From contig NZ_CP006867.1 in the NCBI RefSeq assembly GCF_001481685.1, forward strand, positions 150,001 through 182,000: a stretch of DNA of 32,000 nt. The letters run 5' to 3'. The position numbers were made by a program, and so were the translations under genes. Source of the DNA: Ignicoccus islandicus DSM 13165. GTDB lineage: Archaea; Thermoproteota; Thermoprotei_A; Sulfolobales; Ignicoccaceae. Every line of letters begins with the position of its first letter. The first letter of the stretch is position 1. A model generated the notes under the pieces. It ran no database searches and was not told where the DNA came from. It saw only the letters and a list, made by a program, of their open reading frames with translations. Below, piece after piece: positions 1 through 32,000 of the stretch.

Positions 1-163
1 GTAAGTACGCCCGTCTTTTCGGAAGCACCGATGTTTTTACTAGAAAGGTATCATGTAGTAAGTACTGGAAATAAGGGCAACCTCGCGCAAGTCTCCGTTC
101 AACTAACTTTACCATGGATGAGAATAAATTGGAATACTAGGCGTTTTCGATGAGTAAACGTGG

Positions 164-265
164 TGGGGCCGCCGCCGGGATTTGAACCCGGGACCTCGGG
201 ATCTCCGCGGCCTCTCAGCCGGGCCTCCACAGTCCCGCGCTCTAACCAGCTGAGCTACGGCGGCC
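164..265 (-). tRNA. tRNA-His (anticodon GUG) with a 24-nt intron at 37/38, encoded G-1 and encoded 3' CCA
   Basis: The reverse complement folds as a cloverleaf. Elements in order: G-1; acceptor GCCGCCG/CGGCGGC; D arm GCTC-AGCTGGTTA-GAGC; anticodon stem CGGGA/TCCCG; loop CTGTGG[intron]A with GTG at 228-230; variable loop AGGTC; T arm CCGGG-TTCAAAT-CCCGG; discriminator C; CCA at 164-166. G-1 opposite C73 is the tRNA-His hallmark. Confidence 0.9.
203..226 (-). other. tRNA-His intron (24 nt; splice position ambiguous by 1 nt)
   Basis: The insert AGGCCCGGCTGAGAGGCCGCGGAG lies between G37 and A38. It has an internal hairpin GGCC-cggctgaga-GGCC. Its CCGC can pair with anticodon-loop GUGG, as expected for a bulge-helix-bulge substrate. 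Confidence 0.8.
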
Positions 266-305
266 AGCTGAGGGCGGCGCCCCATTTACGGGTCTTTCGG
301 AGTAA

Positions 306-318
306 GATTAAAAAATTT
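306..318 (-). promoter_or_regulatory. Candidate TATA box for tRNA-His
   Basis: The minus strand reads AAATTTTTTAATC, 41-53 nt upstream of the mature 5' end, which implies a leader of about 20 nt. It shares the GATTAAAAA (plus-strand) core with the tRNA-Gly promoter element. Confidence 0.4.
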
Positions 319-643
319 AGTACCGATCCTCTTCGAAAAGCTGTAATAGAGATATATGAGGTGATGTGTGCGAAACGTTCCCCTAATCCTCTAGATATCC
401 TATGTGTCACTGCGATTCTAGGCTCCGCGTAATATTCAGTCTTGGGGAGCATTGAATTCCATCAGTTCAATAACGGAAACTTTAGGTACTCTCAATGTTT
501 AAGCACAAGGCATTGCGAGGCGTCTCGCTATCTATTTCATGGAAAGTCCTTAGCGAAGGATCGGCGCGCGAGGAAGGGTTACCGGTTCCCTTTTGTTACG
601 CTTTTAACCATGTCAGATGGATTGAGTTGAACGGTAACAGATC

Positions 644-2164
644 TTGAGCCTTAGACTAGGTGGTAAGAAAGGGAGAATGACGTTTCTAGATAAGAGTTCT
701 TCCAAGGCGGGCTTATACTTGTTAGCGATAGTGGTAATAGGTTACTTGATAGCATCTGCTTCTATAGAATACGAGCAAGCTGTTGCCAAGACGTACGTTC
801 TCTCTAGGGGTTCCAGCATCGAAAACGTTGCCGCCTTCGATCAAATCTTGAAGGAGAACAAGTACGTTGCAATAATGTTCAAGAGCACAACGTGTCCAGT
901 CTGCAAGAAAATGTATCCTTACTGGCTCCAATTAGAGGCAATGAGCGATGGAAAGGTAAGATATTACGATGTAACTTTCTCTCCTAGCACGGAGCCCATA
1001 TTTAGGAGGTTTAACATAAACGACGTACCTACCTTCATGGTATTCAAAGACGGGAAGTTGGTTGGAAGACACATAGGAGGGTTCCCTGGGCCAGACGTAG
1101 CTACTCAAATGAAGAACTGGGTGTATTCGCGTCTAGGCCTCACGTCGTCTAAATTGGAAGCGGACTTGATGGAGTTCCAACTGGCTTGCGCCAGCTGCCA
1201 CGGCAGTCCAAAGGAAGTCTCTAAGGAAGCGGTAATTGAATGGATCAACGAGGTTCCCCCGGATCCAACTTCCGCCAAATTGAACGAGATGTTCAGGAAA
1301 GCCTTTGCATCAAATACAACGCTCTTTGAGCTTTACGGTAAGGAGAGAGTAGTTGAAGGCGTTAAGTCAATGAAGACGTTCGTACCGAACCTAGACGAAA
1401 AGGCTTCCGAACGCTACGCAGAGTTCCTTAACGAACTAAGCAAGGTGGCCTTGGGGAGGGAGACCAAAGGAAGCGAGGCCGAATTGAACGCTCCTCTAGA
1501 CGCTGGAGAGGCCAGCAAGTTAGAGGCCTCCGGTCTCCCAGCCAGCGCGCAATTGAGTTCGATACTTTCTTTCGTCGTTGGGTTAGCTACCGGACTAGCG
1601 GCCGCTCTCTCGCCTTGCGTCTTCCCGTTGTTCGTCACTCACGTCACCAGCAGCCTAAGGAGGTCTGAAAGCAACGTTAGCAAGTCCTTGGGATGTGGCG
1701 CGCTGGCGGCCCTAGGAGTGGTTGCGCTAGGCGCGCTATTCCTATTGTTCTCGAACGCCGTTCTAGCCGTTCAAAAAATCCTTCTCCCGGTAGTGGGAGG
1801 CGCTATAGTAATAGCTGGCTTAGCGAGTTTGCTTGACGTACCAATGGAAATTAGCAGCGCCAAGGTAGGCAAGAAGAGCGACTTCGCTTTCTGTGCGCTT
1901 TACGGCTTCCTATCAGTGCAATGTAACTTGCCTCTAGTAATAGGAGCTCTGTTACTAATAGCAACTACAGGTGGAGTAAGTACCTTAGCCGGATTCGCGT
2001 TAGGAATAGGTATACCGCTAGCGGTAACGTCGTACTTAGCGCCTAAGCTGAAGAACGTAGCAATAGTCTTAACTAAGAGGAGTAAGGAAATAGAGTTGAT
2101 TAGCTCTGCGCTAATGGTCATAGCTGGAGTGTACTTGCTCCTCTATAGCTTTTCAGTAATATAA
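644..2164 (+). CDS. Membrane protein fusing a thioredoxin domain, a cytochrome c-like CxxCH module and a CcdA/DsbD-type transmembrane domain
   Basis: 506-aa ORF starting at TTG 644, with an in-frame ATG at 677. It has an N-terminal TM anchor (LYLLAIVVIGYLIASASI) and a Trx-fold region with CPVC (nt 893-904) and VPTFMVFKDGK. CASCH lies at nt 1187-1201, followed by SMKTFVPNLDEKASERYAEFL. The C-terminal half is multi-TM and carries LSPCVFPL, typical of CcdA/DsbD. Confidence 0.75.
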   Translation: MSLRLGGKKGRMTFLDKSSSKAGLYLLAIVVIGYLIASASIEYEQAVAKTYVLSRGSSIENVAAFDQILKENKYVAIMFKSTTCPVCKKMYPYWLQLEAMSDGKVRYYDVTFSPSTEPIFRRFNINDVPTFMVFKDGKLVGRHIGGFPGPDVATQMKNWVYSRLGLTSSKLEADLMEFQLACASCHGSPKEVSKEAVIEWINEVPPDPTSAKLNEMFRKAFASNTTLFELYGKERVVEGVKSMKTFVPNLDEKASERYAEFLNELSKVALGRETKGSEAELNAPLDAGEASKLEASGLPASAQLSSILSFVVGLATGLAAALSPCVFPLFVTHVTSSLRRSESNVSKSLGCGALAALGVVALGALFLLFSNAVLAVQKILLPVVGGAIVIAGLASLLDVPMEISSAKVGKKSDFAFCALYGFLSVQCNLPLVIGALLLIATTGGVSTLAGFALGIGIPLAVTSYLAPKLKNVAIVLTKRSKEIELISSALMVIAGVYLLLYSFSVI

Positions 2165-2261
2165 CTCCTTTTCAATACTATTCCTTCAAATTTTCTCCCT
2201 GTATAAATTCTTATACAATGTAAAATCCCTTCAGCCGTACGGAGCTCTTAAGTAGTAGAAA

Positions 2262-2340
2262 TGGTGCGGCGGCCGGGATTTGAACCCGGGATCACCGGCT
2301 TGGGAGGCCGGCATCCTAGTCCAGGCTAGACGACCGCCGC
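2262..2340 (-). tRNA. tRNA-Gly (anticodon CCC), CCA encoded
   Basis: The reverse complement is GCGGCGG-TC-GTCT-AGCCTGGACTA-GGAT-G-CCGGC-CTCCCAA-GCCGG-TGATC-CCGGG-TTCAAAT-CCCGG-CCGCCGC-A-CCA. This is a full cloverleaf with no intron. Confidence 0.9.
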
Positions 2341-2362
2341 CCTTGAAGTCAGGCTTTCCAAG

Positions 2363-2372
2363 GATTAAAAAG
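2363..2372 (-). promoter_or_regulatory. TATA box for tRNA-Gly
   Basis: The minus strand reads CTTTTTAATC, centred about 27 nt upstream of the tRNA 5' end at 2340. This is the classical archaeal spacing. Confidence 0.55.
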
Positions 2373-2386
2373 CTTAGACTTGATAG

Positions 2387-3346
2387 CTATCCCCAAATGT
2401 CGTTTGACTCGGATTCTTCATAAGGATTATATTTGTACATTAATATTTTATGTAGATCGTAAGGGCCGTCCGCACCAACTATTATAGCGTATAAGCCCGA
2501 ACTCGTTAGAGGCGTCATCTCAATTGAGGTTATCCTATACTCATTTGCAAATAGTAGCAGTTCATCAGTTATGTCTCTCGATACAATAACGTCGCCATTA
2601 GGTACGTTGAGGACGTAAAACGTTGTTGGCGTTGAGACTACGGCATATCGACAGTCATCGCTCACGCTAGAGTAGTAAACGTCCGAGGCGGTCACCTTCT
2701 TCCATAACATGGTTAGATCGCCATCCGTTTCGACCTCGTAAAGTTCCAGTACGCTATTACCTATTTCATCTTTACCAACCAATAGAATATATTTATCGCA
2801 ATTGGAAATTGATTGAACCTTGAAGTCCAGTCTAAGAACTCCTCTCAGTTCACCCGTCTTCGAGTCGACTATATACAGAGTTCTTTGGTCTTTCCCCACG
2901 AGGTACATTGTACCATTTATGAAAGGTAAGAACGAGTGGGTTGTTACATCTAAGTCTATTTTCAAAGGTGCTTTCCAAACAACGTTCCCAGTCCTACTGT
3001 AAGCTGTGCAATTGTTTACGTTACAGACTACAAATCCGTAGTCGGTAGCAATTATTGTATCGTATTTATCCTTCAGCTCGATTACACCTTTCTTCACTCT
3101 AGAATCTAGTCCGCTTAGTCCATAGACCTCATATATCGTTACCTCATCCTTAAAGAGTTCGTAGCTGTAACCACAACAATAGTCTGTATCCATATCGAAG
3201 TCGCTCGAAGCAATTACGATGTACTTGTGCATGTCCGTCTTTAACTTCGCAACTGTGTAGTCGACGTCGATAGTCTTAGCTAACTCTAGACTGGCAGCCG
3301 AGAGGGCAAAGGCTAAAGCTAAGGCAACTAACGCCGTCCTCACCAC
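2387..3346 (-). CDS. Secreted protein, probably beta-propeller (PQQ/YVTN-like repeats)
   Basis: 319 aa with signal peptide MVRTALVALALAFALSAAS. It is beta-rich and repetitive, with motifs such as TLYIVDSKTGEL and GNVVWKAPL. An A/T-rich element lies upstream near 3385-3397. Confidence 0.5.
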   Translation of the reverse strand: MVRTALVALALAFALSAASLELAKTIDVDYTVAKLKTDMHKYIVIASSDFDMDTDYCCGYSYELFKDEVTIYEVYGLSGLDSRVKKGVIELKDKYDTIIATDYGFVVCNVNNCTAYSRTGNVVWKAPLKIDLDVTTHSFLPFINGTMYLVGKDQRTLYIVDSKTGELRGVLRLDFKVQSISNCDKYILLVGKDEIGNSVLELYEVETDGDLTMLWKKVTASDVYYSSVSDDCRYAVVSTPTTFYVLNVPNGDVIVSRDITDELLLFANEYRITSIEMTPLTSSGLYAIIVGADGPYDLHKILMYKYNPYEESESNDIWG

Positions 3347-3454
3347 TCATCGCCGAATTAAAGGAACGCGCAATTATTCTTTATTTATAGTATGAAACTG
3401 ATCCGTTCGATCAACCTACATCTCGAAGGAGCTTCGATGGTAAAAGACAATTGA

Positions 3455-4645
3455 TCATTTCTTGAAGTCGAACAAGCTCCTATATCTATGTACGGGTGGC
3501 AACTTCGGTCTAGCCTCTCTTTTATAAACTAGCAGGAAGTTGTCCCTAACCGGCTCATACACGTACTTAAAGAAGAGGTTGGGATCGCGGAGCACGTGTT
3601 CGGGAAACAGGGAAACGTATTCGAAGGCCCTGTCCCAAGCTATTTCGAACGGCATACCGGAGTAATCGAACTTCTTAGCTACTTGCTTGAAGAAGTCCTC
3701 CGGTCTCTGAACCTGACCCCCTATCTCGAACCACTTACCGCTTCTCGGGGCCTTGTCCTTCAAGGGGCCCAAGGGCCTCAATTTCTCTATTCGCTCTAGC
3801 TCTTCCTCGCTGTAACCTCTAGGCCTCCTTATCTTACTCGGGTTGTAGTGATACTTCAACCAAGCGTAAAATATTGCTCTATTTAGACCAAAGCTGAGCG
3901 CCTCGAGCACGTCTCCAGAAAGTATGTAGTACCTTACCGCTTGGAGCAATCCCATTACTGGAAACCTGCCCGGGTGTCTCGGGTTAGTTGGTACTTCCTT
4001 TTCGACTGCCTTAACGTAGTCGTTCAAGTCCCCTTCGCAACTATCTATAGCGTCGTCATCGCCGCTTGCCTTGTCTGGAGAAGCCAAGCTCGGAGCGAGC
4101 TCCATTACATTGTCAGACTTAAGTGGCACGTTCACTAAGTTCAAGCTCTTATGCAAACTGTATGGAGCCGATAAGAACTTCGCGATAGGTAAAACTTCAT
4201 AGGGACTGAAGCCGGCATCCTCTACTATTTTTCTCATCAAATAAGATGGAGAAGCTGACTTCAGTTCTCCGTAATTGTAGCACTTCCAACTGACTATAGC
4301 GAAGGCAGATTCGCCGTTATATAAGAACCACGGAACGGCTCCCTTCCTCTTAACCGCCTCTGAGAGCTTGCGCGAAATTAACTTACACGAGTTCTCGTTA
4401 AAGCAGTAATAGCTAGCTATTAGGTCAGATCCCTTAACGTCCCTCAAGCTCTTAGATCCGTATTTGGTAGCGCTTGCCTCGACGCTCCTAGCGGATACCC
4501 TAAGGCCCTCGAGTTCCTCCCAAGAAGTTAAGATCAAGGGTTGACCCATATAGTACCTAATTACTTCGTCCTCTTTCGATAGACCGATCCATCTAAAGAG
4601 CATATGCTCCTTGAGCCTCTCGGTAACTTTAACGAACGGGAACAC
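3455..4645 (-). CDS. Hypothetical 396-aa protein with two domains joined by an acidic linker; weak primase (AEP)-like motif pattern
   Basis: Long ORF with uniform codon usage, immediately downstream of the ATPase gene. The N-terminal domain contains YYCFNEN, NGESAFAIVSW and LSAPYSLHKSLNLVNVPL. The linker is SGDDDAIDSCEGD and the C-terminal domain is helical. I recognise no family with confidence. Confidence 0.6.
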   Translation of the reverse strand: MFPFVKVTERLKEHMLFRWIGLSKEDEVIRYYMGQPLILTSWEELEGLRVSARSVEASATKYGSKSLRDVKGSDLIASYYCFNENSCKLISRKLSEAVKRKGAVPWFLYNGESAFAIVSWKCYNYGELKSASPSYLMRKIVEDAGFSPYEVLPIAKFLSAPYSLHKSLNLVNVPLKSDNVMELAPSLASPDKASGDDDAIDSCEGDLNDYVKAVEKEVPTNPRHPGRFPVMGLLQAVRYYILSGDVLEALSFGLNRAIFYAWLKYHYNPSKIRRPRGYSEEELERIEKLRPLGPLKDKAPRSGKWFEIGGQVQRPEDFFKQVAKKFDYSGMPFEIAWDRAFEYVSLFPEHVLRDPNLFFKYVYEPVRDNFLLVYKREARPKLPPVHRYRSLFDFKK

Positions 4646-4693
4646 TTAACGCCCTATAAGATCCTATTTGTCCGTGGAGATCAATAAAGTGGG

Positions 4694-5539
4694 TTACCCG
4701 AGTTCTATTACGTTTATCCATTCGCCTAGACCCTTGAGCCTATCGTCCCTGCTCTCCAATACGATGGACTTCATCTCTCCCAAGGGTCCCTTTAATAGCT
4801 CCTTTAAGAAACTCAAGTAATACCTATCTCCCGGTACCTCCTCTATTATCAAGTAGCTGTGGTGGAGCGGAACGTACTCCAGTATCCTCCTCTCCATTTC
4901 CATTGTTGAGAGAGGTTCCCTTAACTTAAACATGCTTGAGAAACACTTGTAGTGCAAGGGAGCGTTCTTGAGCTCGACTTCCGCTAGGCTCCACCTACCC
5001 CTTGGAAGGAAGGCCACGTCGTCGCTACCCTCGAAGAGAGCTTCCAGCAGGAGGTCTTGAGGTAATTGAGATTCCTTTCGAAGGTCTAGCTTCCACGTGC
5101 CTTTGAGCTTTTCCCCAATGCACTTCGTTTCAACAGAGGACCCTTCAGACACTATTCTCAAATTGCATATCCTCCTCACTTCGAATTCGAACGGGTTCCT
5201 TCCCTCCACTCTCAGCTCAGCGTAGGGAAGAGAGAGCGAAACGAAAAGTTGGAACTCTGCCTTCTTCAAGGACGTAACTACGTCTTCCAAGCTTACTTCG
5301 AAATCGCAAGTAACGTTCTCTCCTTTTGAACATGATGAAAACTTCATTAACTCTGCTAGTTCATTAGAGGCCATCGAGATGAAGTGTCCTCTAACGCATC
5401 CTCCTTTAAACATCGACAGAGCTAGGTATAAGTACCTGATCAAAACGCTCTTACCGCTCGCTGGCGGACCGTAAATGACGTTAGTCTTACCTAATTCCAC
5501 TTCCTTCTTAATTATAGGGGACGATACTCTAAACCTCAT
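4694..5539 (-). CDS. ABC/SMC-head-like P-loop ATPase (AAA_21-like)
   Basis: 281 aa. The N-terminal beta strands lead into Walker A (VIYGPPASGKSVL). A Walker B-like HHSYLIIEEVP lies near the C-terminus. A possible degenerate signature is PLSTMEMERRIL. An SD-like GGGGGAG lies 4 nt upstream of the ATG. Confidence 0.65.
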   Translation of the reverse strand: MRFRVSSPIIKKEVELGKTNVIYGPPASGKSVLIRYLYLALSMFKGGCVRGHFISMASNELAELMKFSSCSKGENVTCDFEVSLEDVVTSLKKAEFQLFVSLSLPYAELRVEGRNPFEFEVRRICNLRIVSEGSSVETKCIGEKLKGTWKLDLRKESQLPQDLLLEALFEGSDDVAFLPRGRWSLAEVELKNAPLHYKCFSSMFKLREPLSTMEMERRILEYVPLHHSYLIIEEVPGDRYYLSFLKELLKGPLGEMKSIVLESRDDRLKGLGEWINVIELG

Positions 5540-5672
5540 TTGCTCCCCCTAATCGTTTACGAGAGGCCGATGAAGAGCGCGTACTTGGCTGAAATGGTGA
5601 TGTGGGGTCACGGGGAGAGGCCAAAAACTAACTAGGGAAGATTCCCCTATATGCCGCTTGGGGTTTATTGAT

Positions 5673-6170
5673 ATGAGAATTGCTGTAGCAGCTTGTGGGT
5701 GCGATGGTCCGAAGGAACTCGCAAAGGAGGTTGCGGAAGCGGCATCAATTCTTAATTTAGAGCTTGCTCTGGGAGGTTGCTGGGGGCTAATGGGCGAAGT
5801 GGTTAGGGAGGCCTTAGAGAGGGGCGTAAAGGTAAAGGTATTTCTCCCAATAGGAGCCGAATGTCCCTTTCCCGTTGACGTAATAGAAACTAATATGAGT
5901 CCTAACGTGAGGAGCGCTCTCCTCGTTACTTCCTCCAACGGATTACTGGCATTGGGTGGGGGCGCCGGGACGTTAATGGAAGTATTGATGGCTTACAGGG
6001 AAAGGAAACCTGTTGCCCTAATAGAGGGATGGGGCATGGACACCGACCCTTTCTTTAGCTTAATAAAGGAGAGGGGCATCGACTCGAGGAACTTATCGGA
6101 CGTCGCTTCTTTCAATAAGCCTTTAGAAGCGCTTTCTTGGCTCTACGAGAGGTTGAAGTGTAAAATATAG
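5673..6170 (+). CDS. LOG / TIGR00725-family Rossmann-fold nucleotide-binding protein
   Basis: Motifs LALGGCWGLMGEVVREALERG and LLALGGGAGTLMEVLMAY (GGxGTxxE). The ORF opens at TTG 5658, but the ATG at 5673 (MRIAVAACG) fits the family N-terminus better. Confidence 0.7.
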   Translation: MRIAVAACGCDGPKELAKEVAEAASILNLELALGGCWGLMGEVVREALERGVKVKVFLPIGAECPFPVDVIETNMSPNVRSALLVTSSNGLLALGGGAGTLMEVLMAYRERKPVALIEGWGMDTDPFFSLIKERGIDSRNLSDVASFNKPLEALSWLYERLKCKI

Positions 6171-6200
6171 TGAATTTAATAACGACGTGGAGGTAATGCC

Positions 6201-7334
6201 TTGGAGTTCTCTAATTGGTCGATTCCGGAAGGTATTTCCTTCGATATAGTAATAGCCAAGCTTCCTTTAAAGAGGAAATTCAGGACGAGCTTCGGCGAAG
6301 CCTACGGAACCAGAGTTTTCCTATTGAGTAGGGCTGACGAGTGCATTGGAATTGGCGAGGCCCCTGTAGACCCCTATCCGCTCTATTCCGGCGAGTTCGT
6401 TGAGAGCGTAGTTGAGTTCGCGAAGAAGGTTTTGCCGGAAGTAAAGGCTCAAGATACCGTGTCCGGTATGTACAACGTTTTGAGGAAATATAGGGGAAAC
6501 AATTTCGCTAAGGCAATGATAGAGTATTCGATATTAACGTTAGTCTCTTGCCTAACTAACACCAGCTTGGTTAAAGCAGTTGGTGGAAGACCGTTCGCCT
6601 TACCAGTTCAAGAGAGCATAGGGATAGTGGATTCCGTTGATGAACTCCTTAAGTGGGCAGAAGAGGCGATCTCTTGGGGAGCGAGGAGGCTCAAGGTAAA
6701 GATTGAACCCGGCTGGGACGTGGAACCGGTGAAGGCCCTTTCTAGAGAGTTCCCTGGGGTTCCAATACTCGCTGACGCCAATGGCTCCTTCTCGCCCCTT
6801 AAGGACTCCCATTGGGAGATACTTAGCGAAGTCGCTCAGTACGTTAACTCCATTGAGCAACCCTTCCCTCCCGGCGATTTGGTCAATTCAGCTAAGCTAT
6901 CCTACGAGGAAGCAATTGAAGTAACCTTGGACGAGTCCGTTACTTCTCCGAATAACGTAGTGGAATTAGCTACGTTGAATGAGGAAATGGGCTCCTTCCT
7001 TTCGTTCAACTTGAAGCCTCCCAGGATGGGGGGTTTAATGGAGAGCTTGAAGAGCGTTGAACTAGCCCAGCAGTACGACATTCCTCTATTTATAGGAGGA
7101 AGTTTGGAGACGGCAGTTGGAAGGAGCCTTAACATGGTCGTCGCTTCAACGGTTTCGAAGAACTTGGAACCCTCCGATTTCTCGCCAGATCAGTACTTCT
7201 ATGAAAGATCTTTAGCGAAAGATCCATTTGATATAGAATGTGGTTTCGTGCGTTTGAGAGACGGTATAGGTGTAATGTTCGATATAGATATAGATTACTT
7301 AATGTCGAGGGCAATCGAAAAAATATCTATGTAA
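6201..7334 (+). CDS. Enolase-superfamily enzyme, o-succinylbenzoate synthase / N-acylamino-acid racemase subgroup
   Basis: 377 aa. KxK motif (LKVKIEPG), metal ligands in ILADANGSF, SIEQP and TLDES, and a second catalytic Lys in FNLKPPRMGG. Confidence 0.8.
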   Translation: MEFSNWSIPEGISFDIVIAKLPLKRKFRTSFGEAYGTRVFLLSRADECIGIGEAPVDPYPLYSGEFVESVVEFAKKVLPEVKAQDTVSGMYNVLRKYRGNNFAKAMIEYSILTLVSCLTNTSLVKAVGGRPFALPVQESIGIVDSVDELLKWAEEAISWGARRLKVKIEPGWDVEPVKALSREFPGVPILADANGSFSPLKDSHWEILSEVAQYVNSIEQPFPPGDLVNSAKLSYEEAIEVTLDESVTSPNNVVELATLNEEMGSFLSFNLKPPRMGGLMESLKSVELAQQYDIPLFIGGSLETAVGRSLNMVVASTVSKNLEPSDFSPDQYFYERSLAKDPFDIECGFVRLRDGIGVMFDIDIDYLMSRAIEKISM

Positions 7335-7335
7335 A

Positions 7336-8469
7336 TTACTTAACTTTCAATTCGCCCTTAGCAACAGCAACTGGCTCCAATGGAAGTACCGGAATTAGTT
7401 TCTCTCCGTGTGCAACCAGTTCTAACTTGTAACCCCTTAGGAACCAATCGCCTTGAGCCTCGAACTCGATGCACTCTTGGAACGGTAGCTTACTTACGTA
7501 GACTACTTTCTCCTTAATTACTTGATCCGGTCTGAACGCCAAGTCCTTCTTCGCTCTTAATGACCCTTCCAAGGCAGGAACGCTCTCTGTAGGTACCAGT
7601 TGGGGTACGTAGACGCAGCCAGTTACCTTCTCTCCCTTGTTTACTTCGCTCACACTGGCTCCTCCCTTGTAGTAGACCGCGTACAAGTTCTTAGCAATAT
7701 AGAACTTGAAGAAGTCGTAAACCGGAAGGTAGTAAAGGTCCTTACCTAGTACTTGAACGTACACTCCCCTAAGGAATATAGGGCCTACGCTGTAAGCCTT
7801 GGGAACCTTTACAGTCGTTACAGTTTCATTGCTTACCGTTACGGTCTTCAGCACTAAGTCCTCAAAACTAGCCACGTCAAGCTTAATTGTGGCATTGAGC
7901 GGAGCCCCACATGAGTTAACGAACTTGAAGCTGACTTCGCTACCGGGATAGGCAACAGCTTCATCAGCCTCAATCTTAAAGCAAGATACCAGCTTTCTCA
8001 GCAACTCTTGGTTTACCTCTTTAGGTTCCTTTCCCTTGTTCTTCTCAAGTATTTCATTAAAGGCTCTTTCTGCCTCTTTACCTAGAGACTTCAATTGAGA
8101 GACTAAGTCGGTTGGTTCATTAAAGATCTTTAGTATGCGGAGGTAACCTAGTCTCTCTATTTCAACGCCTTGGCTTCGGAAGTTAACGTAGAGCGCGTAA
8201 GCCTTCAAGCCATCTACGTTACCACCTTCCTTTTCATCGAAATATACCTTTACCTTTACGCAACCGGGCGCTTCAAAAGCGGAGACCTTTCCTATGCCCT
8301 CTGCTATTACTTCAACCGTCCCTTCGTTCTCCACACATAGCTTCAGAGAATACGAGGGTTTGTCGTCTATTAGAAACTTTATTGGTTTGCCTTCATAGGT
8401 CCAAGTAACGTTCACAACCGTTGCAAACACCATTGAAATTAGGGCTAGTAATAGTAAGCTCGTTCTCAA
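7336..8469 (-). CDS. Secreted protein of unknown function
   Basis: 377 aa with signal peptide MRTSLLLLALISMVFATV. It is beta-rich with several N-x-T/S sequons. No family recognised. Confidence 0.55.
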   Translation of the reverse strand: MRTSLLLLALISMVFATVVNVTWTYEGKPIKFLIDDKPSYSLKLCVENEGTVEVIAEGIGKVSAFEAPGCVKVKVYFDEKEGGNVDGLKAYALYVNFRSQGVEIERLGYLRILKIFNEPTDLVSQLKSLGKEAERAFNEILEKNKGKEPKEVNQELLRKLVSCFKIEADEAVAYPGSEVSFKFVNSCGAPLNATIKLDVASFEDLVLKTVTVSNETVTTVKVPKAYSVGPIFLRGVYVQVLGKDLYYLPVYDFFKFYIAKNLYAVYYKGGASVSEVNKGEKVTGCVYVPQLVPTESVPALEGSLRAKKDLAFRPDQVIKEKVVYVSKLPFQECIEFEAQGDWFLRGYKLELVAHGEKLIPVLPLEPVAVAKGELKVK

Positions 8470-8566
8470 TCCGTATTACCTCCTTTAAAATCGAATTACG
8501 AGTGAGTCTTTAAGTCAATATTCATAGTTAAATGGCCTCCGAACCCACTTCCATTGGTATTGAGTA

Positions 8567-9427
8567 TTGCGGGCTTGGTTAATCGCTGTTGCACTAAGCG
8601 CTCTACTGCTGGCTAAGTGCGTTGTTTTCCCTAAGGACTTAGGACTGAGCGTTCAAGAAGAGGAAGTACTTGAAGTGGGCTTACTGGCAAAAGTATACAT
8701 GACTAAGGTTAAGGCAAACGTTATACTTCTAACGCCCGATAACGAATACAGGTTTGAAATGAAGAAGTTAATAATGGACCACTTCAAGAAGGCCAGCGAG
8801 TTCCTTAATATAGCCAATAGAGACTTGGAAGCGGGCGTCCTAGACGAGGCGTTCATATACTATCTAGCTACCTTTAGGGAAGCTTACGTTAGTTACCATC
8901 TAATAGACTTAGCCAAGGCAAACGATCTGACCCAGTTGGCTAACAAGATAGAGAAAATAGGCGAAACTGTCTCTTCCTTAGCCTATACGTCCCTTAAAGT
9001 GGCCCTTAACCCAAGAAGCTGCGTTAACGTAACTAGAGTTGCATATGTATATAACTATTACACTTTTAAGGAAGTAGTTAACTTGCTTAACGATACCTTA
9101 AACAACATTCCAGGAGAATTCAATAAAGAGCTCGCACATAAAATTCAAACGATTTACGAAAAGGTTTCCAATTTGCTAGCGTATTCGTTGCTCCAATCTT
9201 ACATGCAAACGTGGAACCTCGACGATAAGGCCGTCTTGCCTAATAAGGAAGCGCCTTGCCTAAATGGAATAGGACCTCGAACCGATTGGCTCCCGAAGGC
9301 TTGCTACGTAGTGCAAAACCCTTCATCCGATGGCTCTATTAAATACCCTTGTCAGAAGGCGGTGGGGGCTCTGGCCTACTTACTAGGCGATCAACAAATG
9401 ATGAAAGTAATGTGTTCCCTAGGGTGA
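8567..9427 (+). CDS. Secreted or lipid-anchored helical protein of unknown function
   Basis: 286 aa starting at TTG, with signal peptide MRAWLIAVALSALLLAKC. It ends 4 nt before the next ATG. Confidence 0.5.
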   Translation: MRAWLIAVALSALLLAKCVVFPKDLGLSVQEEEVLEVGLLAKVYMTKVKANVILLTPDNEYRFEMKKLIMDHFKKASEFLNIANRDLEAGVLDEAFIYYLATFREAYVSYHLIDLAKANDLTQLANKIEKIGETVSSLAYTSLKVALNPRSCVNVTRVAYVYNYYTFKEVVNLLNDTLNNIPGEFNKELAHKIQTIYEKVSNLLAYSLLQSYMQTWNLDDKAVLPNKEAPCLNGIGPRTDWLPKACYVVQNPSSDGSIKYPCQKAVGALAYLLGDQQMMKVMCSLG

Positions 9428-9431
9428 TATA

Positions 9432-10352
9432 ATGGAGAGGAGGGACGTTATAGTTGTGGGAGCCGGGCCTGCGGGCCTCACGGCTGCGGCTACTCTGAAG
9501 CAATACGGAATAGAACCTTTAGTTCTAGAAGGGGAAAAGGTAATGGCAACGGTTTACTCATATGCATGGAAACCTGTAGAGAACTACCCGGGTTTCGATG
9601 GGAAGAAAGCAATAGAAATTGCTAGGGCTTTCGAGGAGATGGTCAATTACTTCGGGTTTGAAGTTAGGGAAGGTGAGAGGGTAATTAAGGCCTTTAAAGA
9701 AGGGGAGGAGATAGTAATTGAAAGCACTAAATTAACGTACGCAACGAAGGTATTGATTATCGCAATAGGAATACTTGGAAGGCCTAGGAGGATGGGTCTA
9801 CCAAACGAGGACTTACCGAACGTCCATTACATGGTAAAGGACCCAAAGGAGTTCTCTGGGACGAAGGTAGTAGTAGTTGGGGGAGGAGATACTGCAGTGG
9901 ATACAGCAACGGCGTTGGCTATGGAAGGAGCAGACGTAACTATAGTGCATAGAAGGGATCAGTTCAGAGCTCCCAAGAGGAGCGTCGATAAGATGATTAG
10001 CGCGGGCGTGAAGTTGGTGCTAAACAGCGTAGTGAAGGAAATAATAGCGGAAGGCGGCAAGGCTAAGGCTGTAAAGGTAGAGAACAAGGAAGGTCAGACT
10101 TTCGTGATACCGCTCGATCACTTGATTTTCCTCATTGGATACGAACCCCCGGACCTATCTTGGATAAAGGACTTAGGCGTCTTAATGAGAGGTAGAGAGA
10201 TAATAGTTGATGATAAAATGAAAACGAACGTCCAAGGAGTACTTGCGGCGGGAGACATAACGCCCGTCCCAAAGAGGATACTCGTGGCCTCGGCCCAAGG
10301 CTACATAGCCGCTTTAACTGCCTTTAGGTACTTAAAAACAGGGAAATGGTGA
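9432..10352 (+). CDS. FAD/NAD(P)-dependent oxidoreductase with thioredoxin-reductase fold, lacking the redox-active CxxC
   Basis: 306 aa. FAD motif VVGAGPAGLTAA, NAD(P) motif VVVVGGGDTAVDTA and C-terminal AAGD. The translation contains no cysteine at all. Confidence 0.8.
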   Translation: MERRDVIVVGAGPAGLTAAATLKQYGIEPLVLEGEKVMATVYSYAWKPVENYPGFDGKKAIEIARAFEEMVNYFGFEVREGERVIKAFKEGEEIVIESTKLTYATKVLIIAIGILGRPRRMGLPNEDLPNVHYMVKDPKEFSGTKVVVVGGGDTAVDTATALAMEGADVTIVHRRDQFRAPKRSVDKMISAGVKLVLNSVVKEIIAEGGKAKAVKVENKEGQTFVIPLDHLIFLIGYEPPDLSWIKDLGVLMRGREIIVDDKMKTNVQGVLAAGDITPVPKRILVASAQGYIAALTAFRYLKTGKW

Positions 10353-10355
10353 AAA

Positions 10356-10365
10356 CTTTTAAACC
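10356..10365 (+). promoter_or_regulatory. TATA box for initiator tRNA-Met
   Basis: CTTTTAAACC is centred near 10360. The predicted start near 10387 coincides with the first base of the GGCGGGG leader block. Confidence 0.45.
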
Positions 10366-10399
10366 GATATTCCGAAATGTTCTAACGGCGGGGTGACCT

Positions 10400-10476
10400 A
10401 GCGGGGTAGGGCAGCCTGGTAGCCCGCGGGGCTCATAACCCCGAGGTCGGTGGTTCAAATCCACCCCCCGCTACCA
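10400..10476 (+). tRNA. Initiator tRNA-Met (anticodon CAU), CCA encoded
   Basis: AGCGGGG-TA-GGGC-AGCCTGGTA-GCCC-G-CGGGG-CTCATAA-CCCCG-AGGTC-GGTGG-TTCAAAT-CCACC-CCCCGCT-A-CCA. The A1:U72 pair and three G:C pairs closing the anticodon stem are archaeal initiator signatures. Confidence 0.9.
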
Positions 10477-10556
10477 AGCGGGGCCCCGCCACCACTCCTT
10501 CTATCGAACGCTTCTAATACCCCTCTCTAAACACCTAATTCTTAGGTTCGAAAACC

Positions 10557-11342
10557 TTGGAACTGGGGCTCAAGGGGAAAAGGGTCCTCGTTACAGCCTC
10601 CACGAAAGGAATAGGATTTGCTATTGCTAAAACCTTCTTGAAGGAAGGAGCCCGGGTAGTGATAAGTTCTAGGAATCCCAAGAACGTGGAGAGCGCCTTA
10701 AGGGAACTCAAGAACTTAGGGGAAGTCTACGGCGTAGCTGCAGACGTCTCTTCTCCAACCCAAAGGGAAGAGCTCGTTCGAAGGGCGATCGAGGCGCTAG
10801 GCGGAATAGACGTATTCGTGTTCAATAGCGGGGGTCCGCCGACTAAGTCATTCATTGAGACTGAACTGGGCGATTGGGAAGCCTCCTATAGGCTCCTTCT
10901 CGAGAGCGCCGTTCACTTAACGAAGTTGATCTTACCTCAGATGGTTGAGAGGAAGTGGGGCAGAGTAGTCTACGTTACGAGCGTGGCAATAAAAATGCCC
11001 ATAGAAGGCTTGGTTCTATCTAACTCCGTTAGGATAGGGATAGCTGGCTTGGCTAAGACCTTGGTAAAGGAGTTTAAGGGAAGTGGAGTAACGTTTAATG
11101 TAGTGATGCCAGGATACACCTTAACTAAAAGGATGGAAGAAGTTTTGAGGAAGAGCGCCCAACTTCACGGAAGGACTTTCGAGGAAGAGCTACGGGAGCT
11201 GGAGTCGAAGATACCCATAGGTAGGATAGGGAAGCCCGAGGAAATAGCCAACGTTGTGGTCTTCTTAGCCTCCGAAGCCGCCTCTTACGTTAATGGCGAG
11301 GCGATAGCAGTGGATGGAGGCCTCGTACCAACGGTGTTCTGA
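10557..11342 (+). CDS. Short-chain dehydrogenase/reductase (FabG-like, atypical active site)
   Basis: 261 aa starting at TTG. Cofactor motif TASTKGIGFAIA, then VFNSGG. The region YVTSVAIKMPIEGLVLSNSVRIGIAGLAKTL has Ser and Arg where the canonical Tyr-x3-Lys is expected. Confidence 0.8.
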   Translation: MELGLKGKRVLVTASTKGIGFAIAKTFLKEGARVVISSRNPKNVESALRELKNLGEVYGVAADVSSPTQREELVRRAIEALGGIDVFVFNSGGPPTKSFIETELGDWEASYRLLLESAVHLTKLILPQMVERKWGRVVYVTSVAIKMPIEGLVLSNSVRIGIAGLAKTLVKEFKGSGVTFNVVMPGYTLTKRMEEVLRKSAQLHGRTFEEELRELESKIPIGRIGKPEEIANVVVFLASEAASYVNGEAIAVDGGLVPTVF

Positions 11343-11355
11343 ACGTATCACTTAA

Positions 11356-11784
11356 TTGAGTCTAACTAGACCTTTGGAGGAACTAGTTCAAGTATTGGGG
11401 GATTTGCTTAAGGTACCCAATGGGAGAAGGGTTATTAACGAAATTTTGGAGAACTACTTGAAGGAGCTATACGAGTACAATTCGAAATTACCTAAGGGCT
11501 TCGCAGTGAAACCCATACATTACGTTAAGTCGAAGGGTAAGAAATACGTTTACTTCGGAAGATATTTCTATAAATATGAAAGAGTTGGAGGCAAGGTTCG
11601 CTGGAAGTACGTTGGGAGGGAACCTCCCAAGGGTTATCCCCCGCCCCCCGTTAATCCCCTCGAAGGCATTAAGTTCGTAGTAGAGAAGGACTACCTACTA
11701 GTGGATGAGAGCGAGGTCGAAACCAACGAGATCCTCAGTGGAATACTAAAGAAGTACCTCAAAAACAAGAACGTAGGAATCTGA
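11356..11784 (+). CDS. Hypothetical protein with a Tyr/Lys-rich beta-hairpin-like motif
   Basis: 142 aa starting at TTG. The motif KYVYFGRYFYKYERVGGKVRWKYVGREPP is followed by a proline-rich stretch. It resembles, from memory only, a YxY..W...GK...KYxGK motif seen in small archaeal and mobile-element proteins. Confidence 0.45.
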   Translation: MSLTRPLEELVQVLGDLLKVPNGRRVINEILENYLKELYEYNSKLPKGFAVKPIHYVKSKGKKYVYFGRYFYKYERVGGKVRWKYVGREPPKGYPPPPVNPLEGIKFVVEKDYLLVDESEVETNEILSGILKKYLKNKNVGI

Positions 11785-11785
11785 A

Positions 11786-12082
11786 TTGAGAGCGGAGGAG
11801 CCGAACAAACTCGTTCTCTTGTTAATCAAAGAAACCGTTGAGGAACTTCTAGATATGGCGGAACCTGACGAGAAGCACGTCATAATGGAATTGGCATCGC
11901 TAATTGATGAAAAGGGCATTAAGCCTTCGAATTCGTTCGAAAAGAGAACGGTTGAAGCTTTGAGGGAGAGTATGGAAATGAGGAGGAGAGTAGCGGAAAA
12001 ACTCTACCCGATACTCAAGGACTTGATTCGCTCTGTTTATGAAGAATTAAGTACAAGAGACAGTTCAGCTTCGCAACAGTAG
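11786..12082 (+). CDS. Hypothetical small helical protein
   Basis: 98 aa; its TTG start is separated from the stop codon (ending 11784) of the previous ORF by a single nucleotide. Its 3' end overlaps the convergent nuclease gene by 68 nt. Confidence 0.4.
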   Translation: MRAEEPNKLVLLLIKETVEELLDMAEPDEKHVIMELASLIDEKGIKPSNSFEKRTVEALRESMEMRRRVAEKLYPILKDLIRSVYEELSTRDSSASQQ

Positions 12083-12620
12083 AATATAACCTCCAGTTAC
12101 CCCTTTTAGGCAACAAGCCCTTCGACTTGAGCTCCCTAACTATCTTAATTGCCTCCTCGTTCGGCTTCTCTAAATTAGCTATTTTGCAACATTCCTCGCA
12201 AGGGGCCAAGGAACCGAGTATTTCCGAAAAGAACGATTCCAAAACTTGGGATACTAGTTCAAACACTTCCTCCCTAGTGCTAACGTATATATCTTCGAAG
12301 AGCAAGTACTTAACTCCAAGTTCCTTTGCCATTAAGTAGGCCTCTTCGTTGCTCCAACCGGTGCCCATAACCATTGGAGTAGCGCCTATGACCTTCGCGT
12401 TAGCGTAGGCTTGCCTAACTGCGCTCACGTCTATTTTCCCCGACTTTACTTCCACCGCATACTTGCTGCAAGGAGCGTTAGCTAGCAAGTCGATCTCTGC
12501 AACTGTTCTATCGCCTATCTTAACTTCCTCATTAGTCGAAACGATCTCGAAGCCTATTCCTTCCAAGACGGCCCTGGCTAATTCCTCGCTTACCTTCCCC
12601 TTCTTCATTGCTCTCGTCAC
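12015..12620 (-). CDS. PD-(D/E)xK restriction-endonuclease-fold protein (Mrr/Hjc/RecB-like)
   Basis: 201 aa. VAEIDLLANAPCSKYAVEVKSGKIDVSAVRQ supplies D...E-x-K, followed by an Mrr_cat-like segment ATPMVMGTGWSNEEAYLMAKELGVKYLLFE. Confidence 0.6.
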   Translation of the reverse strand: MTRAMKKGKVSEELARAVLEGIGFEIVSTNEEVKIGDRTVAEIDLLANAPCSKYAVEVKSGKIDVSAVRQAYANAKVIGATPMVMGTGWSNEEAYLMAKELGVKYLLFEDIYVSTREEVFELVSQVLESFFSEILGSLAPCEECCKIANLEKPNEEAIKIVRELKSKGLLPKRGNWRLYSTVAKLNCLLYLILHKQSESSP

Positions 12621-12643
12621 TGTTAAGGGAGATTCGGAAAAAG

Positions 12644-12655
12644 AATAATATAAAG
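12644..12655 (+). promoter_or_regulatory. Candidate TATA box upstream of ileS
   Basis: AATAATATAAAG lies about 40 nt upstream of the ATG at 12690, in a 69-bp divergent intergenic region. Confidence 0.4.
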
Positions 12656-12689
12656 CGGGCTTCCAAAGAGGCGAAAGGGCAGAACCTCA

Positions 12690-15600
12690 ATGGAGGCTAA
12701 GTACGATCCAGTGAAAGTCGAAGAGGAAGTACTGAAGTTCTGGAAGGAAAACAAAATCTACGAGAAAGTTAAGGAAATAAGCAAGAAGAGGGGGAAGTCA
12801 AAACCGTTCAGGTTCTTAGAAGGTCCACCTACAGCCAACGGATTCATGCACGTAGGACACATGAGAGGGAGGACCTACAAGGACGTTACGCTCCGTTTCT
12901 GGAGGTTGAGGGGCTACTGGGTTTGGGACCAAGCTGGATGGGACACTCAAGGGCTACCCGTAGAGCTAGAGGTTGAGAAGAAGTACGGTTTCAAGAGCAA
13001 GAAGGACATAATTAAGTTCGGCGTAGATAAGTTCGTTCAAGAATGCCAGAAGCTAGTGGACTTCTACATCGATAAGTGGAGGAGAGATAGCGAGAGGATG
13101 GGCCTCTGGTTAGACTACGATAACGCATATCAGACTAGACATCCTAAGTACTTGGACGCGGCTTGGAGTTACTTGAAGAAGATGTACGATGAGGGTAGGA
13201 TCTACAAGGGCTTCAGGGTAGTGGCCGTTTGTCCTAGGTGCGAAACCGCCCTCTCCTCCCACGAAGTGGCTCAAGGTTACGAAACCGTTAGGGACCCCAG
13301 CTTCTACTTCAAGCTCCCCTTGAAGGGAGAAGAGAACGTTTACTTAATAGCTTGGACCACCACCCCTTGGACTATAATAGCTAACGAGGCGGCCGCCGTT
13401 CACCCAGAAGAGACTTACGTAAAAGTAAAGGTAAACTTCAATGGAAAAGAGGAATATTGGATATTAGCTGAGAAGAGGCTGGAGCCTGTCGCAAAGGAAG
13501 TGGGACTGAAGGAATACGAGCTCGTGGAGAAGTTCAAGGGAAGCGAGCTAATAGGGAAGGAGTACGTTCACCCGCTCTTGGAAGAGGTCCCGGCTCACAA
13601 GGAACACCAGAGGCCTAACCATACTGTAATAGAGGGAGCCTACGTTAGAGCTAGGAAGGTCGTTAACGGTAAGGAAGAAGTAATCAAGGAGATCTTCGTA
13701 ACTATGGATTCCGGTACTGGAATAGTTCACATGGCCCCGGCCCACGGTGCAGAGGACTTCGAAGCTTCGAAGGAAGCCGGTGTCAAGATGTTCAAACCCA
13801 TTAGAAAGGACGGTCACTTCACGGAAGAGGCCGGTAAGTACAGCGGAATGTGGTTTAAGGACGCCGAGAAAGAGGTCATGAAGGACCTCAAGAGGAAGGG
13901 CCTAGCTGTTCATATTGGAACTATAGAGCACGAGTACCCGCACTGTTGGAGGTGCGGAACGCCCCTCATGTACTACGCGGACGAGCAATGGTTCATTAAA
14001 GTGGAGGACTTGAGGGATTTAATGGTTAACGAGAACGACAAGGTCAAGTGGTATCCCAAATGGGCCTACGACAGAATGAGGGATTGGTTGCAGAACGCCA
14101 AGGACTGGACGATAAGTAGGGAAAGGTTCTGGGGAACTCCTCTCCCAATATGGACGTGTCCTAAATGCGGATACAGGAAGGCGTTCGGTAGCTTGGAAGA
14201 GGTCAAGAGGGAAGCGGTAAATCCCGAGAAGGTCGTAGACCATCACAGGCCTTGGATAGACGAGGTGAGAGTTAGATGCCCCAAGTGCGGGGCCGAAATG
14301 GTTAGGGAACCTTACGTGGTTGACGTTTGGTTGGACTCCGGCGTAGCGCACACGGCGGCCCTTCACCAGATAGGTAAGGACGATTACTGGAAACTGTTCT
14401 ATCCGTACGACTGGATAACCGAGGCCTTGGACCAAACGAGGGGATGGTTCTACACCCTATTGGCTACCGGAGTTACTTGGCACGGAAGAACTCCCTATAA
14501 GAGGGTCCTCACCCAAGGACACATCTTAGATAAAGACGGTAAGAAGATGAGCAAGAGCAAGGGTAACGTCGTATGGGCAGAGGAGGCCTTCAAGACTTAC
14601 GGGGCGGATCCGGTCAGGTTCTTCTTCGCAGTCAAGTCCGCTCCTTGGGAGTCCGTCAGGTTCGATCCGAAGGACATAAGGTTCTATAAGAGGACGCTGG
14701 ACGTCCTGTGGAACTCAGTCAGGTTCGCCAAGAGCTACATGGAGTTAGACAAGTGGGACCTAAGCAAGTTCGAGGAAGGCCTGAAGTACTTGGAACCTGA
14801 GGACCATTGGGTGTTACATCAGGTTAACCAATATTCCAAGAAGATAATAGAAGCCATGGAGGAGTCTTCGATACACAAGGCCGCTCAGGCGTGGAACGAG
14901 TTAGTGAACGAAGTACTGAGTCACAAGTACGTCACTCTGATAAGGCCGAGAGTTTGGGAAGAGGAAGAGAGCCCCAGCAAATTAGCGGCATATTCGACCT
15001 TGTACGCCGTCTTGGAGGCTACAATAGTGATGGGCTCGATATTCGTTCCGTTCCTCGCAGAGTACCTCTACCAAAACTTCTCTCGGAAGCTGGGAAGGGA
15101 AGAGGAGAGCGTCCACATGTTAACGTGGCCCGAGGAGTTTACGGTACAGAACGAGGAGATAGCTCAAGCAGTAGAAGAATTCTTGGAAGCTGGAGATAAA
15201 ATACTATCGCTTAGAATGGAGAGAGGGATCAAGAGGAGGTGGCCTCTACCGGAAGCAATAGTGGTACCGAAGAAGTTCGGCGAGAAGAGGCTCAAGAAGC
15301 TAGTGAAGAGGGAAAAGGGAGTTGAGGAAATGGAAGTTGAAGTACCAGTAATAAGCAGACCAGTAATAGAGGAAGCTTCTAAGGTACTCAAGGTATACGC
15401 CAACGTACTAGACGTAAGGCTAAGCGATGAGAGGCCCTCCGGCGATTACGACGTAATAGAGGAACCGGACTTCTGGGTTTACGTAAAGGTAAAGATGGAC
15501 GAAAAGGTGAAAGCCTTAGGCTTGGTTAGGGAAGTGATAAGGAGAATTCAAGTAATGAGGAAGGAGGAGAACTTGGAGCTGGATTACGTCTTAAGGAAAG

Positions 15601-15767
15601 TCGTAATATGGGCCCCAGAGGATCTCAAGGAGGCAGTGAGGGAATACAAAGATTACGTAGCTAGGGAAGTGAGAGCCGAGGAAATAGAGCTCGTAGACGA
15701 ACCCTTTGAGGGAGGCAAGAAGTGGGAAGTCGAAGGCAAAGAGTTAATAGTTAAGCTCGTCAAGTAA
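12690..15767 (+). CDS. ileS: Isoleucyl-tRNA synthetase
   Basis: 1025 aa. HIGH-type motif PPTANGFMHVGH, KMSKS motif KKMSKSKGN, WTTTPWTIIANEA, WTISRERFWGTPLPIW, and several CxxC zinc knuckles (CPRCETA, CWRCGTP, CPKCGYR, CPKCGAE). Confidence 0.95.
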   Translation: MEAKYDPVKVEEEVLKFWKENKIYEKVKEISKKRGKSKPFRFLEGPPTANGFMHVGHMRGRTYKDVTLRFWRLRGYWVWDQAGWDTQGLPVELEVEKKYGFKSKKDIIKFGVDKFVQECQKLVDFYIDKWRRDSERMGLWLDYDNAYQTRHPKYLDAAWSYLKKMYDEGRIYKGFRVVAVCPRCETALSSHEVAQGYETVRDPSFYFKLPLKGEENVYLIAWTTTPWTIIANEAAAVHPEETYVKVKVNFNGKEEYWILAEKRLEPVAKEVGLKEYELVEKFKGSELIGKEYVHPLLEEVPAHKEHQRPNHTVIEGAYVRARKVVNGKEEVIKEIFVTMDSGTGIVHMAPAHGAEDFEASKEAGVKMFKPIRKDGHFTEEAGKYSGMWFKDAEKEVMKDLKRKGLAVHIGTIEHEYPHCWRCGTPLMYYADEQWFIKVEDLRDLMVNENDKVKWYPKWAYDRMRDWLQNAKDWTISRERFWGTPLPIWTCPKCGYRKAFGSLEEVKREAVNPEKVVDHHRPWIDEVRVRCPKCGAEMVREPYVVDVWLDSGVAHTAALHQIGKDDYWKLFYPYDWITEALDQTRGWFYTLLATGVTWHGRTPYKRVLTQGHILDKDGKKMSKSKGNVVWAEEAFKTYGADPVRFFFAVKSAPWESVRFDPKDIRFYKRTLDVLWNSVRFAKSYMELDKWDLSKFEEGLKYLEPEDHWVLHQVNQYSKKIIEAMEESSIHKAAQAWNELVNEVLSHKYVTLIRPRVWEEEESPSKLAAYSTLYAVLEATIVMGSIFVPFLAEYLYQNFSRKLGREEESVHMLTWPEEFTVQNEEIAQAVEEFLEAGDKILSLRMERGIKRRWPLPEAIVVPKKFGEKRLKKLVKREKGVEEMEVEVPVISRPVIEEASKVLKVYANVLDVRLSDERPSGDYDVIEEPDFWVYVKVKMDEKVKALGLVREVIRRIQVMRKEENLELDYVLRKVVIWAPEDLKEAVREYKDYVAREVRAEEIELVDEPFEGGKKWEVEGKELIVKLVK

Positions 15768-16064
15768 CTCTCACGTATGGTTCCAATACGGTTTCAAATA
15801 AGATCGATTGAGCTCGTTCCTTCAATTTATTAATCGTTCATCCAACGGGAATAAGTTCGCAAGGAACTGCTCTATTGACCCTACCTTACCCTCAGTTCCA
15901 TTTTAGCTCATTGAAGCCCTCTTATCCTTTAAGGAACTCGAAAACGCTTCTTAACTTCTTACGCCGTCCCATATGCTATAGTCAATGTTGAAGAGTTTCT
16001 GGAAGAGGAGAGAACTCTTTACAATATTAATACTCTAGAAAGGTTCTTTTTTCGGAGACAAACT

Positions 16065-17540
16065 TTGATCGGTAAGTTAGTGCTCCCCTTGCTTCCGTTC
16101 CTATTAGCTATAGGCTACTTCACGGGCTGGTTCCTCCCCTTCGTTAGCTCGGCCCTCCTTTGCGCGAAGGCCGCGCCGGGTCTGTGGACCCTTCTCGTCG
16201 CGCTCGCGCTTCCATTAGCGTTCTACCTAGCGAGGGAAGTTAGGGCCGGGAACGAGGTTAATTTGAGCTACCTAATAGCCTATTTAGTGGTAGTAGTTGG
16301 ACCTCTGGCTTGGTTAGTAAGCGTAACGGCAGTTTCCCAAGTTGGGAGCTCCGTTAAGGTCGTCGAGTTGAGGGAGCTACCGAACTTAGTGGGAGTTTAC
16401 AGATTAATACCTCTACCGACGGCCTATAAGTACGCAATAGACAGGATTCAGTTGCCTACGCATACAATCTACTATCAAGAAACTTACGTTTATTACAACG
16501 GAACCAGGCCCATTTACAATTGGCTCATAGAGCCTGAAGGCGTTCTCAATTCGCTTTTCAGGAATCCCCGCGGAGCTGTGTTCGTTTACGCAGACACCTA
16601 TCCTCCGGAGGTCAAGATAGTGAAGCAAGATCTGACTTGGGGATTACATAACTACAAACTAACCCCTCTCTTCTTAGATTCGTTGGCTTTGGAGAGCCTT
16701 TTCAATGGGGCCTTCGGTAGAGAGGTTATATGGGAAGACGTCGCTGACGTGTATCTGAACGGTCAAGTTATTCAGCTATTGCCAGTAGTGGATTACAAAC
16801 CCATGTTTCCGGGATCCTTGCCTTACATCGATTCTTACTTAGTCGTTTATCCTAATGGTACTATTTCGAAAGTGAGGCCAGAGGAGGTAGTCCGCTACGG
16901 AGTGCCCGCGTTACCGGAGAGGGTAGCTAGGCAGTGGGTAGACGCCTTGAGAATGAAGGATTGGGTTCAAGCCGTCTTCTTTCACAATACGTTTACCATA
17001 AGGGACGTTGGAGATAACCCCCAGCCATACCTCCTTTTGGATGATGAGGGTCGCCCTTGGTGGGTCTTCGTTGCGGAACCTCCTGGGAACACTTACTCCG
17101 CTTACATGATTCTACTGGTGAACGCTTCCTCCACCGAGCCGGTGATCTACGTCTACAAATTCAATAAACCTAAAATAGGGGTTTCGAAGGCCTATAGCTA
17201 CGTAATGAAGGCACATCCCAATTGGGCTTGGAACTCGCTCAAGGTTCAGGAGCCCCTTCCCACGATAATTAACTCGACCTTCTATTGGAAGCTCTCAGTA
17301 ACCACGTCTGACTCTAGGGGATTGGTAAGCATAGAGTTCGTTGACGCAGACAGCGGAAACACGATCAGCGTTAGCGTTGAAGGGAAACTTAACGCTAATG
17401 AGGTTCTAGCGAGCTTGCTCAAAGGAAAGGTCAACGAGAAAGAGGAACTGAACCTTAACGAACTCTTGAAGAAAATCGAACGAATAAAAGCCGAATTGAA
17501 CGAGCTTGAGGAAATGGTGAAGAAGATAGCATCTAAGTAA
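16065..17540 (+). CDS. Membrane-anchored extracellular protein with a C-terminal coiled coil (possibly distantly UPF0182/COG1615-like)
   Basis: 491 aa starting at TTG. It has 3-4 N-terminal TM helices, a large sequon-rich domain (NGT, NAS, NST) and the tail ELNLNELLKKIERIKAELNELEEMVKK. The family assignment is from memory only. Confidence 0.5.
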   Translation: MIGKLVLPLLPFLLAIGYFTGWFLPFVSSALLCAKAAPGLWTLLVALALPLAFYLAREVRAGNEVNLSYLIAYLVVVVGPLAWLVSVTAVSQVGSSVKVVELRELPNLVGVYRLIPLPTAYKYAIDRIQLPTHTIYYQETYVYYNGTRPIYNWLIEPEGVLNSLFRNPRGAVFVYADTYPPEVKIVKQDLTWGLHNYKLTPLFLDSLALESLFNGAFGREVIWEDVADVYLNGQVIQLLPVVDYKPMFPGSLPYIDSYLVVYPNGTISKVRPEEVVRYGVPALPERVARQWVDALRMKDWVQAVFFHNTFTIRDVGDNPQPYLLLDDEGRPWWVFVAEPPGNTYSAYMILLVNASSTEPVIYVYKFNKPKIGVSKAYSYVMKAHPNWAWNSLKVQEPLPTIINSTFYWKLSVTTSDSRGLVSIEFVDADSGNTISVSVEGKLNANEVLASLLKGKVNEKEELNLNELLKKIERIKAELNELEEMVKKIASK

Positions 17541-17632
17541 CCAGTGAGCGCAACTATTGTGCTCTAAGGTTATTTGAGAAACCTAATTAGGATGAGAAAC
17601 GTCTTTACGAACGGTAAACGAGGTTTTGTAGT

Positions 17633-17776
17633 ATGGAAAACAACGATAGGTTGGCGAAAGGTATAGGGCTAGTCACCTTCGGCTTGCTTTGGATGATCAG
17701 TGGTGACTTCTTGAAGTCTGCTTTAATAGCGTTGGGTGTGTACCTAATTGTACAAGCCCTAGGTGATAGACAGTGA
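17633..17776 (+). CDS. Small two-TM membrane protein (47 aa, below the ORF-track cutoff)
   Basis: ATG at 17633, translating as MENNDRLAKGIGLVTFGLLWMISGDFLKSALIALGVYLIVQALGDRQ. Its stop TGA overlaps the GTG start of the next gene (GTGA at 17773-17776). Confidence 0.45.
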   Translation: MENNDRLAKGIGLVTFGLLWMISGDFLKSALIALGVYLIVQALGDRQ

Positions 17777-18573
17777 ACGTAGATAAGGCGTTCCACTTGA
17801 TTAGCGGCCTCCTCTTCGTTTCAGCGGGAATCGCCTTAACCTTAGATATAAAAGTTCCACTTAGCTTTGACCCTAAGCTGCTGTTGGGCTTGCTTTTAAT
17901 AGCGATTGGTGTGAGCATTGCCTTCGGCGCTTCGTTAGGTAGCGCCCTAGTATTCGGGTTATCCCTATTAGTTCTGCTCCTTTCCATTTCAAGTCTCTCG
18001 TTCCCGTTCGAGTTCAACGTTAAGGGCTCGACCCTTTCATCGAAAGGGAACGTAACTAATTGCGATGGCTTAAGCGTAAAGGCAATTCTCTCAAAAATGC
18101 GAATATTAAGTGGGAACTCGACCGAATACTTGACCGAGGGACCGAGCGATCAAGTTCTATTGAACGCTTGTTCCCTTCGCTTTTGTTGTTCCAACACTTC
18201 TCTGGAAATAGGAGACTTAAAATCGCTCGATTTAGAACTAGTTATGAGTTCCTTACGAGGCAACGTGAACAAGTGCTTAGGAGAGCTCCGAGTAAACTCA
18301 GTAATGAGCGATTCCTCCTTGGAACTGGAAATACCTTCCAACTGTAACTCGGAAATCCGCTTGGAATCCGTGATGGGATCCATTAAATTGAAAGTGATCG
18401 TTCCTAACGGAACTAAAGTGAAATACTCTCTTTCGGGCGCTCTCGGTGAAGCAGTAGTGGAGACCCCCGAAGGAGCTAGTAGTATTGGAGAATTCGGGGA
18501 AGGGAGCAACGAGGTACTCATTCGAGGCAAAGCGTCCCTCGGGGAAATTCGTGTCCAAATCCAACGCAAGTAA
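17773..18573 (+). CDS. Membrane protein with a C-terminal beta-repeat domain (possibly toast-rack / DUF4097-DUF2154-like)
   Basis: 266 aa. The N-terminal region is TM (LLFVSAGIALTL, LLLIAIGVSIAFGASLG, LSLLVLLLSI). C-terminal beta-strand motifs repeat (LELVMSSLRGNV, LRVNSVMSDSSLELEI, IRLESVMGSIKLKV, LGEIRVQI). Confidence 0.5.
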   Translation: MNVDKAFHLISGLLFVSAGIALTLDIKVPLSFDPKLLLGLLLIAIGVSIAFGASLGSALVFGLSLLVLLLSISSLSFPFEFNVKGSTLSSKGNVTNCDGLSVKAILSKMRILSGNSTEYLTEGPSDQVLLNACSLRFCCSNTSLEIGDLKSLDLELVMSSLRGNVNKCLGELRVNSVMSDSSLELEIPSNCNSEIRLESVMGSIKLKVIVPNGTKVKYSLSGALGEAVVETPEGASSIGEFGEGSNEVLIRGKASLGEIRVQIQRK

Positions 18574-18716
18574 ATTTATTCGGTTTAACGTAATTACCGA
18601 AAGCGCAGATGTGGAAGGATTATCGATGCGATCAGATGAGCGGCGGGAGTACGACCGAAGCGTTCTCCGGTATTTATTATCCTAGTGAGCCATTCGAAGT
18701 TCCTTAGGGAGTAAAC

Positions 18717-18935
18717 GTGTCCCTTAAGGAGGTTAGAAGTCCAATACTGAAGAGCGTGGCCAAGATCGCTCTTCAGGAGCTCGGTGCCCAAGTAATAATT
18801 CCGGAAATGGAGATAGAGGGCAAGAAGGTAATTGGGGTAGGGATAAAGGGAGACGTAGCTTACGTAGTTGAGCCTAATGGAATGGAGAAAGAGCTAAAGA
18901 AGGTGTTAAGAGTTAAGAAGGTGATTGAACTATAA
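18717..18935 (+). CDS. Small protein, paralog A (candidate PIN partner / antitoxin)
   Basis: 72 aa starting at GTG, with GGGAG 5 nt upstream (18707-18711). It stops 5 nt before the PIN gene start. Its codons for ELGAQVIIPEMEIEGKKVIGVGIKGDVAYVVEPNGMEKELKKVLRVK lie in the 142-bp repeat. Confidence 0.55.
   Translation: MSLKEVRSPILKSVAKIALQELGAQVIIPEMEIEGKKVIGVGIKGDVAYVVEPNGMEKELKKVLRVKKVIEL
18776..18917 (+). repeat. Direct repeat copy 1 (142 bp, identical to 19478-19619)
   Basis: Base-by-base comparison of the two stretches shows no mismatch. Identity breaks immediately at both ends. Confidence 0.95.
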
Positions 18936-18940
18936 GGGTA

Positions 18941-19426
18941 GTGTTCGATACCAGCGCCCTCTTTAAAATACTGCTTAAGAGCCCCCAGTGCATTGTAGAA
19001 CTGGCTAAGTTCTGCGATCGCGAGGAATGTTGGGTATCTAGAGGTTCCGTTGACGAAATGGTTAACGAGGTAGTAGAGAAAATGGTAAATTGGATGTTCG
19101 GAAAGGCGAAAGGAGACAGTGGAATGGAAAAGTTCAAGAGGCTTTGCATCAACGCAATAACGAATTCCGTCCAATTCCTACTAGTTGCCCGTGTAGGGGA
19201 GGGGGAAGCTCCCCGAGACGAGATATCGGAAGATATAGAAAGGAAGTTAAGATTAAGGGATGAGAACGATTTGCATTTGCTAAGGCTAGCTTTCGAGAAA
19301 TCGCCGTGTACTTTGGTTTCGGATGATAAAGACCTGCTAGATTTATCTGACGAATTGAAGAGGAAAGGAATAGAGGTGAAGACGACAGATGAGTTCCTTA
19401 GAAGAGTTTGCCGAGGAACTGATTGA
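18941..19426 (+). CDS. PIN-domain protein (VapC-like ribonuclease)
   Basis: 161 aa starting at GTG. The N-terminal VFDTSALFKIL carries the first acidic residue. ENDLHLLRLAFEKSPCTLVSDDKDLLDL matches the PIN C-terminal D...(T/S)xD pattern. Confidence 0.65.
   Translation: MFDTSALFKILLKSPQCIVELAKFCDREECWVSRGSVDEMVNEVVEKMVNWMFGKAKGDSGMEKFKRLCINAITNSVQFLLVARVGEGEAPRDEISEDIERKLRLRDENDLHLLRLAFEKSPCTLVSDDKDLLDLSDELKRKGIEVKTTDEFLRRVCRGTD
19373..19379 (+). promoter_or_regulatory. Shine-Dalgarno element for the small gene starting at 19389
   Basis: GAGGTGA lies 9 nt upstream of the ATG at 19389, inside the 3' end of the PIN gene. Confidence 0.5.
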
Positions 19427-19646
19427 GGAACTGCGCGATAGAAAGAGGAAACTCGGTGAAGCCAAGAAGAGGCTAACGGAGCTCGGTGCCCAAGTAATAA
19501 TTCCGGAAATGGAGATAGAGGGCAAGAAGGTAATTGGGGTAGGGATAAAGGGAGACGTAGCTTACGTAGTTGAGCCTAATGGAATGGAGAAAGAGCTAAA
19601 GAAGGTGTTAAGAGTTAAGGAAGTAGTGCTAGTTCCGGTTCGCTAA
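19389..19646 (+). CDS. Small protein, paralog B (coiled-coil N-terminus, C-terminal 47 aa identical to paralog A)
   Basis: 85 aa with an ATG start and a strong SD. It overlaps the PIN gene 3' end by 38 nt. The N-terminus is MSSLEEFAEELIEELRDRKRKLGEAKKRLT, followed by the shared repeat-encoded segment. Confidence 0.6.
   Translation: MSSLEEFAEELIEELRDRKRKLGEAKKRLTELGAQVIIPEMEIEGKKVIGVGIKGDVAYVVEPNGMEKELKKVLRVKEVVLVPVR
19478..19619 (+). repeat. Direct repeat copy 2 (142 bp, identical to 18776-18917)
   Basis: See copy 1. The copy-to-copy offset is 702 bp. Confidence 0.95.
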
Positions 19647-19793
19647 GTCCAATTACTCTAAACGATTCGTCTCGGAACATAGCACGTGCCTTCAACGTTT
19701 CTCTAATACTTAATTCGTTCAAACGCTCCGATTAATATTCGCCTAAGGTTACTTGGAAATACTTTAGACGGTGCGACCGGTCTAACTGGTGAC

Positions 19794-19803
19794 AATTATA
19801 ATC
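19794..19803 (+). promoter_or_regulatory. Candidate TATA box for the Thr-rich protein gene
   Basis: AATTATAATC lies about 40 nt upstream of the ATG at 19839. An SD-like GTGAGGT is at 19829-19835. Confidence 0.4.
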
Positions 19804-19838
19804 TCCTTATCCAAATCTACTCTCTGGTGTGAGGTCTA

Positions 19839-20573
19839 ATGAAAAGAGTCGCCACCTTGTTCCTTATTCTAGCATTAGGACTGGCGTACGCTCAAACTGA
19901 GAACGTAACTAACACGTGCGTGCCCTCAACTACAACTATAATAGTAACTTCCATCCAACCAGTTACTAGCGTTGTAACGCAAAACGTTACCACGATACTT
20001 TACAAGACATTTACTATCCCGACTACCATAGTTTCAACCGTTACGAAGAGCGTAATTTCTACTATAACAACAACCGTAAGTACCGTGACCACGATATTCT
20101 CATCCTCTGTAAAATTCGTAACTGTAACGATTACAGTGCCTTCTGTAACTACTACGGCGATTACTAAATACATACTCACTACGACTACTATAATTCTTCC
20201 AACTACCATCTATGAGACCGTAACTAAGACAACTACTGTAACCGTAACCACGGTCCTATCGACCGTGAAGACTTTAACTACGACCCTCGTTACTACCGTT
20301 ACTTCCTATATACCGACCTACGTAACAATGTGGTTGACCTCGACCGTTACGGACGTAATAACTCATAGCGTAACTGAAACGGTTACGACAACGTTATACA
20401 AGGCATTGACCTTAACTACCACCACTACTGTGATAAAGGAAGTAACTGACGTCGTAACGACCACCATAGAAAACAGTGGTAGCGTAATAGTCCCACTCGG
20501 ACTAGGTGCCCTCCTAGTAATAGTTCTGGCCGTATTAGGCATAATATTCAGAACGGTTACTAAGGGCGAATAA
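19839..20573 (+). CDS. Thr/Val/Ile-rich low-complexity surface protein with signal peptide and C-terminal TM anchor
   Basis: 244 aa with signal peptide MKRVATLFLILALGLAYAQ. By my count 77 of 244 residues are Thr. The C-terminus is IVPLGLGALLVIVLAVLGIIFRTVTKGE. NVT sequons lie near the N-terminus. Confidence 0.7.
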   Translation: MKRVATLFLILALGLAYAQTENVTNTCVPSTTTIIVTSIQPVTSVVTQNVTTILYKTFTIPTTIVSTVTKSVISTITTTVSTVTTIFSSSVKFVTVTITVPSVTTTAITKYILTTTTIILPTTIYETVTKTTTVTVTTVLSTVKTLTTTLVTTVTSYIPTYVTMWLTSTVTDVITHSVTETVTTTLYKALTLTTTTTVIKEVTDVVTTTIENSGSVIVPLGLGALLVIVLAVLGIIFRTVTKGE

Positions 20574-20590
20574 CGAGCCTATTTTTAAAC

Positions 20591-21022
20591 TTAATTCTGG
20601 GTGTTTTCGTTAATCTTACACTTATTATCTATTATAACGCTTTTCACTTCCACAAGCTCTCCACTGTTCGTCATAACGCTTAAACTAAGTCCCACGTAGG
20701 ATTCGTTACCTAAGGGCTTGAATAAAACGTCAACTTCCTTCCTTTCGAATGGGTTTAAATATATTGACGATTGCGATGACATCGAAAGGTATTCTACTCT
20801 GTTAACCTCGCTCTCGAAGTCTACGTAAACTGTCCGATTGGTTGGATTGCATAACTCTATGCGTATCTCGCACGTACCGTTGGATTCGAGGGACTGGAAA
20901 TTGAAGTAATTGCACGATTTCATTAGAGCTATTTTCTTTACTAACTTGATCTCTAAGCTAATGTAGAGGAGCAGCGCAATTAAGAGTGCTACTCCGAGTC
21001 CCAGAAACACTCCATTTCGCAT
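20591..21022 (-). CDS. Small membrane-anchored protein (possibly LEA_2/NDR1-like beta-sandwich)
   Basis: 143 aa with an N-terminal TM (VFLGLGVALLIALLLYI). CEIRIELCNPTNRTVYVDF resembles the NPN-strand motif of LEA14-like domains. The assignment is weak. Confidence 0.45.
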   Translation of the reverse strand: MRNGVFLGLGVALLIALLLYISLEIKLVKKIALMKSCNYFNFQSLESNGTCEIRIELCNPTNRTVYVDFESEVNRVEYLSMSSQSSIYLNPFERKEVDVLFKPLGNESYVGLSLSVMTNSGELVEVKSVIIDNKCKINENTQN

Positions 21023-21294
21023 TCCCTTTCGTCCCTCGTCTCACAACGATTCGCGCGCTCTAAACATTCAACGACGTTCGCAACCCTACCTATTAGTTTA
21101 TCTAGCTTCTCCACGTCCCATTGCTTTCTTAAGTCCCTCCAGTTAACCCTTAACCCCTCGCTCTTTAGCAACCTAATTGCCTTCGATACTAAGGTTCTTC
21201 CTTCACTATCTAATGATCCATATCGATCTATATGCTCACGCGCTTGAACTAGCAAGCTCAGAGCTTCCCTTAACCTCTTGGATTTCGCTTTCAA
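20989..21294 (-). CDS. Hypothetical helical protein
   Basis: 101 aa starting at TTG. It overlaps the taw3 3' end by 59 nt and the downstream gene by 34 nt. The real start may be internal. Confidence 0.35.
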   Translation of the reverse strand: MKAKSKRLREALSLLVQAREHIDRYGSLDSEGRTLVSKAIRLLKSEGLRVNWRDLRKQWDVEKLDKLIGRVANVVECLERANRCETRDERECEMECFWDSE

Positions 21295-21811
21295 TTTTCC
21301 TCTCCAACAACTGTAATTTCTTTTTACCTTCTAATAGAACTTCGTTTAGGACCTTAAGTACTTGGTCCAGCTTCGAGACGTCTAGAACTACTTCGTTGCC
21401 GACTTTAGCCAAGACGTTCGCTCTAACGCCGGTGGTTAGTTCAACTACCCACCCCTCTTCGTTAACTGAGAGTATACCACTATGTTTGAAACCTGCTTCC
21501 CTAGCCATTTTTATTATCTTCATTGCTGCATCGAAGTCCTTCGCAACAGCGTGAATTATGGGACCCATGACGTTTATCCAGAGCCTTTCAGTTATAGGTC
21601 TATTAAGAACCTGCTCCAACTCGGATATCTCCATAGGTCTGTGAACCTTGAATATTATCCTCCCTTCTCGAGACCACGGATACTGAGCGTCTATAGCAAC
21701 TATTCTTCCAGAGCAACTAGACTTCGTGAAAGCGTAGGGTAAGCGAAAGAACTTTTCGATTAAGTCAATAATGTCCCTGTCCATGTACCCTATTTCGATG
21801 TCTTCCTTCAT
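21236..21811 (-). CDS. taw3: tRNA wyosine-derivative methyltransferase Taw3 (TYW3 family)
   Basis: 191 aa. The diagnostic motif is FTKSSCSGRIVAI; AREAGFKHSGILSV is also conserved in TYW3/Taw3. Confidence 0.85.
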   Translation of the reverse strand: MKEDIEIGYMDRDIIDLIEKFFRLPYAFTKSSCSGRIVAIDAQYPWSREGRIIFKVHRPMEISELEQVLNRPITERLWINVMGPIIHAVAKDFDAAMKIIKMAREAGFKHSGILSVNEEGWVVELTTGVRANVLAKVGNEVVLDVSKLDQVLKVLNEVLLEGKKKLQLLERKIESEIQEVKGSSELASSSA

Positions 21812-21862
21812 TCTCTCATATGCTCTGCGCTTAGCTTCTTCCCAAGGAATTTCCGAACACCC

Positions 21863-22207
21863 CTAGAGGTTTTCTAGTAACTTCGAGAGTTGATTAATCG
21901 ATTGTTCGGTAATATCTCTCAATCTGATGAGAGCTTCGTACATATCGCTGGTATCGGGTTCTTCAATGCTCAAGTTACAATTGCTTATCTTATATAGTTT
22001 CGGTTCGCCTTCATCGAGTACTATCACTCCAGCGCTCGTCCTAATTCCAGTATAACAAGCTTCTATGCTGCAAGTTTTACCCAACTTGACGCATACCCTT
22101 TCAAGTAACTTCAGCCTATTGGCCTCCCTCATTAGTTCAGCTAATTCCTTCCTCAACCTATCTCTTCTTTTAACGAGTTCGTTCCTCAATTCCTCAAAGG
22201 TCCTCAA
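21863..22207 (-). CDS. Hypothetical coiled-coil protein
   Basis: 114 aa. Its start codon lies 1 nt after the stop of the upstream 91-aa gene. The N- and C-terminal segments are heptad-like. Confidence 0.45.
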   Translation of the reverse strand: MRTFEELRNELVKRRDRLRKELAELMREANRLKLLERVCVKLGKTCSIEACYTGIRTSAGVIVLDEGEPKLYKISNCNLSIEEPDTSDMYEALIRLRDITEQSINQLSKLLENL

Positions 22208-22208
22208 G

Positions 22209-22484
22209 TTACCCTTTATCTCTTCTATTAAGTCTCTTACTTGAGCTAAGCTCCCTCACCCTCTTAATCATGGCGTAAGCGGTGGATAAAGCTAGAAGCG
22301 GGTAAGCTAGGGCAATTAGTGGTTCGAGGCCCAGTAAAAGGTGGATCGTAATAGCTATGGCAGACCACGTGAGCCAGAAGGAGAGAACCTTTTGTTCGAA
22401 AGCCCTTAACCCCTTAGTAAGGAAGTATGCCGAAACCGAAGCAATTAGAGGTGGTAGGAATAACATTGATAGGTCTCGTAACAC
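22209..22484 (-). CDS. Small membrane protein (3 predicted TM helices)
   Basis: 91 aa with hydrophobic segments LFLPPLIASVSAYFL, FWLTWSAIAITIHLLLGL and LIALAYPLLALSTAYAM, and a basic tail. Confidence 0.45.
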   Translation of the reverse strand: MLRDLSMLFLPPLIASVSAYFLTKGLRAFEQKVLSFWLTWSAIAITIHLLLGLEPLIALAYPLLALSTAYAMIKRVRELSSSKRLNRRDKG

Positions 22485-22552
22485 TTCCGTATCCCCCGGG
22501 CTTTCGAATAGTTAGAGGTAGGCTGTAACTATATCTTAAACGGTGTATTGAG

Positions 22553-22747
22553 ATGGAAGTAAAGAAAATTCTGGAAATGGAGTTAGATAAGTTGGAGGAG
22601 GAAATAGAGTACTTGAGGAACAAGATAGCTCTATTGAAACCAATAGCAGAGGAAGACGAGGAAGCGAAGCTCGATTTGATAGGCTCGCAAATTCTACTTA
22701 ATCTCTATGAGCAAGATAGAAGGAAAATAGCTTCCATGCTTGCTTAA
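22553..22747 (+). CDS. Hypothetical small coiled-coil protein
   Basis: 64 aa starting at ATG. It fills the gap upstream of purP. Confidence 0.4.
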   Translation: MEVKKILEMELDKLEEEIEYLRNKIALLKPIAEEDEEAKLDLIGSQILLNLYEQDRRKIASMLA

Positions 22748-22782
22748 TTCCCGGTTCCCGCTTTCTTTAAGGGGGAACCTTT

Positions 22783-23883
22783 TTGGACGTAGTTTCGAAA
22801 GCCCGGGAAATAGCTAGGGAATATAGAGGGAAGCCCTCAATAGCAGCTTTAGCTAGCCACTCGGCACTGGACTTATTCGACGGAGCCAAGGACGAAGGTT
22901 TCAGAACGATAGCCCTATGCAAGAGAGGGAGGGACGTAGCATACAAGAGGTTTAGGAGGGTAGTTGACGTTTGCATAGAGCTAGACGACTACAAGGAAAT
23001 TTTATCCAAAGAAGTAATGGAACGATTAATAGAGGAAGAGGCCATATTCGTACCAAACAGGAGCTTCGCCGTCTACGTGGGATATGACGCTATTGAGAAC
23101 GATTTCATCGTACCTATGTTTGGAAACAGGTTCATGTTGAGATGGGAAGAGAGGACGGGAGAGAAGAACTATTACAAGCTATTGGACAAGGCTGGTATAA
23201 GGAGACCAAAGGTCTTCGGTAGTCCGGATGAAATAGATAGACCAGTAATAGTGAAAGTACCCGAAGCCAAGAGAAGGGTTGAAAGGGGCTTCTTCATAGC
23301 AATGGACAAGGATGACTATTATAAGAGAGTTGAAGAACTCCTCAAGGCGGGCGTAATAGACGAGGAGGGACTAAAGGAAGCCGTAATAGAGGAATTGGTG
23401 CTAGGAGCTCACTTCAATTTGAACTACTTCTATTCGCCGCTATACGATGAGGTAGAACTACACAGCGTTGATAGGAGGTTGCAAAGCGATCTCGATGGAT
23501 GGCTAAGACTCCCGGCAAGGGAACAACTGCAATTAAGAGGTCAACCTAGAATGATAGAGGTCGGCCACATACCGACTACCATTAGGGAGAGCTTGCTTCA
23601 CAAAGTATTCAAAATGGGAGACGTGTTCGTAGAGGCCACTAAGGAGCTAGAGCCTCCTGGAGCAATAGGGCCATTCACCTTGCAAGCAATGGTTACTCCG
23701 GATCTAGAGTTCGTAGTGTTCGACGTAGCTCCGAGGATAGGAGGAGGTAATAACGTCTACATGGGTATTGGCAGCCAATATAGCAAGTTGTACTTCGGAG
23801 AACCCATTAGCTTAGGAAGGAGGATTGCAATGGAAGTGAGATGGGCTTTCCAAGTTAAGGAAGTTGACCTAGTAGTTAGTTAA
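22783..23883 (+). CDS. purP: 5-formaminoimidazole-4-carboxamide ribonucleotide (FAICAR) synthetase PurP
   Basis: 366 aa starting at TTG. It appears co-linear with archaeal PurP as I recall the M. jannaschii sequence: [69 protein letters not shown]. Confidence 0.9.
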
Positions 23884-23917
23884 ACTCTTGACCAAATAGT
23901 TAACGGGGGGTTGGGAC

Positions 23918-24154
23918 GTGAAGGAGTTCGATCTCACTACTCAATCAGCCGTTTGCGGCGACATGGTTTCTAATCTAGCTATGGTTGCGCAAGAGCTAGA
24001 GCCGGGCGAGGAAGCTAAAGTTAAGATCCCAAAGGAATACGAAAAGGAAATTGAGATATACAAAGACATGTTGAAAATGCTGGACGTTGAAATAGAGGAA
24101 ATCTCTAAGGAAGGGGACGAAATAATATTAATTTTGAAGAAGCTACCGAAGTGA
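23918..24154 (+). CDS. Small acidic protein, possibly TusA/SirA-like fold
   Basis: 78 aa. DLTTQSAVCGDMVSNLAMVAQELEPGEEAKVKI and a terminal GDEIILILKK loosely follow the TusA layout, but the CPxP motif is replaced by CGD. Confidence 0.4.
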   Translation: MKEFDLTTQSAVCGDMVSNLAMVAQELEPGEEAKVKIPKEYEKEIEIYKDMLKMLDVEIEEISKEGDEIILILKKLPK

Positions 24155-24775
24155 AAGCACTTCCCAACGAGGCTCTCCATTAGAGCTCATGGGTTTCCAG
24201 TCAGGTCCCAGCGGTTCACTTGAAAAAACGTTTCCCTTCCTCCAAATTACGTGATAAGGGTCCCCTAAGTGATGGTTGTAAACTACGAACTTCATTTCGG
24301 AAGGTACTAGAGCTATGAAGTTGGCGGATGGCGTTGGCTTTATTCTCTTACTGAGTATATTTACCGCTCTCTCCGTGCCTAGACGCGAAACTAAATTGCC
24401 TAAGAAGCAAGCCAACCTTTCGCTAGAGCTTCTAAAGGCGAGGTTTAGGTCTTTGATAGCTTCTAATGGGAGAGCTACGCCGCCGTTATGTGCCATTACC
24501 ACTCCGTTACAGACGTGAGGCTGTAAGTGATCAATAGATCTCCCCAACTTCTCGGCCCTTCTAGCGTGAACTAAGAACGCTATACCTTCCGGTAACCTAG
24601 TTGGTCTCTCCCAGATGGGGTACAGAGTTTTGAAGACCCTCAGTTGGCCCCTGGAATCGATTACTGCGTATCCCCAGCCATCGGGGTTGGGTTTCCCCTT
24701 AGAGTCCCTTCTAGCTATTTTTACGAATTCGGAAAGATAGCGAGGCTTTCCTAAACCGCCGAGGAGTCGACACAC
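24143..24775 (-). CDS. Class II (Ntn) glutamine amidotransferase, YafJ/EgtC-like
   Basis: 210 aa. The N-terminus MCRLLG supplies the nucleophile Cys2. Other motifs are DGWGYAV, LVHARRA and VMAHNGG. Confidence 0.75.
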   Translation of the reverse strand: MCRLLGGLGKPRYLSEFVKIARRDSKGKPNPDGWGYAVIDSRGQLRVFKTLYPIWERPTRLPEGIAFLVHARRAEKLGRSIDHLQPHVCNGVVMAHNGGVALPLEAIKDLNLAFRSSSERLACFLGNLVSRLGTERAVNILSKRIKPTPSANFIALVPSEMKFVVYNHHLGDPYHVIWRKGNVFSSEPLGPDWKPMSSNGEPRWEVLSLR

Positions 24776-24816
24776 TGTATTATCTCCTTGAAACGGGCGT
24801 ATAGTTGGAAGTCAAA

Positions 24817-25347
24817 TTAAGGTTGTTGAGGCGTTTCATCCATATCCATTGATACCTTCAAGCCATTTATCTTGAAGAATTTGGTTGTAACTAAGGGTAA
24901 GGTCGATTTCACTCCTTCTATCTCACCTATTTCCCTTATCAATCGGAGCAATTCCTTGTGGTTCTTTATCCATACTTCGGCTATTATCGAGTACTTGCCA
25001 GTAACGGCGTACACGTTAACCGTTTGAGATAACTCAGCTATTTTCTCAGCGACCTCTTCAATCCTCTTAGGCTCGACCTCTATCATGAGTTGGACTACTG
25101 CGTTGTAGCCGAGCTTGTAAGGGTTGACTATGGCCGTGTAGAACTCTATTACCTTGTTCTCTTCGAGCCTCTTTATTCTCCTCCTGCTGGCTACGTCGCT
25201 TATCTTTAATTTGTGGGCTATGTCGGTTGTAGTGGTTTTAGCGTTCTTTACTAGAACTTCAATTATGGCCTTATCTTTATCGTCTAGGATAGAATTCTTG
25301 ACGAACCCTATTTCTAAGTCTTTCTGAAGGCGCTTATGGAGAGTCAC
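24817..25347 (-). CDS. Lrp/AsnC-family transcriptional regulator
   Basis: 176 aa starting at GTG. The HTH region is LDDKDKAIIEVLVKNAKTTTTDIAHKLKISDVASRRRIKRLEENKVI, followed by a RAM-like C-terminal domain. Confidence 0.85.
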   Translation of the reverse strand: MTLHKRLQKDLEIGFVKNSILDDKDKAIIEVLVKNAKTTTTDIAHKLKISDVASRRRIKRLEENKVIEFYTAIVNPYKLGYNAVVQLMIEVEPKRIEEVAEKIAELSQTVNVYAVTGKYSIIAEVWIKNHKELLRLIREIGEIEGVKSTLPLVTTKFFKINGLKVSMDMDETPQQP

Positions 25348-25632
25348 GTTGTATCCCTATTTTTACAGCGTAAACAAAGATTTAATGGTTTTCGCTTACC
25401 ACACAGTTAACTGCGTTAGCCCACCTATCCGTATTTATTAATAAACGTGGTTCTGATCTCCAAGTCAGTTTGGAAATTAAATTAACAAATCGTATCTAAC
25501 TACCAATAGTTACTACCGTTGAATGAAACCCTTGAGTTAGGATAATTTATAAATAATAGCTCGATGAGGACGCCCTCCGCTAAAGGGAAGGAATATAGCG
25601 TTCCTTCAAATAAGGTTTGAGGGGACCTAGGC

Positions 25633-26316
25633 TTGGAGGGAGGCTACATAGACTTCGAGGAAGGTAACAAGACCGAGGCAAGCATTGCTGAAATAAACTT
25701 GATAAACACCATAGACGAGATGCTCAAACAATTAATGGAGGAGAACAGGCTAATTTACGTTAACGCTCCCAAGCTAGTCAACATGACTCCCGAAGACGTG
25801 GATTCAGTAGTTAAAGAAGTTAGGAACGTGAAGGAGTCAATAGAGGACTTAAAGGATAGGGCCATGGAATATTTAGCTAGACTACCTTCCGAGCTCATAA
25901 TGAAGGACATATTCGGGCCGATAATACTTCGATTAAACAACGTTAACCAACTAATGGAGGGTTCCTTCTACAGATTCGCGCTCCTCAATAAGAAGAGGAA
26001 GGCCTCTAACTCGCTGGTGGTCAATACTAGGGAACTAGTTGGACTCGTTCTAGACCAACTGAGCGTGTTCTCGAAAGCTCTCAAAATAATGAACGACTAT
26101 CCTAAGGAGGCCTTAAAGGAATTGAGGAAAATAGACGAACTGGAAGACAAGATAGATACGCAATACAGGTCGAACTTATACGAAGTTCTAGAAGAGTCGA
26201 AGGACTGCCCGTGCGCGATACTGACTTGGGAAATACTCGGTAATATAGAGGACGCGTCGGACGAAATAAAGGAGGCTGCCGAGAACTTCAAGTACTACTT
26301 GTTGCACAAGGTGTGA
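25633..26316 (+). CDS. DUF47 / PhoU-like (TIGR00153-type) helical protein
   Basis: 227 aa starting at TTG. Helical repeats carry the E-x-x-D signature (IDELEDKIDTQYRSNLYEVL, GNIEDASDEIKEAAENF). Confidence 0.55.
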   Translation: MEGGYIDFEEGNKTEASIAEINLINTIDEMLKQLMEENRLIYVNAPKLVNMTPEDVDSVVKEVRNVKESIEDLKDRAMEYLARLPSELIMKDIFGPIILRLNNVNQLMEGSFYRFALLNKKRKASNSLVVNTRELVGLVLDQLSVFSKALKIMNDYPKEALKELRKIDELEDKIDTQYRSNLYEVLEESKDCPCAILTWEILGNIEDASDEIKEAAENFKYYLLHKV

Positions 26317-26322
26317 GAAGTA

Positions 26323-26868
26323 GTGAAGGGAATAAGGGCCTACGTGGTAGGCGATAGATCAGTAGTATTGGAAGAAGACGCTGCTAAGAAGCTATATTGG
26401 GATGGCTTCTTCGGACACCCGTTTACTACTCCGAAACCAAAAACTCAGGAGGACGTCAAACCTCCTCTGGTCCTATCTCCTTTGGAAACAATATATTTAA
26501 CCGAGAAAGGAGTTCTGAGACCTATTGACGTGAAGAGCGGGAAGGAATTGAGTCTAGAAGATCTGTGGAAAATGTGGGGTTCGGAAGACGTCAAGTTAAC
26601 TTACTCGGTATATAAGGAGCTGAGGGACATGGGATTCGTAGTTAGATCTGGACTCAAATACGGTTCCGATTTCGCGGTCTATGAGTTCGGTCCCGGAATA
26701 GATCACGCCCCCTTCTTAGTAGACGTTAAGAAAGCCGACGAAGAGATAGACCCTGCTGAAATGGTTAGGTCGGGAAGAATGGCACACGGTGTTAAGAAGA
26801 GATTGATCTTCTCAATAGTGAAGGGCGATAAGATCAATCACATCGTTTTTAAATGGGTCCTACCCTAA
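26323..26868 (+). CDS. endA: tRNA-splicing endonuclease, catalytic subunit
   Basis: 181 aa starting at GTG. The catalytic region is LKYGSDFAVYEFGPGIDHAPFLVDV (Tyr and His), with a downstream KKRLIFSIV (Lys). Confidence 0.85.
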   Translation: MKGIRAYVVGDRSVVLEEDAAKKLYWDGFFGHPFTTPKPKTQEDVKPPLVLSPLETIYLTEKGVLRPIDVKSGKELSLEDLWKMWGSEDVKLTYSVYKELRDMGFVVRSGLKYGSDFAVYEFGPGIDHAPFLVDVKKADEEIDPAEMVRSGRMAHGVKKRLIFSIVKGDKINHIVFKWVLP

Positions 26869-26898
26869 GAGGGCATAGGCAAAACCCTCCCGACAACG

Positions 26899-27273
26899 GT
26901 GAGTACCTTGAGTTACAAGCGCCGTGGTGGCAGGAGAGAGGGAAGGGAACCTACTCCAAAGCCTATAGGCGATAAGTGTAACCCAGCTTGTCCCTTCTTC
27001 AGATGTTCACAGAACGCGCTCATGTACACGAAGAAGTACGTGAAGGGAAGGGTAATAACGGTAGTAATGTGTAGATTGGTTGGCGATAAGTGCATAGGTT
27101 ACAACTGTCAGTACGCATATTGCCAAAAGAGGTACTTGTTGCCGGACGGCCGCTGCTCGTGGGCATTGAGGAAGGAGGAAAAGGAGGAGGACTTCCTTAG
27201 CGATCTCGAAAAAGAAGAGAAGGAGTTCAAGAGGTTGGGTAAAAAGGTGAAAGGTTTTGACGACTTCTACTAA
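26899..27273 (+). CDS. Small Cys-rich protein (8 Cys, duplicated GDKC module) with a basic N-terminus and Lys/Glu-rich tail
   Basis: 124 aa starting at GTG. IGDKCNPACPFFRC and VGDKCIGYNCQYAYC are two tri-Cys modules, with additional Cys at positions 58 and 86. It overlaps the ABC ATPase start by 17 nt. Confidence 0.55.
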   Translation: MSTLSYKRRGGRREGREPTPKPIGDKCNPACPFFRCSQNALMYTKKYVKGRVITVVMCRLVGDKCIGYNCQYAYCQKRYLLPDGRCSWALRKEEKEEDFLSDLEKEEKEFKRLGKKVKGFDDFY

Positions 27274-28042
27274 GGTAGTCTCGTTCGACGACGTATGGGT
27301 GAAATACGATAGGGAATATGCCCTTCAAGGCGTGACTTTCGATGTTCCCGAAAAGGACTTCTTAGTCGTCTTGGGCCCTAACGGTGCCGGTAAGACCACC
27401 TTACTTAAGACAATTCTCGGTGTAGTTAAGCCTGCAAAAGGAAGGGTACTGGTTTTTGGTAAGGAACCTTGGGCTCATAGAGACGTAATAGTTAATTACG
27501 TAGGCTATGTTCCACAAAGAGAACATATTAATGAGAAAGTGCCGCTCAAAGTGATAGACGTAGTTATGATGGGCTTGACTGTGAAGAAGTTTTTCTTTAA
27601 CAAGAAAAAGGCCTACGAGAAGGCAATCGAGGTTCTCCAGTACGTTGGACTCAAAGACTTAGCTTTTAAGAACTTCAACGAACTATCCGGAGGTCAAAAG
27701 CAGAGAGTATTAATTGCAAGGGCCATAATCAGCGATCCTAAACTATTGCTGCTGGACGAACCCTTCTCCGCTCTAGACGCGAATAGCTCTAGGTTAGTCT
27801 CTTCCCTATTAAAGAGGTTAAACGATGAAGGGAAAACTATAATATTGGTAACTCACACTTTGGATCCGGTATTTAATGTAATGAAGAGATTGCTCCTATT
27901 GAATAAAAAGTTAATAGCTATAGGTCCTCCCAAGGAGGTTCTAACACCTGAGAACTTAAAGAAGGCATATGGAATAGAAGTACCGGTAGTTACTTACAAT
28001 AACACGTGCTATCCTATTCTCGGTGACCAGCATGGAAGGTAG
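27257..28042 (+). CDS. Metal (Zn/Mn-type) ABC transporter ATP-binding protein
   Basis: 261 aa starting at TTG. Walker A GPNGAGKTTLLK, YVPQ, signature LSGGQKQRVLIARA, and Walker B LLLLDEP. Confidence 0.85.
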   Translation: MTTSTKVVSFDDVWVKYDREYALQGVTFDVPEKDFLVVLGPNGAGKTTLLKTILGVVKPAKGRVLVFGKEPWAHRDVIVNYVGYVPQREHINEKVPLKVIDVVMMGLTVKKFFFNKKKAYEKAIEVLQYVGLKDLAFKNFNELSGGQKQRVLIARAIISDPKLLLLDEPFSALDANSSRLVSSLLKRLNDEGKTIILVTHTLDPVFNVMKRLLLLNKKLIAIGPPKEVLTPENLKKAYGIEVPVVTYNNTCYPILGDQHGR

Positions 28043-28790
28043 TATGTTCGTAGTCTCACTAATATCGGCGTGGGCTCTCCTTAGATTGGGGAAATTTCTG
28101 GTTCCCATGAGTTCCGGTTTCGTAATCCCAATAAGTTCCGAGATGCTCTTCGCTGTAGCGATGATCTCGTTCTTGTGTTGCCCTAAGCTCCTTCTCGTAA
28201 TGATTGCATTGGCTGGCCCCTTACTGTCGTTTCTATATTTCAAGAGAAGTTCGTCCAACCTCATACTCTTAAAGTCAATGGCTTATTCCATTTCGATAAT
28301 AGGTGCTGCCTTCGTAGATTACAGCTATTATAGCACAATAGAATCTTTCGTAACTGGCTTCCTTTACCCAACGCCGGAACTAATTTCCTTAAGCATTATC
28401 GTTTTCTTACTAGCGATATTGCTTAAGGTTTTCGAGTATCCAATCAACTTCTCGCTCTTCGATATGGAATATAGTCAAATAAAGGGTCTTAAACCGAAAT
28501 TGTGGCTTACGTTAGTATACGTTTCAGCTGCCTACGTGGGGGCCCAACTAACGTTCTTCCAAGGCTTCCTGTTAGCACACGTAACCTCGCTTAGCTTACT
28601 GGTAGTCGGATATCTATTAAGAGAGTTGAGGAGCGAAATAACGGCCCTACTCGTCTTCGCAGTTGTTAACTACGTTAGTGGAATTTACCTCCCCTTAGCC
28701 TACTCTTCCGCGGTATCTTCAGTTGCGTTGCTACTACTGTGGCAGGCCCGCGAAAAGGCGTTGCCCAACGTGCGGAAGACCCTTATGTGA
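28023..28790 (+). CDS. ABC-3 family (ZnuB/MntB-like) transporter permease
   Basis: 255 aa starting at GTG and overlapping the ATPase gene by 20 nt. It is polytopic, and FDMEYSQIKGLKPKLW matches the ABC-3 cytoplasmic-loop motif (FDxExAxxxG). Confidence 0.7.
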   Translation: MTSMEGSMFVVSLISAWALLRLGKFLVPMSSGFVIPISSEMLFAVAMISFLCCPKLLLVMIALAGPLLSFLYFKRSSSNLILLKSMAYSISIIGAAFVDYSYYSTIESFVTGFLYPTPELISLSIIVFLLAILLKVFEYPINFSLFDMEYSQIKGLKPKLWLTLVYVSAAYVGAQLTFFQGFLLAHVTSLSLLVVGYLLRELRSEITALLVFAVVNYVSGIYLPLAYSSAVSSVALLLLWQAREKALPNVRKTLM

Positions 28791-29049
28791 AAGGCACGAT
28801 TGTTACGCGTGCTCGAGAGGTAAGTGCGAAATTTGCGGTAAGGAACTGGCTATAGGTAGGTGTTACTATTGCGGTAGATTGATTTGCAGGAACTGCAGCG
28901 TCGAGCTATCTCCGGGCATAAGGGCTTGCAAGGAATGTTATTCCAAGAGGGACTACCTCGAAAGGAACAACGATCAATTGGAACTTTACGAACGATGGGT
29001 GGAAGGGAAGGTTAGAAGACTAACTCTTCTTTTGTATAGATTAGAATAG
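28723..29049 (+). CDS. Multi-CxxC zinc-ribbon protein
   Basis: 108 aa starting at TTG. It has 15 Cys arranged as seven CxxC pairs (CYYC, CPTC, CYAC, CEIC, CYYC, CRNC, CKEC). It overlaps the permease 3' end by 68 nt and the convergent PhoU gene by 38 nt. Confidence 0.5.
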   Translation: MRCYYCGRPAKRRCPTCGRPLCERHDCYACSRGKCEICGKELAIGRCYYCGRLICRNCSVELSPGIRACKECYSKRDYLERNNDQLELYERWVEGKVRRLTLLLYRLE

Positions 29050-29947
29050 ATGCGTTGGCGTCGTAGAGGGATAAGAGCAAGTTCTTTACGTGGTTCACTA
29101 CGTGAAGGATCCTATATTTCAGTGTCTCATCTATTTCCCTTTCCACTATGCTCGCTTCTATGTGTTCAATCAGTTCTATTCTATCATTTATATCTTTTAA
29201 GCTCGTCTGCCCAAGCTTCATTTCCCTAACGAACTCCAATATCTCCACTAGCGAGTTTAATACGTCCATAACTAACCTGGACTTACCTTCTATTACTCTG
29301 GCCAATGGTATTACGGAATCGGAAGCGTTCTCAAGGCTCGTGAACAGTTTGGATAGGTGAATTGATTGTTGCTTCGAGAGATCGGGATTCGTTATTAACA
29401 TCCTCATGCCGAGCCGACTGAGCTTGTCTATCTCGTTTTCAATATCTTCCAAGAACTTAATGTCAATTTGGTTTTCGCCTAAGTGTTTTATCATCGAAAT
29501 TAGGAACTTAAGGGACCTGTTTACAAGCGATGGTACATCGTGAGACCTTATGTCGGTGAAAGTCTGGAGAACTATCCTATCAAGCGATTGATCTACTATC
29601 TCTAGTCCAATTAATCTAGAGGTCGCTTCCTTCGCCTGCTTTATTGCTTCCTTCAACAAGCTAACGTCTTCCACTTCTACAGAGATTTCAGTGGCTCCGT
29701 TAATGTAGGCCGAGACTATAGTTCTGTAAACGATGTTGTTCTCAGCGCTCTTAACCCTCAGCTTCACTGTGAGCTTAGATGAAGTCGTTTCGCCGCTTGG
29801 AGCTATTATTATTTCATTCTCCCCAATATATAGAGTTAGGGTGTCGCCGGCCTTCAGTTTCTTCCTTTTTATCCATTCAGCGGGCAACGAGACTACTAAG
29901 GTAGACTTCCCTAACTTCACTAACTTACGTTGTTCGATTGAGGCCAA
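29012..29947 (-). CDS. AbrB/SpoVT-domain plus PhoU-domain regulator (archaeal PhoU homolog)
   Basis: 311 aa. The N-terminal RKLVKLGKSTLVVSLPAEWIKRKKLKAGDTLTL is a SpoVT-AbrB swapped-hairpin. It is followed by two PhoU-like helical repeats (DIENEIDKL, LENASDSV). Confidence 0.75.
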   Translation of the reverse strand: MASIEQRKLVKLGKSTLVVSLPAEWIKRKKLKAGDTLTLYIGENEIIIAPSGETTSSKLTVKLRVKSAENNIVYRTIVSAYINGATEISVEVEDVSLLKEAIKQAKEATSRLIGLEIVDQSLDRIVLQTFTDIRSHDVPSLVNRSLKFLISMIKHLGENQIDIKFLEDIENEIDKLSRLGMRMLITNPDLSKQQSIHLSKLFTSLENASDSVIPLARVIEGKSRLVMDVLNSLVEILEFVREMKLGQTSLKDINDRIELIEHIEASIVEREIDETLKYRILHVVNHVKNLLLSLYDANASILIYTKEELVF

Positions 29948-30028
29948 TGCACCTCACTCTCTGTCACGATATTCCCTAAGGTCCCATTTTAATCTACCTT
30001 CTGATTTTTACTTCCACCGGAATGGGAC

Positions 30029-30274
30029 ATGGAAGAGGTAGATCTTCTATTCATAGAAGGTCTGGCATTAAACGGATTAGTTGAAGACGCTAAAGTGATA
30101 GAAGAAGGTGGTAAGGCCAGGCTGTGGGTAAGAACTATTGATGGGAAAGAGTACGTAAGCAAGAGGGACGATCCGGGAAGCGTTAGGAAATCCTACTTCT
30201 TAGTTAGAGTTTATAGTCAGTGGGGTAAACTAATAAATCAGCCGATGAAGAGTGGTATTACCAGTGATCGATGA
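30029..30274 (+). CDS. Hypothetical small protein
   Basis: 81 aa starting at ATG. It fills an otherwise empty 395-bp gap. No motif recognised. Confidence 0.4.
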   Translation: MEEVDLLFIEGLALNGLVEDAKVIEEGGKARLWVRTIDGKEYVSKRDDPGSVRKSYFLVRVYSQWGKLINQPMKSGITSDR

Positions 30275-30342
30275 GCAGTGCCCCTCCCCTGAGGGATCTT
30301 CTTTTTATTAATCTAAACAATTAGAGAGAAACGGTAGGAAGC

Positions 30343-31716
30343 TTGGGAAGGCTCTTCGGTACAGATGGGGTCCGCGGAATAGTAAATGAGAGCATGACCC
30401 CGGAATTGGCTATGAAAGTTGCTCAAGCCACGTGTACGTGGTTCGGAAAGGGCAAGGTTCTGGTAGGCAGGGACGTAAGGTATGGTGGAGACATGTTAGT
30501 TAACGCAGTAAGCGCCGGGCTATTGTCGGCCGGATGCGAAGTTTACTACGCGGGCTTAGTCCCTACGCCCGCTTTACAATACGCTGTTCCGAGACTTGGG
30601 TACGATTTGGGAATAATGGTCACTGCTTCTCACAACCCACCTCCATACAACGGGGTTAAGGTAATAGGAAGTAATGGAGTCGAACTCCCTAGGGAATCTG
30701 AAAGAGAGATAGAGGAAATATTCTTCAATGAAAGATTCGTTCGCGTACCATTCAACCTAGTTAAGGGATGGAAGGAAGAAAAGAGGGTCTTGGAGACTTA
30801 CGTAAAGGGAATACTTAAAGAGGTAGACGATAGTCTGATTAAGAAGAAGGAGTTCAAGGTCGTAGTAGACGGAGCCAATAGCGTGGGATCCCTCGCGACT
30901 CCGGTCGTCTTGAGGGCCCTGGGCGTCAAAGTATTGTGCGTTAACTGTAACTTGGACCCATCGTTTCCAGGTAGGGAACCAGAGCCTACACCTACTTCCT
31001 TAACCGACACCTCAGCTATGGCCGTCGCCGCTGGAGCCGACTTGATAGTGGCTCACGACGCCGATGCCGATAGGGCAATCATAGGGGACGACAGAGGCGA
31101 AATTTACTGGGGAGATAGGAGCGGTTCTTTACTAACCTACTTCTTATCAAGAAAGTACCCCCACTTGCCTAGGAGGACGTTCACTGGGGTATCTTCGTCC
31201 CACTTCGTCGTGGAGGGATTCCTAAAGGAGAAAGGAATTGAAGTTAGGTGGACGCCCGTAGGCAGCGTCGTGATTTCACATACCCTAATAAAAGAAGGGG
31301 GCATTAGTGGATTCGAGGAAAACGGAGGTTTCATCAACCCCGTTCACCACCCCGTTAGAGACGGCGCAATGACTGCCGCTTCGTTCCTAGAGATGATGGC
31401 AATTGAAGGCAAGAAGGCGTCCGAGCTCTTCTCGGAACTACCTAAAGCGTACGCTAAGAAAGGCAAGGTACCTAGGCCTGAGAAGTTGAACCTAGAGAAG
31501 CTTTACGAAGAGCTGTCGTCAACTTACAGTAGTTGCGAGCAGTGGAGAATAGACGGCCTCAAGGTGGTTTGCGAAGACTTCTGGTTCCTAGTGAGGCCAT
31601 CTGGTACAGAGCCCGTATTGAGGATAATGGTAGAGACTAGGGATCCGAGAACGCTCGATGAGACGTATAGGAACGTTGAGGCTACTGTCTTGAAGTACCT
31701 CCAAGGGACTCCCTGA
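30343..31716 (+). CDS. glmM: Phosphohexomutase, archaeal phosphoglucosamine mutase-like
   Basis: 457 aa starting at TTG. Motifs are LFGTDGVRG, phosphoserine loop TASHNPPPYNG, metal loop HDADADR, sugar loop GFEENGG and phosphate loop RPSGTEP. Substrate specificity (GlcN vs Man/Glc) cannot be fixed from sequence alone. Confidence 0.8.
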   Translation: MGRLFGTDGVRGIVNESMTPELAMKVAQATCTWFGKGKVLVGRDVRYGGDMLVNAVSAGLLSAGCEVYYAGLVPTPALQYAVPRLGYDLGIMVTASHNPPPYNGVKVIGSNGVELPRESEREIEEIFFNERFVRVPFNLVKGWKEEKRVLETYVKGILKEVDDSLIKKKEFKVVVDGANSVGSLATPVVLRALGVKVLCVNCNLDPSFPGREPEPTPTSLTDTSAMAVAAGADLIVAHDADADRAIIGDDRGEIYWGDRSGSLLTYFLSRKYPHLPRRTFTGVSSSHFVVEGFLKEKGIEVRWTPVGSVVISHTLIKEGGISGFEENGGFINPVHHPVRDGAMTAASFLEMMAIEGKKASELFSELPKAYAKKGKVPRPEKLNLEKLYEELSSTYSSCEQWRIDGLKVVCEDFWFLVRPSGTEPVLRIMVETRDPRTLDETYRNVEATVLKYLQGTP

Positions 31717-32000
31717 AGTAAGCCCCACCGCAGAGAGGTATGCCGTAGGTCTTCTTCCTAGTTTTCAAACACAATCCGGTTGTCTTCGAATAGTATAAGC
31801 ATTTTTCGCACCCGCCCTTGCTCACGAGCTCTATTAATTGCTTCAGTTTCTCAATGCACCAGTCCAATTTCTCCAAGACAGACTTAAGTAGCGGCGCTAC
31901 TAAGCAACACTGAGTACCCTTAGAGCACTCCTTGACGCTTTTCTTGAAAACGCCCTCTAGATCCTTCCTAAGGCTTTCAATTTGGGTTACAATGAATTCC
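31682..32000 (-). CDS. Cys-rich hypothetical protein, 5' end truncated by the window edge
   Basis: The reading frame stays open from 32000 down to the stop at 31682 (...ECSKGTQCCLVAPLLKSVLEKLDWCIEKL...GGCEKCLYYSKTTGLCLKTRKKTYGIPLCGG...). It overlaps the glmM 3' end by 35 nt. Confidence 0.45.
   Translation of the reverse strand, partial: EFIVTQIESLRKDLEGVFKKSVKECSKGTQCCLVAPLLKSVLEKLDWCIEKLKQLIELVSKGGCEKCLYYSKTTGLCLKTRKKTYGIPLCGGAYFRESLGGTSRQ

What the first reader, a model, noticed from the sequence alone, without database searches (positions are those of the whole stretch)
18717..19646. PIN-domain gene bracketed by two paralogous small genes that share a perfect 142-bp direct repeat
**What the sequence shows**

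- **The repeat:** 18776-18917 and 19478-19619 are identical at every base, with a 702-bp offset. Identity stops abruptly at both edges, and the flanks keep only weak similarity (VAKIALQ vs EAKKRLT upstream; KVIEL vs EVVLVPVR downstream).
- **What it encodes:** The repeat encodes the C-terminal 47 aa of two small proteins of 72 and 85 aa.
- **First small gene:** It ends 5 nt before the PIN gene, the classic antitoxin-toxin spacing.
- **Second small gene:** It starts inside the PIN 3' end, behind a perfect GAGGTGA Shine-Dalgarno sequence.

**Possible readings**

1. A three-gene toxin-antitoxin-like module. One VapC-like toxin would be served by two partners with identical C-terminal domains but different N-termini, one short and one a charged coiled coil.
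2. Recent gene conversion homogenising the repeat.
3. A recombination-prone cassette. Crossover between the direct repeats would excise the PIN gene on a 702-bp circle and leave one chimeric small gene, giving a possible on/off switch for the toxin.

I do not recognise the shared beta-rich domain as any standard antitoxin fold (AbrB, CopG/RHH, Phd, HTH).
Basis: partly seen in the sequence, partly recalled or inferred. Interest (0 to 1): 0.7.

Follow-up and report, generated by a model that had tools for sequence, protein, structure and literature searches.

The report
Conserved small–PIN–small archaeal gene cassette
In Ignicoccus archaea a PIN-nuclease (toxin-like) gene sits between two copies of a previously undescribed small gene; this three-gene layout is shared by several species, and recombination keeps the two copies identical, so it looks like an unusual toxin–antitoxin-type module rather than an artefact.

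Summary
Window 18776-18917 and 19478-19619 are identical over 142 bp at a 702-bp offset, inside two homologous small genes (72 and 85 aa) that flank a 161-aa PIN gene. The window is Ignicoccus islandicus DSM 13165 (EYM_00975/00980/00985).

- **The layout is conserved.** Small gene, overlapping PIN gene, then a second small gene starting inside the PIN 3' end recurs in I. pacificus, in a MAG (GCA_054020855.1) and in a metagenome contig.
- **The duplication is old.** In I. pacificus the two small genes differ at 35 of 120 core bases. The I. islandicus identity, with no synonymous difference, is therefore a recent gene-conversion tract. The MAG also has a perfect repeat of at least 94 nt.
- **The PIN assignment holds by sequence.** The acidic residues are invariant (D3, E39, D107/D110, D129), and all relatives hit Pfam PIN families.
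- **The small proteins are unclassified.** About 10 sequences are known, all from Ignicoccus-like archaea, with no match in Pfam, NCBIfam, PDB, PADLOC or PHROGs.
- **Solo copies exist.** Three contigs carry a single small gene with no PIN.

Best reading: a three-gene, translationally coupled, toxin–antitoxin-like PIN operon with two paralogous partners. The architecture and the gene conversion are shown; the antitoxin role is inferred. A programmed excision switch is untested. I rate it a new variant of a known kind, of moderate interest.

The parts
18673..18680 (+). TATA-like box (TTTATTAT) about 37 nt upstream of the first small gene; possible archaeal promoter of the three-gene operon
   Evidence: Read from the sequence. 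Inferred only; no archaeal promoter tool was available.
18717..18935 (+). Upstream small gene ('up', EYM_00975, 72 aa, pI 9.3): N-terminal helix ILKSVAKIALQ, then a beta-rich core, then the tail KVIEL
   Evidence: ORF and exact database match. Orthologue-like genes occur in L001, L002, L004, L005 and L009. Differences from orthologues fall mainly at third codon positions, so it is a real coding gene.
18776..18917 (+). Repeat copy 1: a 142-bp gene-conversion tract encoding ELGAQVIIPEMEIEGKKVIGVGIKGDVAYVVEPNGMEKELKKVLRVK
   Evidence: Exact identity with 19478-19619.
18918..18925 (+). Shine-Dalgarno-like AAGGTGAT for the PIN gene, inside the 3' end of the upstream gene; the identity tract ends exactly before it
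   Evidence: Sequence. Equivalent GAGGTA/GGAGGTAG motifs precede the PIN start in L002, L004 and L005.
18941..19426 (+). PIN-domain gene (EYM_00980, 161 aa, pI 5.2), the putative RNase toxin. The ancestral start position (18932-18934) is ATA here; the in-frame peptide IRVVFDTSALF aligns with I. pacificus LRVILDTNVIF
   Evidence: Pfam PIN_3 E=1.6e-4 and PIN E=3.6e-3, both below the gathering score. Relatives hit PIN_2 at 2.1e-8 and PIN_3 at 2.5e-7. D3, E39, D107, D110 and D129 are invariant in alignments A2 and pin.aln.
19373..19379 (+). Shine-Dalgarno GAGGTGA for the downstream small gene, embedded in the conserved PIN codons I-E-V
   Evidence: Sequence. The same motif sits in the same PIN codons in L005 (GGAGGTGAT) and L004 (GAGGTGG).
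19389..19646 (+). Downstream small gene ('dn', EYM_00985, 85 aa, pI 6.4): charged N-terminal helix, the same core, and the tail EVVLVPVR. Its start overlaps the last 38 nt of the PIN gene
   Evidence: ORF and database match. Positional orthologues start inside the PIN 3' end in L002, L004 and L005, always in the same relative frame.
19478..19619 (+). Repeat copy 2 (142 bp)
   Evidence: Exact identity with 18776-18917.

Best explanation
This is a conserved, translationally coupled three-gene operon found in Ignicoccus and close relatives. A basic small protein (up) is followed by a VapC-like PIN nuclease, then by a second, more acidic paralogue of the small protein (dn) whose start lies inside the PIN 3' end.

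**Shown**
- The up/dn duplication is old.
- In I. islandicus a recent gene-conversion event has made the shared beta-rich core of the two paralogues identical over 142 bp. The same very likely applies to the MAG and the metagenome contig.
- The N-terminal helices and the C-terminal tails stay different. The tails carry the PIN ribosome-binding site and start overlap.

**Inferred**
- The module works like a type II toxin–antitoxin system. The PIN protein would be an RNase toxin, and the small proteins would bind and neutralise it through, or assembled by, their common core.
- The two paralogues would give a built-in 2:1 partner-to-toxin dosage and/or a hetero-oligomer whose two N-termini do different jobs, for example nucleic-acid binding by the basic up protein.
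- The direct repeats will also occasionally recombine and delete the PIN gene, leaving one intact small gene. That may be the origin of the solo copies seen elsewhere.
For: **Architecture**
- Four loci share it: the window; I. pacificus L002 (up 10001-10228, PIN 10212-10709, dn 10687-10953); MAG L005 (4281-4451, 4441-4983, 4946 to the contig end); L004 (293-460, 450-1004, 955 to the contig end).
- In all four the PIN-to-dn frame shift is +1. The SD for dn is embedded in the same PIN codons in three of the four.

**Old duplication plus conversion**
- The I. pacificus up and dn cores differ at 10/7/18 sites by codon position (65% nt identity over the 47-codon core). That is as far apart as I. 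pacificus is from I. islandicus.
- The I. islandicus pair differs at 0/0/0 sites.
- The MAG pair is identical over 94 nt, up to the contig end.
- L004 ends exactly where the repeat would begin.

**PIN identity**
- The acidic residues are invariant, and all relatives hit Pfam PIN families.
- More distant PIN_3 relatives sit in canonical two-gene pairs. P0016 follows an RHH_1 gene with a 4-nt overlap, so the up gene occupies the antitoxin position.

**Real coding genes**
- Differences between orthologues fall mainly at third codon positions.

**Consistent up/dn difference**
- The pI of up is 9.3 and 9.4; the pI of dn is 6.4 and 5.0, in the two species.
Against: - No evidence of physical interaction or toxicity.
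- The small proteins match no known antitoxin or DNA-binding family. Their fold is unresolved: pLDDT 60, best Foldseek E=0.49.
- The window PIN scores below the Pfam gathering thresholds and lacks a canonical start codon at the ancestral position. The single-sequence AF2 model of the PIN was useless, pLDDT 49.
- Intact solo small genes with no PIN (L001, L003, L009) suggest the small protein may have a PIN-independent role.
- The family is tiny, about 10 sequences, so conservation statistics are thin.
- Perfect identity in a finished genome could in principle be exaggerated by consensus polishing. No reads were available.
Confidence: 0.6

Rival explanations
1. Recombination cassette or switch. 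The direct repeats exist to allow RadA-mediated crossover that excises the PIN gene, as a 702-bp circle carrying the reciprocal chimeric small gene plus the PIN. The chromosome is left with one chimeric small gene. Solo loci would be the 'off' or empty state. The circle could even re-integrate by homologous recombination in the small gene (Campbell-type).
For: - Perfect or near-perfect direct repeats flank the PIN gene in at least two, and probably three, lineages.
- Solo small genes without a PIN exist in two clades, with no PIN remnant.
- The P0003 N-terminus is up-type (7 of 12 residues identical). The solos lack the up-type VIE[LI]* tail.
- The cassette sits in non-syntenic contexts in every genome.
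Against: - I. pacificus keeps the architecture with diverged repeats (81% over 88 nt, 65% over the core). High identity is therefore not required for maintenance.
- There is no integrase or recombinase nearby.
- The 3' tails and flanks of the solo genes have no significant similarity to the dn tail.
- Neither predicted chimera occurs in a 15-billion-protein collection.
- A 702-bp circle has no room for a replication origin.
- Deletion would be one-way, so it is not a switch.
- PIN divergence (20-29% identity) tracks small-gene divergence, which fits vertical descent.
Confidence: 0.12
2. This is not a toxin–antitoxin system. The small proteins are the primary functional units, for example small nucleic-acid-binding proteins of Ignicoccus. 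The PIN is an accessory housekeeping RNase that works with them, for example as an RNA-processing complex. The duplication would simply provide two isoforms.
For: - Intact solo copies under purifying selection occur without a PIN.
- The up protein is basic.
- The small proteins resemble no antitoxin family.
- The window neighbourhood is housekeeping genes: a class I aminoacyl-tRNA synthetase (Pfam tRNA-synt_1), TYW3, and a DUF1246/DUF1297 protein.
Against: - The distribution is patchy. No member was recovered beyond I. islandicus, I. pacificus and a few uncultured relatives, and genomic locations vary between species. That is typical of TA or defence modules, not of core RNA-processing factors.
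- The PIN belongs to the VapC-like PIN_2/PIN_3 groups, which are classified as TA toxins (PMC5499597).
- The gene order and overlaps mimic canonical VapBC pairs.
Confidence: 0.22
3. Artefact or very recent duplication. The second copy of the 142-bp segment would come from an assembly error, or from a recent local duplication with no functional meaning.
For: - Identity is perfect.
- MAG assemblies break at this repeat, which shows that it is hard to assemble.
Against: - Both copies lie in frame inside complete ORFs whose flanks are homologous but diverged.
- The same two-copy architecture, with diverged copies, is in the finished I. pacificus genome.
- A recent duplication would give identity across the whole duplicated unit, not a patch inside older paralogues.
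Confidence: 0.03

Closest known systems
VapBC-type type II toxin–antitoxin modules (VapC-like PIN_2/PIN_3 toxins with an upstream antitoxin gene)
   Same: - A small gene lies immediately upstream of, and overlaps or abuts, a roughly 160-aa PIN gene that keeps the conserved acidic residues.
- Distribution is patchy and genomic location is variable.
- The nearest outside PIN_3 relative (P0016) is in a canonical RHH–PIN pair.
   Different: - The partner protein matches no known antitoxin DNA-binding family (AbrB/MazE, RHH, Phd/YefM, HTH) by sequence.
- A second paralogue of the partner sits downstream of the toxin gene and overlaps its 3' end.
- The two partners undergo concerted evolution.
Three-component TA systems: omega-epsilon-zeta, PaaR-PaaA-ParE, toxin-antitoxin-chaperone (TAC), HipBST, and PIN with HTH and a DUF955 protease
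   Same: Three co-oriented genes in one operon around a toxin. The third component is thought to modulate regulation or antitoxin function (PMC8138530, PMC5499597, PMC2701414).
   Different: - In the known systems the third gene is an unrelated regulator, chaperone or protease, usually upstream.
- Here the third gene is a paralogue of the first and shares an identical core domain.
- I found no description of a toxin flanked by two paralogous partner genes.
Concerted evolution (gene conversion) of closely linked paralogues
   Same: A patch of perfect identity, synonymous sites included, lies inside older diverged paralogues. Its boundaries fall where functional constraints differ. The phenomenon is seen independently in a second lineage.
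   Different: Here the converted paralogues bracket a toxin-like gene. The same homology also creates a deletion-prone direct repeat around that gene.
Integron-type or Campbell-type gene cassettes (small promoterless circles that often carry TA genes)
   Same: A compact unit of about 700 bp is bounded by direct repeats, and its excision would give a fully coding circle.
   Different: No integrase, attC-like site or array is present. The repeats are coding sequence of the flanking genes. No excised form has been observed.

Membership tests
PIN domain superfamily (VapC-like: Pfam PIN_3 PF13470, PIN PF01850, PIN_2 PF10130) | Significant match to a PIN profile | tested here: inconclusive
   The window protein scores PIN_3 22.9 bits (GA 27, E=1.6e-4) and PIN 18.3 bits (GA 23.6), nearly full-length but below threshold. 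Its homologues from L002, L004 and L005 hit PIN_2 at 2.1e-8, PIN_3 at 2.5e-7 and PIN at 1.7e-6. Membership therefore holds by transitivity.
PIN domain superfamily (VapC-like: Pfam PIN_3 PF13470, PIN PF01850, PIN_2 PF10130) | Conserved acidic active-site residues: an N-terminal D in a DT-type motif, a mid E, a D in D..D.H, and a C-terminal D in S.D | tested here: met
   D3, E39, D107, D110 and D129 are invariant across the four homologues.
PIN domain superfamily (VapC-like: Pfam PIN_3 PF13470, PIN PF01850, PIN_2 PF10130) | Rossmann-like alpha/beta/alpha PIN fold | tested here: inconclusive
   The single-sequence AF2 model has pLDDT 49, is all-helical and is unusable. PDB sequence and profile searches gave no hits.
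Type II toxin–antitoxin module (VapBC-like) | A small partner gene adjacent to the toxin gene, co-oriented and translationally coupled, with the pairing conserved across genomes | tested here: met
   The up-to-PIN spacing is a 5-nt gap or an 11- to 17-nt overlap in 4 of 4 loci.
Type II toxin–antitoxin module (VapBC-like) | The partner belongs to a recognised antitoxin or DNA-binding family (AbrB/MazE, RHH, Phd/YefM, HTH) | tested here: not met
   No Pfam, NCBIfam, PADLOC, PHROGs or PDB match for any of the 10 family members. hhalign against an RHH antitoxin gave probability 0.1%. Sequence methods only; the fold is unresolved.
Type II toxin–antitoxin module (VapBC-like) | The toxin arrests growth, and the partner binds and neutralises it | not testable with these tools
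   This needs expression and rescue assays, or at least a complex structure prediction; no multimer tool was available.
Known three-component TA systems (omega-epsilon-zeta, PaaR-PaaA-ParE, TAC, HipBST) | The third gene encodes a dedicated regulator, chaperone or protease unrelated to the antitoxin | tested here: not met
   The third gene is a paralogue of the first, with an identical core in the window and 60% aa identity in I. pacificus.
Gene conversion / concerted evolution between paralogues | An identity tract bounded by diverged but homologous flanks, with synonymous sites also identical | tested here: met
   142 of 142 bases are identical, with 0 differences at third positions, and the flanks are diverged.
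Gene conversion / concerted evolution between paralogues | The duplication predates the identity: orthologous two-copy loci elsewhere have diverged copies | tested here: met
   I. pacificus up and dn differ at 35 of 120 core bases.
Site-specific mobile cassette (integron-like or integrative element) | An integrase or recombinase and att-type sites associated with the repeats | tested here: not met
   No integrase or transposase domain was found in the neighbouring ORFs. There are no inverted repeats, and no hits in viral contigs.

The most novel reading that the evidence does not exclude
The cassette could be a minimal selfish element that uses its own partner gene as the recombination site. 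A circle of about 700 bp, carrying one chimeric small gene plus the PIN, would integrate into and excise from a chromosomal solo small gene by homologous recombination within the conserved core. That would produce the up/dn pair on entry and restore a solo gene on exit. The solo genes in L001, L003 and L009 would be empty sites, and the perfect repeats in I. islandicus and the MAG would mark recent events. Alternatively, or in addition, flanking a toxin gene with two identical partner cores would be a selected fail-safe, so that any recombinational loss of the toxin always leaves an intact antitoxin.
Probability: 0.1. Interest if true: 0.8.

Novelty: new variant of a known kind. Interest (0 to 1): 0.5.

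Why it matters
- **A new partner family.** If the small proteins do neutralise the PIN, they define a new antitoxin-like family restricted to Ignicoccus-type hyperthermophiles.
- **A new operon plan.** The partner–toxin–partner layout, in which both partners are paralogues kept identical by gene conversion, was not turned up by my literature searches.
- **A natural test case.** It could show how homologous recombination in hyperthermophilic archaea shapes toxin-like modules, through dosage, hetero-oligomer formation and safe loss of the toxin.
- **Annotation.** It gives a function hypothesis for three genes now annotated as hypothetical or generic PIN-domain proteins in two type strains.
- **Limits.** The system is rare and the function is still inferred, so the impact is moderate unless experiments show a new mechanism.

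Tried and rejected
**Database scans**
- Genome contigs and metagenome-contig scans with the first three-sequence alignment found nothing, and I. islandicus itself was not recovered.
- An eight-sequence alignment was too diverse for pattern search.
- A second metagenome scan and a viral scan found nothing.

**Structure**
- AF2 of the small protein (three-sequence MSA) gave pLDDT 60. Foldseek against PDB gave nothing below E=0.49.
- AF2 of the PIN from a single sequence gave pLDDT 49 and was unusable. No fold claim is made from either model.

**Sequence and profile searches**
- PDB sequence and profile searches for the PIN and the small proteins gave only chance hits. A weak Nmd4 (PIN) hit at E=0.92 was checked by hhalign of the small-protein profile against the PIN profile and rejected, probability 0.05%.
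- Pfam, NCBIfam, PADLOC and PHROGs gave nothing for the small proteins.

**Test of 'solo gene = N(up) + C(dn) recombinant'**
- Local nucleotide alignment of the solo 3' tails and flanks against both window tails did not exceed shuffled controls. I keep this idea only as weakly suggestive.
- An exact look-up of both predicted recombinant proteins found neither.

**Other**
- A synteny test of flanks among loci found none.
- Rfam found only the three tRNAs.
- The composition profile shows no foreign-DNA signature around the cassette.
- Literature searches found no earlier description.
Full report
**1. Observation**

The window is from Ignicoccus islandicus DSM 13165. The three ORFs are exact matches to EYM_00975 (72 aa, 18717-18935), EYM_00980 (161 aa, 18941-19426) and EYM_00985 (85 aa, 19389-19646).

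A direct comparison shows that 18776-18917 and 19478-19619 are identical at all 142 positions, offset 702 bp. Weaker homology continues for a few codons on either side. This is the only long repeat in the 32-kb window, and the local base composition is unremarkable.

- The gap between the first small gene and the PIN gene is 5 nt.
- The PIN gene and the second small gene overlap by 38 nt.
- GAGGTGA lies 9 nt before the second gene's ATG.

**2. What the genes are**

The 161-aa protein gives near-full-length but sub-threshold Pfam matches to PIN_3 (E=1.6e-4) and PIN. A word-indexed search found no close homologue. Homologues were reached through the small-gene neighbours, from I. pacificus (IPA_02420), a metagenome contig (L004) and a MAG (L005).

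The four PIN proteins are 20-55% identical to one another. They share an invariant D in the N-terminal (V/L)(F/L)DT motif, a mid-protein E, D..D.H, and S.D. In the window protein these are D3, E39, D107/D110 and D129. Every member hits Pfam PIN families; the best scores are PIN_2 at 2.1e-8 and PIN_3 at 2.5e-7. I could not confirm the fold, because the single-sequence AF2 model was unusable and there were no PDB sequence hits.

The small proteins have no match in Pfam, NCBIfam, PADLOC, PHROGs or PDB. An exhaustive HMMER scan of 1.84 billion representative proteins found only six hits. With the neighbours, the family has about ten members, all from Ignicoccus or uncultured relatives. A low-confidence AF2 model (pLDDT 60) suggests an N-terminal helix followed by beta strands. 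Foldseek found nothing significant.

Differences between orthologues fall mainly at third codon positions, for example 5/1/16 by codon position for I. islandicus against L001. These are therefore real, selected coding genes.

**3. The key comparative result**

The same three-gene arrangement recurs in three other loci.

| Locus | Upstream small gene | PIN gene | Downstream small gene | Repeat |
|---|---|---|---|---|
| I. pacificus DSM 13166 (L002) | 75 aa, 10001-10228 | 10212-10709; true N-terminus LRVILDTNVIF lies upstream of the called start | 88 aa, 10687-10953, starts inside the PIN 3' end | 81% identical over 88 nt; 65% nt / 60% aa over the 47-codon core |
| MAG GCA_054020855.1 (L005) | 56 aa | 180 aa | starts inside the PIN 3' end | perfect 94-nt repeat, spacing 740, running to the contig end |
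| Metagenome contig L004 | 55 aa | 184 aa | VSSFQDLEREVKRRVSERTLVLMELAEAVPEA, matching the L005 downstream N-terminus | the k141 contig stops exactly where the repeat would begin |

In all four loci the PIN-to-downstream frame relation is the same. In three of them the downstream gene's Shine-Dalgarno sequence is embedded in the same PIN I/V-E-V codons. Upstream-type C-termini (VIE[LI]*) are shared between I. islandicus and the L004/L005 clade.

The I. pacificus paralogues are as diverged from each other as they are from the I. islandicus genes. The duplication is therefore old. The 142-bp identity in I. islandicus has no synonymous change and sits inside diverged homologous flanks, so it is a gene-conversion tract. 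The tract ends exactly before the AAGGTGAT that serves as the PIN ribosome-binding site. This fits selection against conversion of the functionally distinct tails.

**4. Solo copies**

Three contigs carry one intact small gene and no PIN:
- L001 (P0003), between an ABC permease gene and a gene for a secreted protein.
- L003 (P0006).
- L009, 160 nt downstream of a tRNA-Gly identical to the window's. It has a probable homopolymer frameshift.

tblastn found no PIN remnant in any of them.

The P0003 N-terminus is clearly of the upstream type, and the solos lack the upstream-type tail. That is what a crossover between the repeats would produce. However, their 3' tails and flanks show no significant nucleotide similarity to either window tail. 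Neither predicted I. islandicus recombinant protein exists in the 15-billion-protein collection. Deletion by repeat recombination is therefore plausible as an evolutionary route to solo genes, but a programmed switch is not demonstrated.

The cassette lies in a different genomic context in every genome. In I. pacificus it sits next to type III CRISPR RAMP genes.

**5. Mechanism**

Shown:
- A conserved small–PIN–small operon architecture with translational-coupling signals.
- An old duplication, and recurrent homogenisation of the core.
- Conserved PIN catalytic residues.
- Consistent charge asymmetry between the paralogues: upstream pI about 9.3-9.4, downstream about 5.0-6.4.

Inferred:
- A toxin–antitoxin-like function. 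The upstream gene occupies the position held by an RHH antitoxin in the nearest outside PIN_3 pair. PIN_2 and PIN_3 families are classified as TA toxins (PMC5499597).
- The identical cores suggest that both paralogues use the same surface, either for PIN binding or for homo- or hetero-oligomerisation. The distinct N-terminal helices would diversify function.
- Two partner genes per toxin gene would also enforce partner excess, the strategy proposed for TA modules without autoregulation (PMC8138530).

**6. Comparison with known systems**

The module works most like VapBC. It fails one family criterion, a recognised antitoxin family, by sequence tests.

It differs from all three-component TA systems I could find: omega-epsilon-zeta, PaaR-PaaA-ParE, TAC, HipBST, and PIN with HTH and DUF955. 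In those systems the third gene is an unrelated regulator, chaperone or protease. I found no report of a toxin gene bracketed by paralogous partner genes undergoing concerted evolution.

**7. Verdict**

- Reading 3 remains open.
- This is a new variant of a known kind: a VapC-like TA-type module with a novel, duplicated partner.
- Interest is moderate. The lineage is narrow and the function is inferred, but the architecture is clean and testable.

Noticed in passing
window 18918-18943: At the position where the I. pacificus and MAG PIN genes start (TTG), I. islandicus has ATA (18932-18934), 6 nt after a good SD (AAGGTGAT). The annotated GTG (18941) is 15 nt from that SD and leaves only two residues before the catalytic D. 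PIN translation may therefore be weak or may use a non-canonical start.
   Followed up: partly
L002 (I. pacificus CP006868.1) 10943-14770 and 1734-2484: The I. pacificus cassette directly abuts three RAMP-superfamily (type III CRISPR-Cas) genes on the opposite strand. A HEPN/nucleotidyltransferase (MNT-HEPN type) pair lies 8 kb upstream. A 245-aa ORF at 14881-15618 gives a weak PIN-like tblastn hit (E=0.008).
   Followed up: partly
L009 (JGI 3300030446 Ga0169454_109618) 1493-1990: A solo small gene lies 160 nt downstream of a tRNA-Gly(CCC) that is 100% identical to window 2262-2340. AT-rich DNA and assembly gaps follow. The gene has a one-base frameshift in a G6 run, which is either a sequencing error or a pseudogene.
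   Followed up: partly
L004 end (1050), L005 end (5132), L007 start (contig end): Three independent metagenome or MAG contigs terminate inside, or at the edge of, the small-gene core. Assemblers evidently break at this repeat, so two-copy loci are probably under-represented in metagenome assemblies.
   Followed up: partly
window 19839-20573: A 244-aa ORF that is extremely rich in Thr and Val, with an N-terminal signal-like segment and a C-terminal hydrophobic anchor, and no Pfam match. It is probably a low-complexity surface protein.
   Followed up: no
window 164-264: ARAGORN calls a 101-nt tRNA-Leu(GAG). Its 3' half shares a 37-nt stretch at 84% identity with tRNA-Gly at 2262-2298; this is ordinary tRNA similarity.
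   Followed up: no
window 16065-18573: Two adjacent ORFs for predicted membrane proteins (491 aa and 266 aa) lie just upstream of the cassette. They have no significant Pfam family; the only hit is a weak LiaF-like C-terminal match at E=0.15.
   Followed up: no
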